DNA of 64,000 bases from the NCBI GenBank assembly GCA_964585575.1, contig CAZPEM010000001.1, forward strand, positions 4,994 through 68,993, written 5' to 3'. This DNA is from an uncultured Chitinophagaceae bacterium. GTDB lineage: Bacteria > Planctomycetota > Planctomycetia > Pirellulales > UBA1268. A program made the translations under genes and the position numbers. Positions 1 through 64,000 of the stretch are shown here, in pieces. The first letter of the stretch is position 1. Each line of letters opens with the position of its first letter. Below the pieces are notes generated by a model. That model was not told the origin of the DNA, made no database searches, and saw nothing but the letters and a program-made list of their open reading frames with translations.

Positions 1-2
1 AC

Positions 3-563
3 CTCCTGGCCGGGTGCGACCGCACCGAGATCCGCGAGGTCTACAGCCGCCCGCAGGCGCTCTCCCAGTGCCGCAACTGGCTCGCCCGGCATCTCCCCGC
101 CGCCAAGCTCGTCGAGGTCACGAGCACGAGCCATGCCGCCGAGACCGCCTCCAAGACGCCCCACGCCGCCGCCATCGCCAGCCGGCAGGCCGGCGTGCAC
201 CACGGGCTCGACGTGATCGCCGAGAATATCGAGGATCTCGAAGGCAACTCCACCCGCTTCGCGGTCATCGGCCATGAAGACTCGGCCCGCACCGGCCACG
301 ACAAGACGTCGTTGATGTTCGAGATCGAGCACAAGCCCGGTGGCCTCGCCGACGCCCTCGCGATCCCGAAGCGGCAGAAGCTCAACCTCACCTGGATCGA
401 GTCGTTCCCCATGGCGGGCATGGAGCGTGGCTACGTCTTCTTCGTGGAGCTCGAGGGGCATCGCACCGACCCCCGGGTCCGTCGGGCGATCCAGTCGCTC
501 GAGAAGAAGTGCCGCCGCGTCGTGATCCTCGGCTCCTACGCGATCGCCGCGGCGGTGGGCTGA
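3..563 (+). CDS. pheA: Prephenate dehydratase, C-terminal portion (5' end outside window)
   Basis: Frame 3 is open from the window edge to the stop at 563. The translation reads ...IREVYSRPQALSQCRNWLARHLP..., followed by an ACT-type regulatory domain (KTSLMFEIEHKPGGLADAL, GYVFFVELEGH). Confidence 0.85.
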   Translation, partial: LLAGCDRTEIREVYSRPQALSQCRNWLARHLPAAKLVEVTSTSHAAETASKTPHAAAIASRQAGVHHGLDVIAENIEDLEGNSTRFAVIGHEDSARTGHDKTSLMFEIEHKPGGLADALAIPKRQKLNLTWIESFPMAGMERGYVFFVELEGHRTDPRVRRAIQSLEKKCRRVVILGSYAIAAAVG

Positions 564-646
564 GGCCAAAACGACCGGAAGGACCCTCGTGACGGCCCGA
601 AAAAGGCCTTCGTGAATCCCGCGGGCGACTCTATAGTCCGCTCGCC

Positions 647-1315
647 ATGCTCAAGATCTTCATCGGATGGGATTCGCGGTTCCCGGAGATGGCCGACGTG
701 CTGCGGCACAGCCTGCTCGAACACGCCTCGATCCCACTCGACATCCGTTTCCTGAAGCTGCACGAGACCGGCCTCGTTCGCCCCCCCGATCCGCGGGCAT
801 CGACGGAGTTCACCTACTCCCGCTTCCTCGTGCCGCAGCTCTGCGGCTTCGAGGGAAAGGCGATCTTCATGGACGGCGACATGCTTTGCTTCGCCGACAT
901 CAGGGAGCTGGACGACCTCGAAATGGGCGACCTTGCCCTGCGGGTCGTGAAGCACGACTACCGGCCAGAGAACACCTTGAAGATGCACGGCTGCGAACAG
1001 TCCGTCTATCCGCGAAAGAACTGGTCGAGCCTGATGATCATGAACTGCCGGCGGCTGACGCTCTGGAGCAGGGAGGTCGTTGCAACGCAGACCGGCGGCT
1101 TCCTCCATCGCTTTCAGGGCATACCCGATGAGCGGATCGGCGAGATCCCGATCGCCTGGAACTCCCTCGACCGGATGGACGAAACCACCAGGATGATCCA
1201 CTACACGAATGGCGGCCCGTGGCTGGAGGCCTATCGCCACCATCCGCATGCCGACGTCTGGTTTCGCGCCCGGGACGCCATGCGCGACTCCTCGCGAGAG
1301 CGTTCGGCGGCCTGA
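647..1315 (+). CDS. GT8-like nucleotide-diphospho-sugar glycosyltransferase
   Basis: 222-aa ORF with high GC3. GT-A features are present: N-terminal IFIGWD strand, STEFTYSRFLVP, and a DxD motif in IFMDGDMLCF. Confidence 0.65.
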   Translation: MLKIFIGWDSRFPEMADVLRHSLLEHASIPLDIRFLKLHETGLVRPPDPRASTEFTYSRFLVPQLCGFEGKAIFMDGDMLCFADIRELDDLEMGDLALRVVKHDYRPENTLKMHGCEQSVYPRKNWSSLMIMNCRRLTLWSREVVATQTGGFLHRFQGIPDERIGEIPIAWNSLDRMDETTRMIHYTNGGPWLEAYRHHPHADVWFRARDAMRDSSRERSAA

Positions 1316-1355
1316 TCGGCGGCAGCACCTGCGGGGCCCTCGTACGAACGACGCG

Positions 1356-3431
1356 ATGCCAACGCCGTCAGAAACCGTTGCCGAGCGCAGCCGCGTGATG
1401 CCGCTCGTCGTCGGCGCCGTTCGCTCGGGCACGACGCTCCTGCGTTTGATGCTCGACGCCCACTCGCGGATCGCCATGGGGCCCGAGACGTCGTTTCCGG
1501 AAACGCTCTTTCTCGACGCTGCTTCGCTCCCCGGCGACGCCGTCGCCGCCCGCGTGATCGAGCAGCCCAAGTGGCCGGACCTCGGGATCGACGGGGATGC
1601 GTATTGCGATGCGTGCCGGGGGCGGTCCGGAGCCGAAGCGATGATGCTCGTCTGGGACCACTACGGCAAGCGGCATGCGAAGCCCGTCGTCGGTGACAAG
1701 AGCCCTTCCTACGTCCGGTTCCTGCCGAGCATTTTCAGGGTGCTCCCGTGCATCCGCGTGATCCATCTGATCCGCGATGGCCGCGACTGTTTTGCCTCGC
1801 AGATGCACTCGCGTTTTTCGATGCAGTCGGTTGCCATTCGCTCTCCCGCGCGGCAGGCTGCGGACTGGTGCGATTCCGTCGCGGCGGGGAGGCGTGACGG
1901 CCCCTCGCTCCCCGCGTACATCGAGATTCGCTACGAGGATCTCGTTGGCGAGACGGCTCGCGTGCTCGAACGCATCTGCCGCTTTTTGGGAGAGGACTAC
2001 GAGCCGGCGATGCTCGGCTATCACGACCGCGCAGCGAAACGGCTTGCCGAACTCGGCGACCGGGTCGTTGACGGGGGCCGCATGCAGCCGGCGGCGGTTC
2101 GTCGGAAGGCTTTCTCGCTCACGCTGTCCCCACCCGACGAACTCCGGATCGGCCGCTGGCTGGAGACGCTTCTCCCATCCGAAGTGAAGGAGTATGAAGC
2201 GGTGGCGGGCCCGATGCTCGCGGAGTGTGGCTATCGGCCATCGGCGGCGATCCTCGACGGACGCAACGAGAACCTCGCCCACGAGCAGGCCGTCCAATTC
2301 GCGGCGGCGCTTGCCCGCCGCGACTACGACGAGGCACAGCGGTGCGCGACACGCGCGTACCGGGCCGACCCGCGGTCGCTCCAGAGGATGCGCCAGCTGT
2401 CCTCGATCGCCGAGTGGACGCAAGACCTGGCCGTGCAGTGGCGGATGGAGGTCGTCTGCGACGAAGCGGCCGAATCGCGATTCGGCGGCAGGCTCCCGGC
2501 CTGGGCGGGCGAGCCGCTCGATTCCGGCAGGCGACTCTTCATTTGGAAGTCGCACCGGCACCTCGGTGCGGAGCTGAGGTACTCGGCGGCGCTCGCGAAT
2601 CTCGGCGAGGGGGCGAAACACTGCACCGTCGAGGTCGATGCCCGGCTCGCGCCGCTCCTGGCGAGACGATTTCCTGCACTCGACGTCGTGCCTCGCGACG
2701 CCACGGCAAGCGAAGCCGTGCCGCAGGGCACCTGCTTCCACGCGACGTGGGAGCGGCTCGCCCACTATCTGCTGCCGTCCATCGCGGCGATGCCCCGGGA
2801 CCCCTGGCTCGTGGCCGATCCGTCCCGGGTCGGGCAGTTCTCCCGTCGCTGGTTTCCGCGATCGCTGCGGCCCCGCGTCGCCCTCGTGTGGCACAGCGTC
2901 AACGCCGACAAATCGCTGCCTCCGCTCGAAAGTTGGCGACACATTCTCGCGGTGCGGGGCATCGAATTCGTTTCCGCCCAGCACCACGCCGACCCGCGAA
3001 GGATTCCGGAGTGGCGGCCGCTGGGTGGCCGCGTCCGGGTGGAGAAGGTCGATATGTACGGGGATCTGGACGGGCTGGCCGCAGTGCTGCGGTCGTGCGA
3101 CCTCCTGATCGCTGTCTCGGCGTCGCAGGTCCATCTGGCGGGCGGGCTTGGCGTGCCCACGTGGCTCGTCGTTCGCGAGCAGCCGCAACTCAGCTGGCCT
3201 TTGGGAAGCGAGCAGACGATCTGGTACCCGGGCATGCGATGCGTGTGGGTGCGCGAAGAAGCCGACTGGGATGCGGCCATGCGACGGTTGGCCGACGACC
3301 TGCGAGCGTGGGCTGGGCTTCGACGCTTGCCGAGCTCAGGTCGGCTGACTTATCCTTCCGCACTCAACCCCGCTCAAGGAGGCAAGGCATGGCCGCCCGC
3401 ACGCCGATCGTCGCCGGAAACTGGAAGATGA
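1356..3431 (+). CDS. Fusion protein: N-terminal sulfotransferase domain + C-terminal GT9 (heptosyltransferase-like) glycosyltransferase domain
   Basis: Lies in ORF 1209-3431; plausible starts are ATG 1356 or 1398. The N-terminus has a PAPS-binding loop (GAVRSGTTLLRLML) and IHLIRDGRD. The C-terminal ~230 aa resemble GT9 (ALVWHSVNADKSLP...GDLDGLAAVLRSCDLLIAVSASQVHLAGGLGVPTW). The 3' end overlaps tpiA by 43 nt. Confidence 0.7.
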   Translation: MPTPSETVAERSRVMPLVVGAVRSGTTLLRLMLDAHSRIAMGPETSFPETLFLDAASLPGDAVAARVIEQPKWPDLGIDGDAYCDACRGRSGAEAMMLVWDHYGKRHAKPVVGDKSPSYVRFLPSIFRVLPCIRVIHLIRDGRDCFASQMHSRFSMQSVAIRSPARQAADWCDSVAAGRRDGPSLPAYIEIRYEDLVGETARVLERICRFLGEDYEPAMLGYHDRAAKRLAELGDRVVDGGRMQPAAVRRKAFSLTLSPPDELRIGRWLETLLPSEVKEYEAVAGPMLAECGYRPSAAILDGRNENLAHEQAVQFAAALARRDYDEAQRCATRAYRADPRSLQRMRQLSSIAEWTQDLAVQWRMEVVCDEAAESRFGGRLPAWAGEPLDSGRRLFIWKSHRHLGAELRYSAALANLGEGAKHCTVEVDARLAPLLARRFPALDVVPRDATASEAVPQGTCFHATWERLAHYLLPSIAAMPRDPWLVADPSRVGQFSRRWFPRSLRPRVALVWHSVNADKSLPPLESWRHILAVRGIEFVSAQHHADPRRIPEWRPLGGRVRVEKVDMYGDLDGLAAVLRSCDLLIAVSASQVHLAGGLGVPTWLVVREQPQLSWPLGSEQTIWYPGMRCVWVREEADWDAAMRRLADDLRAWAGLRRLPSSGRLTYPSALNPAQGGKAWPPARRSSPETGR

Positions 3432-4171
3432 ACCTCGACCGCGCGAAGGCCCACGCGCTCGCCGAGGCCGTGGCGGCCCGACGCGGAGAGGCTGCGGGGG
3501 TCGATCTCGTGCTCTGCCCGCCGAGCGTCTACCTCGAAACGGTCGCGGCGGCCCTGAAGCTCGTCGGCGGCTCGAGCCCTTCGGGGGTCGCCCTCGGCGG
3601 CCAGAACGTGTGCGACAAGGCGAGCGGCGCCTTCACCGGCGAGGTCGCGCCGCCGATGCTCGTCGACATCGGCTGCTGCTACGTGATCCTCGGCCACTCG
3701 GAGCGGCGCACGCTCTACGGCGAGACCGACGCGATCGTGGCCGCGAAGGTCCATGCCGCCCTCGCTGCGGGGCTGACCCCGATCGTCTGTGTCGGCGAAC
3801 TGCTCGAGGAGCGCGAGGCCGGCAAGACGGCCGACGTCGTCTCGAAGCAGGTGCGAGGGTCGCTCGCGGGCGTCGCCGCGGCCGACCTGCCGAAGCTCGT
3901 GATCGCCTACGAGCCGGTCTGGGCGATCGGCACGGGCAAGGTCGCGACGCCGGAGCAGGCCCAGGAGGTGCACGCCCTCATCCGCTCGCTGCTCGCCGGG
4001 CTCTCCGACGCCGCCACCGCGGCGAAGGTCCGCATCCAGTACGGCGGCAGCGTGAAGCCCGACAACGCCAAGGATCTCGCGGCCAAGCCCGACATCGACG
4101 GCGCCCTCGTCGGTGGCGCGAGCCTCAAGGCCGACGACTTCCTCCCGATCGCCGCCGCCTTCCGAGGGTAG
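3389..4171 (+). CDS. tpiA: Triosephosphate isomerase
   Basis: ATG 3389 is preceded by AAGGAGG (3377-3383). Diagnostic motifs: PIVAGNWKMN, ILGHSERR, IAYEPVWAIGTG, VGGASL. Confidence 0.95.
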   Translation: MAARTPIVAGNWKMNLDRAKAHALAEAVAARRGEAAGVDLVLCPPSVYLETVAAALKLVGGSSPSGVALGGQNVCDKASGAFTGEVAPPMLVDIGCCYVILGHSERRTLYGETDAIVAAKVHAALAAGLTPIVCVGELLEEREAGKTADVVSKQVRGSLAGVAAADLPKLVIAYEPVWAIGTGKVATPEQAQEVHALIRSLLAGLSDAATAAKVRIQYGGSVKPDNAKDLAAKPDIDGALVGGASLKADDFLPIAAAFRG

Positions 4172-4299
4172 CCTCGCGCCCCGGAGGCCGGGAAGCCAGA
4201 CGCGGCCCCGACGCCGACCCACATGGCTTACGCGACGGGGCTTTTTCCGTTAGGTTACTGACCGCTCTCGTCCCAGGATTCCGTTCCAGGATTCTTCAG

Positions 4300-4875
4300 A
4301 TGCTCACGCTCGTCCGGTTTCTGCTCGGCTTCATGCTGGTCTTCACGGCCCTGTTCCTGATCCTGCTGGTGCTCATCCAGCGGGGCCGCGGCGGCGGACT
4401 CGCGGGGGCCTTCGGCGGCGCGGGCGGCCAGAGCGCGTTCGGCACGAAGGCGGGCGACATCTTCACGAAGATCACGATCGGCGTCGCCGGCTTCTGGATC
4501 ATCCTCTGCATCGTTGCCATCAATGTGCTCGGCCGGCAGCAGTCGCTCTTTTCGGGATCGCTCGGTTCGTCGGCACCACAGGCCGTGCAGGCCGGCCCCG
4601 GCGACACGCCCCCGGCCGCCACGAATCCCCCGGCGGACGGCGGGCCAGCTCCGGTCGAGCAGTCGGACGAGAAAACGACGACCGACAAAACGACGACTGA
4701 AGAAAACTCGACGAAGCCGGCGAACACCGAGCCCGCAAAGGCCGATGCCACTCCTCCGCAGTCGCCCGCCGCTGCGACCCCGGCTGTGCCACCGGCCCCG
4801 GCTGTGCCACCGGCACCGGCTGCGCCGGCTGCTGCTGTGCCACCGGCAACGCCTCAACCGGCTGCCGCGAACTGA
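4300..4875 (+). CDS. secG: Preprotein translocase subunit SecG with a long Pro/Ala/Thr-rich C-terminal extension
   Basis: ATG 4300 lies inside a longer GC-artefact ORF (3610-4875). The two-TM SecG core is present (FLILLVLIQRGRGGGLAGAFGGAGGQSAFG...ITIGVAGFWIILCIV), and the gene sits in the conserved position after tpiA. The core is followed by a low-complexity tail of ~110 aa. Confidence 0.85.
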   Translation: MLTLVRFLLGFMLVFTALFLILLVLIQRGRGGGLAGAFGGAGGQSAFGTKAGDIFTKITIGVAGFWIILCIVAINVLGRQQSLFSGSLGSSAPQAVQAGPGDTPPAATNPPADGGPAPVEQSDEKTTTDKTTTEENSTKPANTEPAKADATPPQSPAAATPAVPPAPAVPPAPAAPAAAVPPATPQPAAAN

Positions 4876-4889
4876 TCGCTGCCCCCGGA

Positions 4890-5789
4890 ATGTCGATGAG
4901 CACGACTGGCCCCAAGAGCATGACCGGCTGCGGCGAGGCCACGCTCACCCGCGACGGCTGCACCTGCCGCATCGAGGTGCGGTCGGTCAACCACCGATTC
5001 TTCAAGCTGTCGCTGCGGGCGAGAGAGGGCTTTTCCGCCCTCGAACCGAGGATCGATGCGGTCGTGCGCGAGCGGCTCAAGCGGGGCAGCGTGCAGGTGA
5101 CGCTCGACGTAAGCGGCCGCGGCGCAGGGGGCGGCCGCCGGATCGATCGCGGCCAGCTCGAAACCTACCTCGACGATCTCGCCGACTTCTGCACCTCCCG
5201 CGGCCTGAACCACCCGATCTCGGTCGATGCTCTCTTGTCGCTTCCAGGGGTCGTCACCGAGAGCTTCTCGACGCCGGAGGCGATTCAAGCCCACTGGCCG
5301 CTCGTCGAGGCGACGCTTCTCGCGGCTCTCGACGCGGTCGATGGGATGCGGGCGAGCGAGGGAGCCGCCATGGCCGCCGATTTGCGGAACACCTGCGGCG
5401 AGATCGCCGGGCTGGCCTCGACCATCCGCGAACGGGTGCCCAAGGTCATGGACGACTACCGCCGCCGGCTGTTCGAGCGGGTGAGCCGGGTCCTGGCCGA
5501 GCATGACGCGGCGATCGCTCCGGCCGACGTCGCCAGGGAGGTGGCCCTGCTCGCCGACCGGTCCGACATCGCCGAGGAACTGGTCAGGCTCGACAGTCAC
5601 ATAGCCCAGTTCACGGCGATCCTCGCCGCGGACTCCCCCGGCCGACCGCTCGAGTTTCTCACCCAGGAACTCGGCCGCGAGGTCAACACGATCGGGTCGA
5701 AGTCGGCCGACGTCGAGATCGCCCACACCGTCGTCGAGCTCAAGGCCCGCGTCGAGCGGCTGAAGGAACTCGTGCAAAATTTCGAGTGA
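4890..5789 (+). CDS. yicC: YicC family stress-induced protein
   Basis: The N-terminus (MTGCGEA...RSVNHRFFKL) and the C-terminal DUF1732-like region (ELGREVNTIGSKSADVEI...LKELVQNFE) match the family. The start is ambiguous among 4890, 4896 and 4920. Confidence 0.8.
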   Translation: MSMSTTGPKSMTGCGEATLTRDGCTCRIEVRSVNHRFFKLSLRAREGFSALEPRIDAVVRERLKRGSVQVTLDVSGRGAGGGRRIDRGQLETYLDDLADFCTSRGLNHPISVDALLSLPGVVTESFSTPEAIQAHWPLVEATLLAALDAVDGMRASEGAAMAADLRNTCGEIAGLASTIRERVPKVMDDYRRRLFERVSRVLAEHDAAIAPADVAREVALLADRSDIAEELVRLDSHIAQFTAILAADSPGRPLEFLTQELGREVNTIGSKSADVEIAHTVVELKARVERLKELVQNFE

Positions 5790-5802
5790 ACGGGTATACT
5801 TT

Positions 5803-6402
5803 ATGGTACGCATGTCCACCACCCGAGGCCAACTCGTCGTCATCTCCGGCCCCTCCGGCGTCGGCAAGAGCACGATCCTCCGGCGGCTGCTGGCCCGGCT
5901 TCCCCACCTGATCCCGAGCGTGTCCGCGACCACCCGCCCCCCGCGGGCCGGCGAACGCGACGGCGTGGACTACCACTTCCTCCCGCTGGAGGAGTTCGAA
6001 AGGCGTCGAAAAGCCGGGGATTTCCTGGAATGCTGCCAGGTCTACGGCCGTCAGCACTGGTACGGCACGCTGGTCGACGAAGTAGCCCCCCGGCTGGCCG
6101 CCGGAGATTGGGTGGTTTTGGAGATCGACGTGGAGGGTACACTATCGATTCTCCAGAAATTTCCCGACGCCCTCACGATCTTCGTGGAGCCGGAACGGCC
6201 GGAGCAGCTCGACGAGCGGCTTCGCGGTCGCGGCACTGAAAGCCCTGAGGCGATGGCGAGACGACTGGAGGTGGCGCTCCGCGAACTGGCCGAGGCACAC
6301 CGCTACCGGCACCGGGTCGTCAACGCCCGACTGGACGACGCCGTCGATCAGATCGCAGAGATCCTGCGGCAGGCAGGCCTGCCGGAAGCCGCCGCAACCT
6401 GA
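5803..6402 (+). CDS. gmk: Guanylate kinase
   Basis: P-loop VVISGPSGVGKST and the TTRPPRAGERDGVDYHF motif are present. The gene is followed by rpoZ, as in many bacteria. The start is 5803 or 5812. Confidence 0.93.
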   Translation: MVRMSTTRGQLVVISGPSGVGKSTILRRLLARLPHLIPSVSATTRPPRAGERDGVDYHFLPLEEFERRRKAGDFLECCQVYGRQHWYGTLVDEVAPRLAAGDWVVLEIDVEGTLSILQKFPDALTIFVEPERPEQLDERLRGRGTESPEAMARRLEVALRELAEAHRYRHRVVNARLDDAVDQIAEILRQAGLPEAAAT

Positions 6403-6483
6403 AGCCCCCGAAACCGACCGCCCCCATCCATCCACTCGTCCACTCCCGCCCACCCACTCACAAATCACAAAGGAGAATGATGC

Positions 6484-6747
6484 ATGATCGATGACCTGCG
6501 CGAGGAAGAGATCGTCAACAAGGTCGGCGGACGCTTCAAGCTCTCGACCCTGATCCAGAAGCGGCTCGTCGCGCTCAACGCCGGGAGTCGCCCCCTCGTC
6601 GACATCGACACCGACGATCGCATGCAGATCGTCATCGAGGAGATCAAGCAGGACAAGATCTTCCTCGACACGGCGAGCAACCTGCGGATCACGGGCGAGT
6701 CGGCCGAAGCCGGTGGGCCGCTCGACTTCTCGCCGGACATCCTCTGA
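6484..6747 (+). CDS. rpoZ: DNA-directed RNA polymerase omega subunit-like protein
   Basis: 87 aa, with an AGGAG RBS at 6471-6475. It has an omega-like helical core (NKVGGRFKLSTLIQKRLVAL) and sits in the conserved position between gmk and coaBC. Confidence 0.7.
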   Translation: MIDDLREEEIVNKVGGRFKLSTLIQKRLVALNAGSRPLVDIDTDDRMQIVIEEIKQDKIFLDTASNLRITGESAEAGGPLDFSPDIL

Positions 6748-6798
6748 AAAACGGCGTTTGATCACGACTCCCCGATCCCGGATTGCACGTTCACGGTC

Positions 6799-7368
6799 AT
6801 GACCATCGCAGGCCGCGAAATCGTGCTCGGGGTTTCGGGAGGTGTGGCGGCCTTCAAGGCCGCGACGATCGCAAGCCGCCTCGTGCAGGATGGGGCGGGC
6901 GTCACGGCCGTGCTCACGAAAAACGCCCGCCGCTTCATCGGGGCGGCGACCTTCGCGGCGCTCACCGGCAGGCCCGTCCCCACGGGCAGCTTCGAGCCCT
7001 CGGCGCATCCGCTGGGAGCGCACATCGAGCTTGCCGCGCGGGCCGACCTCGTCGTGGTCGCCCCGGCCACGGCCGACCTGCTTGCGAAGGCGGCCCACGG
7101 CCTCGCCGACGACCTGCTCTCGACGCTTCTGCTCTGTGCCGAGTGCCCGGTGCTCTTCGCCCCGGCGATGAACGCCGCGATGTGGGAAAAGCCTGTGGTG
7201 CAGCGAAACGTGCGGCAGTTGGCCGACGACGGCGCGATTTTCGTCGAGCCCGGAACCGGCTGGCTCTCCTGCCGAAAGCAGGGAACGGGCAGGATGGCCG
7301 AGCCCGAGACGATCCTCGAGGCGATCGCCGGCATCCTGGCAGCGAGGCCGTCTGGCCGCTCCCCGTAG
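6799..7368 (+). CDS. coaC: Phosphopantothenoylcysteine decarboxylase (stand-alone flavoprotein CoaC)
   Basis: Flavoprotein motifs LGVSGGVAAFKA, VVAPATADLLAK and FAPAMNAAMW are present. The ORF stops at 7368, before the CoaB module. Confidence 0.88.
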   Translation: MTIAGREIVLGVSGGVAAFKAATIASRLVQDGAGVTAVLTKNARRFIGAATFAALTGRPVPTGSFEPSAHPLGAHIELAARADLVVVAPATADLLAKAAHGLADDLLSTLLLCAECPVLFAPAMNAAMWEKPVVQRNVRQLADDGAIFVEPGTGWLSCRKQGTGRMAEPETILEAIAGILAARPSGRSP

Positions 7369-7454
7369 GCCCTTCCGAAGCCCTAGGCCCTTCACAAGCC
7401 ACCGCGCGGCGAGCATCATCCCCGGTCGGTCCGCAGCCCGACTTTTCGAACGCC

Positions 7455-8090
7455 ATGGCCCACATCCTTCTCACCGCCGGCCCCACCCGTTCCTACCTGG
7501 ACGGCGTCCGCTACCTCACGAACGCCTCGAGCGGCCGGATGGCTTTGGCGCTCGCGGCGGCGGCACGGAAGCGGCGGCACGAGGTCACGATCGTGAGCGG
7601 GCCGGTGAGCGTGAAATACCCGAGAGGCGTCAGGGTCGTGAACGTCATGACGACCCGCGAGATGCTCGACGCCTCGCTCGACCTGCTGCCCGACTGCGAC
7701 GGGGTGATCGCCGCGGCCGCCCCCTGCGACTTCGAGCCGGAGCGGCGGGTCGCCGGCAAAATTCCGCGACGGGGAGACGGCCTCACGCTGAAGCTTCGGC
7801 CGACCGTCGACGTCATCGCGACGGTGGCCCGCAGGGCCCGGCCTGAGCAGTGGATGGTCGCCTTCGCCCTGGAGCCGGAGGCCAACCCGGCGAGGGCCCT
7901 CGAAAAGATCACGACGAAGCGGTGCGACCTGATCGTCGTCAACGACCTCTCCGCGATCGACGCCCGGGATACCGCCGTGACGGTCTACGACCGCTCGCAC
8001 GCCCGGGCCGGCTCCCGGAAGGGCACAAAGGCCGCCGTCGCGGCCTGGCTCGTGCGGCTCGTCGAACGCAGGCTCATGAATCCGGTATAA
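7455..8090 (+). CDS. coaB: Phosphopantothenate-cysteine ligase (stand-alone CoaB)
   Basis: ATG 7455 lies inside a longer ORF (6783-8090). DFP C-terminal-domain motifs are present: [48 protein letters not shown]. Confidence 0.88.
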
Positions 8091-8127
8091 CTCCCTCTTT
8101 CCCGTTGCCCCCGACCTTGCCCGAACG

Positions 8128-9138
8128 ATGATCGACGTCGCCATTCTCGGTGCCACCGGCTACACGGCGGTCGAACTGATCAAGCTCCTCCTGCGGCACC
8201 CGCAGGCGAGGATCACGGCCGTCACGAGCCGGCAGGACGGGCGGCCCGCGATCTCGACCGTCCATCCGAGCCTCGTGGGCCGGCTCGACCTGCCGCTGGA
8301 GGATCTCTCGCCGAAGGAGATCGCCGCGAGGGCCGCGTGCGTCTTCAGCTGCCTGCCGCACGCCGCAAGCGCGGAGGTCGTGTCGCAACTGCTCGATGCC
8401 GGCGCGACGGTCATCGACTTCAGCGCCGACTACCGGCTCGACGACGCCGCGAGCTACCAGGAGTGGTACGGCCACGAGCATCCGGATGCCGGGCGGCTCG
8501 GGAGCGTCGTCTACGGCCTCCCCGAACTCTTCCGCGGGAGGATCAAGGGAGCGAAGCTCGTCGCGAACCCGGGCTGCTACTCGACCTCGGCGATCCTGCC
8601 GCTGGCTCCCCTCGTGAAGGCTGGTCTCATCGAGACGACCGACATCATCGTCGACTCCAAGAGCGGCGTGAGCGGGGCGGGCCGTTCGCCCAAGCTCATG
8701 ACGCACTTCCCGGAGTGCAACGAGAGCCTCTCCGCCTACAACGTCGGCCGCCACCGGCACACGCCCGAGATCGAGCAGGTGATCGGGCGTCATGCAGGCC
8801 GTCGACCGGAGGTGATCTTCACGCCGCAGCTGGCGCCGATGGACCGCGGGATCCTTTCGACGATCTATGCCAAGCCCACCCGCCCGCTCACCGACGACGC
8901 CGTCCTCGCCGCGCTGCGGGAGGCCTACGCGGGGGAGCGGTTCGTGCGGGTCGTCGACCACCTTCCCGCCACGAAGGACACGGTCGATACGAACTTCTGC
9001 GACATCACCGCCCGGGTGGTCCGCGGCCGCGTGCTCCTCATCAGCTGTCTCGACAACCTCGTGAAGGGTGCGAGCGGTGCCGCCGTGCAGAACTTCAACT
9101 GCGTCCACGGTCTTCCCGAACATACCGGCATGCTCTGA
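8128..9138 (+). CDS. argC: N-acetyl-gamma-glutamyl-phosphate reductase
   Basis: N-terminal Rossmann motif ([18 protein letters not shown]), active-site region ([11 protein letters not shown]), and adjacency to argJ. Confidence 0.93.
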
Positions 9139-9146
9139 GCCGCCCG

Positions 9147-10370
9147 ATGCCCATCAACGAGACCCCCACCAAGCTCCCGATCCCGCCCCTGCCCAAGGGC
9201 TTCCGCGCCGCCGGCGTCCACGCCGGGCTCAAGCGCAACCCGACCCGCGAGGACATCTCCCTCATCGTGTCGGATCTCCCCGCGACAGCTGCCGGCGTCT
9301 ACACGACGAACCTCGTCTTCGCGGCGCCGGTCGCCTACGACCGGGCCCGCACGCCCGGCACCGGCTTCCGGGCCGTGGCGATCAACTCGGGCAACGCCAA
9401 CGCCTGCACCGGCAGCCGGGGCCTCGACGACGCCCGGGCGATGGCGCGGGCGGCCGCCGAACGCGTCGGCGTCGCCGAGGAGGGGGTGCTCGTGCTCTCG
9501 ACCGGGATCATCGGCGAGTTTCTTCCGCTCGAGAAGATTCGCGCTGGGCTGGGCGTCGTGGCCGGCAGGCTCGGCACCGACGACGAGTCGCTCGTGACGG
9601 CGGCCCGCGGCATGATGACCACCGACACCCGGCCGAAGCTCTCGGGATCCAGGTTCGAGGCGGGAGGCGACACGATCACGCTCACCGGCATCGCGAAGGG
9701 GGCGGCGATGGTCGGACCGAGGATGGCGACCATGCTCGGGATCGTCATGACCGACGCGGCGATCCTGCCGGCTGATGCCCAGCGGCTGCTCCGGGACGCC
9801 ACCGAAGAGACGTTCAACTGCGTGAGCGTGGACGGCCACACGAGCACGAACGACACGGTGCTGTTTCTTGCCAACGGCGCCGCCCGCGGCACGCCGCTGT
9901 CGGGCAAGGATCTCGACCGCTGCGGCCGGGCGCTCCACGAGGCCTGCGAGACGCTCGCCCGCGAGATTGCCGACGACGGCGAGGGGGCCACGCACGTCCT
10001 GCGGATCGAGATGTCGGGCTGCGGTAGCCGTGATGCCGCCCGGCAGATCGCGAGGACGGTCGCCGACAGCCCGCTTGTGAAGACGGCGATCTGCGGCGCC
10101 GACCCCAACTGGGGGCGGATCGTGTCGGCCGCCGGCTACGCGGGCGTGCCCTTCGACCCGGACAAGCTGCGGCTGAAGCTCAACGGCACGCTCCTGTTCG
10201 AGAGGGGATCCCCCGTGGCGTTCGACGCCGCGAAGGTCTCGGAGTCGATCCGCTCCGCCCGGGAGACCCTGATCGAAATCGACCTCGCCAGCGGCCCGGC
10301 CGGGATCCGGTTCTATTCGAGCGACCTCACGGCCGAGTACGTCCGCCTCAACGCCGATTATCACACGTGA
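9147..10370 (+). CDS. argJ: Bifunctional ornithine acetyltransferase / N-acetylglutamate synthase
   Basis: ATG 9147 lies within ORF 8337-10370. ArgJ motifs are present: GFRAAGVHAGLK, NSGNANACTG, the autoprocessing region GPRMATMLGIVMTDA, and C-terminal NADYHT. Confidence 0.93.
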   Translation: MPINETPTKLPIPPLPKGFRAAGVHAGLKRNPTREDISLIVSDLPATAAGVYTTNLVFAAPVAYDRARTPGTGFRAVAINSGNANACTGSRGLDDARAMARAAAERVGVAEEGVLVLSTGIIGEFLPLEKIRAGLGVVAGRLGTDDESLVTAARGMMTTDTRPKLSGSRFEAGGDTITLTGIAKGAAMVGPRMATMLGIVMTDAAILPADAQRLLRDATEETFNCVSVDGHTSTNDTVLFLANGAARGTPLSGKDLDRCGRALHEACETLAREIADDGEGATHVLRIEMSGCGSRDAARQIARTVADSPLVKTAICGADPNWGRIVSAAGYAGVPFDPDKLRLKLNGTLLFERGSPVAFDAAKVSESIRSARETLIEIDLASGPAGIRFYSSDLTAEYVRLNADYHT

Positions 10371-10382
10371 TACTCCGCGGCT

Positions 10383-10585
10383 CCGAACCCAGCAAAAGTT
10401 GACCGTGAGGGGGTGCCCGTGCCCCGCAGCCGGGCTATGGAAGCAAGCGCAGGCGTGATGCCGGAGCGCTGCGGACATGCAGTGAGCGGAGGTCCGGAGG
10501 ACCGTAGCGAACGTCCGGCCAGGGGCACGGGCAGCCCCGAACCCAGCAGAGTTGACCGTGAGGGGGTGCCCGTGCCCCGCAGCCG
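10383..10585. repeat. Two ~50-nt direct repeats (10383-10432 and 10537-10585) with an embedded 17-nt GC-rich inverted-repeat triad
   Basis: Copy 1 is ccgaacccagcaaaagttgaccgtgagggggtgcccgtgccccgcagccg and copy 2 is ccgaacccagcagagttgaccgtgagggggtgcccgtgccccgcagccg (one substitution and one 1-nt indel). Segment 10522-10538 (ggggcacgggcagcccc) is complementary to gggggtgcccgtgcccc in both copies (10409-10425 and 10562-10578). Confidence 0.8.
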
Positions 10586-10734
10586 ACGCCGGGGGAACGG
10601 ACGCGGAGGAGCCTCAGGCGTATCCTCGCCGAAGCGACGGAGCATTCGCCCCCCGGCGACAATGCTGCATCCTGCGCGTACAATCCCATCGCGGCCCCCC
10701 GGCCGTTAGCGTCCCTCGGTCATTAGAGTCATCC

Positions 10735-10989
10735 ATGCCCACAACGTTCGCCCGTCCGATCTCCCGCCCGCTGAACGCCATCAATCCCGACGATGACGAC
10801 GATCTCGGCGACGAGGAAGACCTCACGATCGCCGAGCCCCTCACCGACGAGGAGTCGAGCTTCGACGACTTCGACGACGAGTTCGACGACGACTTCGAGG
10901 AGGAGAGCAACGACCCCGACTGGGACCACCCCGACGACGACGCCTCGGACGAGCCGCCCCCGGGGAAGGTGCCGGGCAAGAAAAAGTAG
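10735..10989 (+). CDS. Small, extremely acidic hypothetical protein (84 aa)
   Basis: ATG 10735 lies within ORF 10552-10989. GC3 is very high throughout, which supports real coding. About 38% of residues are D/E (DDDDDLGDEEDL...FDDFDDEFDDDFEEE...), and the C-terminus is basic (GKVPGKKK). Confidence 0.65.
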   Translation: MPTTFARPISRPLNAINPDDDDDLGDEEDLTIAEPLTDEESSFDDFDDEFDDDFEEESNDPDWDHPDDDASDEPPPGKVPGKKK

Positions 10990-11033
10990 TCGTCCACGGA
11001 AGGCATCCAAGGAAGGCAGTCCCCACAGCACGC

Positions 11034-11870
11034 ATGCTCCACCTTCATGACCAGATTGGCGAGTCGGTCGCGGCGATCCGCTCCCGCTGGAGCCTGGCCC
11101 CGAAGGCAGGCGTGATCCTGGGGAGCGGCCTCGGCGGGGTTACGGAGGTGATCCGCGACCGGGTGTCGATCCCCTACGGCGAGATCCCACACTTCGCGAA
11201 GTCGACGGCGCACGGCCACGCCGGGCAACTCGTGTGTGGTTCCATCGAGGATGTGCCCGTCTGCGTGATGGAGGGGCGGATGCACGCCTACGAGGGCTAT
11301 CCGCTCTCCCAGATCACGCTTCCCGTCCGGGTGCTCAAGGCGCTCGGTGCGGAGCTGCTCATCGCGACGAATGCCTGCGGCGGCCTCAACCCGACCTACC
11401 GCACCGGCGACATCATGGTGATCGACGACCACATCAACCTGATGAACGACAATCCCCTGATCGGGATCAACGACGACCGGCTCGGGCCGCGGTTTCCCGA
11501 CATGTCGGCCCCCTACGCGGCCGACCTGGCCGACCTCGCCCTCGAGGTCGCCCGGCGGGAAAACTTCGCTGCCCACAGGGGCGTCTACGTCGCCGTCACC
11601 GGGCCGAACCTCGAGACACGGGCCGAATACCGGTTCCTGCGGCTCATCGGGGCCGACGTGGTGGGAATGTCGACGGTGCCCGAGGTGATCGTCGCGGTGC
11701 ATGCGGGCCTCCGGGTGCTCGGCCTCTCGGTGGTCACCGACATGTGCCTGCCCGACGCCCTCGAGGTCGCCGAGGTCGAAAAGATCCTCGCCGTCGCCGG
11801 CTCGGCGGAGCCGAAGCTCCGCGCGATCGTAACGGCTGCTGTGAGGCGGATGCGTCATGTTTCGTCGTAA
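11034..11870 (+). CDS. Purine nucleoside phosphorylase (PNP/MTAP family)
   Basis: Motifs ILGSGLGG, HGHAGQLVCG, MEGRMHAYEGY, ATNACGGLNP and VVGMSTVPEV are present. Confidence 0.9.
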   Translation: MLHLHDQIGESVAAIRSRWSLAPKAGVILGSGLGGVTEVIRDRVSIPYGEIPHFAKSTAHGHAGQLVCGSIEDVPVCVMEGRMHAYEGYPLSQITLPVRVLKALGAELLIATNACGGLNPTYRTGDIMVIDDHINLMNDNPLIGINDDRLGPRFPDMSAPYAADLADLALEVARRENFAAHRGVYVAVTGPNLETRAEYRFLRLIGADVVGMSTVPEVIVAVHAGLRVLGLSVVTDMCLPDALEVAEVEKILAVAGSAEPKLRAIVTAAVRRMRHVSS

Positions 11871-13491
11871 ATGCGACCGGCGTGACTGGCTGAAGACCGC
11901 GACCGTCGGCGGGGTCGCGGTGCTCGCCGCGAGGTGGGACATTGCCGCAGCCCGGGCGGCGGAGGTGGACGACCGCTTTCCCCGGCTCGCCGACGCGGCG
12001 CTCGGCCGGGCCGGATCGCTCGGTGCGACGTTCGCCGACTTCCGGATCATGCAGACGGAGACGGAGTCGCTCTTCGTTCGCGAGCAGATGGTGCAGGGCG
12101 TCTCCGCGGCGACGTCGCTCGGCGGGTCGGTCCGCGTCGTCGTCGATGGTGCGTGGGGATTCGCCGCCTCGGAGGACCTCTCGGAGGAAGGCGTGGCGAG
12201 GCTTGCGGCGGAGGCGATTCTGATCGCGCGGGCACAGGCCGGCTGGCGGAAGCGTCGCGTCGAGATCGAACCGCTCCCGAAGCACGTTGGCCGGTTCGAC
12301 CAACCAGCCGAGATCGATCCGTTCGCGATGCCGCTCGAAAAAAAGGTCGAGACGCTCCTCGGCATCACGGCCGCCGCCGAAAAGGCCGGGGCGAACTTCT
12401 GCCATGCGTCGCTCGAACAGGTGCGGGAGCGGACCTGGATCGCGAACACCTTCGGCAGCCGTATCGCCCAGTCCCGCGTCCGGCTCCAGCCCGGGTTTTC
12501 CATCACGGTCACCGACGCGAAGACCGGCCGTTTCGCCACCCGCGAGGGGTCGGTGCCGCCGCGGGCCGCAGGCTGGGAACACGTCACGTCGCTCCCGCTC
12601 GCCGGCGACGCGGCCCGCGCGGTCGAAGAGGCCCGTGAGAAGCTCATCGCCCCTTCGGTCGAACCCGGACGGAAGGATCTCGTGATCGCGCCGAGCAACC
12701 TCTGGCTCACGATCCACGAGACGGTGGGCCACCCGACCGAACTCGACCGCGCCCTCGGCGACGAGGCGAACTTCGCCGGCACGTCCTTTTGCACGCCCGA
12801 CAAGCTCGACCGGCTGCGGTACGCCAGCGACCTCGTGAGCTTCCGCGGCGAGCGGACGGAGCCCGGCGGCGTCGCCACGACCGCGTTCGACGACGACGGG
12901 GTGCCGACGTCCGGCCGCGAGTTTTACATCGTCGAAGACGGCGTCTTCCGCAGCTACCAGATGGCCCTCGGCCAAGCCGGCAGAATCGGGCGGCAGGCGT
13001 CCAACGCCTGCGGCTACGCCGAGAGTTTCGACGCCTTCCCGCTCCAACGGATGCCCAACATCTCGCTCGAGCCGGGCCGCGATCCGGCCGTGACGAAGGA
13101 GTCCCTCATCGCGGATATCGACGACGGCATCCTCATCGAGGGCAACGGCAGCTGGAGCATCGACCAGCAGCGGTACAACTTTCAGTTCACCGGCCAGGTG
13201 TTCCACCGGATCAAGAACGGCAAGCTCGCCGGGATGCTCCGCGACGTCGCCTACCAGGGCAATTCCGTCGACTTCTGGAACGCCTGCGACGGCCTCGGCG
13301 GCAGGCCCTCCCGCGAACTCTACGGCGCCCTTCACTGCGGCAAGGGACAGCCACAGCAGGCGGCGCCCGTCTCCCACGGGGCGGTGCCCGCCCGGTTCCG
13401 CGGGATCAACGTGCTCAACACGGCCGAGCAGGCCGGCGCGAAGACGGCCGGCTGCGAGGGTTGCCGCGGGGTGGTGCGAAGATGGGCATGA
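11857..13491 (+). CDS. TldD/PmbA-family metalloprotease with twin-arginine (Tat) signal peptide
   Basis: The N-terminus, MFRRKCDRRDWLKTATVGGVAVLAARWDIAAARA, fits the RR-x-[FW]-L-K Tat motif plus an h-region and an AxA site. The body is TldD-like (HETVGHPTELDR, GNGSWSIDQQRYNFQF). It overlaps the PNP stop by 14 nt. Confidence 0.85.
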   Translation: MFRRKCDRRDWLKTATVGGVAVLAARWDIAAARAAEVDDRFPRLADAALGRAGSLGATFADFRIMQTETESLFVREQMVQGVSAATSLGGSVRVVVDGAWGFAASEDLSEEGVARLAAEAILIARAQAGWRKRRVEIEPLPKHVGRFDQPAEIDPFAMPLEKKVETLLGITAAAEKAGANFCHASLEQVRERTWIANTFGSRIAQSRVRLQPGFSITVTDAKTGRFATREGSVPPRAAGWEHVTSLPLAGDAARAVEEAREKLIAPSVEPGRKDLVIAPSNLWLTIHETVGHPTELDRALGDEANFAGTSFCTPDKLDRLRYASDLVSFRGERTEPGGVATTAFDDDGVPTSGREFYIVEDGVFRSYQMALGQAGRIGRQASNACGYAESFDAFPLQRMPNISLEPGRDPAVTKESLIADIDDGILIEGNGSWSIDQQRYNFQFTGQVFHRIKNGKLAGMLRDVAYQGNSVDFWNACDGLGGRPSRELYGALHCGKGQPQQAAPVSHGAVPARFRGINVLNTAEQAGAKTAGCEGCRGVVRRWA

Positions 13492-14810
13492 CCGCCTCCC
13501 TGTCCCGGACGCTCTGCGATCGGATCCTCGGGCTCGTGAAGGCCGACTCGGCGGAGGTTGCAGTCTCGGACGGCGACGATCTTCACCTGCGGCACGCATC
13601 CAACGACGTCACGTCCAACGCCCTCGTCCATCGCACCGAGTTGTCGCTCACCGTGAGCTACGGCCGCCGGTCGGCGACGCTCTCCACGAATCAGCTTGAC
13701 GACGCCTCCATCCGACGGCTGGTGGATCGCACGCAGGCGATGGCGAAGCTCGCCCCGGAAAACCCGGAGCACATGCCGCCGCTCGGCCCGTCGGAGTTTG
13801 CGACGCCGGCCACCTGGGCCGAGGCGACGGCCGCCGCGTCGCCGGCGACGGTGATCGAGTCGATCAGACCGGTCATCGAACGGGCCCGCGACGCGGGCGT
13901 GGACACGGCCGGCTACCTCCAGCGGTCGGTCGGCGGCTCGACGCTGGCGAACACGAGTGGACTCTTCGTGCACCAGCGATCGACCACGGTCGGTTTTTCC
14001 GTGACCGCACGCACGCCGACCGGCCGCGGCTCCGGATGGGCGAGCACGCAGGTCACCGACATCCGCGATCTCGACCTCGCGATGATCGGCGACCGGGCGA
14101 TCCGGAAGGCCCTCGATTCCCGCAACCCGGTCGAGCGGCCGCCGGGCCGCACGACCGTCGTGCTCGAGCCGGCGGCGGTGCGGGATCTCGTGTCGTGGCT
14201 CGTCCGCGGTCTCGATCGCCGTCCCCTGGATGAGGGACGCAGCTTCCTGAAAGGGCTCGCCGATGGTGATCCGGTGGGCAGGAAGCTCTTCGGCGAGCGG
14301 GCGACGATCTTCTCGGACCCGCTCGACGGGTCCGCCCCCTGCCCCACGCACTCGGGCGGCCTCCCGCTCGTCCGCACGCCGTGGATCGATGCCGGTGTCC
14401 TCAAGACGCTCGCGGTCGGCCGGTTCTGGGCGAAGCAGCGGGGAGTCCCGCCGCAGCCGCATCCCGGGAACCTGCTCATGGCGGGCGAGGGCCGATCGGT
14501 CGATGAACTCGTCGGCATGGTGGACGACGGCGTGCTCGTCACGCGGATCTGGTACCTGCGGTCGGTCGACCCGCAGACGCTCCTGCTGACGGGCCTCACC
14601 CGCGACGGAACGTTCGCGATCTCGAAGGGGAAGCTCGCCGGCCCGGTGAAGAACTTTCGATTCAATGCCTCGCCCGTCCACGTGCTCGCGCGGCTCGTGG
14701 CGTCGGGTATCCCCACGCGGGTTCTCGGTGCCGAGAGCGGGTCGCCGGCATGCATGCCGCCGGTCGTCGTCGAGGACTTCAACCTCTCCTCGGTCTCCGA
14801 CGCGAGCTAG
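13482..14810 (+). CDS. TldD/PmbA-family protein (PmbA/TldE-like partner, no signal peptide)
   Basis: ATG 13482 lies within ORF 12789-14810 and overlaps the upstream gene by 10 nt. The family-typical C-terminus is present (VTRIWYLRSVDPQTLLLTGLTRDGTF...). Confidence 0.8.
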   Translation: MGMTASLSRTLCDRILGLVKADSAEVAVSDGDDLHLRHASNDVTSNALVHRTELSLTVSYGRRSATLSTNQLDDASIRRLVDRTQAMAKLAPENPEHMPPLGPSEFATPATWAEATAAASPATVIESIRPVIERARDAGVDTAGYLQRSVGGSTLANTSGLFVHQRSTTVGFSVTARTPTGRGSGWASTQVTDIRDLDLAMIGDRAIRKALDSRNPVERPPGRTTVVLEPAAVRDLVSWLVRGLDRRPLDEGRSFLKGLADGDPVGRKLFGERATIFSDPLDGSAPCPTHSGGLPLVRTPWIDAGVLKTLAVGRFWAKQRGVPPQPHPGNLLMAGEGRSVDELVGMVDDGVLVTRIWYLRSVDPQTLLLTGLTRDGTFAISKGKLAGPVKNFRFNASPVHVLARLVASGIPTRVLGAESGSPACMPPVVVEDFNLSSVSDAS

Positions 14811-14900
14811 GCCCGACTCGAAACGAGGCGGTTTTCCAGGTCAGGGCCCGACCGGTTACGATTGCGGCTCACTCCAACACGTCTTCCGCCACTGCACCGC

Positions 14901-17900
14901 ATGTTCCAGCCCGTTCGAGGCAAGCCCGACTTTCCGAGCATGGAGGCCGAGATCGGCCGGTTCTGGCGGGACGCGGCCGTCTACCGAAAGTCGCTCGACC
15001 GACGGCGGGGCGGGAAGCGGTTCGTCTTCTTCGAAGGGCCGCCGACGGCCAACGGCATGCCGCACCCGGGCCACTGCCTGACCCGCACGATCAAGGATCT
15101 CTACCCGCGGTATCGCACGATGCGGGGGGAATACTGCGAGCGGAAGGCCGGCTGGGACACCCATGGCCTGCCGGTCGAGGTCGAGGTTTGCAAGGAGCTC
15201 GGCATCCACTCGAAGGCCGAGATCGAGGCCTACGGCGTCGAGCCATTCATCCACAGGTGCCAGGAGAGCGTCTGGCGGTACATGAAGGAGTGGGAGGCGC
15301 TCACCGAGCGGATCGGCTTCTGGATCGATCTGTCCGCCGCCTATGTCACCTACCACCGGTCGTTCGTGGAGAGCGTCTGGTGGGCGCTGGCGACGCTCTT
15401 CGACAAGGGGCTGCTCTACCAGGGGCACAAGATCGTCTGGTGGTGGGCCCAGGGTGGCACGGCGCTGTCGAGCGGCGAGGTCGGTCAGGGCTACAAGGAG
15501 GTCGCCGACCCGAGCGTCTACGTCGCCTTCCCGCTGCTCGACGACGCAGGCCGTCCGACCGATCGGGCGCTCGTCGCCTGGACGACGACCCCCTGGACGC
15601 TCCCCTCCAACCAGTTCGCCGCCGTCCGCTCCGACCTCGACTACGTCGTCCTCGGAGATCCGTCGCCGGCTCCCGGATCGCTCCGGGAGTACGTCGTCGC
15701 CGAACCGCTCGCCGCGGCGCTCGTCGAGAAGACAAAACGCCCCCTCGAAATCGTCGAACGCCTCAGGGGCTCCGACCTCGTCGGCCGTTCCTACCTTCCC
15801 CCGTTCGACACGTTCCGTCCGGACGGCCCGCCTGCATTGGCGGCTCGGCGGGACGGCGGCTCGGAGCCCGCGGCCTGGCGGGTCGTAGCCGCCGATTTCG
15901 TGACGACCGACTCCGGCACCGGGATCGTGCACGTCGCGCCGGCCTTCGGCGAGGTCGATTACGGCGTGCTCGTGGAGGAGCAGGCCAGGTTCGCCCCCGG
16001 CGGCGGCCCCGCGCTGCTCAACTGCGTCGCCCCCGACGGCACCTTCACCGACGCCTTCCCGATCGGGGCCGGCCGGTTCGTGAAGGACTGCGACCGCGAC
16101 ATCACCCGCGACATCAAGGGCCGCGGACTGCTCGTCCACCAGGAGCAGTACGTCCACGACTACCCGTTCTGCTGGCGGGCCGAGAACGACCCGCTCATCC
16201 AGTACCCGCGGCAGAGCTGGTTCATCCGCACGAGCCGGTTCCGCGACGCGATGCTCGCCAACAACGCCGCGATCGACTGGCTGCCCGATCACATCAAGGA
16301 GGGCCGCTTCGGCAACTTCCTTGAGACGAACGTCGACTGGGCGCTCTCCCGCGAGCGGTACTGGGGCACGCCGCTGCCGATATGGGTCTGCGATTCGACC
16401 GGGAAGATGGAGGCCGTCCCCTCCTACGCCGCGCTCCTCGCCAAGCCCGGCATCGCCGGCACCGACGTCTTCGAAAAGGCGAAGGCCGCGAACCCGAAGC
16501 TGTCCGACGACCTGAAGGTGCACAAGCCCTACATCGACGCGGTCACCTACGAGTCCCCGTTCGCGAAGGGATCGCGGATGCGGCGGGTGCCGGAAGTGAT
16601 CGACTGCTGGTTCGATTCCGGCGCGATGCCGTTTGCGCAGTGGGGCTGGCCGCACTCTGGTTCCGCCGAGTTCGAGGCTCAGTTCCCGGCCGACTTCATC
16701 TCCGAGGCGATCGACCAGACCCGCGGCTGGTTCTACAGTCAGCTGGCGATCAGCACGCTTCTCTTCGGCGACACCGTCCTCGAAGACCGCGGCCGTCCCT
16801 ATCCCCATCCCTTCCGCACCTGCATCGTCCTCGGCCACATGCTGGGAGAGGACGGGCAGAAGATGAGCAAGAGCCGCCGCAACTACAAGGAGCCGAAGGT
16901 CATCTTCGACACCTACGGCGCCGACGCCCTGCGGTGGTACTTCCTCGCGGGCCAGCCGCCGTGGACGAGCATCCGCTACAACGAGCGGGCGATCAAGGAG
17001 AGCGTGCCGGAGTTTCTGCTGCGGCTCTGGAACGTCTATTCGTTCTTCGCGATCTACGCTCGCATCGACGGCTTCGATCCCGCCCGATTGCTCGACGCGC
17101 CCGGCGAACTCGCCCATGCCGAACTCGCGAAGGCCCGTGGGTGGAGGCCGGCGGGCGAGCGGGGCGAACTCGACCGGTGGATGCTTTCGGAGCTCAACGC
17201 CACCGCCGCGGAGATGGTCGAGCGGCTCGACCGCTACGATCACTTCGGCGCGGCCGCGCGGCTCTCCTCGCTCGTCGAGTCGGTGAGCAACTGGTTCGTC
17301 CGCCGCAGCCGCGAGCGGTTTTGGGGAGTCGGACGGGCCGACGGCGGCCCCGAGACGAATCCCGAGAAGCTCGATGCCTATTGGACGCTCTACGAGACGC
17401 TCCTTTCGATCGTGAAGCTCGCGGCGCCGTTCGTGCCGTTCGTGACCGAGGAGATCTGGCAAAACCTCGCCGCACGGGCCTTCGCCGGCTCCGCGAGGGC
17501 CCCCGAAAGCATCCATCTCACGACCTATCCGACGGGCGAGCCATCGCTCGTGGATCGCGACCTCGTCCGTCGGATGGCGCTCGTCCGCGAGGTGGCGTCG
17601 CTCGGCCGGGCCGCACGGGCCGCCGAGAAGCTCAAGGTACGCCAGCCGCTTTCGAAGGTGGAGGTAATCCTCGCCAATCCGGCCGACGGCGACGCGTCCT
17701 GGCTCGAGGAGCATGCCGATCTCGTCTGCGACGAGCTCAACGTGAAGGGCTTCGAGATCTGCCGCGAGCCCGACCGCTACATCTCGCGAAGCATCCAGGC
17801 CGATCTCAAGAAGCTCGGTCCGCGGCTCGGCAAGGACCTGCCGAAGGCCCGCGACGCGATCGCCAAGGCCGACGCAGCCGCCGTGCTCGTCCAGCTGGCC

Positions 17901-18320
17901 CGCGATGGCCGCGCGAGGATCGAATGGGCGGGCGGTTCGGCGACGCTCGAGCCGGACGAGCTCATCGTCCGCACGACCGCAAAACCCGGCTGGGCGGCGG
18001 CCGAAGGACCGCAGGCGGTGGTCGTCATCGCGAAGGAGCTCACGCCTGCGCTCGTCGCCGAGGGGCTCGTCCGCGAGGTCGTGCATGTCGTTCAATCGAT
18101 GCGGAAGTCGCTCGACCTCGAGTTCACCGACCGGATCGAGCTCGGCTTCGAGACGTCTTCCGACGACCTCCGGGCGGCGTTGGAGTCCCACCTCGCGACG
18201 TTCGCCACCGAAACCCTCTCCATCAAGACCGCGTTCGCGACGGTTTCCGCCGGCATCGCCGAAACCCACGACATCGACGGCCACCCCCTCACGATCACGC
18301 TCAGAAAGGTGACGTCCTGA
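14901..18320 (+). CDS. ileS: Isoleucyl-tRNA synthetase (type 2-like)
   Basis: HIGH-type motif (PHPGHCLTRT), KMSKS (GQKMSKSRRNY), and the WTTTPWTLPSN editing-domain signature. The ORF opens at ATG 14862, but ATG 14901 (MFQPVRGKPDFP...) is the more typical N-terminus. Confidence 0.95.
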   Translation: MFQPVRGKPDFPSMEAEIGRFWRDAAVYRKSLDRRRGGKRFVFFEGPPTANGMPHPGHCLTRTIKDLYPRYRTMRGEYCERKAGWDTHGLPVEVEVCKELGIHSKAEIEAYGVEPFIHRCQESVWRYMKEWEALTERIGFWIDLSAAYVTYHRSFVESVWWALATLFDKGLLYQGHKIVWWWAQGGTALSSGEVGQGYKEVADPSVYVAFPLLDDAGRPTDRALVAWTTTPWTLPSNQFAAVRSDLDYVVLGDPSPAPGSLREYVVAEPLAAALVEKTKRPLEIVERLRGSDLVGRSYLPPFDTFRPDGPPALAARRDGGSEPAAWRVVAADFVTTDSGTGIVHVAPAFGEVDYGVLVEEQARFAPGGGPALLNCVAPDGTFTDAFPIGAGRFVKDCDRDITRDIKGRGLLVHQEQYVHDYPFCWRAENDPLIQYPRQSWFIRTSRFRDAMLANNAAIDWLPDHIKEGRFGNFLETNVDWALSRERYWGTPLPIWVCDSTGKMEAVPSYAALLAKPGIAGTDVFEKAKAANPKLSDDLKVHKPYIDAVTYESPFAKGSRMRRVPEVIDCWFDSGAMPFAQWGWPHSGSAEFEAQFPADFISEAIDQTRGWFYSQLAISTLLFGDTVLEDRGRPYPHPFRTCIVLGHMLGEDGQKMSKSRRNYKEPKVIFDTYGADALRWYFLAGQPPWTSIRYNERAIKESVPEFLLRLWNVYSFFAIYARIDGFDPARLLDAPGELAHAELAKARGWRPAGERGELDRWMLSELNATAAEMVERLDRYDHFGAAARLSSLVESVSNWFVRRSRERFWGVGRADGGPETNPEKLDAYWTLYETLLSIVKLAAPFVPFVTEEIWQNLAARAFAGSARAPESIHLTTYPTGEPSLVDRDLVRRMALVREVASLGRAARAAEKLKVRQPLSKVEVILANPADGDASWLEEHADLVCDELNVKGFEICREPDRYISRSIQADLKKLGPRLGKDLPKARDAIAKADAAAVLVQLARDGRARIEWAGGSATLEPDELIVRTTAKPGWAAAEGPQAVVVIAKELTPALVAEGLVREVVHVVQSMRKSLDLEFTDRIELGFETSSDDLRAALESHLATFATETLSIKTAFATVSAGIAETHDIDGHPLTITLRKVTS

Positions 18321-18340
18321 GCCCGCCACTCTCACTCGCC

Positions 18341-18898
18341 GTGCTCCTCTCCGGCTCGGGCCGCACGCTCGAGAACCTGCTCGACCGGATCGCAGCCGGA
18401 TCGCTCGCCGCGAAGGTGGCCGCGGTGGTGGCCAGCCGCGACCGCATTCGGGGCATCGAGGTCGCGCGTCGGGCGGGAATTCCGGTGCACATCCTGCCCC
18501 GCGGCGACAAACCGCTTGCCACGTGGAGCCACGAGGTGTTCGCCCCCTGCCGCGACGCCGGGGCCGAACTCGTCGTCATGGCGGGATTCCTGTCGCTCGT
18601 CGAGATCCCGGACGACTTCACCGGCCGCGTGATCAACATCCACCCATCGCTCCTGCCGGCCTTCGGAGGGAAGGGGTTCCACGGCCGCCATGTCCACGAG
18701 GCGGTGATCAGCCGAGGCTGCACCGTCTCCGGCTGCACGGTCCACCTCGTCGACAATGAGTACGACCACGGCCGGATCCTCCTGCAGGAGGCCGTCCGCG
18801 TGCTCCCCGACGACGACCCAGACTCGCTGGCGGCGAGGGTCTTCGCCGCCGAGTGCCAGCTGCTCCCGCGCGCGATCACCCTCTGGAGGCATCCATGA
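18341..18898 (+). CDS. purN: Phosphoribosylglycinamide formyltransferase
   Basis: PurN motifs are present: LLSGSGRTLENLL, MAGFLSLV, INIHPSLLPAFGG, GCTVHLVDNEYDHGRIL. There is no in-frame ATG. Candidate starts are GTG 18341 or CTG 18317, the latter overlapping the ileS stop as CTGA. Confidence 0.85.
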   Translation: MLLSGSGRTLENLLDRIAAGSLAAKVAAVVASRDRIRGIEVARRAGIPVHILPRGDKPLATWSHEVFAPCRDAGAELVVMAGFLSLVEIPDDFTGRVINIHPSLLPAFGGKGFHGRHVHEAVISRGCTVSGCTVHLVDNEYDHGRILLQEAVRVLPDDDPDSLAARVFAAECQLLPRAITLWRHP

Positions 18899-19416
18899 AA
18901 CGCTCCCTCGGAAACATCATTGCCGACTCACTGCAGGTCTCGATCGGCTATGCCGAGCGGCTCCTGAAAGATGTCCCATCCGGCCGCTTCGCCCGGTTCG
19001 CCGCGGCGGGCGGCGTCGCGGTCGAGGCGAACCACCCCGCCTTCATCTACGGCCACCTCTCGCTCTACGCGCCGAAGGTGCTCATCCAGATCGGCCACCC
19101 GGCACCGGCAGTGCCCGATCAGTTCGAACTCATGTTCTCGAAGGACGCCAGCTGCAGAGACGACGTCGACGGCGACCTCTACCCGCCGATGGACGAGATC
19201 ACCTCGTTCTTCTTCGAGGCCTACCGGATGGTCTCCGGGGCGGTTCGCAGCACGCCCGACTCCACCTTCGAACAGGAAAATCCCGCCACAGGCCGGATGG
19301 CGCAGCTCTTCCCCACGCTCGGCTCGGTGCAGGCCTTCTACTGCGGAGGCCACCTCATGATGCACCTCGGCCAGATGAGCACCTGGCGGCGGATCGAGGG
19401 TCTGGGGGCCGCCTGA
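18895..19416 (+). CDS. DinB-superfamily protein (DUF1993-like four-helix bundle)
   Basis: ATG 18895 overlaps the purN stop (ATGA). The length and helical pattern fit the family, with conserved His positions (ANHPAFIYGHL...GGHLMMHLGQM). Confidence 0.6.
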   Translation: MKRSLGNIIADSLQVSIGYAERLLKDVPSGRFARFAAAGGVAVEANHPAFIYGHLSLYAPKVLIQIGHPAPAVPDQFELMFSKDASCRDDVDGDLYPPMDEITSFFFEAYRMVSGAVRSTPDSTFEQENPATGRMAQLFPTLGSVQAFYCGGHLMMHLGQMSTWRRIEGLGAA

Positions 19417-19504
19417 CGGAAGGCCCGGACCGCGGCCTTTCCCGGACGGAGTCCGATCCCGTACGATTCTGGTCGCGGAAAATCCCCCTCCGAGAGAATC
19501 TTCC

Positions 19505-20443
19505 TTGGCCGTTTCCCCATCGCGATTGGACGCGGCCGCCACCGGCATCCACAGCGGCATCCACTGGGAATACCTGCTGCCCATCGGGACGGTGCACCTG
19601 CTCGCCCTGCTGGCGGTCCTGCCCTCCTGCTTCAGCTGGTCGGGGCTCGTGATCGCGGCGGCGGGTCCGGTCGTGTTCGGGACGCTCGGCATCAATCTCT
19701 GCTACCACCGGCTGCTCGCCCATCGGAGCCTCACGGTGCCCACCTGGCTGGAGCACATCCTGGCGGTGCTCGCGCTCTGCTGCCTCGAAGACACTCCGGC
19801 CCGCTGGGTGGCGAACCACCGCCTCCACCACCGTCACTCCGACGAGCCGGAGGATCCGCACTCTCCCCGCGACGGGATCGTCTGGTCGCACTTCGGCTGG
19901 CTCTTCCGAAGGGCGCCGCAGCGGCGGTCGTTCGCCTTCTTCGAGCAATACTCCCGAGACGTCCTCGCCGACGACTTCTATCGCAGGCTCGAGCTTCGGC
20001 CGACCTCCACGCTCTGGATCTATCTCGCGCAGGTCGCCGCCTTTGGCCTGGCCGGCCTGGCCGCCGGATTCCTGGCAGGCCGGCCTCCGAGCGAGGCCTG
20101 TGAGCTCGCCGCGAGCTGGATCGTCTGGGGAGTTTTCGTCCGCACGGTGCTCGTCTGGCACATCACCTGGAGCGTCAATTCGCTCACGCACGTCTTCGGC
20201 TACCGCACCTACGAAACCGGCGAGGACAGCCGCAACAATTGGTTCGTGGCGGTCGTGGCGATGGGGGAGGGCTGGCACAACAACCACCATCACGACGCGG
20301 CGAGCGCGAGCGTCCAGCACCGCTGGTGGGAGATCGACGCGACGTACTACGTGATTCTGCTGCTCGAACGGCTCGGCCTGGCGACCGACGTCATTCGCCC
20401 GCGACACGTGCGGCGTGCCGCGAACGGCGGCGTCAAGCCGTGA
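19505..20443 (+). CDS. Acyl-CoA/acyl-lipid delta-9-type fatty acid desaturase
   Basis: Three histidine boxes (HRLLAHRS, HRLHHRHSDEPEDPHSP, GEGWHNNHHH) plus N-terminal TM helices. Confidence 0.9.
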   Translation: MAVSPSRLDAAATGIHSGIHWEYLLPIGTVHLLALLAVLPSCFSWSGLVIAAAGPVVFGTLGINLCYHRLLAHRSLTVPTWLEHILAVLALCCLEDTPARWVANHRLHHRHSDEPEDPHSPRDGIVWSHFGWLFRRAPQRRSFAFFEQYSRDVLADDFYRRLELRPTSTLWIYLAQVAAFGLAGLAAGFLAGRPPSEACELAASWIVWGVFVRTVLVWHITWSVNSLTHVFGYRTYETGEDSRNNWFVAVVAMGEGWHNNHHHDAASASVQHRWWEIDATYYVILLLERLGLATDVIRPRHVRRAANGGVKP

Positions 20444-20456
20444 GCACCGAGGGCAC

Positions 20457-20951
20457 TCACTCGGAATCGGTCGTGCCGACGAGCGTGAATCCGGCCGCTG
20501 GCCAGAAGGCCCTCGACTCGACCCAGGAGTCGAGCGTGTCGGCGGTGATCCGCGGAGCCCCGATCGACCGGGCATGCCGCACGGCCGTCGTGACGAGCGT
20601 TCGGGCGACCCCCTGACGCCGCACGTCCGGATCGACGAGCAGCCAGGGAATCGACAGGCCGCTTTCGGTCTCCGCGACCATGACGATCCCGATCGGCCGC
20701 GGCCCGAGCGTCGCCGACCTCCAGGCCAGCCACGCCGAAACCTGCCGCCCGTCGCGACTTTCGAGTTCGGCGAGAAGCCCCTTGGACGAGAACGAAACGC
20801 TCCCCTCCCGGGCCTCTTCCGCGAGGCAGATCACCGCCGCCCGGTCGCGAGGCATCACGACCGGCGCGATCGCTACGTCCGCTGCCGGTGCCGGCTCTTC
20901 CTGGGCCGATTTTGCAGCAGAAAGCTCGCAAACAAACCGCAAAACCGCCAT
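20457..20951 (-). CDS. GNAT-family N-acetyltransferase
   Basis: It carries an acetyl-CoA binding signature (LLVDPDVRRQGVARTLV) and the C-terminus is typical of GNAT (AFWPAAGF). The exact start is uncertain. Confidence 0.75.
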   Translation of the reverse strand: MAVLRFVCELSAAKSAQEEPAPAADVAIAPVVMPRDRAAVICLAEEAREGSVSFSSKGLLAELESRDGRQVSAWLAWRSATLGPRPIGIVMVAETESGLSIPWLLVDPDVRRQGVARTLVTTAVRHARSIGAPRITADTLDSWVESRAFWPAAGFTLVGTTDSE

Positions 20952-21142
20952 TCAGGGCCTCTCTTCCGTTGTGTGAACGAATCGTGATCTAGGCTTGTCG
21001 GCATACTGACAGAAAACCTTGCCCGGGCCGCACAGACTATTGCGATTGGCTGCTTTTTTCATCGGTCGGATGCATATCGACCACATTTCAATCATTTGAT
21101 TGGTTGATTTCGTTCGTTTCTTGCTTGCACTCATTCTAAAAG
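20952..21142. promoter_or_regulatory. AT-rich divergent intergenic region upstream of the DeoR/BMC operon, with a perfect 6-2-6 palindrome
   Basis: This stretch is visibly AT-rich in an otherwise very GC-rich window. It contains caatca-tt-tgattg at 21089-21102, a nearby ttgatt half-site repeat, and atgcat. It separates the divergent GNAT and deoR genes. Confidence 0.55.
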
Positions 21143-21982
21143 TTGTCATACTTGGACGGCAGGAAGTCGTCACACGTGCATAATCACGAACGCCGCCGCC
21201 GTCTGCTCGACCTCATTCGGATCCGCGGATTCGCGGCTCTCGACGACCTGGTTCGGGAGCTGGGCGTGTCGGAGTCGACGGTCCGCCGCGACCTCGACGC
21301 GCTCGAGGAGCATGGATCGGCAAAACGGACCCACGGCGGCGTGCTCTACGCCGGCGGGATGCCCAGACTCGCCGAATTCGACCAACGTCAGCCGGCCAAC
21401 TGGGCCGCCAAGCGGGCCATCGCCGCCAAGGCGGCCGAGGCGATTCGAGACGGGGAAACCGTCCTGCTCGACGGCGGCACGACGACCTACGAGGTCGCCC
21501 GACTGCTCGTCGGCCGTTCGCTCCAGGTCGTCACCAACAGCCTGCCCGTCGCCAACCTCTTTGCCTCGGAAGCGCGGAGCGATCTCGTGCTCCTCGGCGG
21601 ATACGTCTCGCCGCGGACGGGCGTCTGCCTCGGCCCCTACGCCAACGAGCTGCTCGGCCGGCTCCATGTGACGACCACGATCCTCTCCGCAGCCGGTATC
21701 GCCGAGGACGGGCTCTTCAACGCCCACCTGCTGCTGGCCGAAACCGAGCAGGCGATGCTGAAGGCCGCCGGCCGTGTGATCGTCGTCGCCGACAGCTCGA
21801 AGTTCGGCCGAAAGAGCCTCACGCTCGTCAGCAGCCTCGACGGCATCGACCTGGTCGTCTCCGACGACGGGCTCGCTCCCCGCTGGCGGCAGTTCGTCAG
21901 GGACGCCGGCTGCGATCTCGTCATCGCCGAGGTCTCGTCGGTCGAGACGGCCTCCGTACCCCATGCCGCTGGAGCCCGATAG
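21143..21982 (+). CDS. DeoR-family transcriptional regulator (BMC locus regulator)
   Basis: It has the N-terminal DeoR HTH ([40 protein letters not shown]) and a DeoR-C sugar-phosphate sensor domain ([14 protein letters not shown]...VTNSL). The start may be GTG 21176. Confidence 0.88.
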
Positions 21983-22676
21983 CATGATCGCCACGCTTCC
22001 GGCCGGACTGGATCGCACGAGCGTCGAGCGGATCGTCCGCGAGATCATCCTGAAATCGCACACGCCCCCGTCGCAGGCCGCCGCGGCCGAACGGACCACG
22101 CCGAAGCTCGTCGTCAGCATCTCGGCCCGCCATTGCCACCTCACCGACGAGCATGTCGAGAAGCTCTTCGGCAAGGGCCGCACGCTGACGCCGATGAAGA
22201 ACCTCTATCAGGACGGTTTCTATGCGGCCGAGGAGACGGTCATGCTCGTCGGCCCCAAGCGGAAGATGCTGCCGACCGTCCGCGTGCTCGGGCCCACCCG
22301 CAAGGCCTCGCAGGTGGAGCTCGCCTTCACCGACGGAATCTCGCTCGGCATCGACCTGCCGGTTCGCCCCAGCGGCCAGATCGCGGGCACCCCGGGCTGC
22401 GTGCTCGTGGGCCCGGCCGGCGCGATTGAGCTTTCCGAGGGCGTCATCCGCGCCGAACGGCACGTGCACATGAATTTCGCCGACGCCGAGCGGTTTGGCG
22501 TGAAGAACGGCGACCGCATGAGCCTCATGATCGACGGCAGCTGCTCCACGGTCTTTCGCGACCTGCTCGTGCGGGCCGACGCCACGAGCAAGCTCGAGGT
22601 GCACATCGACACCGACGAGGGCAACGCGGCCGATCTCGACCACGCGACGAGCGTCGAGCTCGTCAGACAGAACTGA
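21963..22676 (+). CDS. pduL: Phosphate acyltransferase PduL with N-terminal encapsulation peptide
   Basis: Duplicated PduL domains are present ([18 protein letters not shown]; [16 protein letters not shown]). An N-terminal amphipathic helix ([16 protein letters not shown]) is followed by a P/A/S linker. Confidence 0.92.
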
Positions 22677-22831
22677 CAAGGACGGACCCGAGCCGCAGCA
22701 TGGCCAAGAAGAAGGCAGCCAAGCGAACGCGAAGACGAAACACGATCGTGCAGCCGGCGCGTGCCGGTGCGGTCGGCGGGGACGGCCCCGCGAAGGCTGG
22801 TAAGCAGAGTGACACAGGAGCAAGGCAACAG

Positions 22832-23116
22832 ATGGCGAAGAACGTCGAAGCCCTCGGAATGATCGAGGTGAAAGGATTCGTCACCCTCGTCGAGGCGGTG
22901 GACGCGATGATGAAGGCGGCGAACGTCACCTTCCTGGGCTGGGACAAGATCGGCAGCGGGCTCGTGACGGCGTTCGTCTCGGGCGACGTGGCCGCGGTGA
23001 AGGCGGCGACCGACGCGGGTGCGGCGGCCGGCGGCCGGATCGGCGACGTGGTGAGCGTGCAGGTGATCGCGCGTCCTCACGAGGACATCGGGGTCGTGCT
23101 GCCGTCGCAGGCCTGA
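22832..23116 (+). CDS. BMC-H shell protein (Pfam00936-type hexamer subunit)
   Basis: The BMC domain reads [27 protein letters not shown]...[13 protein letters not shown]...[11 protein letters not shown] 22832 has GGAG ~14 nt upstream. The ORF is also open from ATG 22700, which would add a 44-aa Lys/Arg-rich extension. Confidence 0.88.
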
Positions 23117-23194
23117 TCGATCGAACGCAAGCAGATGCAACTGGAACTTTTTCCCCATTTCAAGACCGGAACCCCCAAACCAGAAGGACAGAGC

Positions 23195-23464
23195 ATGAAC
23201 ACGGCAATCGGACTCCTCGAAACCAAGGGACTCGTCGGCCTCGTCGAGGCGACGGACGCGATGGCCAAGGCGGCAAACGTGAAGGTTCTCAAGCGGATCA
23301 GCATCGGCAACGCCTTCGTGGCGACGGTGGTGCAGGGCGACGTCGGCAGCGTTCGGGCGGCCGTCGAGGCCGGTGCGGCCGCGGCCCAGCATGTCGGCGA
23401 GCTCGTCGCGAGCCACGTGATCCCGCGGCCCGCCGAGAGCCTCGTCACCGCGTTTTTCTCCTGA
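23195..23464 (+). CDS. BMC-H shell protein, second paralog
   Basis: The BMC domain reads AIGLLETKGLVGLVEATDAMAKAANV...GDVGSVRAAVEAG...VIPRP. ATG 23195 follows AAGGA. The upstream ATG 23135 is less likely. Confidence 0.88.
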   Translation: MNTAIGLLETKGLVGLVEATDAMAKAANVKVLKRISIGNAFVATVVQGDVGSVRAAVEAGAAAAQHVGELVASHVIPRPAESLVTAFFS

Positions 23465-23488
23465 TCGCCGACGACTGAAGCGCACACG

Positions 23489-24724
23489 ATGAAGATCCTC
23501 GTCGCCAATCTCGGATCCACGAGCTTCAAGTACCGCCTCTTCGACCTGCCGGAAGCGGCAGGCGCCGAAGGGGGCGTGGAGCTTGCCAAGGGGGGAGTCG
23601 AGCGGATCGGTGCCGCCGAGAGCCGGGTCTATGCGACCCTCGGCGATGCGACGCTCGGGGGGCGAAAGCTCGAGACGGTGAGCCCCGTGCCCGATCATGC
23701 CGTCGCCCTGCGGGCGGCGGTCGATCAGCTCACGGGCGAGGGCGGGCCGCTTGCGAGCATCGAGGAGGTGGCGGCGGTCGGCTTCAAGGCGGTGCACGGC
23801 GGGAGGGTGAGCGGCGTCGCACGCGTCACGCCCGACGTGCTCGCGGCGATGGAGGAGATGGCGAGCGTGGCCCCGGCCCACAACCCGCCCTATGTGCGGG
23901 CGATGCGGCTCTTGGGCGAGAAACTGCCGAGCGTGCCGCTCGTGGCGGCCTTCGAGACGGGGTTTCACGCGACCATTCCCGACCGCAACGCGCTCTACGC
24001 GGTGCCGACGGAGTGGGTGGAGACGCACCGCGTGAAGCGGTGGGGATTCCACGGTGCGAGCCATCGTTTCGTGGCGGAGAGGCTCTCGGCGGTCGTCCCG
24101 CCGAAGCCGTCGCGGCCGCTGCGGGCGATCTCCTGCCACCTCGGCGGCTCCAGCAGCGTCTGCTGGGTCCGTGACGGCAGGAGCGTCGGCACGTCGATGG
24201 GGATGAGCCCGCAGTCGGGCCTGCCCCAGAACAACCGGGCCGGCGATCTCGATCCCTTCGCGGTGCTTCACGTGGCGAAGGCCACGGGCCGCGGCTTCGA
24301 GGAACTGCTCGTGGAGCTCTCCGGGAAGGCCGGCCTCGCCGGCATGTCGGGCACCTCCGGCGACATGCGCGACCTCGAGGAGGCCGCGGCCGCCGGGAGC
24401 GAGCGGGCGAGGACGGCGATCGACGTGTTCGTGGCGTCGATCCGGCACTGGCTCGGCGCGGGGATCGTGGAGCTCGGCGGCGTGGATGCGATCGGCTTCG
24501 CGGGCGGCATCGGCGAGAACTCGCCGCTCACCCGGGCGGCCGTGCTCGAGGGCCTCGCCGACCTCGGGATCGTGATCGATGCGGACGCAAATGCTTCCAA
24601 GGGCTCCGCGGAGCGTCCGATCCACGCGAAGGACTCACGGGCCGCCATCTGGGTGATTCCAACGAACGAGGAGCTCGTCGTCGCGAGGCAGACACGCGAC
24701 CTGCTCGCTTCGAACCACGCATGA
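23489..24724 (+). CDS. ackA: Acetate/propionate-family kinase
   Basis: MKILVANLGSTSFKYRLF, the HNPPY-like AHNPPYVRA, FHGASHRF, and the C-terminal IPTNEELVVAR. Confidence 0.93.
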   Translation: MKILVANLGSTSFKYRLFDLPEAAGAEGGVELAKGGVERIGAAESRVYATLGDATLGGRKLETVSPVPDHAVALRAAVDQLTGEGGPLASIEEVAAVGFKAVHGGRVSGVARVTPDVLAAMEEMASVAPAHNPPYVRAMRLLGEKLPSVPLVAAFETGFHATIPDRNALYAVPTEWVETHRVKRWGFHGASHRFVAERLSAVVPPKPSRPLRAISCHLGGSSSVCWVRDGRSVGTSMGMSPQSGLPQNNRAGDLDPFAVLHVAKATGRGFEELLVELSGKAGLAGMSGTSGDMRDLEEAAAAGSERARTAIDVFVASIRHWLGAGIVELGGVDAIGFAGGIGENSPLTRAAVLEGLADLGIVIDADANASKGSAERPIHAKDSRAAIWVIPTNEELVVARQTRDLLASNHA

Positions 24725-24740
24725 GAGGAAAGGGAAATCG

Positions 24741-25049
24741 ATGTTCGTCGCACTCGTGACCGGATCGGTCGTCGCCACGCAGAAGACCGAGGCCATGACC
24801 GGCCACAAGCTGCTCGTCGTGGAGCCCTACCGGCTCGACGAGAAGACGCGGTCGAAGCTCGTCTCGACCGGCCGCACCTTCATCGCCGTGGACACGCTCG
24901 GCGCGGGCGAGGGGCAGTTCGTCCTCGTTACGCAGGGCTCGAGCGCCCGGCTCACGCCCGAAACCAAATCGCTCCCGATCGACGCCGTCGTCATCGGCCT
25001 CGTCGACACCGTCCGCGTCGACGGCCAAGAAGTCTTCCACCGCACCTGA
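24741..25049 (+). CDS. BMC-P vertex protein (EutN/CcmL family), paralog 1
   Basis: 102 aa. [15 protein letters not shown]...LLVVEP...[20 protein letters not shown] is typical of Pfam03319. Confidence 0.88.
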
Positions 25050-25084
25050 CCAACGCCACAACCAATCCCCTTCCCATCACCACC

Positions 25085-26566
25085 ATGTCCATCGCACCCA
25101 CGCCCCCCGACATCGCCCAAATCGTCCGCCAGGTGATCCAGGAGCTGAGCCTCGCCGGATCAGCGGCGGCGAAGCCGTCCGCTGCATCCGGCCCGGCTCA
25201 CGGCCGCTCCAGCGCCGGCGCCCATGGGATATTTCAAGGCGTGGACGAGGCCGTCCGCGCCGCGACCGAGGCCTTCGAGCAGCTCGAGCGGCTCGGCGTC
25301 GAGGGCCGCAGGAAGGCGATCGACCACATCCGCCGCATTTCGATCGACGACGCGGAGGAACTCGGCCGGATGGAGTTTGCGGAGACGAAGGTCGGCCGGC
25401 TCGACCACAAGATCGAGAAGCTGAAGGTGCTCGGCACGAAGGTGCCGGGCGTGGAGTTCATGAGGAGCGAGGTCTTCAGCGGCGACCGCGGCCTGGCCGT
25501 CATCGAGCACGCCCCGTTCGGCGTCATCGGCGCGATCACGCCCGTCACCCATTCGCTCCCCACGATCGCCTGCAACGCGATCAACATGATCGCCGCGGGC
25601 AACACGGTCGTGGTCAACCCGCACCCGAGCGGCAGGCGGATCGCGGCCGAGGGGGTCCGCCGGTTCAATGCGGCGATCCAGCGGGACATCGGCATCGACA
25701 ACCTGGTCTGCCTCGTGGCCGAGCCGACGCTCGAGACCGCGGGTGAGCTCTTCAGCCACCGCGGCGTGAAGCTCATCTGCGTGACGGGCGGCCCCGCCGT
25801 CGCGAAGGCGGCGATGCAGTCGAGCAAGCGGGCGATCGTGGCCGGCCCAGGCAACCCGCCCGTCGTGGTGGACGACACGGCCGACCTCGACAACGCCGCC
25901 AGGTCGATCATCCAGGGGGCGAGTTACGACAACAACCTCCTCTGCATCGGCGAAAAGCAGGTCTTCGTGGTCGGGAGCGTCTTCGACCGGCTCATGAACG
26001 CGATGGAGCGGGCGGGAGCGATGCGGCTCGACGCGAAGCAGGTCGACGCCCTCACGAAGCGGGCGATCGTGATGGTCGGCGAGGGGGTCCACCGGCATCC
26101 CGCCCCCTGCAAGGATCTCGTCGGCCAGGACGCGGCGGTTTTGGCGAAGGCCGCGGGCGCGGCGGCGAGGGAGGGGCTCGATCTCGTCTTCGGCGAGACC
26201 GACGTCGACAACCCGTTCGTGCCCACCGAACAGATGATGCCGTTCGTGCCGTTCGTCCGCTGCAAGGACGTGGACGAGGCGATCCACCGGGCCCACGAGA
26301 GCGAGCATGGCTTTCGCCACACCGCGATCATCCACTCCAACGACGTCCGCACGATGACGCGAATGGGTCGGCTCCTCGACACGACGCTCTTCGTGAAGAA
26401 CGGCCCGAGCGTGGCCGGCCTCGGCCTCGGCGGCGAGGGGTATCTTTCCTTCTCGATCGCGACGCCGACGGGCGAGGGGGTGACGACCCCGCTCACCTTC
26501 ACCCGGCAGCGACGCTGCACGCTCGTCGACGACCTCTGCATCCTCGGCAGCCCCGACCGCTCCTGA
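25085..26566 (+). CDS. CoA-acylating aldehyde dehydrogenase (PduP/EutE-like) with N-terminal encapsulation peptide
   Basis: The ALDH fold is present, including the catalytic Cys region ([13 protein letters not shown]). An N-terminal amphipathic helix ([15 protein letters not shown]) is followed by an A/S/G linker. Confidence 0.9.
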
Positions 26567-26577
26567 GAGCCACGCCC

Positions 26578-26838
26578 ATGCAACTCGCGAAGATCATCGG
26601 CTCGGCGACGGCGACGGTGAAACACCCGTCGCTCTCGGGCTGCCGCCTGCTCGTCGTGCAGCCGCTCATGGCCGACCGGAGGAGCCCCGACGGCGACCCG
26701 CAGCTCGCGATCGACACCGTCGGCGCGGGATCCGGGGACGTCGCCGTGATCACGAGCGACGGACGGCTGCTCCGCGAGCTTTTGAAAAGCGACACGACAC
26801 CCGCCCGCTGGAGCACGATCGCCCTCCTCGATGATTGA
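26578..26838 (+). CDS. BMC-P vertex protein (EutN/CcmL family), paralog 2
   Basis: 86 aa: MQLAKIIGSATATVKHPSL.G.RLLVVQP...AIDTVGAGSGDVAVI. Confidence 0.85.
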   Translation: MQLAKIIGSATATVKHPSLSGCRLLVVQPLMADRRSPDGDPQLAIDTVGAGSGDVAVITSDGRLLRELLKSDTTPARWSTIALLDD

Positions 26839-26911
26839 CGGTGCCGACGGACCATTACCGACCGCGACGATCCGACCAACACCCCGACCGAACGCCCCCC
26901 GAACCAATGCC

Positions 26912-27646
26912 ATGAAATCCGCCACCCCCTCTTCGCCGCTCGATCGCGACACCGTCGCGAGGCTCGTCGCCGAGGTCATCCGCCGCATCGAGGCGGAGGC
27001 CAAGCCGCTGCCGGCGGCAAGGCCCACGGCCCAGGCCCCGACGCTGGCGATCGCCGACCGGGTGGTCACGCTGCACGTGCTCGAGCGGCTGCCGGCGGGC
27101 ACGCGGCGAGTCACCGTCGACCCGAAGGCGGTCATCACCCCGTCGGCCCGCGACCATGCGAAGGAAACGGGCATCACGATCGACCGCGGAGCCGCGCCGG
27201 GCTCGGCCGGTGCCGTCGCGACCCCACGCCCCTTCTTCATCGGTTTTGCGCAGTGCAAAGCCGATCCCTCGGCCAAGGCCGCCGCGATCGCCCGGGCCGT
27301 TCCCGCCGCGCAGCACCTGCCCGCGTCGGGCCTCCCCGACCTGATCGCGTCCCTCGCCCTGCACGTCTCCCGCGACGCCGCCCACGGCATCCTGCTCACC
27401 GGCCGGCCGGCGGTGGCCGTCATCCTCGCCAACCGCTCGGCGAGCCTGCGGGCGGTCACAGGCCGCGACGCGGCCTCGCTTTCGGCCGCCGCCGCCGACT
27501 GCCAGGCCAACCTGCTCATCGTCGATCCGTCGGCGTTCGCCGGCGGACTCGAGCGGCTCTGCGTCGAGTTCGCGACGCGGCCTGGCGGCACGATTCCTTC
27601 CGAGCTCTCATCCGCCCCCGCCGGCTGCGGCTGCAAGACCCACTGA
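26912..27646 (+). CDS. BMC-associated hypothetical protein with an encapsulation-peptide-like helix
   Basis: The ORF is open from ATG 26831 (overlapping the upstream gene by 8 nt); the alternative start is ATG 26912. It has an amphipathic helix (DRDTVARLVAEVIRRIEAE) plus a P/A linker. The C-terminal half weakly resembles a degenerate RpiB/LacAB fold (HGILLTGRPAVAVILANRSASLRAV...CQANLLIVD). Confidence 0.7.
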   Translation: MKSATPSSPLDRDTVARLVAEVIRRIEAEAKPLPAARPTAQAPTLAIADRVVTLHVLERLPAGTRRVTVDPKAVITPSARDHAKETGITIDRGAAPGSAGAVATPRPFFIGFAQCKADPSAKAAAIARAVPAAQHLPASGLPDLIASLALHVSRDAAHGILLTGRPAVAVILANRSASLRAVTGRDAASLSAAAADCQANLLIVDPSAFAGGLERLCVEFATRPGGTIPSELSSAPAGCGCKTH

Positions 27647-27653
27647 GATTCCC

Positions 27654-27944
27654 ATGCGACTCGGCAAAACCATCGGCACGGTGACGCTCGTGGAACCCCA
27701 TCCCACCGTTCGCGGCGGAGTGTTTCGCCTCGTGGTGCCGCTCGGCCCGGACGATCTCCGCGCGGGGGACGGGCCGGCCGAACCGATCGTGGCCTGGGAC
27801 GAGTTGGCCGCCGGTGACGGCCAGATCGTGGCCTTCAGCGAGGGGGGCGAGGCAGCACAGCCCTTTCGTCCGGCCGACAAGCCGATCGACGCCTTCGTCG
27901 CAGCGATCATCGACCGGCTCGACGCCCCCGCGCGACCCGCATGA
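27654..27944 (+). CDS. BMC-P vertex protein (EutN/CcmL family), paralog 3
   Basis: 96 aa: MRLGKTIGTVTLVEPHP...FRLVVPL...AWDELAAGDGQIVAFSEG. Confidence 0.8.
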   Translation: MRLGKTIGTVTLVEPHPTVRGGVFRLVVPLGPDDLRAGDGPAEPIVAWDELAAGDGQIVAFSEGGEAAQPFRPADKPIDAFVAAIIDRLDAPARPA

Positions 27945-28055
27945 CCCGCACACCCCGCATGGCCCGCCGCCGCGCCGCAATCCACAAGCCGACCGCAACC
28001 CGAAGAGTGGGCAAGAATCGTTAGGACAGCCAGACCGAACATCAAGGAGCAAGCC

Positions 28056-28961
28056 ATGGCAGCCACCGGCCAGATCAAGACCACCGACAAGTCGCTCTCG
28101 CAGCTGAAGGAGGAGATCTGCGACATCGGCCGACGCATCTACAACAAGGGATTCGCGGCCGGCAACGATGGCAACATCTCCTTCCGGCTCGGCCCCAACG
28201 AGGTGCTCTGCACCCCGACGATGATCTCGAAGGGCTTCATGAAGCCCTCCGACCTCTGCATCGTCGACATGGAGGGGAAGCAGATCGGCGGCAACCGCAA
28301 GCGTTCGAGCGAGATCCTGCTCCACCTGACGATCATGAAGGAACGGCCCGACGTCAACTCGGTGGTCCACTGCCATCCGCCCCACGCCACCGCCTTCGCC
28401 GTGGCCCGGGAGCCGATCCCTCAGTGCGTCCTGCCGGAGGTCGAGGTGTTTCTCGGCGACGTGCCGATCACCCGCTACGAGACGCCCGGCGGCCAGAAGT
28501 TCGCCGACACGGTCAAGCCGTTCGTAAAGCAGTCGAACGTCGTCATCCTCGCCAACCACGGCACGGTCAGCTTCGGCGAGACGGTCGAGAAGGCCTACTG
28601 GTGGACCGAGATCCTCGACGCCTACTGCCGGATCCTCATGCTCGCGAAGGATCTCGGCCGCGTCACCTACCTCACGAAGCAGGAGACGAAGGAACTGCTC
28701 GACCTCAAGGCGAAGTGGGGCTACACCGACCCGCGGCTCGACAAGTCGATGGAAAACTGCGACATCTGCGCCAACGACGTCTTCCGCGCGAGCTGGGGCA
28801 CCGCCGGCGTGACCCGCAAGGCGTTCGACGCGCCTCCCCCGATGGGCGCCGAGCCCGACACCGCAACGCGGCCGACGGTTCCGGCGGGGCTCGACCACGA
28901 AACCCTCGTGAAGGTGGTCACGGAGCAGGTCTGCCGGCAGCTCGGCATCTCGGCCGCCTGA
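28056..28961 (+). CDS. Class II aldolase (fuculose/rhamnulose-1-phosphate aldolase-like) with C-terminal encapsulation peptide
   Basis: AAGNDGNISFR, metal-binding His residues (VVHCHPPHATAF, LANHGTVSFG), AAGGAG RBS. A C-terminal P-rich linker is followed by the amphipathic helix DHETLVKVVTEQVCRQLGI. Confidence 0.9.
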   Translation: MAATGQIKTTDKSLSQLKEEICDIGRRIYNKGFAAGNDGNISFRLGPNEVLCTPTMISKGFMKPSDLCIVDMEGKQIGGNRKRSSEILLHLTIMKERPDVNSVVHCHPPHATAFAVAREPIPQCVLPEVEVFLGDVPITRYETPGGQKFADTVKPFVKQSNVVILANHGTVSFGETVEKAYWWTEILDAYCRILMLAKDLGRVTYLTKQETKELLDLKAKWGYTDPRLDKSMENCDICANDVFRASWGTAGVTRKAFDAPPPMGAEPDTATRPTVPAGLDHETLVKVVTEQVCRQLGISAA

Positions 28962-28978
28962 AGGAAAAAAGGACACCC

Positions 28979-29917
28979 ATGAAAGTCGGAATCATCGGCG
29001 GCGGCGGAATCGTCGGCTCCTCGGCGGGCTTCGCGCTCCAGCTCGGCGGGATCGTGCACGAGATCGTGATCGTCGACGCCAACGCCGAGCTGGCCGACGG
29101 ACAGGCTCTCGACATGCTCCACGGCACGGCGGCGATCGCCGACCAGTCGATCCGTTCGGGTGGCTACGATTCGCTCGCCGACGCCGACTGCATCTGCATC
29201 ACGGCGGGCCTGCGTCGCAAGCCCGACGAGAGCCGGCTCGCCCTCATCAACCGCAACGTGGAGCTGTTCCGGTCGATCCTGGCCTCCATCAAGAGCCACG
29301 GCCTGCGGCCCGACGCCACGGTGCTCGTCGTCAGCAACCCCGTCGACATCCTCACGTATCTCGCGGAGAAGGATCTCGGCCTGCCCAAGGGCCGCGTGAT
29401 CGGCCTCGGCACGCTCCTCGACACGCTCCGCTTCCGCAGCCTGCTTGCGATGAATCTCGAGGCCCCCGCGACGCAGGTTCAGGCGATGATCCTCGGCGAG
29501 CACGGCGACAGCATGGTGCCGGTCTGGAGCAGCGCGAGCATCGCCGGCCTGCCGCTCGAGAAATACCCCGGCTTCAGCCCGAAGCTCGGCGAAGCGGTCT
29601 TCCAGCGGGCGAAGACGAGCGGCGCCGAGATGATCAAAAAGAAGACGGGCGCCGGATTCGCCGTCGGCGTCTCGATCGCCGAGGTGATCCACGCGATGGC
29701 GCTCGATTCGAAGCGGGTTCTGCCGGTCTCGACCGTGCAGTCGGGCTGCTACGGGCTCCGCGACGTGGCGATCTCCGTCCCCACGGTCGTCGGCCGGGCC
29801 GGAGCGGAAGCCACGCTCGAGATCGATCTGTGGCCCAAGGAGCTCCAGGGGATCCGGCGAAGCGGCTCCGTCCTCCAGGAGACGCTCGGCCAGGTGCTCT
29901 CCGCCGCAAAGGGCTAG
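28979..29917 (+). CDS. L-lactate/malate dehydrogenase-family NAD(P) oxidoreductase (BMC-associated; putative lactaldehyde/lactate-level redox step)
   Basis: ATG 28979 lies within ORF 28424-29917. MKVGIIGGGGIVGSS Rossmann motif, ITAGLRRKPDESRLAL, VVSNPVDILT, ILGEHGDSMVPVWS. Confidence 0.85.
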   Translation: MKVGIIGGGGIVGSSAGFALQLGGIVHEIVIVDANAELADGQALDMLHGTAAIADQSIRSGGYDSLADADCICITAGLRRKPDESRLALINRNVELFRSILASIKSHGLRPDATVLVVSNPVDILTYLAEKDLGLPKGRVIGLGTLLDTLRFRSLLAMNLEAPATQVQAMILGEHGDSMVPVWSSASIAGLPLEKYPGFSPKLGEAVFQRAKTSGAEMIKKKTGAGFAVGVSIAEVIHAMALDSKRVLPVSTVQSGCYGLRDVAISVPTVVGRAGAEATLEIDLWPKELQGIRRSGSVLQETLGQVLSAAKG

Positions 29918-29940
29918 CCCGCCGTGAAAAACGGCTAGCC
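29912..29940. terminator. Hairpin formed by two copies of the palindromic octamer GGCTAGCC, each containing the TAG stop of one convergent gene
   Basis: ggctagcc occurs at 29912-29919 (TAG of the + strand dehydrogenase) and at 29933-29940 (TAG of the - strand RND gene). They are separated by cgccgtgaaaaac. An 8-bp stem is possible, and there is no U-tract. Confidence 0.3.
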
Positions 29941-32900
29941 GCCGGCGTGGGCGGCGTGCGGAGCCACGTGCTGGCCGAGGGTGTCGCGACCCAGCCGCTT
30001 CCACAGCCAGAGGCGGCCATGGGAGGCCACCTCGTACAACGTGGGCAGCACGAGCAGCGTCATGAACGTGCTGCTGATGACCCCCCCGATCACGACCGAC
30101 GCCAGCGGCCGCTGCACCTCCGCCCCCATCCCCGACGAGATCGCCATCGGGACGAATCCCAGGCTGGCGACCGTGGCCGTCATGAGCACCGGCCGGAGCC
30201 GCGTCACGGCGGCCTCGAAGATCGCCTCGTGCAGCGGCTTGCCCTCGGCCGCGAGATGCCGGATGAACTCCACGAGCACGAGGCTGTTGAGCACCGCGAT
30301 CCCCGACAGGGCGATGAAGCCGACCGCAGCCGAGATCGAGAAGGGCATCTCGCGCACGAACAGCGTGATCACGCCCCCGATACAGGCGAACGGCACGCTC
30401 GTGAACACGAGCATCGAGTCGAAAAGGTTCCCGAACGTCATGTAGAGCATGACGATGATCAGGATCATGGCGATCGGCACGACGATCTGCAGCCGCTTCG
30501 TGGCCCGCTCGAGGTTCTCGAACTGCCCGCCCCACACGATCCGGTAGCCCTTGCCCAACTCCACCCGCTTGGCGATCTGCCGCTGGGCATCCTGGACGAA
30601 GCCCGCCATGTCGCGGCCGCGGATGTTGCACTGGATGGTGATCCGACGCTCGCTCCACTCCCGTGAGATCACCCGGGCGCCGCTCGTCTCCTCGACCGTG
30701 GCCACCCGCGACAGCGGGATCCGCTCTCCCGTGCTCGTGGTGAGCGTCAGCGATGCGATCGTCTCGGGCGAGGTCCGCAGTTCCTGTGGCAGGCGGATCG
30801 CCAGGGGAAACCGCAGTTCGTCCTCGATGATCTCGCTGACGACCTTGCCGCCGATCGACTCGACCACGTCGAGCACGCTCTTCCGCGAAATGCCGTAGCG
30901 GGCGATCTTGTCCTCGTCGATCTTCACCCGCAGGACGGGCTGCCCCTTGATCTGCTCGGTCGTCAGGTCGGCGGCGCCGGGGATCGATCGGAGCACATCC
31001 TCGATCTCACGGGCTTTGGCGATGAGCGTGTCGAGGTCCTTGCCGAAGAGCTTCACCGCCACGTCGGCCCGAACCCCCGAGATCATCTCGTTGATCCGCA
31101 TCTCGATCGGCTGCGTGAAGAAGACGATCTGGCCGGGAAACTTCTCGACCTCCCGGCTCATGGCCTGCACGAGCTCGTCCTGGGACTCGACCCGCTTCTT
31201 CACGGTCGTCGTCACGCCGTCCACGACCCGCTCGACGTCGACGATCTTCTTCCAGGTTTCCCGTGGCTTGAGCATCACGAAAATATCGGTGCTCTCGATC
31301 GTACCGGGGTCGGTGGCGACCTCCGGGGCCCCCTGCCGCGACCAGCACCGCTCGACCTCGCCGGGAAACTCCCGCAGGATCATCTTCTCCATCTCGGTGT
31401 TGATCCTGATCGACTGCTCCAGGCTCGTTCCCGGCGGCCGCAGGATGCCGATCACGATCGAACCCTCGTTGAGCCGGGGCACGAACTCGCCCCCGAGCTT
31501 CAGCGCGATCGACAGGGCCACCGCCAGCATGATCGCCGTGGCCCCCAGGACGATCGTCGGCCGGGCCATCACGGTCGCGAGCAGCGGCCGATACACGAAG
31601 GCGAGCCCCCGCACGAGCAGGGGCTCGGTCTCGGTCATCTGCTTCGGCAGCACGAGGCTCGCCAGCACCGGGATCACGGTCAGGGTGAGCAGGAGCGACC
31701 CGGCCAGCGCGAACACGACGGTGAGGGCCATCGGCCGGAAGAGCTTTCCTTCGACCCCCTCGAGCGCCACGATCGGCAGGTAGACGATCATGATGATCAA
31801 CACGCCGAACAGGCCGGGCTTGGCGACCTCGCAGCAGGCGTCGCGGATGACGTCGAAACGCTCACGTCCCGACGTGTCGTGGGACAGCCGCCGCACGACG
31901 TTCTCGATCGTCACGACCGCGCCGTCGACCACGAGGCCGAAGTCGAGCGCCCCCAGGCTGAGCAGGCTCCCGGCGATGCCCGCCCGCGACATTCCCAGGA
32001 AGGCGAACAGCATCGACAGCGGAATCGCGCTGGCCACGATCAGCCCGGCCCGAAGGTTTCCCAGGAAGATGAACAGGATCGCGACGACGAGGAGGGCGCC
32101 CTCGGCGAGGTTCTTGCGGACCGTGGCGATGACCTTGTCCACGAGCTTGGTACGATCGTAGACGGTGTCGGCCGTCATCCCCTCCGGCAGCTGCCCCGAG
32201 GAGATCAGGTTGCCGGCCTCGTCGTACCGGTCGTGCACGTAGCGGTCGAATCGGTCGGCCAGGTTCCGCGTGACGTTGTAGCTGTTCTCGCCCATCCGCA
32301 TGAAGCCGAGGCCGAGGGCGACTTCCCCCTGCCCGTTGGCCGTCACCGCCCCGCGGCGGATCTCGTGGCCGATGACGACGTCGCCGATGTCCTCCAGGCG
32401 GATCGGCACGCCGTCCTCGGCCGTGATCATCATTTTCTTGATCTGCTCGACGTTCGTCGTCCGGCCCACACCGTGAACCAGCAGCATGTCGCCGCGGCGG
32501 TTGATGTTTCCGCCGCCGACGTTGAGGTTGTTGGCCTGCAGGGCGGCCACGACCTCCTCGAAGTTGAGGTCGTGCTTCGAGAGCCGGACGGGGTTGAGCA
32601 GCACCTGGTACTGCTTCTTGAGCCCGCCCCAGCTGTTGATCTCGGCCGTGCCGGGAACCTGCCGCAGCTCCGGCTTCACCCGCCAGTCGAGCGTCGTGCG
32701 GGCCTCGGTGAGAGCCTGCTCCGAGTCGTCTTTCGGCTTGACCGTGAAGTGGAAGACCTCTCCCAAGCCGGTCGACACTGGCCCCATCTCCGGCCGCGGA
32801 ATGCCGGGCGGCATCTCGATTCCCGAAAGCCGCTCGGCGATCTGCTGCCGGGCGAAGTACACGTTCGTGCCGTCCTCGAACGTGACGACCACCTGCGACA

Positions 32901-33168
32901 GGCCGAACTGCGAGATGGACCGGATCTGTTGCAGGCCCGGCAGGCCGCCGAGCGAAAGCTCCACCGGGAAGGTGATGAGCTTTTCCACCTCCTCCGGCAC
33001 CATCGACGGCGCCACGGTGTTGATCTGCACCTGGATCGGCGTCGTGTCGGGGAAGGCATCGACGTTCAGCGATGCCAACGCCGAGACGCCGGCGGCCACC
33101 AACACCAAGACCCCCGCAAGAACCGCCAGGCGGTGGTTCATCGAGCCGCTGATGATTCCGTTCAGCAT
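29935..33168 (-). CDS. Heavy-metal efflux RND permease (CusA/CzcA family)
   Basis: 1077 aa with 12-TM RND topology. The N-terminus is HME-type (MNHRLAVLAGVLVLVAAGVSALASLNVDAFPDTTPIQVQI). Confidence 0.9.
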   Translation of the reverse strand: MLNGIISGSMNHRLAVLAGVLVLVAAGVSALASLNVDAFPDTTPIQVQINTVAPSMVPEEVEKLITFPVELSLGGLPGLQQIRSISQFGLSQVVVTFEDGTNVYFARQQIAERLSGIEMPPGIPRPEMGPVSTGLGEVFHFTVKPKDDSEQALTEARTTLDWRVKPELRQVPGTAEINSWGGLKKQYQVLLNPVRLSKHDLNFEEVVAALQANNLNVGGGNINRRGDMLLVHGVGRTTNVEQIKKMMITAEDGVPIRLEDIGDVVIGHEIRRGAVTANGQGEVALGLGFMRMGENSYNVTRNLADRFDRYVHDRYDEAGNLISSGQLPEGMTADTVYDRTKLVDKVIATVRKNLAEGALLVVAILFIFLGNLRAGLIVASAIPLSMLFAFLGMSRAGIAGSLLSLGALDFGLVVDGAVVTIENVVRRLSHDTSGRERFDVIRDACCEVAKPGLFGVLIIMIVYLPIVALEGVEGKLFRPMALTVVFALAGSLLLTLTVIPVLASLVLPKQMTETEPLLVRGLAFVYRPLLATVMARPTIVLGATAIMLAVALSIALKLGGEFVPRLNEGSIVIGILRPPGTSLEQSIRINTEMEKMILREFPGEVERCWSRQGAPEVATDPGTIESTDIFVMLKPRETWKKIVDVERVVDGVTTTVKKRVESQDELVQAMSREVEKFPGQIVFFTQPIEMRINEMISGVRADVAVKLFGKDLDTLIAKAREIEDVLRSIPGAADLTTEQIKGQPVLRVKIDEDKIARYGISRKSVLDVVESIGGKVVSEIIEDELRFPLAIRLPQELRTSPETIASLTLTTSTGERIPLSRVATVEETSGARVISREWSERRITIQCNIRGRDMAGFVQDAQRQIAKRVELGKGYRIVWGGQFENLERATKRLQIVVPIAMILIIVMLYMTFGNLFDSMLVFTSVPFACIGGVITLFVREMPFSISAAVGFIALSGIAVLNSLVLVEFIRHLAAEGKPLHEAIFEAAVTRLRPVLMTATVASLGFVPMAISSGMGAEVQRPLASVVIGGVISSTFMTLLVLPTLYEVASHGRLWLWKRLGRDTLGQHVAPHAAHAGG

Positions 33169-33252
33169 GGAGTGAAATGCTGCGAAGCCGATGAAGTTCC
33201 GGACCCGCCCACGTCTAATCTACGGAACGCACAAACTGCTTCGGACAGGAAT

Positions 33253-34752
33253 CTACGGCGACGTTGACGTCATCTTGCGGGTCGCCATTTCCGATTTGAG
33301 CATGTGGCTCCCATCGACGACGACACGGTCCGCGGTCGAAAGACCCTTGATGATTTCCACGAACCCATCGTCCACCGTCCCGGGCAGCACCATCCTTTGG
33401 CAGAAGATCGATTCATCGTCGTCGGCTTCCGGCCGCTCCTCGACGAAGACAAAGTGCTTCTCTCCGTCCCACTGAACGGCCATGGCCGGCACGGCCACGG
33501 CGGAAGGCCGGTTGCGGACCCGAATCCGCCCGACGCCATACGTGTTGGCCTTCAGGAGTCGGTGGCTGATCCCGTCGCCATCCGCATCGACCAGCGGATT
33601 GTCGACCTCGGCCAGAGCCTGCAGCGTGCGGGTCTTGTCGTCGAGTTCGGTGCTGATCCAGTTCACCTTGCAGTTGAGGGAGCCGGGGATCCCGTCGGCG
33701 ATGTACTCGACAGGCTGCCCGACCGCGACGCGGAGGGCGTCTTCCTTGTTGATGTTGAGCCGGAGCAACATCCGAGAGACGTCGGCGATCGCAATCTCCG
33801 ACCGCTCCGGAGACACGACCTCGCCGCGGACGACCTCGCACTTGATCACCACACCGTCGAACGGTGCCACGACCGGGATGAGATTCGCCGAAGTGGAGGC
33901 CCGATCAAGGTGCGACGAGATCTCGGAAGGCAGTCCCAGGAAATGGATCTTGTGACCTCGCTCGGCATCCGACAATCCGTCGAAGTCCTCGTGCCGGATC
34001 GAAAATCCGAGGTTGATGAGCGCCTGTTGGGCATTGAACCGATTGACGAGCGCCTGCCGCAGGGCCGACCGTGCTTCGGCGAGCTGGCGGCCCGCGACGG
34101 CCTGACCGACCGACTCGAGACGGTCCACGGTCAATTTCTTGAGCTCAGCGTCGACGAGCGACTCCAGAAAACCCGCCTTGGCGTCACCAACGGCGGACGC
34201 GTCGAGGATGACCAACAGTTCACCCTGCCGGACCGTGTCGCCCAGCCGCTTCTCGACCCGCCACACGGTGCCGGGCACGCGGGCGGCCAGCGACGCGACG
34301 CCGTTGCGGACATACGTGATGGCGCCGGGGGCGACGACATGCTCTTCCATCTGCCGCTCGACCACGGGATGGACTTCGATGAAGGAATCCCCGGCCGTCT
34401 GCTGGTCTACCGAGACGACCTCCGAAGCCGCCGTTTGGCTCACCGCGGGTCGCGTTTCAGGTCCGGAGGCCGCCGCGGCCCTTCCGCCGCTCGCGGCCTG
34501 GGATCCGGACGTCAGCTCGGCCGATGACTCGCTCCGAGCGGCCGCTTTTCCGCGGCTCGAGTCGGATTCATGCCCAGCAGGCTCGTGGCCACCGGATTCA
34601 TGGTCATGATGGGCGTGAGCATGGTGCTTGCCCCATTGGCTGGGAAGAAACGTCCAGTCGGTTTCGTGGCCGTAAACCGCGGCGAGCGCCAGCGTCCCGA
34701 GGACCGCGAGATTCGGGACGCACGAACCCAGAAACTTGATCACAAGGTGCAT
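33253..34752 (-). CDS. RND efflux periplasmic adaptor (membrane fusion protein) with His-rich N-terminal region
   Basis: An N-terminal TM anchor is followed by HHAHAHHDHESGGHEPAGHESD. The MFP barrel/lipoyl motifs are present (VVAPFDGVV, GDTVRQGELLVILD). A GGAG RBS lies 9 nt upstream of the ATG at 34752. Confidence 0.88.
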   Translation of the reverse strand: MHLVIKFLGSCVPNLAVLGTLALAAVYGHETDWTFLPSQWGKHHAHAHHDHESGGHEPAGHESDSSRGKAAARSESSAELTSGSQAASGGRAAAASGPETRPAVSQTAASEVVSVDQQTAGDSFIEVHPVVERQMEEHVVAPGAITYVRNGVASLAARVPGTVWRVEKRLGDTVRQGELLVILDASAVGDAKAGFLESLVDAELKKLTVDRLESVGQAVAGRQLAEARSALRQALVNRFNAQQALINLGFSIRHEDFDGLSDAERGHKIHFLGLPSEISSHLDRASTSANLIPVVAPFDGVVIKCEVVRGEVVSPERSEIAIADVSRMLLRLNINKEDALRVAVGQPVEYIADGIPGSLNCKVNWISTELDDKTRTLQALAEVDNPLVDADGDGISHRLLKANTYGVGRIRVRNRPSAVAVPAMAVQWDGEKHFVFVEERPEADDDESIFCQRMVLPGTVDDGFVEIIKGLSTADRVVVDGSHMLKSEMATRKMTSTSP

Positions 34753-35290
34753 GATTCGACTCCGTCAACCTTGACCAAAACCGATCGTTTGGGAGACCCA
34801 TAACAGCTCGAAATCACGGCCGTTCAGTGGTCCTGCGCCTTTCATCTGCTGCCCCGGCCGGACGCCCTCGGGGCAGCCCCCTGACACCCGCGGGCCAACC
34901 TTTTGGGACAACGGTTTGGGGAATGAACATTGAGGGGAGGGGCGACCTTGGCCGGATGGTAGGCGGGGCGGGAAGGGAGGCAAAAATCGACGAACGAACC
35001 AAGCTCCTGGCCAAAAGATCAACCGTTAACTACCAGGACCAATTGGAGCAAAAATCGTGCCACACTTGGGTTTGTCTAGGTCCTTGCGTTTTTCGCGGCA
35101 GTCGCCGAACAATGCCTCAAAGACGGGCGTTTTGCATGCCGTCACGAAGCCCCAAACGTGGGCATTCGCTGCGATCGCTGCCGCGCGACTGGGCACCAAA
35201 CCGCGTCGCGGTTGAGCTCGTAGCGGAAACGAACCTCGAGAACCCTTGGCCCGCAAACACCGACAACAGCCTGGAGCGACGGAAACACTC

Positions 35291-35809
35291 ATGAGCCCGA
35301 CAGCGATTGGACTTACCGCGGCTTTCATCGCCGCCGCGTTCGCGTGCGGATGCCAGCCGCAGGCAACACCAGCTGCCCTGGAGACGGCGGCCGCCCCAGA
35401 GAAGGAGAAAGTGACGACCCGAAAGACGATCGGAAAAACGACCCAAAAAGTCCTCGAGTTGTCCAAGGCGGTTGCCAGCGGCGGCGTGCCCGCGGAAATG
35501 TCGATCGAAAGCGGCGGGCTCGAGGTCGTGGCCGACGCCTACCGCACGAGCGTCGGCAAGCTTGCGGTGCTCGCCGTCGAACAAAAGATGAAGCTGCACG
35601 AGGCCGAGCATGGCTCGCCGCCAAAGTCCTACGCGGAGTTCATGGCCAAGATCATCGAGCCGGGAAGCAGTTCCGGCATCCAGCTGCCGATGCTCCCGTA
35701 CTACCAGGAATACGCATACGACCCGGCGAGGAAGGCCCTCGTCGTCGTCGAGTTTCCGGAAAAGAAAGCCCGGCGGGAACAGGAGACGACCGGGCCGGCT
35801 GGTATATGA
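35291..35809 (+). CDS. Hypothetical lipoprotein
   Basis: ATG 35291 lies within ORF 35246-35809. The signal peptide carries a lipobox (LTAAFIAAAFACGC). Confidence 0.6.
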   Translation: MSPTAIGLTAAFIAAAFACGCQPQATPAALETAAAPEKEKVTTRKTIGKTTQKVLELSKAVASGGVPAEMSIESGGLEVVADAYRTSVGKLAVLAVEQKMKLHEAEHGSPPKSYAEFMAKIIEPGSSSGIQLPMLPYYQEYAYDPARKALVVVEFPEKKARREQETTGPAGI

Positions 35810-35880
35810 CCGCCGAGCGGTCGAGCCGGTATATGACCGCCAAGCGGTCGAGGCGGTTTATGACCGCCAAGCCGCTTCAC
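35801..35880. repeat. 27-bp tandem repeat (~3 copies), each unit carrying a GACCGC-N3-GCGGTC hairpin, filling the gap between two convergent genes
   Basis: ggtatatgaccgccgagcggtcgagcc (35801-35827), ggtatatgaccgccaagcggtcgaggc (35828-35854), ggtttatgaccgccaagccgcttcac (35855-35880). The first unit contains the TGA stop of the + gene and the last contains the stop of the - gene. Confidence 0.85.
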
Positions 35881-36593
35881 TCCTCGGCCAGCCGCCGCAA
35901 CGTCGCGATGCAGGCCTCGACGGCGGGCGTGTCGTATCCGCGAACGTGCCCCTTGCGGTCCGCCTCCTCGAGGACCAGCAGATCCTCGAAGTCTTCGCTT
36001 GCCTCGAGCCGTCGCCTCGCCCGAATGCCGAGCGAGCCCTCGTGGAGCTGCCTCGCCGCCGGCAGCTGCTCGACGAACCAGCGAGTGCGTTCCGTGACCA
36101 TGTCGCCGAGCAGCTCGACGCCGGCGGCCACCGGGTCGCGTCGGTCCACCGCCTTGCCGACGTCGTGAACGAGCGCGGCCGTGAGGAGTTCCTCGTCGTA
36201 CGGTCGCTCCCGCTCGACGAGGTCGAAGACCTGCAGCGAGTGCTCGAGCAAGTCCCCTTCAGGATGTCTCGAAGGATCCTGGCGCACGGTCGAGAGCACG
36301 CGAACAAGTTCCGCCAGGCGATCGAACCGGTCGCCGAGATGATGTGACGACGACGCCCCGCCCGATCCGGAAATGTCGCGTTGGACGATTTCTCGCAGGA
36401 TCGAACGATGGCCGGGAAGGTCGCCCTCCGGCACGTACTTCCCCGCCACACTGCGGGCCGCCCGCAGCCGGGCCCGGCGGGCGTCCTGCCCCTCGCCGAC
36501 GAGCCGGGCCGCCTCCCTCGCGATGCGATGCCGAAGCTTCTCGGCCGAGGGGTCGTTCGATTCCGCGACGGGTTCGGGTTCGTTCATGGCCAT
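35877..36593 (-). CDS. HD-domain phosphohydrolase
   Basis: The HD motif is present (HPEGDLLEHSLQV...LLTAALVHDVGKAVD). It lies 6 nt downstream of the DUF1080 gene on the same strand. Confidence 0.75.
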   Translation of the reverse strand: MAMNEPEPVAESNDPSAEKLRHRIAREAARLVGEGQDARRARLRAARSVAGKYVPEGDLPGHRSILREIVQRDISGSGGASSSHHLGDRFDRLAELVRVLSTVRQDPSRHPEGDLLEHSLQVFDLVERERPYDEELLTAALVHDVGKAVDRRDPVAAGVELLGDMVTERTRWFVEQLPAARQLHEGSLGIRARRRLEASEDFEDLLVLEEADRKGHVRGYDTPAVEACIATLRRLAEE

Positions 36594-36599
36594 CGCCGT

Positions 36600-37292
36600 T
36601 CAAGGGACACGCGGGGCCGCCTCCAGCCGACGATAGCGGATGCCCCGAACCTCGCCCACGGTCGCGTATGTGGCGATTCCCAGAGGCCGCGACGCCTCCA
36701 CCTCCTCGCGAATGGAGACGACGTGACCCTCGAGGGGCTGGTCGATGATCGTCTTGCCGTCGAGGTCGCAGGTGATCCTCGCGGGTGTCACCCGGATTCG
36801 CACGGCATACCATCGCCCCTTCTCGAAATCTCGTATCTGCGTCGTGGCGTTGCGGGAGGCATCCTTGCCGTCGATGCTCGAGAGGCCCACGACGCCACCG
36901 CCCCAGCCACCGAGGATCAGGCTGCAGGGATCGTCCCCAACGGGAAACGTGATCCCGCAAAAGAAGTCACTTCCATCAACGCGGCGGGCCTCGAGTTCGA
37001 TCTCGTAGTGCTGCTTCGGAAACTCTTTCGACCACGTGATGCCGGTCATGTCGGAGCCCATGTCGAGCCGGATCGCCCCCGACTCGACGCGCACCTCCCC
37101 TTCCCCGCCAAACGGTGTCGATTTCCATCCGCCGAGCGACGTGCCGTCGAAAAGCGGGATCCAGTCCGACGGTTCCGCCGCACCAGCCACGATCGGGATC
37201 GCGGCCGCCAGGAACGTCGCGGCAGAAAGCCGGAATCGCCGAGCGGAGGCCGCGGCCCCCCAGAATCGAACACCGCGGGATGGATTGCGCAT
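36600..37292 (-). CDS. Secreted DUF1080 (3-keto-disaccharide hydrolase-like, concanavalin-type) domain protein
   Basis: The probable start is the ATG at 37292, reading MRNPSRGVRFWGAAASARRFRLSAATFLAAAIPIVAGAA (signal peptide). DUF1080 hallmarks are present: WIPLFDGTSLGGWK...YEIELEARR...VRIRV. Confidence 0.75.
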   Translation of the reverse strand: MRNPSRGVRFWGAAASARRFRLSAATFLAAAIPIVAGAAEPSDWIPLFDGTSLGGWKSTPFGGEGEVRVESGAIRLDMGSDMTGITWSKEFPKQHYEIELEARRVDGSDFFCGITFPVGDDPCSLILGGWGGGVVGLSSIDGKDASRNATTQIRDFEKGRWYAVRIRVTPARITCDLDGKTIIDQPLEGHVVSIREEVEASRPLGIATYATVGEVRGIRYRRLEAAPRVP

Positions 37293-37432
37293 CGAGGAAG
37301 CATACCGCCGGGGGCGAGGGCGGGAAATCCGGTTTTTCAGGGCCGGCCGGCCATCCCCCACAGGGCCTTGCTGAATAACTGAAATCCTGTACACTCATGT
37401 GCGCACGATCACCATTCACGCAGGAGATAGCC

Positions 37433-39007
37433 ATGCTCGCCCGCCTCCAGACATTTTCCCTCTTCGGCATCGAAGCCATCCCCGTCGACGTGGAGGTCGA
37501 CGTATCGGCCGGAGCCCTGCCCGCGACGTTCCTGATCGGCCTGCCGGACGCCGCGATCCGGGAAAGCACGCCGCGACTCGCCCGCGCGATGGTCAACTCG
37601 GGCTTCTCCCGACCGAACGACCGCGTCGTGATCAATCTCGCCCCGGCGGAGCTGCCGAAGCAGGCCGCGACGTTCGATCTTCCGATCACGCTCGGAATCC
37701 TCGCCGGCAGCGGACAGTTTTGCTCGGACCGGTTCGATCAATACGCCGTCGTTGGCGAACTTTCGCTCGAGGGGCACACGCGACCGGCCCGCGGGGCGCT
37801 GTCGATGGCGATGGCGGCTGCACGCAACCGCGGCCTGCGGGGGGTGGTCGTGCCGTCGGCGAGCGCCACCGAGGCCGCCGTCGTCGAGGACATCGAAGTA
37901 ATCCCGGTGGCCTCCCTCACCGAGGCCGTGAAATTCTTCTCTGGCGATCTCGACATCGCCCCTGCGCCGGCCCGCGTGGATGAATGGTTTCATCGGTTTT
38001 GCGCGAACGACATCGACTTCGCCGACGTCCGCGGTCAGGAAGCGGCGAAGCGGGCGATCCTCGTCGCAGCCGCCGGCGGGCACAACGTGGCGATGGTCGG
38101 GCCGCCCGGCGGCGGCAAGACGATGCTCGCAAAGCGGATTCCGACGATTCTGCCGCCGCTCTCGGCGGCGGAATCGATCGAAACCACGAGGATCTACAGC
38201 GCCCTCGGCCTCATGCCGCCAGGACAGCCTCTCGTGACGATCCGCCCGTTCCGGGCGCCGCACCACACGATCAGCGAGGCCGGGCTCGTCGGAGGCCGCT
38301 CGATCCCGATGCCCGGCGAGATCTCGCTGGCCCACAACGGCGTGCTCTTTCTGGACGAACTGCCCGAGTTCAATCGCCGCACGCTCGAGGTGCTCCGCCA
38401 GCCGCTCGAAGACGGGGCCGTGACGATCTGCCGCGCGAAATCAAGCACCAGGTTTCCGGCCGATTTCATGCTCGTCGCGGCGTTCAACCCCTGCCCCTGC
38501 GGCTACCGCGGCGATCCGCGCCGCGACTGCCAGTGCACGGCCCCGCAGGTCGAAAAGTACATGGGAAAGGTCTCGGGCCCGCTTCTCGACCGGATCGATA
38601 TTCACATGGAGGTTCCGGCGGTGCCCTTCCGCGAACTGTCGGCGGCACGCGCGGGCACCTCGAGCAGCCAGATGCGCGACGCCGTGCTCGCGGCTCGCGG
38701 CCGTCAGGAGGCTCGCTTCAAGGCGTTGGCAGCCGCTACCAGCCAGACAGGAGCCGCCGGTCAAACAACGCGTTCGAACGCGAGGATGACGAGCCGTCAG
38801 ATTCGCGAACACTGTCCGCTCGAGCCGGCGGCGACGGAGCTCCTGCGGGCCGCCGTCAGCGATCTGGGCCTTTCGGCGAGGGCCCACGACAAGGTCTTGC
38901 GGGTCGCCCGCACGATCGCCGATCTCGACGAATCGGAGATGATTCGCCCCGCCCACGTGAGCGAGGCGATCAACTACCGGGTTCTCGACAGGTGCCTGTG
39001 GACGTGA
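37433..39007 (+). CDS. YifB/ComM-family Mg-chelatase-like AAA+ ATPase
   Basis: MLARLQTFSLFGIEAIPVDVEVDV is the typical N-terminus. Walker A (MVGPPGGGKTMLA), GVLFLDELPEF, and a C-terminal Mg_chelatase_C region (SARAHDKVLRVARTIADL). Confidence 0.9.
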   Translation: MLARLQTFSLFGIEAIPVDVEVDVSAGALPATFLIGLPDAAIRESTPRLARAMVNSGFSRPNDRVVINLAPAELPKQAATFDLPITLGILAGSGQFCSDRFDQYAVVGELSLEGHTRPARGALSMAMAAARNRGLRGVVVPSASATEAAVVEDIEVIPVASLTEAVKFFSGDLDIAPAPARVDEWFHRFCANDIDFADVRGQEAAKRAILVAAAGGHNVAMVGPPGGGKTMLAKRIPTILPPLSAAESIETTRIYSALGLMPPGQPLVTIRPFRAPHHTISEAGLVGGRSIPMPGEISLAHNGVLFLDELPEFNRRTLEVLRQPLEDGAVTICRAKSSTRFPADFMLVAAFNPCPCGYRGDPRRDCQCTAPQVEKYMGKVSGPLLDRIDIHMEVPAVPFRELSAARAGTSSSQMRDAVLAARGRQEARFKALAAATSQTGAAGQTTRSNARMTSRQIREHCPLEPAATELLRAAVSDLGLSARAHDKVLRVARTIADLDESEMIRPAHVSEAINYRVLDRCLWT

Positions 39008-39148
39008 CAGTTGCGATTTTTACGTAGCAGGTTCCTGTGGGAGTGATCGGGCCACGAGCCCGGCAACGTTTCTCTCAGGACCAGCGTTCCGGCCTCTTTG
39101 GCCGAGCTGTCTGGACGTGATGGTTTGACATGTGCGACAACGAAAGGG

Positions 39149-39979
39149 ATGTCGTTCTCCCTGCCAAGCCTGCGGCCGTCGGCCATCGGTTCGCGGAGCC
39201 TGCTCGCGTTGGCCGCGATCCTCGCGGCCTGCGGCTGCGCGGCGACGCTCGTCGACCTGCCGGTGGCACGATTTCTTGCCGACACGCGCCGCCCTGCCGA
39301 CACGCGCCGCCCTGCCGACACGCGATCACCAGCCGGCGACAACCGCCTGAGACCGCCGGGGGCCGACGTCGCCCCGGAGCCGCCTCCTCGGGAATCGAGA
39401 CGGCTGCCGGGGGACCTCGTCCGGCTCGTGAACCTTTCGGAGGTGTTTGGATACTCGCCGTCGGCCGCGATCATCCTGCTTGCCGCGATGCTCCTCGATC
39501 CGTCGCTCGTTCGTCCGACGACATCGCGGTCATTTCGGCTGGCATCAACCGGTCGCGCGACGTTCAGGGTGCCGGCGCTGGTCTCTCCGGACGCGATCCG
39601 GATGGTGGGCATGACGTTCACGGGCGGCCTCACGACCGACCTGCTCAAACTCATCATCACCAGGGTGCGGCCGTACGCCGCCAATCTCGACCTGCATGCG
39701 ACGGCGTTGGACACCTTTTCGAATATCGAAGGCGTGAGCGGAGTCGCCATGCGAAGCTTTCCTTCCGGCCATGCGGCCGTGGCCGCCGGTCTCGCCTCGG
39801 CGCTCTGTTGGCGATACCCGAGGGGGGCGGCTCTGTTCGTCGCCATCGCCGCCGCCGCCGCCGCACAGCGGCTCACGTCGGGCTCACATTACCCGAGCGA
39901 CGTGGCGGTTGGCGCCGCGATTGCGGTGGCATGGGCGGCCGCGTGGATTTGGTCGGCCGAGCGGAAGAATCCTGGCTGA
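39149..39979 (+). CDS. PAP2-family (type 2 phosphatidic acid phosphatase-like) membrane phosphatase
   Basis: PAP2 motifs are present: KLIITRVRP, SFPSGHAA, SGSHYPSDV. The start is uncertain (ORF opens at 39098). Confidence 0.8.
   Translation: MSFSLPSLRPSAIGSRSLLALAAILAACGCAATLVDLPVARFLADTRRPADTRRPADTRSPAGDNRLRPPGADVAPEPPPRESRRLPGDLVRLVNLSEVFGYSPSAAIILLAAMLLDPSLVRPTTSRSFRLASTGRATFRVPALVSPDAIRMVGMTFTGGLTTDLLKLIITRVRPYAANLDLHATALDTFSNIEGVSGVAMRSFPSGHAAVAAGLASALCWRYPRGAALFVAIAAAAAAQRLTSGSHYPSDVAVGAAIAVAWAAAWIWSAERKNPG
39278..39324. repeat. In-frame 18-bp tandem repeat (2.6 copies) encoding ADTRRP within the PAP2 gene
   Basis: gccgacacgcgccgccct occurs twice (39278-39295, 39296-39313), followed by the partial copy gccgacacgcg. 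Confidence 0.9.
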
Positions 39980-40044
39980 TTCGATTGGCAGAGGATACCG
40001 CACCGGGTAAACTTTCGCGGACAACGCATGGAGGAAGAAGAAAC

Positions 40045-40512
40045 ATGGCTGTCCAGCGAAAGGCGAAGAAGGCTGCTGCGGACGTTCCGGTGGCGGCGGA
40101 ATCCACTCCGCAGGTCGCCGCCGCGGCTGCCAAGCCTCGGTCGGCAGCGAAGCGAGTGCTCCTCGTCGATGACGACGTCGAGATCCTCGAGTCGATGCGG
40201 ACGCTGCTCGAGGCCCGCGGCTACGAGATCCTGATGGCCCGCGACGGCAATCAGGGGCTCGTGATGGCCGAGCAGGAGGAGCCCGATCTCGTCGTGCTCG
40301 ACATGATGATGCCCAAACGGAGCGGTTTCCTGGTGCTCGAGAAGCTCCGTCGCTCGCGGCCCGTGCCGGTCCGCGTCATCATGATCACGGCCAACGAAGG
40401 CAGTCGCCACAAGGCCTATGCCGAGATGCTCGGGGTGGACGACTACATCCGCAAGCCGTTCGCCATGGACCGGCTGCTCGACAGCGTCGATCGGCTGCTG
40501 AAGACGAATTGA
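40045..40512 (+). CDS. Single-domain response regulator (CheY-like receiver) with Lys/Ala-rich N-terminal leader
   Basis: ATG 40045 lies within ORF 39130-40512. Receiver motifs are present: VLLVDDD, the phospho-acceptor region DLVVLDMMMP, ITAN, YIRKPF. There is no adjacent histidine kinase. Confidence 0.85.
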   Translation: MAVQRKAKKAAADVPVAAESTPQVAAAAAKPRSAAKRVLLVDDDVEILESMRTLLEARGYEILMARDGNQGLVMAEQEEPDLVVLDMMMPKRSGFLVLEKLRRSRPVPVRVIMITANEGSRHKAYAEMLGVDDYIRKPFAMDRLLDSVDRLLKTN

Positions 40513-40779
40513 CGAGTCGAAGCCGTCGATGCCTTGATTCGTCGGCGGTCTCTCCATGCTTCGCTCGTATTATGCGTCGCTCGTGCCGCTGCCGGATCAG
40601 CTTCGCGGTCCGCTCGCCATGGTCGGAGAGCTTTATCGGTGTGCTGGCCCGGGCCATGCACGACCGGCGAAATGCGGGCAATCTCGGCAATCTGCGCGGC
40701 AGAGATCTGGAATTGACCCGTTTTTCAGCGGGCAATACATTCCGACGGCTCGTCAAACTCCGCCTGAAAAACCCTCGCT

Positions 40780-42675
40780 TTGAATGCCTCGATGACCATC
40801 GGCCGAGATGATGCCAAGGACCGCGTGAGGGAGGCCACGGACATCGTGGATCTCGTCGGCAGCTACCTGGCTTTGCGGCGGCAGGGCAAGGCCATGGTCG
40901 GGCTCTGTCCCTGGCATGACGACTCCCGGCCGAGCCTCACGGTCAACCCGGAGCGTCAGACCTTTCGCTGCTGGGTCTGCAATCTCGGAGGCGACGTCTT
41001 CAGCTTCATGATGAAGATGGAGCGAATCGAGTTTCCCGAGGCGCTCGAGATGCTCGCATCGCGGGCCGGTATCGAACTGCCGAAGGCCGGCCGTGCCGGG
41101 CCCGGGACGAGTGAGAAAGCGGAGCTTTTCCGGCTGCTCGACTGGGCCGCAGGCCGATTTTCCAGGGCTCTCGAGTCGCTCCCGGCCGCGGAGGCGGCCC
41201 GTCAGTACGTCGCAGCACGGGGATTGGCGGCCGAGGTCGTGCGACGCTTCACGATCGGCTTCGCGCCGAACGAGTGGGACTGGCTCGTCCGGCAGGCGTC
41301 GGACAACGGATTTTCCATGCAAAAGCTCGCCGCGGCGGGCCTCGCGGTCGAGCGGCAGGGCTCCGCGGGCCACTACGACCGGTTTCGCAACAGGCTGATC
41401 TTTCCGATCCGGGATTCGGCCGGCCGGTGCATCGCCTTCGGTGGCCGCGCACTGCCGGGAGCGGCTGCCGACACGGCCAAGTACATCAACTCCCCCGAGA
41501 CGCCGCTCTTTTCGAAGAGTTCGACGCTCTACGGCCTCGACACCGCCCGCGACGCGATTGCCAGGAAAGGCCGGGCGGTCGTCGTCGAGGGCTACACCGA
41601 CTGCCTCGCCGCCCGCCAGGCGGGCATCGACGAGGTGGTCGCCGTGCTCGGCACGGCGCTCGGCGAGCGGCATGCGAGGCTGCTGCGGCGGTACACCGAT
41701 CGGGTCGTGCTCGTGCTCGACGGCGACGATGCGGGCCGGAAGCGGGCCGACGAGATTCTCGACATCCTCCTCGCGGAGCCGATCGACCTCGCGATCGCGA
41801 GGCTGCCCACGGGAGTGGATCCCTGCGACCTGCTGCAGGCCGAGGGTGCCGCCGCGTTCGAGGCGGTGATCGACTCCGCCTGCGACCCGCTCGACTACCG
41901 GATGGACGAGGTCTTTTCGCGGTTGCAGTCTGACCGCAACGCCGGAGAGCAGGCGATTCTCGCCGGGATCGAAAGCGTGCTCTCGGCGGTCGCCCGGGCC
42001 GGCTCGAGGCGTGGAGAGGGATCCCTCTCCACGTCACAGCGGCGGCTGCGGGAGGAGCGGATGCTCGCCAGGCTGTCGCGGCGGTTCGGGCTCGACGTCG
42101 CCGCACTTCGCGATCGGCTCGACGATCTTCGGAGTCGCTCGGATGGCAGATCGGCCCGCAGTACCTCAACAGAACGAGGGCCTTCCACCGAACGAGGGAG
42201 CGATCCGCCGCCGGCCACGGCTCCATCGGCTCCCCTGTCGCCATGGGATCGCGAGGTGCTCGAGGTGCTCGTCGGCGTGCCGGAGAGCGTGGGGGTGATC
42301 GTCCGCGAGGTCGCCGTGGACGAGCTCGAGTCGCCGGCCGTTCGGACCGTCTTCGAGGCCGCCCGCCGGCTCCACGGCGAGGGCCGCCGGGTCGGCCTCG
42401 TCGATCTGCTCGACGCGTTGCCCGACCCCGCGATGCAGAGCCTGCTGGTGGACGTGGACGAAACGAGTTCCTCGCGTGGCATTCACGATCCCCAGGAGCG
42501 GCTCGAGCACCTCCGCGAGGCCGTCCGCCGACGGTCGGCCCTGCGGATGGCCGGCCAGCACGCACGACAACTCAAGGGCAGCGGGCTCGACGCCGAGTCC
42601 GAGGCCGACCTGTTGGAACGACTCGTCGCGCAGCGGCGGGTGGCTCAGGGCATGACCGATCCCAAGGATGGGTGA
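40780..42675 (+). CDS. dnaG: DNA primase
   Basis: The zinc-binding region (CPWHDDSRPSLTVNPERQTFRCWVC), the TOPRIM domain (VVVEGYTDCLA...VLVLDGDDAGRKRA), and adjacency to rpoD. Confidence 0.93.
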   Translation: MNASMTIGRDDAKDRVREATDIVDLVGSYLALRRQGKAMVGLCPWHDDSRPSLTVNPERQTFRCWVCNLGGDVFSFMMKMERIEFPEALEMLASRAGIELPKAGRAGPGTSEKAELFRLLDWAAGRFSRALESLPAAEAARQYVAARGLAAEVVRRFTIGFAPNEWDWLVRQASDNGFSMQKLAAAGLAVERQGSAGHYDRFRNRLIFPIRDSAGRCIAFGGRALPGAAADTAKYINSPETPLFSKSSTLYGLDTARDAIARKGRAVVVEGYTDCLAARQAGIDEVVAVLGTALGERHARLLRRYTDRVVLVLDGDDAGRKRADEILDILLAEPIDLAIARLPTGVDPCDLLQAEGAAAFEAVIDSACDPLDYRMDEVFSRLQSDRNAGEQAILAGIESVLSAVARAGSRRGEGSLSTSQRRLREERMLARLSRRFGLDVAALRDRLDDLRSRSDGRSARSTSTERGPSTERGSDPPPATAPSAPLSPWDREVLEVLVGVPESVGVIVREVAVDELESPAVRTVFEAARRLHGEGRRVGLVDLLDALPDPAMQSLLVDVDETSSSRGIHDPQERLEHLREAVRRRSALRMAGQHARQLKGSGLDAESEADLLERLVAQRRVAQGMTDPKDG

Positions 42676-42746
42676 CGGTGCCCGCGTGGGCGGAGTCGCC
42701 CGCGGTGGTAGAGTGACGATGGTCCAGAGGCTAGGAGGGCATCTCG

Positions 42747-44456
42747 ATGCGGCAGCAAGATGGTTCGGCGAATCAACATCGATCGATCGGCTATACGGAC
42801 GGCGCGCTGGCAACGCTCGTCGAAACGGGTCTCGCGCAGGGGTATCTCACGTTCGACCAGGTGAACAACTACCTGCCTGACGAGGCGGTCGATCCTGAAA
42901 AGATCGACGCCCTGCTCGTGGCCCTCGAGGAGCGGGGCATCGACCTGGTCGACCAGCCGCCGCAGGTCGATGCAACCGCCGATGCGGTCGCGGAATCGTC
43001 TGCCACGCCGCCCCCGTCGAAACCGCGCCGCGAAGAGGCGATCACGACCCCGCCGTCGAACGCCGGCAACGATCCGATCAGGATGTACCTCGCGCAGATG
43101 GCGGAGATCCCGCTGTTGACCCGCGAGGAGGAGATTTCGCTCGCGAAGCGGATCGAGGTCACCCGCAAGCGGTTCCGTCGCGCGATCCTCGGCTCCGCTT
43201 ACGCGATGCACTCGACGGTGGAGACGCTCCGACGCGTGCACGAGGGAAAGCTTCCCTTCGACCGCACGATCAAGGTGTCGCTCACGGAGCGGCTCACGAA
43301 GGAGCAGATCCAGGCCCGCATGCCCCACAATCTTCGGACGCTCGACCACCTCATGGAGGAGAATCGGAAGGACTTCCGTCTCCTCGTCAGTCGTCGGACG
43401 AGCAAGGAGGATGCCCGCGCCGCCAGGGTCCGGTTCAAGCGGCGGCGGTCGAAGACGCTGCAACTCGTGGAGGAACTCAGCCTCCGCATGCGGCGGGTGC
43501 AACCGATGATGAAACTTCTCCGCGGCATGTCGGGCCGCATGGACCGGCTCCGCGAGGACCTCGCCCGCATCGCCGAGGGGCGGAGCTCTCTCGACGACCG
43601 CGCCGACATGCGGAAGGAACTCCGCGACCTGATGATGACCACGCTCGAGAGCCCGCGGTCCCTCCGCAATCGCGTCACGGCGCTCGAGCGGCTGCAGACC
43701 GAGTATGAGGCGGCGAAGCGAAACCTCTCCGCATCGAATCTGCGGCTGGTCGTTTCGATCGCGAAGAAATACCGCAACCGCGGCCTCTCCTTCCTCGACC
43801 TCATCCAGGAAGGGAACACCGGGCTCATGCGTGCCGTCGACAAGTACGAGTATCGCCGGGGTTTCAAGTTCTCGACCTACGCCACCTGGTGGATCCGGCA
43901 GGCGATCACCCGCGCGATCGCCGATCAGGCGAGGACGATCCGGATTCCCGTGCACATGATCGACGTGCTCTCGAAGCTCCGCACCACTGCCAAGCGGCTG
44001 CTTCACGAGCTTGGGCGTGATCCGACCTACGAGGAGCTCTCGCAGGCCGCCGACATTCCGCTCGAGGAGGCCCGACGCGTGCTCGACATGGGGCGGCAGC
44101 CGATGAGCCTCGACCGCCCCGTCGGCGAGAGCGAGGACGCGAGCTTCAGCGAGTTCGTCGAGGACATCGGCACGAGGAGTCCGACCCTCTCGGCGACGAA
44201 CGGCCTGCTGAAGGATCGGATCGAATCGCTCCTCAAGACCTTGACCTACCGGGAGCGTGAGATCATCCGACTGCGGTACGGCCTGAGCGACGGCTACACC
44301 TACACGCTCGAGGAGGTCGGCCGCATCTTCCGCGTGACGCGGGAACGCGTCCGCCAGATCGAGGCGAAGGCGGTGAAGAAGCTCCAGCACCCGGTCCGTT
44401 CGAGGCAGCTCGAGGGCTTCCTCGAAGGGACGGTCGTGGAAGAAGTCGCCAGCTGA
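42747..44456 (+). CDS. rpoD: RNA polymerase primary sigma factor (sigma-70)
   Basis: Regions 1.2-4.2 are present, including [30 protein letters not shown] and [15 protein letters not shown]...[20 protein letters not shown]. Confidence 0.95.
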
Positions 44457-44571
44457 CGCCGGTTCGACGGATTCGGTGGCCGAGGCGGGCGGGGGCGGGG
44501 CGCCCCCTCGCCCCCCCGAAGCCCGGAGCGGCCCGCTTTCTGGTATGATTCGGCAACCGGAAAGGGGTTTC

Positions 44572-45285
44572 ATGGCCGTCGTCGTCGTCACCGATCTGCT
44601 CCGTACGCTCCACCGCATGCACCGCCAGCTGGCCGACCTGCGTGATCGGCTCACCGGCGGCCCCCGCCAGGTCGCGGCCTTCAAGGCGAGGCTCGCCGCC
44701 TCCGAGGCTGCGCTCACCGCCGCCAACGACGCGGTCAAGAAGGGGAAGGTGACGGCGGATCAGAAGCAGCTCCAGCTTCGCAGCGCCGAATCGAAGCAGC
44801 GGGATCTGGAGGCGAAGCTGAACGCCTGCAAGACCAACCGGGAATACCAGACGCTCAAGGAGCAGATCGCCGCCGACTCGATGGCGATGAAGGTCCTGGA
44901 GGACGAGATTCTCGAGGCCCTCGAGCGGATCGACACGCTCAGGAAGGACGTCCCCCCGGCGGAGCAGCAGGTCGCCCAGATCAAGAAACTCGTCGCCGAG
45001 AAGGAGGACGAGGTGCGACGCGAGAAGGCGCAGCTCGAGGCGGAGGTCGCCAGGATCGAGGGGGAACTCGCCGCCGGCGAACGCGAACTCCCGGCCGACA
45101 TCGTCGAGGCCTATCGGCGTGCCGTGAAGACGAAAGGGGCCGACGGCATGGCGGTGATCGAGGGGGAGAGTTGCGGCGGTTGCTTTCAGAGGATCACCGA
45201 CATGATGATGTCGGAGGTCCTTCTGGGCCGGATGGTGATCTGCCGCGGCTGCGGCCGGGTTCTCTTTCCCGCCGCGCCGACGTAG
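44572..45285 (+). CDS. Coiled-coil protein with C-terminal C4 zinc ribbon (COG1579/DUF164-like)
   Basis: A long coiled coil ends in CGGCFQRI...CRGCGRVL. The start is ATG 44572 or 44545. Confidence 0.7.
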   Translation: MAVVVVTDLLRTLHRMHRQLADLRDRLTGGPRQVAAFKARLAASEAALTAANDAVKKGKVTADQKQLQLRSAESKQRDLEAKLNACKTNREYQTLKEQIAADSMAMKVLEDEILEALERIDTLRKDVPPAEQQVAQIKKLVAEKEDEVRREKAQLEAEVARIEGELAAGERELPADIVEAYRRAVKTKGADGMAVIEGESCGGCFQRITDMMMSEVLLGRMVICRGCGRVLFPAAPT

Positions 45286-45356
45286 GCCCATCGACTTCCC
45301 GGAATCCCGACCCGGAACAGCATCCAATCCCGAACAGTGAGGAACGATCCGTAGCC

Positions 45357-45839
45357 ATGTCGTCCGACCGCATTCCCATGACCCGTGCCGGATACGAGAA
45401 GCTCAAGGCGGAAGTCGAGCACCTCGACACCGTCGAGATGCCGAAGCTCGCCCAACGGGTGGCCGCGGCCCGCAGCGAGGGGGATCTCAGCGAAAACGCC
45501 GAGTACCACGGCGCCCGCGAGAGCCAGGGAATGCTCCAGGCCAAGATCAACCTGCTCCGGGACAAGCTCGCCAGGGCGGTCATCGTCGAACGGCAGAAGG
45601 AGGCAACGGGCGAGGTGGTCTTCGGTTCGACCGTCGTCGTCAAGGATCTCAAGTTCGGCGACAACGAGACCTTCGTGCTCGTCGGCGCCGGCGAGGAGGA
45701 CTACGACGCAGGCAAGATCAACGTGGCCAGCCCTCTGGCCCAGGGGCTCCTTGGACGGAAGGTCGGCGAGCGGGTCGCGATCGACGTGCCGGCCGGGAAG
45801 ATGCAGTTCGAGATCCTCGAGGTCAAGTTCGAGGATTGA
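45357..45839 (+). CDS. greA: Transcription elongation factor GreA
   Basis: ATG 45357. IPMTRAGYEKLKAEVEHL, GDLSENAEYHGARE, and the C-terminal FKBP-like domain (SPLAQGLLGRKVGE). Confidence 0.93.
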   Translation: MSSDRIPMTRAGYEKLKAEVEHLDTVEMPKLAQRVAAARSEGDLSENAEYHGARESQGMLQAKINLLRDKLARAVIVERQKEATGEVVFGSTVVVKDLKFGDNETFVLVGAGEEDYDAGKINVASPLAQGLLGRKVGERVAIDVPAGKMQFEILEVKFED

Positions 45840-46554
45840 TATCTTCCTCGAACAGCGCCGAGCCGACCCGCACGATCGTCGAACCCTCGAGGATCGCCTC
45901 GCAAAAGTCGCCGCTCATTCCCATCGAGAGTTCCTCGAGCGACTCCGCCCCTGGCGTGCCGCGAAGCGAGTCGCGAACCGCGCGGAGTGCCGCGAACTGG
46001 CTGCGGGCCAGCTCCCGGGTTTTCGCCACATCCGCCCCCTCCTCGGCCGCCGATGCCATTCCCATCAGCCCACGCACGCGAATGCCGCCGCAGCCGGCCG
46101 CCGCGGCCACGAGCGACGCCACGTCGCCGATCGCCGCGCCCGTCCGCTCGGCCCCCCCGTCGAGATTCGCCTCGACGAGCACATCGGCGACGCGGCCACC
46201 CGCACGGGCCTCGTCGTCGATCGCGCGCAGCAACCGGAGGCTGTCGATCGAATGGACGAGGTGCACGACCGGCAGCGTCCGACGCACCTTGTTGCGTTGG
46301 AGGTGGCCGATCAGGTGCCATCTCGGCTGCAGTCCCGCGGCCGCGAAGGCTTCCGCCTTCCTCCAGAGCTCCTGCGGCCGGCTTTCGGCGAGATCCCGGC
46401 AGCCGGCCTCGTACAGCGCCATCGCCGCCTCGATCCCCACGTACTTCGTGACCCCGACGATCCTGACGGCGCTCGGGTCCCTGCCCGCCTCACGGCAGGC
46501 CTCGGCCACCGAAGCCCTCACGGCAGCGTAGTTCTCGGCGACCCGCCGGAGCAT
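45823..46554 (-). CDS. yggS: YggS-family pyridoxal-phosphate homeostasis protein
   Basis: The internal start (ATG at 46554) of ORF 45823-46908 overlaps the upstream gene's stop (ATGA). Motifs: VRIVGVTKY (PLP Lys), WHLIGHLQRNK, LSMGMSGDF. Confidence 0.88.
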   Translation of the reverse strand: MLRRVAENYAAVRASVAEACREAGRDPSAVRIVGVTKYVGIEAAMALYEAGCRDLAESRPQELWRKAEAFAAAGLQPRWHLIGHLQRNKVRRTLPVVHLVHSIDSLRLLRAIDDEARAGGRVADVLVEANLDGGAERTGAAIGDVASLVAAAAGCGGIRVRGLMGMASAAEEGADVAKTRELARSQFAALRAVRDSLRGTPGAESLEELSMGMSGDFCEAILEGSTIVRVGSALFEEDINPRT

Positions 46555-48353
46555 CACTGGATCTCGATGAGCCTTTCGACGGTTCCGCTGCGACCCACCC
46601 TGCCGAGCAGGAACTCGCAGGCCAGGTTGCAGCCGAGCACGGAGCGGTTGCGGACGGCGTCGAGCCCCCGATAGACGAGCCACTGGCTCCCGCCGACCTG
46701 GATCCGGTATCCGCAGCCGCGATGCTCGGGGAGGTTCTGCCGGCTGTCGGCGACCGTAAGCCGCCGCCACGTCAGCGGCTCGCCGATCCGTGCCGCGTCG
46801 AGGTCGAGCCAGATCGGCGTGTAGGTCCTCGCGACCCGTGAACGCCTCGCATGCACGAGCCGGCCGGGCTCCGCCTCGAGCCTCCCGTCGCACGAAGCCG
46901 ACGACCATTCCGGCAGCGCCAGCGGCAACGCCATCAGCCGCACCGACTCGTCGAAGCCGATGAGCTCACGGGTTTCTTCGGCGGCCTCGAACTCGATCCC
47001 GGGGCAGACCGGCAGGCCGGTGCGGTACTCGATCTCCATGGCCAGCCGCGGCGAATCGGCGGGACCGGCCCGCGTCGAATCTTCGGAGGGCACGATCGCG
47101 TCCGCAACGAGCAGCACCCGGTCCCGGGGAGCGAAAACGAGCTGCCGTTCGAGTCTCAGACCACGGGACAGCGGCAGCGTCCATTCGGCGAACGTCGTCT
47201 CCGTAGCCCCCTGCGACTTGGCGGCCTTTTCCGACTCGAAGCAGGAATCGGCCCAGGGGCCGCTCGGTTCGAGCGCGACGCCGTCGGCCGAAGCCTCGAA
47301 CGACCACTCGCCGCAGCAGAGCAGTCTGGACTCGACGACGACCTCGAGGTGCATCGCGGACCCGCGCGCATCGACGAGGATCCTCGTGGAGCGACGCCCG
47401 CGGCCGGAGCGGATGACGGCGAAGCCGCCGACGGATCGGCTTGCCGCAGGCTGCAGGCCGTGTCGCCCGGCGACTTCGACGATCGACTCCCATCCCGGTT
47501 GCATCGTCCATCCACCCCGCACGGCGGCGGGTTTTCCGTGACGGCGGTCGGCCGGCAGGAGCCGCATCGCCGTCTCGATCGCCGAGAGCAGGGCGTCGCG
47601 GACGCGGGGGGACCAGGGAACGTCGCCCGTCTCCTCCGCCCGCAGGTGCACTCCCGCCCAGCGGGCGACCGTCTCCAGGATCGCTTCCGATCCGGTCCGT
47701 CCGATCGCGCCATCCGAGGGCATGAGCTGCTCGATTTCCGCCTCGACGGCGGCCACGGCGAGCGGAGCAAAACGGTCGCACGCCTCGACGTCGGCGAAGA
47801 GCCTGCCGAGCACGAGCAGAAATCCGGCCGGCGTCGTGTCGCCGATCTCGAGCGCCGGAAGCAAGGAACTGGCGATCCCCTCGATCCGCTGGAGCGCGGC
47901 CCCGGAGGCGACGCTCGACCGCTTCGACCGCGCGGCCCACGCCAAGCCCCACGCGGCGGCTTCGGCCGCCGTCGCCCGTCCCGCGAGCCCCTCGCCGTTT
48001 TCGGCGGCGTCGATGACCGCGTCGAGCAGGCCGCCCGGCTTCGTGATCTCGGCGGCCTTCTCCCCCGCGGCGATCGCCCGCGCGAGCGACAGCAGCCGCT
48101 TTCTCGGATCGTGCGAGTCGCACTCCGATCCGAGTCGGCGGATCTCGGCGACGGCCACCCTCCGCTTGATCCGCTCCGGCGGCCGCTTGCGGCGGCTCGT
48201 GCGGTGGTGGGGCGGTGTCGGGGACACTGCCGACGGGGACACTGCCGACGGGGACGCTGCCGACGGGGACACTGCCGACGCTTTGGCGTGTACCGCATCG
48301 CCGTTGATCGATGGCCGGGGAAGTTTGCGGGCTTTTCGCTTCGTGCTGTTCAT
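46554..48353 (-). CDS. Hypothetical protein (600 aa) with N-terminal basic/Ser-Pro repeat region
   Basis: The start ATG at 48353 (MNSTKRKARKL...) lies within the longer ORF 46554-49247. The body has high GC3, and I recognised no diagnostic motif. It forms an operon with yggS. Confidence 0.55.
   Translation of the reverse strand: MNSTKRKARKLPRPSINGDAVHAKASAVSPSAASPSAVSPSAVSPTPPHHRTSRRKRPPERIKRRVAVAEIRRLGSECDSHDPRKRLLSLARAIAAGEKAAEITKPGGLLDAVIDAAENGEGLAGRATAAEAAAWGLAWAARSKRSSVASGAALQRIEGIASSLLPALEIGDTTPAGFLLVLGRLFADVEACDRFAPLAVAAVEAEIEQLMPSDGAIGRTGSEAILETVARWAGVHLRAEETGDVPWSPRVRDALLSAIETAMRLLPADRRHGKPAAVRGGWTMQPGWESIVEVAGRHGLQPAASRSVGGFAVIRSGRGRRSTRILVDARGSAMHLEVVVESRLLCCGEWSFEASADGVALEPSGPWADSCFESEKAAKSQGATETTFAEWTLPLSRGLRLERQLVFAPRDRVLLVADAIVPSEDSTRAGPADSPRLAMEIEYRTGLPVCPGIEFEAAEETRELIGFDESVRLMALPLALPEWSSASCDGRLEAEPGRLVHARRSRVARTYTPIWLDLDAARIGEPLTWRRLTVADSRQNLPEHRGCGYRIQVGGSQWLVYRGLDAVRNRSVLGCNLACEFLLGRVGRSGTVERLIEIQ
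48220..48279. repeat. In-frame 15-bp tandem repeat x4 encoding (S-A-V/A-S-P)n on the minus strand
   Basis: ggggacactgccgac at 48220-48234, 48235-48249, 48250-48264 (one substitution) and 48265-48279. Confidence 0.9.
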
Positions 48354-48395
48354 TCCGGTATGGTACAAAAATCTTTCCCGCCGGAGGCCCGTCCC

Positions 48396-49082
48396 ATGCG
48401 TTTCCCCGACTCGATCGACCGCCCCGCGTTCGTCCTGGCGGTCGCCGCCGCTTTTTCGGCATTCTGCGGCTGCAGCGCGGCCGACGCCCCCTCCCTCAAG
48501 CGGCTCTCGAAGACCGACGCCGTCTGGCTCGACGAAAACCGCAAGGAACTCGTCCTCCGCGGCACGGTCGTGCTCGATCGAGGCCCGCTGGAGCTTTTCG
48601 CCTGCCCGAAAAGCACGAAGGAACACGAGGCGGTCGTTGCGGTGGACGCGAAGGCGCAGGTCGTCCATGCCGGATTGCTCGCCCTCGGCCTCGAGCCGGG
48701 AAAGCCCGTGTCGTTCGACCCCAAGTACGTCGCGGCAGCGGGCCCGGTCGTGAAGATCCGGATGCGGTGGAAGGGAAAGGACGGAAAGGTCGTGGAGACC
48801 CCGGCACAAGACTGGATCCGCGATACCCGGACCGGCAAGCCGATGGCCGCGGATTGGGTGTTCGCGGGCAGCTCGTTCTGGAAGGATGAGACGACCGGCG
48901 AGGAGTTCTACCAGGCCGACGGCGGCGACCTCGTCTGCATTTCCAACTTCCCGACGGCGACGCTCGACATCCCGATCGCCAGTTCCCAGTCGAACGAGGC
49001 GCTGCTGTTCGAAGTCATGGATGGGGTCGTCCCGCCGCGGGACACGCCCGTGGAGATGATCCTCTCGAAGGGCGTCAAGTGA
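48396..49082 (+). CDS. Secreted lipoprotein, YdjY-like domain
   Basis: ATG 48396 lies within ORF 46851-49082. The signal peptide carries a lipobox (AAAFSAFCGCS). The body, LELFACPKSTKEHEAVVAV...VHAGLLALGLEPGKP, is typical of YdjY-like proteins common in Planctomycetota; the family assignment is from memory. Confidence 0.6.
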   Translation: MRFPDSIDRPAFVLAVAAAFSAFCGCSAADAPSLKRLSKTDAVWLDENRKELVLRGTVVLDRGPLELFACPKSTKEHEAVVAVDAKAQVVHAGLLALGLEPGKPVSFDPKYVAAAGPVVKIRMRWKGKDGKVVETPAQDWIRDTRTGKPMAADWVFAGSSFWKDETTGEEFYQADGGDLVCISNFPTATLDIPIASSQSNEALLFEVMDGVVPPRDTPVEMILSKGVK

Positions 49083-49989
49083 GCCGTGCGTGGCGGAGGA
49101 TTTCCTCCGCCGTCGCGACGTAGCCGACATAGAACGGCCCGAACTCCGCGTAGCGGGCGCTCGCCTCGTCGAACCGCATCGTGTAGACGATCTCCTTGAG
49201 GAAATCGGGCTTTCGTGCCCAGAGCGTGACGCCCCACTCCCAATCATCGAGGCCGACGCTCACCGTGATCAACTGGGTCACCCGACCGCCGAAGCTCATC
49301 CCCGTGCGTCCGTGCTCCGCCATCAACCGACTGCGTTCGGAGAATGGCAGGGTGAACCAGTTTTCCCCGACCTTCCGCTTCTTGTTCATCGGGTAGAAGC
49401 AGGCGTTGGGCCAGGGCGGAAAATCGGGCTCGAGCCTGGCCCGGCGCATGGCTCCCTCCCGCGAGGCGTAGGCCTGCACCTTCGCACGGTAGGAGGCTCC
49501 GTCGCGTTCCTCCCCCTCGGCGACGAGCCGCTCCCCGTACTGCTCGACCGTCGGAACGTATTCACTCACCTCCGTGAGGCTCACGAACGAGTAGGTCGGC
49601 ACGATGCATTGGCCCATCGGCCCGGAAAGCAGCCGCTGGTGCACCGCCTCGACGACCAGCGGCGACGGATCCATGACCATGAGGCCGAAGTCGGCCTTGT
49701 GACCCGGCACGATCCAGGACTGCAGCCGCTTCGGCCCGCCGTCCGCCGACGGCCCCCTATCCACCGACGGATCGACCGCCGCCACGAAGGCGTCGGCAGC
49801 CTGCCGCCGGGCCTCGGCGGACAAGGCGGCCAGCCGGGAGCGGTCGAACGAATAGAAAAAGTGGGTCACGTGCCAGCCGCTGCTCGGCACGCGGGAAACC
49901 TCGTCCGCGCCGGCCCCTTCGGCCCTGGCGTGGGGGCTGGAACCGGCCTGGGTCCGCGGGCTGGAGGGAACGGGAGAAGGTTCGTTCAC
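49075..49989 (-). CDS. hemQ: Chlorite-dismutase-family coproheme decarboxylase (HemQ/ChdC-like)
   Basis: WHVTHFFYSF, and ITVSVGLDDWEWGVTLWARKPDFLKEIVYTMRFDEASARYAEFGPFYVGY, which is the characteristic C-terminal domain. Confidence 0.8.
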   Translation of the reverse strand: MNEPSPVPSSPRTQAGSSPHARAEGAGADEVSRVPSSGWHVTHFFYSFDRSRLAALSAEARRQAADAFVAAVDPSVDRGPSADGGPKRLQSWIVPGHKADFGLMVMDPSPLVVEAVHQRLLSGPMGQCIVPTYSFVSLTEVSEYVPTVEQYGERLVAEGEERDGASYRAKVQAYASREGAMRRARLEPDFPPWPNACFYPMNKKRKVGENWFTLPFSERSRLMAEHGRTGMSFGGRVTQLITVSVGLDDWEWGVTLWARKPDFLKEIVYTMRFDEASARYAEFGPFYVGYVATAEEILRHARLT

Positions 49990-50163
49990 GGCTGGGGCAC
50001 TCCGGCAGGTTTCGCGGGAAGCAGACTGTCACGACCGATGCGGGTCACGATATCATGCGGAAGTCGGTCGCACAGGAGCGGCCCCCGAAACCACGAGCAG
50101 GGGCGATCACGGCAGCGGCCGATCACAGAAAGGGCCGATCTCAAAACAAGGGGGTAGCGGCAC

Positions 50164-50436
50164 ATGGGACAGGCAATCGTCGACCCGGCCGAGCTGCGGC
50201 GGTTTGCAGCCCGGCTGAAGCACTTCAGCGGCGAGGTGATGACGCAGATGCAGGCGGTCCAGCGGCAGCTGGCTGCTCTCGGGGCGACCTGGCGAGACCA
50301 GGAGCATCAGAAGTTCGCGGAGGCGTTCGAGCAGCAACTGGCCCAGTTCGGCCGCTTCGTTCAGTCGACCGAGGACTACGTCCCGTACCTGCAGCGGAAG
50401 GCGGAACGCGTCGAGGAATACCAGCAGCAACGCTAG
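50164..50436 (+). CDS. WXG100-like small helical protein (90 aa)
   Basis: An AAGGGGG RBS precedes the start, and GC3 is high. The layout is WXG100-like: IVDPAELRRFAARL..., a central turn ATW(43)RDQEHQKFAEAF (W-x-D in place of W-x-G), and a second helix to the C-terminus. Confidence 0.7.
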   Translation: MGQAIVDPAELRRFAARLKHFSGEVMTQMQAVQRQLAALGATWRDQEHQKFAEAFEQQLAQFGRFVQSTEDYVPYLQRKAERVEEYQQQR

Positions 50437-50447
50437 CCGGGAACAAC

Positions 50448-51107
50448 ATGTCTGGACAGGCTGACGTCAAATCGATCGACACGCTGGCGTTCGTGAAGGC
50501 GGCGCTCGCCACCTACGCCCACGAGTCGGGGCAGGCCCTCGCGGAGGTCGAGATCGAGGGCCGCCGCGCGGTCGAATGGATCACGGTGGACCGGGCCGAG
50601 TTTTGGAAGGCGGAGGTCCGCCGGTCCGCCGACCTCGTCAACCAGGCGATGAAGGATCTCGAGCACTGCCGCACGTTCAAGAAGGTCGGCGACAACCAGC
50701 CGTCGTGCATCGAGGAGAAGAAGGCGCTCGAGAAGGCGAAGGCCAGGCTCGCGTTCGCCGAGCAGAAACAGGAGGCCGTCCGCCGCTGGACGCCCGTCGT
50801 GCAGCAGCAGTTCCGCGAAACGGGCGTGCGGATGGTGCACTTCAGGGACATCATCGACGTCCAGATCCCGAAGGCGGTCGCACGAATGGAGCGGATGCTC
50901 AAGTCGCTCGACGCCTACAAGAGCGTCAGCGGACCGGCAGCCCGCGACGCGACCAGCGGAGACGCCACCGCGACGAGCGTCGTCCGTCAGGAGCCGTCGG
51001 AATCCGGTGCGGCGACCGGCGTGGCCGACGAATCGTCCGTCGGCACGACATCGACGACAGCAACTCCGGCAAAGCCTGTCGGGCGGGCGACGGAGAGCGG
51101 CACATGA
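50448..51107 (+). CDS. Hypothetical helical protein (219 aa) with Ser/Thr/Ala-rich disordered C-terminus
   Basis: ATG 50448 lies within ORF 50055-51107, 11 nt after the upstream stop. About 150 aa of predicted helices are followed by SGPAARDATSGDATATSVV...TTSTTATPAKP. Confidence 0.65.
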   Translation: MSGQADVKSIDTLAFVKAALATYAHESGQALAEVEIEGRRAVEWITVDRAEFWKAEVRRSADLVNQAMKDLEHCRTFKKVGDNQPSCIEEKKALEKAKARLAFAEQKQEAVRRWTPVVQQQFRETGVRMVHFRDIIDVQIPKAVARMERMLKSLDAYKSVSGPAARDATSGDATATSVVRQEPSESGAATGVADESSVGTTSTTATPAKPVGRATESGT

Positions 51108-51337
51108 GAGTCGGAGATCTCTCGAGCGGCGCGTCGAAACTGGCGCTCGCGCTGAAGCAGCTCGATCTGAAGTGGGAGTCGGCCAAGGAGACCTGGAACG
51201 ACGGCACGAGCCGGCAGTTCCACAAGGAGCACATCGAACCACTCTCGCCGGACGTGAAGGAGATGCTCGAAGCGCTCGGGAGGCTGGCTGAGGTTCTCGC
51301 CCGGGCCGCCCGCGACGTGAGCGACCATGGATCCTGA
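51104..51337 (+). CDS. Second WXG100-like small helical protein (77 aa)
   Basis: ATG 51104 overlaps the upstream stop (ATGA). The central motif is ETW(31)NDG(34)TSRQFHKEH, flanked by helices. Confidence 0.6.
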   Translation: MRVGDLSSGASKLALALKQLDLKWESAKETWNDGTSRQFHKEHIEPLSPDVKEMLEALGRLAEVLARAARDVSDHGS

Positions 51338-54300
51338 CTCCCTGCGGAATCCGTACGACCGCGAACTCCTCCGTGGGCAGATCGAGCGGCTGCGGCGGGA
51401 GGCGGGAATCCGCGCAGGCCTCGAGGAGGAAATCCTCTCGCAATACTCCGAGGCGATCGCCAGGGCCGAGGCCGACGCGAAGTCCGGCCTGGAGACGACA
51501 CGGGCGGAGTTCCAGGCCCGAATCGACGCCGCGAAGCGGGAATACGCGACGCTGACGAAGCGGATCGAAGCACAAACCGAGGCCGATCGTGCCACGCTGG
51601 AGGAGAAGCGGAAAGCCGTCACCGCCGACATCAGGCGGAAGTGCGATCGCGAGGTGCAGCGGCTGAAGGAGGATTTCGCCGGCGACGAGATGCCGTACCG
51701 CGAGGTCCACAAGGACGACCGGAAGAAGCCGCTCCTCATCGCCGCCAAGAGCGAGAAGGAAGTTGCGGCGGCGATGAAGCTGCTCGAGGAAGTCTCGGCG
51801 CGGGTGGCCAAGACCATGGCCGACCGGGGCGTGAAGCCGAACGCCGAAGCGGAAAACACCGAAGCAAGCCAGCCCGAGGCGGCCGCCCAGTCCGAGGTAT
51901 CGGTCGTCGAGGGACCGGACTCGCTCAAGCGGCTTCTCGAACTGAGGGACCTCGGCATCCAGATCGCCCGAAATGCCATCGAGATGCCCGAGGCAAGGTC
52001 GGCGTTCTCGTCCGGGCTGAAGGCGGCGGTCGGCCTGCTGCCGACGCTCCTGGGCCTCGGTGCGGCGGCCGCCGCCTTCGTGCTGCTTCCCGGCGACATC
52101 ACGCTCAAGGGATCGGCGGCGGCGGCCACCGCCGCGGTGCTGATCGGTGGAGGCGTCGGCGGCGGCAGCCTGTTCGTTCGAAAGAAGCGGACGGCGGTTC
52201 GGGTGAAGACGTCGGAATGCGCCGCCCAGCTCGCCGGCGTCGTGGCGGAGGCCGGGGCCACCGCCGCCGCGGCCGGCCGGTTCATCAAGCAACGCCGCGA
52301 GGAGCAGTCGAGAAGGATCGAGGAGAACTTCAACGCAGGGCTCGAGAGCCGCAAGGAAAAGCACGCCCGGCAGCTCGAGGAACTCGCGGCGAAGCGGGAC
52401 AAGGCGCTCGCCGACCTCGAGGCCAAGGCGTCCGCCGCGTTCGAGGGGCTCGCAAGGCGGCTCGCGACCGTCCGCGAGGGGCTCGATTCGAAATACCCTC
52501 CGCTGATCGCCAAGCTCGACGACGAGTGCGCGGCGAAGGTCGCGGCGATCGAGACCACCCACCGAGACGCGGTCAGGGCGATCGAGGACCGCAAGCATGC
52601 CCGCTGGTCGGCCATGACGGAGGCATGGAGGCAGGTTCGCGAGCAGACGACCGCCGCGTACGATGCCGCCAAGGCGGTCGACGAAGCGTCGTTCCTGCCG
52701 TGGTCGGCTCTCGCCGATGAGTCGAATCCGCTCCCTTCGAACGCCCCTCCCGGCCTGAGGTTCGGTTCGCTCGCCCTGTCGATGCGGAGGATCCCCGGCG
52801 GGGTCTCGCCCCACGCCGAGCTCAACGGGTTCGGACCGGAGGCATGGCCGCAGCCGGCGATCCTCCCCTTCCCGGTCGCCTCGTCTGTGCTCCTGAAGAC
52901 GACGGCCGACCAGTCGGAGGCGGCGAGCGGGATGATGCAGGCCCTCATGCTCCGGATCGCGACCGGCATCCCCCCCGGCCAGAGCCGCTTCACGATCCTC
53001 GACCCGCTCGGGCTCGGCAAGCAGTTCGCCGGCTTCATGCACCTGGCCGACCACGACGAACTGCTGGTCACGAGCCGCATCTGGACGGAGCCCTCCCAGA
53101 TCGAGCAGCGGCTGGCGGACATCACCGAGCAGATGGAGGTCGTGATCCAGAAGTACCTCCGCAACGAGTACGAATCGATCGGGGCATACAACGCCGACGC
53201 CGAGGTGCCCGAGCCCTACCGGTTCGTCTGCGTCGCCAACTTCCCGGCCAACTTCACGGAGACCAGCGCCCGCAGGCTCGCGAGCATCGCCGCCAGCGGC
53301 GCCCGCTGCGGCGTCTACGTGATCCTCTCGGTCGACATGAAGCAGACGATGCCTCCCAACTTCAGCCTCTCAGACGTGGAGAAGCATGCCACGACCGTCG
53401 TGCTGAAGGACGGCACGTTCACCTGGCAGGATCCGGAGTTCTCCAAGTGGCCGCTCTCGGTCGAGCAGTCGCCGCCTGACGACGTCTTCACGTCGATCAT
53501 CCAGCGGGTCGGCCGGGCCGCCAAGGCTGCCAAGCGGGTGGAGGTTCCCTTCGACCGCGTGGCCCCCGTCGAGCAGGACTGGTGGAAGGGAAGCACCGCG
53601 AGCGAGGTGCTCGCGCCGCTCGGTCCCGCGGGTGCGAAGAAGCTGCAGTACCTCAAGCTCGGCAAGGGCACGAGCCAGCACGTGCTCATCGCCGGCAAGA
53701 CGGGCTCCGGCAAATCGACGCTCATGCACGCGATGATCACGAGCCTCGCGCTGCAGTACAGCCCCAACGAGATCCAGTTCTATCTCATCGACTTCAAGAA
53801 GGGCGTCGAATTCAAGCTGTACGACCACTACCGGCTGCCGCATGCCCGCGTGATCGCCATCGAGAGCGAGCGGGAGTTCGGGCTCTCGGTGCTCGAGCAG
53901 CTCGACCGGGAGCTCAAGCGTCGCGGCGACCTGTTCCGCGACCTCGCGGTGCAGGACGTGGCCGGCTTCCGCCAGACGGGCCACGCCGACCCGATGCCGC
54001 GAATCCTGCTGGTCATCGACGAGTTCCAGGAGATCTTCGTCGAGGACGACAAGCTCGCCCAGGACGCGGCGCTCATCCTCGACCGGCTCGTGCGACAGGG
54101 GCGTGCCTTCGGCATCCACGTGCTGCTCGGCTCCCAGACGCTCGGCGGCTCCTACAGCCTCCCGCGGGCGACGATGGGCCAGATGGCGGTGCGGATCGCG
54201 CTGCAATGCAACGAGGCCGATTCGAGCCTGATCCTCTCCGAGGAGAACTCCGCCGCCCGACTCCTGACGCGGCCCGGCGAGGCGATCTACAACGACGCCA

Positions 54301-55532
54301 ACGGCATGGTGGCCGGCAACAACCCCTTCCAGGTCGTCTTCCTCAACGAAGAGCGGCGGGAACGGTATCTGGGGGCGCTGCGGCAGCTCGCCGACCGACG
54401 GACCGACATCCCCGCCCTGCCCCGTCTCGTGTTCGACGGCAATCAGGCCGCCGACCCACAGGGCAACAGGCTCTTGTCGGAACTGCTGGATGCAGGCACC
54501 GTCCACGGCCGTGTCCCGAACGTTCCGCTCGCCTGGCTCGGCGACGCGATCGCGATCAAGGACCCGACCGCCGCGCCGTTCCGCCGCCAAGGCGGCGCCA
54601 ACATGCTCATCGTCGGCCAGCGGGAGGACCTCGCCACGAGTCTCCTGGCGATGGCGATGGTGAGCCTCGCCGCCGGGCACGACCCACACCCGGGCGGCGC
54701 GACGGGCCGCCCGGGCCGGTTCGTGCTGCTCGAACCGGCGATCGCCGAGGAGAAGCCCGACCTGCTCCTCTCGCGGCTTTCGGGCTTCCTGCCGCACGAG
54801 ATCGAGGTCGCCGGCAGGCTCGGCGTGGCCGCGGCCTTCGACCGGCTCGCCGCCGAGGTGAAGCGTCGTATCGACGGGCAGGTGCTCGACGCGGAGAGCG
54901 TCTTCGTGGTGATCCGCGACCTCGGCCGTTTCCGGGAGCTCCGCAAGGCCGACGGCGACTTCGGATTCTCCTTCGGGTCGGAGCAGAAGGCCGGCCCGGC
55001 GACGAACCTTCTGACCGTGCTGAAGGACGGGCCCACCGTCGGCATCCACGTGCTGCTCTGGTGTGACTCGCTCACGAACCTGCAGCGGACATTCGAGCGG
55101 GGAACGCTCAAGGAATTCGAGCTGCGGGCCATGTTTCAGATGAGCGGCAACGACTCCAGCCAGCTCGTCGACAGTCCCGCCGCGAGCAAGCTCGGCCCCC
55201 AGCGGGCCCTCTTCATCCACGAGGAGACCGGCACGCTCGAGAAGTTCCGGCCCTACGCCTTCCCGACCGAGGATTGGCTCACCGGTGTTTCGGCGAAGCT
55301 CCGCGGCCGCCCCCAGGGCACGCCGGCGGCACGCCCGGAGCCCTCGGCCGAGCCGGTGTCGCCACGAGCGACCGAGCCGACGGCCTCCGGTGCGGAACCG
55401 GGGGACGACTTCAACTTCGGCGGCGGCTTCGGCGACTTCAACTTCGCGAAATACCTCGACGACCCGCCGGCCGAATCGCCGCCGACGACCGATCCGGATC
55501 CGCCGTCAGGGCCGCCGCCCTCGTCCGCCTGA
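51327..55532 (+). CDS. Membrane-anchored multi-domain FtsK/SpoIIIE-family ATPase (EssC/EccC-like)
   Basis: 1401 aa; the start overlaps the upstream gene by 11 nt. Two TM helices lie at aa ~231-283 (nt 52017-52175). Walker A is GKTGSGKST (nt 53694-53720) and Walker B is LLVIDEF (nt 54006-54026). The flanking FtsK-like domains have degenerate motifs (KTTADQSEAAS / FVCVANF; GQREDLATS / FVVIRDL). Confidence 0.85.
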   Translation: MDPDSLRNPYDRELLRGQIERLRREAGIRAGLEEEILSQYSEAIARAEADAKSGLETTRAEFQARIDAAKREYATLTKRIEAQTEADRATLEEKRKAVTADIRRKCDREVQRLKEDFAGDEMPYREVHKDDRKKPLLIAAKSEKEVAAAMKLLEEVSARVAKTMADRGVKPNAEAENTEASQPEAAAQSEVSVVEGPDSLKRLLELRDLGIQIARNAIEMPEARSAFSSGLKAAVGLLPTLLGLGAAAAAFVLLPGDITLKGSAAAATAAVLIGGGVGGGSLFVRKKRTAVRVKTSECAAQLAGVVAEAGATAAAAGRFIKQRREEQSRRIEENFNAGLESRKEKHARQLEELAAKRDKALADLEAKASAAFEGLARRLATVREGLDSKYPPLIAKLDDECAAKVAAIETTHRDAVRAIEDRKHARWSAMTEAWRQVREQTTAAYDAAKAVDEASFLPWSALADESNPLPSNAPPGLRFGSLALSMRRIPGGVSPHAELNGFGPEAWPQPAILPFPVASSVLLKTTADQSEAASGMMQALMLRIATGIPPGQSRFTILDPLGLGKQFAGFMHLADHDELLVTSRIWTEPSQIEQRLADITEQMEVVIQKYLRNEYESIGAYNADAEVPEPYRFVCVANFPANFTETSARRLASIAASGARCGVYVILSVDMKQTMPPNFSLSDVEKHATTVVLKDGTFTWQDPEFSKWPLSVEQSPPDDVFTSIIQRVGRAAKAAKRVEVPFDRVAPVEQDWWKGSTASEVLAPLGPAGAKKLQYLKLGKGTSQHVLIAGKTGSGKSTLMHAMITSLALQYSPNEIQFYLIDFKKGVEFKLYDHYRLPHARVIAIESEREFGLSVLEQLDRELKRRGDLFRDLAVQDVAGFRQTGHADPMPRILLVIDEFQEIFVEDDKLAQDAALILDRLVRQGRAFGIHVLLGSQTLGGSYSLPRATMGQMAVRIALQCNEADSSLILSEENSAARLLTRPGEAIYNDANGMVAGNNPFQVVFLNEERRERYLGALRQLADRRTDIPALPRLVFDGNQAADPQGNRLLSELLDAGTVHGRVPNVPLAWLGDAIAIKDPTAAPFRRQGGANMLIVGQREDLATSLLAMAMVSLAAGHDPHPGGATGRPGRFVLLEPAIAEEKPDLLLSRLSGFLPHEIEVAGRLGVAAAFDRLAAEVKRRIDGQVLDAESVFVVIRDLGRFRELRKADGDFGFSFGSEQKAGPATNLLTVLKDGPTVGIHVLLWCDSLTNLQRTFERGTLKEFELRAMFQMSGNDSSQLVDSPAASKLGPQRALFIHEETGTLEKFRPYAFPTEDWLTGVSAKLRGRPQGTPAARPEPSAEPVSPRATEPTASGAEPGDDFNFGGGFGDFNFAKYLDDPPAESPPTTDPDPPSGPPPSSA

Positions 55533-55555
55533 CCTGGCATTCCACGAAAAACCCG

Positions 55556-56524
55556 ATGGTCACAGAAAAACCGATGCTACGGCAGTTGCCAGCCAGCCTG
55601 TTTCTCTCGCTGCTCGTCGTCGCCGGGATCGCGAAGGCGGCAGACGACGGTCCGCAGCGCCGGGCCTCGCCGCCGGGAACCATTTCGATCCTCTTCGTCG
55701 GCGACATCATGCTCGACAACGGCCCGGGGCACGCGGTCTCCAGCGGTCGCGATCCGTTCGCCGCCTGCCGGGAGCTGCTTCTCGACGCCGACTTCACGAT
55801 CGGAAACCTCGAGTGCGTGCTCGGCCAGAAGGGAAAGCAGCAGCTCAAGCCCTATACATTCCGCGCCGCGATCGGCTCGGAACGGTTTCTGAAGCCGTTG
55901 TTTTCTGGGGTGAGCGTCGCCAACAACCACGCTCTCGATTTCGGGCCGGAAGGCCTCGTGGAATCGCTTGCAATCCTCGCCCGCGAGGGCATCCCGCAGG
56001 TCGGAGGCGGCCGTACGCTCGCCGACTGCCGAAAGCCGCTCGTGTGCAGGAAGGACGGCCTCGCCGTCGCGATCCTCGCCGCGAACGAATTCAGGGCCGA
56101 AGCGTACGCCCCGAGCGAGCAGGCCGCGGGCGTGAACCCGCTCCGCGAGCAGGACCTACTGGCCGACATCCGCGGGGCCGCGGCGTCGGCCGACGCGGTG
56201 ATCCCGTTTCTCCACTGGGGACCGGAAAATACGCCCGAGCCGGGCGAGTCGCAGCGACGAACCGCCCGCCGGCTCGTCGAGGCCGGGGCCGCCGCCGTTG
56301 TCGGTGCGCACCCCCACGTGACGCAGACGGTGGACCTCCACCGCGGCGTGCCGATCATCTACAGCCTCGGCAATTTCGTCTTCGACTACTATCCCGTCGA
56401 TCCGCCGGTCTGGCACGGCTGGGCGGTGAAGCTCTCGATCACCAAGGGAAAGCCGATCGACGTCGAGACCCGCACGGTCGTGCTCGACAAGGAAGGGCTG
56501 CCTTCCCCGCTCCACGAGGAGTGA
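55556..56524 (+). CDS. CapA-family (PGA_cap) metallophosphoesterase-like protein with signal peptide
   Basis: It starts 23 nt after the ATPase gene, at ATG 55556 or 55574. Signal peptide: LPASLFLSLLVVAGIAKA. CapA motifs: ILFVGDIMLD, GNLECVL, VANNHALDFG, FLHWGPE, GAHPHV. Confidence 0.8.
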   Translation: MVTEKPMLRQLPASLFLSLLVVAGIAKAADDGPQRRASPPGTISILFVGDIMLDNGPGHAVSSGRDPFAACRELLLDADFTIGNLECVLGQKGKQQLKPYTFRAAIGSERFLKPLFSGVSVANNHALDFGPEGLVESLAILAREGIPQVGGGRTLADCRKPLVCRKDGLAVAILAANEFRAEAYAPSEQAAGVNPLREQDLLADIRGAAASADAVIPFLHWGPENTPEPGESQRRTARRLVEAGAAAVVGAHPHVTQTVDLHRGVPIIYSLGNFVFDYYPVDPPVWHGWAVKLSITKGKPIDVETRTVVLDKEGLPSPLHEE

Positions 56525-56536
56525 ACCCGTCGGCGA

Positions 56537-57640
56537 TCACTCCCTCGGACGGCGGCCGACGCGGACGTCGATCGTGCGGCGATTTTTTCCGCGGACGATC
56601 TCGAGCTGCACGGTCTCCCCGATCGGGGCCCTCGTGAGGTAGAGCACGAGCACCGCGGGATCGAGGATTTCCTCGCCGTCGAACGAGGTGATGACGTCGC
56701 CCGCCTCGAGTCCGGCGACCTCAGCGGGCGACTTCGGCTCGACCGCGACCACGAGCGCCCCCTGTTGCTCCGGCAGCATCGGCGGCAGCTCCCGGAGGGC
56801 GATCCCGAGATACCCGCGCTCGACGTGGCCATTTCGGAGAATTTCCCCGGTCACACGCCGCGCGGTGTTGCTCGGGATCGCGAAGCCGATCCCCCGCGAC
56901 TCGCGGCCGGCGATGGCGGTGGTGATCCCGACCACGCGGCCGTGGACGTCGACGAGCGGACCGCCGGAGTTGCCCGGGTTGATCGAGGCGTCGGTCTGGA
57001 GGAACTCCTGGAACGGATTGTCGGTGACCCCGCGGCGGCCGACGCCGCTGACGATCCCGTAGGTGATCGTGCGGTCGAGCCCGAAGGGATTGCCGATCGC
57101 CCAGACCATCTCGCCCACCTCGACGGAATCGCTGTCGCCCCACGCGGCGGCCGGCAGGTCGTCGGCATCGACCCGGAGAACGGCCAGGTCGCTCGCCGCG
57201 TCGCCGCCGACGAGCTTCGCCTCGAAATCGCGGCCGTCGGAGAGCTGCACCCGAATGGCGTCCACCTGGGCGACGACGTGATAGTTGGTCAGGATCACCC
57301 CCGCGGAGTCCACGACCACGCCCGACCCGAACGACTCGTCGGTGAGCCCGGGGCCGCGTTCGCCCCGCAGTGCCCGGATCTCGTCGGCGAGCGTCCGCAC
57401 ACGGCGGGTCGCGGTCACGTTCACGACCGACGGGCCGATGATCCTCGCGAGCGTCGTGAAGAGCTTTCCGACGCTCTTCAGCTCCGCCTTCGCGGCCGCG
57501 TCGCCGATCGCCGCAAGCTCCGCGCGGGTCTTCGCGTACTGGATCCGCCCGATGAACGACGGCGCCGCGATCAGGACGACGAGCGAGACGAGCCCGAGAA
57601 CCAGCCACGGCGTGCGATTGGAGGCTTCCATGGACTTCAT
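56537..57640 (-). CDS. HtrA/DegP-family serine protease with one PDZ domain
   Basis: N-terminal TM anchor. The catalytic triad context is present (TNYHVV; DLAVLRV; GNSGGPLVD). A C-terminal PDZ domain is present (GYLGIAL...LEAGDVITSFDGEEI). Confidence 0.9.
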   Translation of the reverse strand: MKSMEASNRTPWLVLGLVSLVVLIAAPSFIGRIQYAKTRAELAAIGDAAAKAELKSVGKLFTTLARIIGPSVVNVTATRRVRTLADEIRALRGERGPGLTDESFGSGVVVDSAGVILTNYHVVAQVDAIRVQLSDGRDFEAKLVGGDAASDLAVLRVDADDLPAAAWGDSDSVEVGEMVWAIGNPFGLDRTITYGIVSGVGRRGVTDNPFQEFLQTDASINPGNSGGPLVDVHGRVVGITTAIAGRESRGIGFAIPSNTARRVTGEILRNGHVERGYLGIALRELPPMLPEQQGALVVAVEPKSPAEVAGLEAGDVITSFDGEEILDPAVLVLYLTRAPIGETVQLEIVRGKNRRTIDVRVGRRPRE

Positions 57641-57665
57641 GGTAGCAGCCCCGCCGGGGAGCCGG

Positions 57666-58340
57666 TCACTCCCCGAACGCCGGCGGCCAGCACGAGGGAC
57701 CGCCGATCGCCGTCGAGAGCCGCTCGAGGAACGTTTTACGGGAGACCGCCGTCACGCCGAACTGCTCGAGGTGCGGCGACACGAGCTGCACGTCGAAGAG
57801 CCCGCACCCCGCCTCGCGAACCGCGATGGCCAGCCGACAAAGCGCGACCTTCGATGCGTCCCGCTCGAGCGAGAACATCGACTCCCCGGCGAACATTCCC
57901 CCGATCGACACGCCGTAGAGCCCTCCCGCGAGCGTGCCATCCCGCCAGACCTCCACGCTGTGGCAGAAGCCGGCCTCGTGGAGTCGCCGGTAGGCCGTGA
58001 TCATCGCGGGCGTGATCCAGGTGTTGCCACGCCGGCCGCCACTGGCCGCGCATCCGCGGACGACCGCCTCGAAGGCCCGGTCCGTGGAGAGCGTGAATCG
58101 GCCCGAGCGGATCGTCCGCTGGAGCCGCTGTGGAACGTGGAGCCGGTCGAGGTCGAGGATGCCCCGCGGATCGGGCGACCACCAGAGCAGGCCCCGCGGG
58201 CCGCTCGACACCGGCCAGGGAAAGATGCCCCGCGAGTATGCATCGACGAGCCGCTCCACCGTGAGGCTTCCGCCGCAGGCCAGCGGCCCGTCCGCAGGCC
58301 AGGTCTCGGGCGGCGGAAAGAGCGACGGCGTGTTTTTCAT
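57666..58340 (-). CDS. aat: Leucyl/phenylalanyl-tRNA--protein transferase
   Basis: Internal start (ATG at 58340) within ORF 57666-58922. Motifs: YSRGIFPW, LLWWSPDPRGIL, GGLYGVSIGGMFAGESMF. Confidence 0.9.
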   Translation of the reverse strand: MKNTPSLFPPPETWPADGPLACGGSLTVERLVDAYSRGIFPWPVSSGPRGLLWWSPDPRGILDLDRLHVPQRLQRTIRSGRFTLSTDRAFEAVVRGCAASGGRRGNTWITPAMITAYRRLHEAGFCHSVEVWRDGTLAGGLYGVSIGGMFAGESMFSLERDASKVALCRLAIAVREAGCGLFDVQLVSPHLEQFGVTAVSRKTFLERLSTAIGGPSCWPPAFGE

Positions 58341-58347
58341 GGGCGAC

Positions 58348-59559
58348 TCATCCCCAACGGCGGCGAACCAGGTCGAGGGCCGACTTGGCGGCCCGCGAGA
58401 CGCGAAGCGAGCCCGCGCCGCCGAGCACGTGATCGACGACTTCGATGCCCGAAGCCGTCGCCATGGCGATCGTCGCGTGCGTCCGTCCCGGCTCCGGCCC
58501 CGGCAGTTCGGGCCCGATGGCGAGGCCGATGTCCGCCCCGAACGACGAGCGAACCGCCTCCGCGACCCCGCCGACGTCGTGCGGCCGGCGACCGGACTGG
58601 TCCCGCGGCACGGGCAGGACGTTGCCGCCGCGATACACGCCGGCCGACCGCCGTGCCTCCGCCTCCGCAGCGAGCGACGCCAGGCAGCCCTTCGTCGCGA
58701 TCTCGCTCGTGGCGAGCGAAAGGCCCCGGGACGCCGCCGCGGCCACCGCCGCGTCCTCGATCTCCTCGTCTTCGACGCCGAACACGAGCACGCCGAGGTG
58801 CTCGCGGATGAGTCGCTCCGTCGGATCGATCTTCGCGAGACACTCCGACTCGTCCCGACCCCGAGCGGCGATCCTGAGCGTGATCGTCGCCTCGTGGGCC
58901 GTGATCCCGACGAGCGGATCACGGCCCCGGCGAATGAGGTCGGGCAGCATCGCCTCGATCGCGCTCTCGCCCGCCCCGAAACACTTGATCCTGCGGAAGA
59001 GCACCGTTCCCGCCTCCGGCTGCATCGCGAGGATCGCGGGAGCCACGCTATCCCGCCACATCCGCTTCATCTCCGAAGGAACCCCCGGCAACGCGAACAC
59101 GCGGCAGTTCCCGGCCGGACCGCCTGCGTCGCGGGGCAGGTCGATGTCGATGCCGGGTGCCGTGCCCACGGGGTTGTCGACGATGCGGCTCCCCCGCGGA
59201 AACATCGCCTGCAACCGGTTCGAAGCGGGCATCGGCATGCCACGCCTGGCGAACCGCGACTCCACGGCGGCAAGCGCCGCGTCCGACAGCTCGAGAGGCT
59301 CTCGGCTGACCTCCGCCAGCACGTCGCGGGTGAGGTCGTCGGCCGTCGGGCCGAGGCCGCCGGTGGAGACGACGAGTTCGACCCGTGATGCCGCCCGGCG
59401 AAACGCCTCGATGCCATCCTCGAGCGAGTCGGTCGCCGTCGTGTGAAACCGCACCGCGACACCGAGGGCCGCAAGCTCGGCGGAGAGCCACTGGCTGTTC
59501 GTATCGAGCCGTTGTCCGGTCGTCAGCTCGTCGCCGATCGCGATCACCTCCGCCCGCAT
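58348..59559 (-). CDS. cinA: CinA-family protein (MoCF-binding domain + nicotinamide-nucleotide amidase PncC-like domain)
   Basis: MRAEVIAIGDELTTGQRLDTNSQWL, VVSTGGLGPTADDLT. Alternative starts lie at 59580 and 59631. Confidence 0.88.
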   Translation of the reverse strand: MRAEVIAIGDELTTGQRLDTNSQWLSAELAALGVAVRFHTTATDSLEDGIEAFRRAASRVELVVSTGGLGPTADDLTRDVLAEVSREPLELSDAALAAVESRFARRGMPMPASNRLQAMFPRGSRIVDNPVGTAPGIDIDLPRDAGGPAGNCRVFALPGVPSEMKRMWRDSVAPAILAMQPEAGTVLFRRIKCFGAGESAIEAMLPDLIRRGRDPLVGITAHEATITLRIAARGRDESECLAKIDPTERLIREHLGVLVFGVEDEEIEDAAVAAAASRGLSLATSEIATKGCLASLAAEAEARRSAGVYRGGNVLPVPRDQSGRRPHDVGGVAEAVRSSFGADIGLAIGPELPGPEPGRTHATIAMATASGIEVVDHVLGGAGSLRVSRAAKSALDLVRRRWG

Positions 59560-59684
59560 GCGTCGTTCTCCGTGATTCATCCAATGCGTCTCAGTGCCCG
59601 CAGCCCGAGCCCTTGTTGTACCGGAAGCCACGGGCCGAACCGGGGCGACTGTACGGGGCCGGGCGTGGCGGCGAGAATCCCGAC

Positions 59685-60911
59685 ATGAACATAGGCCTTC
59701 TCGGGTGCGACCGACAGATACTCGACCTGCTCGCGGCGTCGGTCGCCGACGGCGGCCGGATCGCCGTCGCGTGCGATATCGACGCCGAGGCGTTCGCGGC
59801 GGTCGTCTCCCGCGGTCTCTGCGACCGGACGCTTGCCAGCGACGGTTCGTGGGAGTCGCTCATCGACCCGCGGCAGACGGACGTGGTGTTCGTCGGCGCG
59901 GACCGCTGGCACGAGGGCCGCGCCGATGCGGTCCGCAGGATCGTCCAGGCCGGCCGGACGGTCGTGCTTTCGCATCCGCTCGACCTCTCGATGCTCTGGG
60001 CCTACGAGATCGACATGATCCGTGGCGACAGCCGCGCGACCCTGATTCCTCTCCTCCCCGACCGGCTGCACCCGTTCGTCGCGAGGCTCCGCAGCCTCCT
60101 CGAGGCGGGGCTCGCGGCCGCATCGCCATTCGGTGGAATCGACGCGATCGTCATGGAACGCCGCCCCGAAGGCTTCGACCGCGATGCCGTGCTCAGCGCG
60201 TTCTCGCGCGACGCCGACCTCCTGCGGGCCATCGCCGGCGATCCGAAGCGGCTTTCGACGCTCGGCGCAACCCCGCAGTCGGCCACGTTCACGACGCTCA
60301 CGGTCGAGCTGAGCGGACCATCGAGCCTGCCGGTCCGCTGGCAGGTCGTGCGGGGGGATCGCCCCGGCGCACGGCTGTCGCTCATGGGGGAGCGGGGCAC
60401 GGTCACGCTCGAGATTCCCGACGGGCCGGCGGATGCATGGACGCTCCGGGAACAGACGGCCGACGGCTCCCCTCCGCGGGTCGAGACGCTGCCCTTCGAC
60501 CGCCCGCGGGCCGTGCTCTCGCTGCTCGCACGCCGCGATGCAGCCACGAGCGACCCGGACATGCCGCCCGCCGGCTGGAGCGACGCCGCTCGGACGATCG
60601 AACTGGCCGAGACGATTCCGCGAAGCATCGCCAAGGGACGGGGCATCGACCTGCACCAGGAGGAGTTCTCGGAGATCGGCACGTTCAAGGGCACCATGGC
60701 ATCCCTGGGATGCGGCATCGTGCTCGCGGGGCTGCTCCTGCTCGTGTTGGCGACGCTCGTCGGCGGCATCGCCAGCGCCGCCGGATGGGAATTCGGCGAG
60801 CGGCTCGCCGGGGCCTGGCCCTGGATCATCCTGACGGTGCTCGTGCTGTTCCTGTCGCTTCAAATCATCCCGCTCTTGATTCCCCAACCACCACCGCACC
60901 GCAGGAAATGA
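59685..60911 (+). CDS. Hypothetical membrane-anchored protein with degenerate Gfo/Idh/MocA-like N-terminal fold and two C-terminal TM helices
   Basis: ATG 59685 lies within ORF 59385-60911. The N-terminus, MNIGLLGCDRQILDLL, is Rossmann-like but lacks a clean GxGxxG. C-terminal TM helices: LGCGIVLAGLLLLVLATLVGGI and WPWIILTVLVLFLSLQIIPLLI. Confidence 0.55.
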   Translation: MNIGLLGCDRQILDLLAASVADGGRIAVACDIDAEAFAAVVSRGLCDRTLASDGSWESLIDPRQTDVVFVGADRWHEGRADAVRRIVQAGRTVVLSHPLDLSMLWAYEIDMIRGDSRATLIPLLPDRLHPFVARLRSLLEAGLAAASPFGGIDAIVMERRPEGFDRDAVLSAFSRDADLLRAIAGDPKRLSTLGATPQSATFTTLTVELSGPSSLPVRWQVVRGDRPGARLSLMGERGTVTLEIPDGPADAWTLREQTADGSPPRVETLPFDRPRAVLSLLARRDAATSDPDMPPAGWSDAARTIELAETIPRSIAKGRGIDLHQEEFSEIGTFKGTMASLGCGIVLAGLLLLVLATLVGGIASAAGWEFGERLAGAWPWIILTVLVLFLSLQIIPLLIPQPPPHRRK

Positions 60912-61003
60912 GACCGAGCGATCCTGGCCCCCGGCCGGCACGTTCGCCGGTGGGCCGCGACCGCCCGCTCCCGTCGCAGGCGGGCCGCAGGTACCATGTG
61001 GCA

Positions 61004-63982
61004 ATGCCCACCGACGTCCGCTCGCTCGGCGACAGGCTCGAAGGCGACCTGCTCGTCGACGACCTCGCCCGCTCGATCTACTCCACCGATGCCTCCGAGT
61101 ACCAGGAGCGGCCGCTGGCGGTCGCCTTCCCGAGGTCGGACCGCGACGTCGGCGAGATCGTCCGCTTCGCGGCAGCCAACGGCATCGGGCTGATCCCACG
61201 GGGGGCCGGCACGTCGCTCGCCGGGCAGGTGGTTGGCGGCGGCCTCGTGGTCGATCTCGGCCGCCACATGAACCGGATCCTGTCGCTCGACGCCGCTGCC
61301 CGCCGGGTCCGCGTGCAGCCGGGCGTCGTCCGCAACGAACTCAACGCCTTCCTCGCGCCGCACGGGCTGTTCTTCGGCCCGGAAACGTCCACGGCCGGCT
61401 GGGCGACGATCGGCGGCATGGTCGGCAACAACTCCTGCGGGTCGAATTCGATCGCCTACGGCACGACACGAGACCATCTCGTCTCGGCCCGCGGCTTCCT
61501 CGCAGACGGCTCGGAAGTGACGTTCGGACCGCTCGACCGGGAGGCCTTTCTGGCGGCGTGCGAGGGCGACACGCTCGTCGCGACGGCCTACCGCACGCTC
61601 CGCGACCTGCTTGCCCCGGAGGAAAGCCGCCGCCGGATTCTTGAGGGATTTCCGCGGCCCGAAGTCACCCGCCGCAACACCGGCTACGCGCTCGATGCCC
61701 TCCTCGACGCATCCTGCTTCGACGCGTCGAGCTCGACGCCCTTCAACGCATGCCGCCTGATCGCGGGGTCGGAAGGCACCCTCTTCGTGGGCGTGGAGTT
61801 CGAGCTCGACCTGCTGCCTCTGCCCCCCCCGGGGGTCGTCATGTGCGTCCACTGCCGTTCGGTGGACGAGGCGCTCAGGGCGACGGTGCTCGTGATGCGG
61901 GAATTCGGACGATCGCGGAACGGACAGCCGCCGCGCGCATCGGCCGAGTGCGAACTGACAGGCTGCGAGCTGATAGACGACAAGATCCTCTCCTGCACGA
62001 AGGACAACCTCGAGCAGGCCCGCAACCGCAGCTTCGTGGAGGGCGATCCCGGGGCCGTGCTCGTCGTGGAGTTCAAGTCCGCCGATCCCACCCGGCTCGT
62101 CCGGGCCTGCGACGACCTTGAGTCACTCCTTCGCAGCGCGGACATCGGCTACGCCTTTCCGCGACTCTTCGGGGCCGAGTCCAACCGGGTCTGGGAGCTG
62201 CGGCGGGCCGGCCAGGGGCTCGTGAACAACCTTCCTGGCGACGCGAAGCCCCGCGAGATCGTCGAGGACACGGCGGTCGCGGTGGAAGACCTGCCCGCCT
62301 ACATCGCGGATTTCGACCGGCTGCTCGCGGAGAAGTACGGGATCGACTGCGTCCACTACGCGCACGCCGGCGCCGGCGAGCTCCATCTGCGGCCGCTCTT
62401 CGACCTGAAGACGCCCGAGGGTCTGGCGACGTTTCGCGGCGTGGCCACCGACGTCGCGCAGCTCGTGAAGCGGTATCGCGGCAGTCTCAGCGGCGAGCAC
62501 GGCGACGGCCGCCTCCGCGGCGAGTTCATCCGCACGATGGTGGGCGACGAGTGCTACGCGATGCTCGAGCGGGTGAAGCGGGCCTTCGATCCCCGTGGCA
62601 TCCTCAACCCAGGCAAGATCATCGCCGCCCCGCCGATGGACACGAGCCTGCGGATCGTCCCCGGCGCGGCCGAGCCCGAGCGGGAGACGGTCTTCCGGTT
62701 CGCCGACACCGGCGGCGTGCTCCGCGCGGCCGAGAAATGCACCGGCGTCGGCCAGTGCCGCAAGACGCACATCATCGGCGGCACGATGTGCCCGAGCTAC
62801 ATGGCCACCCGCGACGAGCAGCACACGACGCGGGCCCGGGCCAACGTGCTGCGACAGGCGCTCGCCGACGCCGGCTCGGCCGACCCCTGGAGCCGACCGG
62901 AGCTCGCCGACGTGATGGATCTCTGCCTTTCGTGCAAGGCCTGCAAGAGCGAGTGTCCCTCCAACGTCGACATGGCGAGGCTCAAGGCGGAATGGGAGCA
63001 GCACCGGCACGACCGGCGCGGCGTTCCGCTGCGGTCCCGGCTCATCGCCGGCTCGGCGCGGGCGATGCGGCTGGCCCATCCGGCACGCGCGATCTACAAC
63101 CTCGCCGTCACCGCGCCCGGCCTCTCGCAGGCCGTGAAGCGGCTCATGGGCTTCTCCGTGAAGCGGTCGCTCCCGACGCTCGCCACGACGAGGCTCTCCA
63201 CGTGGCACCGCCGAAGGCCGCGGCCCGCCGGCCCGTTCCCGCTCGGCCGCGTGCACCTCTTCTGCGACGAGTTCACCGACACGCTCGACGCCCCGATCGG
63301 CATCCGCGCCGTGGAGCTGCTCGAGGCGCTCGGCTACGAGGTCGTCATCCCGCGGCACGCCGACAGCGGGCGGGCCCAGCTCTCGAAGGGGCTCGTCCGC
63401 GAGGCCAGAACGCTCGCCTCGCACAACGTCGAGTGGCTCGAGCCCGTCGTGACCGACGAGGCGCCGCTCGTCGGGATCGAGCCGTCCGCGATCCTCGGCT
63501 TCCGTGATGAGTATCCCGATCTCGTGCCGGAGGAGCTGGCCCCGAAAGCCCGCCGACTCGCCGACCGCGTGTTCCTCATCGACGAGTTCCTCGCCCGCGA
63601 GGCGTCACGCGGACGGATCGGGCCGGGCTCCTTCCGGCCCGCCCGCCGTCGCATCCTGCTCCACGGCCACTGCCACCAGAAGGCCCTCGCCAGCCTCGAG
63701 GCGACGAAGGAGATCCTCTCGCTCCCCGAGGGGCACGAGGTCGAGATCCTCCCCACCGGCTGCTGCGGCATGGCAGGATCGTTCGGCTACGAGGCCGAGC
63801 ACTTCGATCTCTCGATGCGGATCGGCGAACTCGTGCTCTTCCCCGCCGTGCGAAAGGCCGCCCCCGACACGCTCGTGGCTGCCGCGGGCACCAGCTGCCG
63901 CCACCAGATCAAGGACGGCACAGGCCGCACCGCCCTCCACCCCGTGGATATCCTCCACGCCGCTGTCGCCCGCACGGCGTAA
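61004..63982 (+). CDS. Fused FAD-binding (GlcD/D-lactate dehydrogenase-like) and Fe-S/CCG-domain (GlcF-like) oxidoreductase
   Basis: ATG 61004 lies within ORF 59594-63982. FAD_binding_4 motifs: GLIPRGAGTSLAGQVVG, GGMVGNNSCG. Cys clusters: CTGVGQCRK...CPSY and CLSCKACKSECPSNVDM. C-terminal CCG motifs: HGHCHQK, CCGMAGSFG. Confidence 0.88.
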   Translation: MPTDVRSLGDRLEGDLLVDDLARSIYSTDASEYQERPLAVAFPRSDRDVGEIVRFAAANGIGLIPRGAGTSLAGQVVGGGLVVDLGRHMNRILSLDAAARRVRVQPGVVRNELNAFLAPHGLFFGPETSTAGWATIGGMVGNNSCGSNSIAYGTTRDHLVSARGFLADGSEVTFGPLDREAFLAACEGDTLVATAYRTLRDLLAPEESRRRILEGFPRPEVTRRNTGYALDALLDASCFDASSSTPFNACRLIAGSEGTLFVGVEFELDLLPLPPPGVVMCVHCRSVDEALRATVLVMREFGRSRNGQPPRASAECELTGCELIDDKILSCTKDNLEQARNRSFVEGDPGAVLVVEFKSADPTRLVRACDDLESLLRSADIGYAFPRLFGAESNRVWELRRAGQGLVNNLPGDAKPREIVEDTAVAVEDLPAYIADFDRLLAEKYGIDCVHYAHAGAGELHLRPLFDLKTPEGLATFRGVATDVAQLVKRYRGSLSGEHGDGRLRGEFIRTMVGDECYAMLERVKRAFDPRGILNPGKIIAAPPMDTSLRIVPGAAEPERETVFRFADTGGVLRAAEKCTGVGQCRKTHIIGGTMCPSYMATRDEQHTTRARANVLRQALADAGSADPWSRPELADVMDLCLSCKACKSECPSNVDMARLKAEWEQHRHDRRGVPLRSRLIAGSARAMRLAHPARAIYNLAVTAPGLSQAVKRLMGFSVKRSLPTLATTRLSTWHRRRPRPAGPFPLGRVHLFCDEFTDTLDAPIGIRAVELLEALGYEVVIPRHADSGRAQLSKGLVREARTLASHNVEWLEPVVTDEAPLVGIEPSAILGFRDEYPDLVPEELAPKARRLADRVFLIDEFLAREASRGRIGPGSFRPARRRILLHGHCHQKALASLEATKEILSLPEGHEVEILPTGCCGMAGSFGYEAEHFDLSMRIGELVLFPAVRKAAPDTLVAAAGTSCRHQIKDGTGRTALHPVDILHAAVARTA

Positions 63983-64000
63983 AACCCGGTCGCGACCGCG

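Follow-up and report, generated by a model that had tools for sequence, protein, structure and literature searches.

What is the duplicated, self-complementary DNA that fills the 364-nt noncoding gap between argJ and the start of the next conserved gene (10735) in this planctomycetal genome? The earlier note on the window (the whole 64-kb stretch of DNA analyzed here) had described a duplicated element of ~50 nt with three GC-rich segments, of which the middle one can pair with either of the others, and had read this as the topology of a switch or attenuator or, alternatively, of a small MITE- or REP-like mobile repeat. Direct reading of the region and a repeat scan recovered every one of these features at its coordinates. 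We found that the stretch 10402-10546 is a complete copy of a dispersed intergenic repeat family of freshwater Planctomycetota, which appears to be undescribed. The features of the locus are as follows.

8128-9138: argC, the upstream flanking gene
9147-10370, + strand: argJ (Pfam ArgJ, E 2.5e-133), the context gene
10377-10401, + strand: leader GCGGCTCCGAACCCAGCAAAAGTTG, the first half of the first direct repeat of the earlier note
10402-10546, + strand: complete ~146-nt structured repeat (covariance model R1, 119.8 bits, E 7.6e-22, model positions 1-146)
10405-10425, + strand: predicted 5′ strand of P1, with GUGA (10405-10408) as terminal extension and 10409-10425 as arm 1
10429-10435, + strand: predicted 5′ strand of P2, GCCGGGC, partner 10513-10519
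10436-10479, + strand: predicted P3-P4 arm, from the fold of the window copy and family covariation
10480-10512, + strand: conserved junction and predicted P5 hairpin, the best-conserved part of the family
10513-10542, + strand: predicted 3′ strand of P2 (10513-10519), 3′ strand of P1 or middle arm (10522-10538) and terminal extension GAAC (10539-10542)
10543-10585, + strand: linker CCAGCAGAGTTGA and 30-nt 5′ fragment of a second tandem unit, the second half of the second direct repeat of the earlier note
10586-10655, + strand: rest of the DNA absent from relative L007, ~70 nt, no homology found
10656-10684, + strand: promoter-like site GCGACA-17 nt-TACAAT, outside the insert, for the downstream gene
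10735-10989, + strand: gene for a conserved 84-aa acidic protein, with syntenic 81-84-aa genes in relatives
11034-11870: purine-nucleoside-phosphorylase-family gene, beyond the acidic ORF

Layout of the argJ gap

The argJ stop codon lies 35 nt upstream of the paired 5′ end of the repeat (10405). Exact look-ups with the sequences of the purine nucleoside phosphorylase and the acidic protein matched no record. A terminator scan of the argJ-gap locus returned no classical terminator-like site and no U-tract, in keeping with the remark of the earlier note that none follows the element. GCGACA-17-TACAAT is the sole promoter-like site in 10100-11100 (expected 0.0); its TACAAT aligns with two relatives, L007 and L008, and the site is common to the window and L007, which lacks the insert.

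The direct repeat consists of an exact 36-nt block (10397-10432 and 10550-10585) and an 18-nt extension (direct repeat D3, 10377-10394/10531-10548) that is 89% identical and is separated from the exact block by a 1-nt indel; BLAST aligns 10377-10432 with 10531-10585 at 92.9% over 56 nt. Each of the two copies of GGGGGTGCCCGTGCCCC (arm 1, 10409-10425, and arm 3, 10562-10578) is indeed complementary to the middle arm GGGGCACGGGCAGCCCC (arm 2, 10522-10538) in 16 of 17 positions; 96 nt separate arm 2 from arm 1, and 23 nt separate it from arm 3. Across the 64 kb, the exact arm 17-mer occurs at this locus only, three of its five matches with up to 3 mismatches (0.96 expected) fall here, and the 28-nt leader is unique. 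The first 13 nt of the leader (GCGGCTCCGAACC) resemble the 3′ end of the unit (GCAGCCCCGAACC), so that the leader is probably what is left of an upstream unit, together with a linker; the same leader precedes the copy in two further relatives, L126 and L127. At the other end, the 30-nt fragment contains CCGTGA, arm 3 and GCAGCCG and ends abruptly at 10585; R1 assigns merely 13.5 bits (E 0.55) to 10555-10616, the downstream duplicate. The order at the locus is thus a 13-nt 3′-end remnant, a linker, a full unit, a linker, a 30-nt 5′ fragment and ~70 nt of unassigned DNA (10586-10655), for which BLAST against the window and all fetched loci returned no significant match. The locus amounts to 1.4 units at a tandem period of 154 nt, a layout that gives rise to the direct repeat as well as to the third arm, the latter being the 5′ arm of a truncated unit. 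The duplication of the earlier note therefore stands, while its 50-nt unit gives way to a unit-to-unit junction in a ~154-nt tandem of a ~146-nt element. A CRISPR-like array was considered and rejected, since the locus has two repeats and the 117 nt that would be their 'spacer' are the portion conserved in the family.

Relatives were found by way of ArgJ homologs and their syntenic contigs. Between argJ and the acidic ORF lie 86, 74 and 119 nt in relatives with 95%, 88% and 82% identical ArgJ, respectively, against 364 nt in the window. Alignment with the 95% relative, L007, places ~280 nt (10377-10655) as extra in the window, with the shared part starting at 10656; on this alignment, 10377-10655 is an apparent insertion relative to L007. 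Two genomes with 98-99% identical ArgJ, L126 (GCA_036747375.1) and L127 (GCA_002405515.1), carry another subtype of the element at the same site, truncated after P5 and followed by unrelated DNA. A short-read contig with identical argJ terminates within the repeat core, as is typical of assembly breaks at repeats.

Members and fold of the repeat family

The family came to light when the gap was compared by BLAST with the fetched loci: window positions 10446-10531 match an intergenic stretch elsewhere in relatives (84% over 89 nt, E 1e-18). It is thus the 'spacer' between the direct repeats of the window that constitutes the conserved portion. In L009 the matching stretch sits between a DUF4143 gene and gmk and is likewise enclosed by complementary arms; these differ in sequence from those of the window and yet remain complementary, and therefore represent compensatory changes. 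From the two best-conserved blocks we derived the core pattern GTGAGCGGAGG-N9-13-GTAGCGAACG, which matched 111 stretches in JGI metagenome contigs, against ~5 expected by our own estimate, a figure that agrees with the 5 chance matches of a 20-mer. The pattern holds the two junction blocks invariant, so that the resulting family sample is biased and its diversity under-sampled. Its instances share a common consensus of ~146 nt with sharp ends.

Searching 107 fetched loci (824 kb in total) with R1, we found 137 copies, often two to four and at most four per contig; the window holds exactly one full copy. Beyond the copy that recruited each locus, there is ~1 additional copy per 27 kb, from which, by extrapolation from contig fragments, we infer ~100 or more copies per genome. 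Eleven adjacent pairs lie <400 nt apart, namely five tandem, five head-to-head (four of them spaced 16-26 nt) and one tail-to-tail, and truncated, overlapping and partial copies are frequent. The core pattern had zero matches in viral contigs; viral, phage and plasmid collections gave no match except for one marginal 47-nt plasmid match; and a scan of genome contigs with the window-specific 20-mer GGGGGTGCCCGTGCCCCGCA gave five singleton chance matches, in Actinomycetota and Rubrivivax. The Rfam comparison that the earlier note had proposed matched no family of Rfam 15: even at permissive E-values, the window, L009 and consensus-like L078 copies gave only sub-threshold chance matches to microRNAs and snoRNAs. 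As Rfam gave no match, resemblances to SRP, RNase P and Y-RNA were discarded; those of the junction to the hammerhead (CUGAUGA...GAAA) and to group II intron domain 5 were rejected because neither the conserved nucleotides nor the pairings agree. In the literature on REP, MITE, RNA motif and repeat elements of Planctomycetes, we found no description of the family.

The predicted fold, which is strongly supported, is a closed multi-branched structure with a ~21-bp P1, a short P2, and a three-way junction from which the P3-P4 arm and the P5 hairpin branch and which includes a highly conserved purine-rich junction segment. In the window copy, which is base-paired across 10405-10542, the 5′ strand of P1 (10405-10425) pairs with 10522-10542, such that P1 is extended beyond arms 1 and 2 by tandem G.A pairs and two further pairs to the very ends of the element. 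P3 comprises 10436-10439/10476-10479 and 10443-10445/10470-10472, with a purine-rich internal loop characteristic of the subtype of this copy, and P4 comprises GCGC/GCGC (10447-10450/10466-10469) and GGC/GCC (10452-10454/10460-10462). The junction and P5 follow in the order AGUGAGCGGAG, GGUCC-GGA-GGACC (10491-10503) and GUAGCGAAC. Folded alone, the window copy reproduces the family fold (MFE -86.8 kcal/mol, z -5.6).

RNAalifold on 85 non-redundant copies recovered P1 (the arms of the earlier note), P2, the P3-P4 arm, the P5 hairpin and four pairs inside the conserved junction; the consensus has seven helical segments and a three-way junction. Compensatory double changes occur in 27 of the 41 RNAalifold pairs (27 of 39 by another tally of the pairs). 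On the trimmed alignment they are seen in 14 of the 14 modelled P1 pairs and eight of the nine P3 pairs, and individual pairs are exchanged freely (e.g., GC 43 and CG 39 in P4; CG 37, GC 33 and AU 9 in P5; AU 39, GC 27 and GU 9 in P1). On the trimmed alignment, 96.0% of paired cells are complementary, against 84.7% when shuffled and 33-44% with the partners slid, and the covariation score of 0.316 (0.115 shuffled) was reached by none of 500 shuffles. The covariation analysis that the earlier note had called for thus supports a multi-helix fold across the family, to a degree comparable to that of many accepted RNA families. G-U cells outnumber A-C cells by 92 to 15, and therefore the folding strand is the + strand of the window.

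The terminal extension covaries as well, as tabulated over 112 copies:

Pair -1/+1: A.G 85, C-G 16
Pair -2/+2: G.A 72, U-A 16
Pair -3/+3: U-A 38, C-G 33, G-C 19
Pair -4/+4: G-C 98

The tandem G.A pairs are thus swapped for Watson-Crick pairs in some copies, and the ends of the element read G-N-G-A and G-A-N-C-C-G. Among copies found by the covariance model independently of the pattern, the junction is still 80-99% conserved, and at least seven of them have C-G in place of U-A at one predicted junction pair. The trinucleotide GGA is almost invariant in the P4 loop and the commonest form in the P5 loop; in one subfamily a longer hairpin takes the place of P4, a peripheral helix whose length thus varies, and in the window copy the GGA of P4 is lost and GUGA stands in its stead.

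These results bear directly on the possibility that the middle arm alternates between upstream and downstream pairing and thereby controls read-through from argJ into the next gene, which we consider most improbable. The three segments are real and both pairings can form, but among 103 copies a third arm is present only in the window and in one complete tandem array, and both the MFE and the centroid folds of 10371-10600 contain the pairing of arm 1 with arm 2, not that of arm 2 with arm 3. Further, the locus has no U-tract, the downstream gene has a promoter-like site that is also present in the insert-free L007, Rfam offers no match, and the family adjoins unrelated genes with no gene family consistently downstream. 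As the third arm is not conserved and the fold takes arms 1 and 2, a switch is not supported; the arm 1-arm 2 helix is the conserved outer stem, P1, found at more than 100 unrelated intergenic sites. The dispersed-repeat alternative of the earlier note was essentially right, the element being multi-copy, dispersed and polymorphic for presence and absence, which is the very outcome that the note had named as speaking against a regulator.

Genomic context, turnover and the nature of the element

Copies are almost always intergenic. In the 71 cases with both neighbors called, albeit by a crude GC3-based gene caller on which all these context statistics rest, 34 copies lie between convergent genes (about a quarter expected) and seven between divergent genes, the two co-directional arrangements accounting for 17 and 13; this amounts to an enrichment at gene 3′ ends, and many copies lie within ~50 nt of a stop codon. 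Orientation relative to co-directional neighbors is random (13 versus 17). Among 361 neighboring proteins there is no recurrent neighbor family, the largest clusters being PSD1/PSCyt2, DUF1501, ABC, GATase and SufBD proteins, of which PSD1/PSCyt2 and DUF1501 are hallmark paralogs of Planctomycetota; nor do these proteins include a transposase, reverse transcriptase or nuclease beside copies, or a parent insertion sequence with matching ends. A search for target-site duplications (direct repeats of 3-8 nt at offsets of 0-21, in 111 copies against 30 permutations) detected none, the only excess of direct repeats falling within the conserved ends of the element itself. Outside P1, no conservation extends past ~6 nt, and upstream there is none beyond about -8; sigma-70-like promoters precede 0-1 of 110 copies, equal to controls and without enrichment, and a downstream T-run follows just three of 110.

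This distribution raises the possibility that the element is recruited by the host as a cis-acting 3′-end element, namely a terminator that lacks a U-tract and is possibly bidirectional, or an mRNA-stabilizing hairpin, roles of the kind that have been proposed for REP elements after genes. The convergent enrichment, the frequent proximity to stop codons (35 nt past that of argJ here), the highly stable GC-rich closing stem and the lack of a classical terminator at this locus are all compatible with such a role, which we nevertheless regard as distinctly unlikely: a terminator needs neither a conserved three-way junction nor a strand-specific G-U pattern, copies in co-directional gaps are oriented at random, close relatives do without the element at the same site, and seven copies lie between divergent genes. 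Moreover, purifying selection against insertions into promoters would equally produce the 3′-end enrichment.

Comparison of orthologous sites shows rapid turnover. In the window, yicC is directly followed by gmk, and therefore no copy exists at the site occupied in L009. Among the orthologous loci L029, L037 and L077, whose flanking proteins are 98-100% identical, there is one genome in which the 31-nt subfamily hairpin takes the place of the P4 loop. L100 carries two head-to-head copies where L116 has one and a ~12-nt remnant of an arm; since this 'empty' site retains part of an arm, deletion and not insertion underlies some of the polymorphisms. Where L119 has one copy, L098 has a full copy and a 3′ half-copy, and at the PSD1-DUF1501 gene pair the element lies on the other side in L048 as compared with L098, L119 and L080. 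Together, these comparisons show gain, loss, partial duplication and copy-to-copy replacement over short evolutionary timescales.

The same observations weigh on whether the family comprises multi-copy functional small RNAs acting in trans, either by titrating an RNA-binding protein with their GGA-bearing hairpin loops and purine-rich junction, in the manner of CsrB/RsmZ, or as a self-cleaving ribozyme of a mobile element. Such RNAs could explain the strand-specific fold, the abundant covariation in each variable helix, the high conservation of the unpaired junction nucleotides even in pattern-independent copies, the exchange of tandem G.A for Watson-Crick pairs, the variable-length peripheral helix with its longer subfamily hairpin, and the recurrent GGA loops. 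We hold this to be unlikely in view of the end of upstream conservation at about -8, the background level of promoters, the scarcity of T-runs and absence of a terminator or U-tract, the random orientation, the many truncated, overlapping and partial copies, the GUGA in place of the P4-loop GGA in the window copy, and the differences in presence and absence between near-identical strains. An independent gene of the CsrB/RsmZ type was rejected on the grounds that the element has neither a promoter nor a terminator of its own.

Accordingly, we favor as the probable explanation a selfish, non-autonomous repeat that spreads via a single-stranded intermediate, as the strand-specific fold implies, and is passive in the 3′ region of argJ. 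The element would be copied through an ssDNA or RNA intermediate by a factor encoded elsewhere in the genome, with new copies landing preferentially beside existing ones and insertions being tolerated chiefly at gene 3′ ends. The window copy would form the 3′ tail of the argC-argJ transcript, for which its GC-rich P1 might at most act as a barrier to 3′ exonucleases or as a weak terminator. It would have no regulatory role on the downstream gene, which retains its own promoter.

Several observations form a counterpoint to the selfish-repeat explanation. The fetched loci yielded no mobility enzyme, autonomous partner or transposition intermediate, the copies show no target-site duplication that would point to a mode of spread, the arm remnant in L116 speaks for deletion at some sites, and a three-way junction with invariant unpaired purines is more reminiscent of a functional RNA; we know of no transposase recognition hairpin as elaborate as this conserved junction. 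It is conceivable, if rather unlikely, that the family is a new class of functional structured RNA or ssDNA that aids its own propagation. One form of this would be a catalytic or self-cleaving three-way-junction RNA of a retro- or rolling-circle-type element, in which case the permuted layout of 1.4 units of 154 nt and the tandem arrays elsewhere might be integrated concatemers; another would be a recognition RNA for a mobility or defense protein encoded in trans.

Relation to known elements and significance

The closest analog of the selfish repeat that we favor is bcr1, a group A repeat of the Bacillus cereus group: a non-coding sequence of ~155 bp, dispersed in intergenic regions, whose distribution varies between related strains, and for which a branched cruciform-like structure with compensatory changes has been predicted and placement in a special class of non-autonomous mobile sequences proposed (PMC3184786). 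Both are thus dispersed repeats of ~150 nt with a branched fold kept by compensatory changes. The differences are that bcr1 belongs to a different phylum and has no sequence relationship to the planctomycetal family; that bcr1 has 5-bp flanking direct repeats whereas the latter has no target-site duplication; that the latter possesses a three-way junction, a highly conserved purine-rich core and pairing to its very ends; and that transcription is known for bcr1 and conceivable for the planctomycetal family.

REP elements are simple palindromes of 20-40 nt with a GTAG or CGTC tag at one end, REPINs consist of two such units, and REP, REPIN and BIME sequences are mobilized by RAYT transposases of the HUH Y1 type. 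The planctomycetal family resembles them in being GC-rich, intergenic, high in copy number, located at gene 3′ ends and between convergent genes and free of target-site duplications, as well as in its strand-specific hairpins tolerating G.T/G.U pairs and its inverted doublets and clusters. Unlike REPs, it spans 146 nt and is multi-branched, and it is therefore not a REP palindrome of 20-40 nt; its ends read G-N-G-A ... G-A-N-C, the sole GTAG being internal, in GUAGCGAAC. The fetched loci, 824 kb in all, showed no RAYT gene. REP families have been reported in Planctomycetes (PMC3733652).

With classical MITEs (e.g., Correia/NEMIS, RUP, ERIC and Nezha), the family shares size, noncoding nature, a stable fold, intergenic dispersal, polymorphism for presence and absence, and MITE-like terminal inverted repeats in the form of the P1 arms (17 nt, ~21 with the extension) at both ends. 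Unlike that of MITEs, its interior covaries under structural selection and does not represent the decaying remains of a transposase gene. The target-site duplication required of a classical MITE is absent, and the element is therefore not one. A derivation from IS200/IS605, as a PATE or a TnpB omega-RNA, was also rejected, as there is no adjacent tnpA or tnpB and the ends of the element pair with each other and do not form separate end hairpins. The likeness to riboswitches and attenuators extends to the mutually exclusive helices that can be drawn at this one locus; unlike them, the family has no gene association, no conserved alternative pairing and no terminator, and the element lies downstream of a gene, not upstream.

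Taken as a whole, these comparisons suggest that the family is an apparently new member of the small structured dispersed repeats of bacteria, fitting neither the definition of a MITE, for want of a target-site duplication, nor that of a REP, by its size and architecture. For annotation, the argJ-proximal segment is to be treated as a repeat insertion that explains the break in the short-read assembly, and not as a regulator of the metabolism of arginine or nucleosides. To our knowledge, almost no non-coding RNAs or small mobile elements have been characterized in Planctomycetota, and an abundant, apparently undescribed structured element is now exposed in the freshwater members of this phylum. 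Even as a selfish repeat, it is of use for following genome dynamics at the level of strains and cautions pipelines that search for structured RNAs; should a partner enzyme or an RNA activity come to light, it would define a new mechanism of mobility or of RNA action.

Variants of the P3 and P4 elements

The structured repeat, a dispersed intergenic family, is represented after argJ by a copy belonging to a subtype in which P3 carries a conserved purine-purine internal loop (UGGAAGC / GCGGACA; window 10436-10479); in the main subtype the P3 helix is continuous there (UGCUGAC / GUCAGCA). Other copies of the internal-loop subtype are found at the following relative or metagenome loci:

L035, L046, L053
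L016:4309
L096:11514
L105:4993
L108:2

P4 also varies. At an orthologous locus of near-identical genomes (L077 4567-4738 versus L029 7276-7422 and L037 11583-11729), the P4 loop AUGGAU is substituted by a 31-nt hairpin, CGACCAATCCGCC-TGC-GGCGGATCGGTGCCC, which is the mark of a ~172-nt subfamily with members in L015, L016, L061, L064, L070, L086, L105 and L122. From the sequence comparison, this replacement suggests either copy-to-copy conversion or a nested mini-insertion.

Flanking sequence and neighboring repeats

Upstream of copies generally, the AT content at -20 to -11 reaches up to 0.46 versus ~0.35 elsewhere, and a T-run lies upstream in 18/110 copies versus downstream in 3/110. Four pairs of copies are arranged head-to-head, 16-26 nt apart, with an unusually AT-rich spacer (e.g., CGCCTTTTTTCAGTTG):

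L100 1086-1404
L101 3238-3550
L035 1087-1434
L072 9445-9755

In the L009 locus, 28-nt inverted repeats with 96% complementarity (2204-2231 / 2686-2713), both of which include the palindrome GGCAAGCG...CGCTTGCC, enclose 454 nt, the structured repeat among them, and adjoin a DUF4143 gene. This arrangement has the appearance of either a composite element or a second family of hairpin repeats. The half-copy in L098 is accompanied by a small hairpin that resembles it, GGGCAAGTT-ACA-AACTTGCCC. Elsewhere in the window, there are two short tandem repeats, namely a 15-nt unit, CGGGGACACTGCCGA, present four times (48219-48278), and 18/33-nt repeats, CCGGC.CCGGCTGTGCCA (4774-4857), both of which are probably repetitive coding sequence.

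The acidic-protein gene downstream of argJ

Two further features of the window lie downstream of argJ:

10656-10684, + strand: promoter-like GCGACA-17-TACAAT, preceding the acidic-protein gene
10735-10989, + strand: acidic-protein gene, 84 aa, conserved

The 84-aa product is extremely acidic, with D and E runs and a basic PGKKK tail, and matches no Pfam family. In all relatives examined, the gene (81-84 aa) is syntenic between argJ and the PNP-family gene. The TACAAT element is alignable in L007 and L008, two relatives with a syntenic argJ region; hence, transcription of the acidic-protein gene probably starts from a dedicated promoter and does not depend on argJ.

Rearrangement and assembly breaks after argJ

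The 3′ flank of argJ is a rearrangement hotspot. In two MAGs with 98-99% identical ArgJ (L126 4259-4940 and L127 4259-4553), the post-argJ copy of the structured repeat is cut off after P5, and beyond it the contig runs on into unrelated sequence rather than the acidic-protein gene. The sole short-read contig with an identical argJ (L001, from Logan SRR6262246) ends at the equivalent of window position 10421, within the 5′ arm of the structured repeat, an example of how this family breaks up the assembly of these genomes from short reads.
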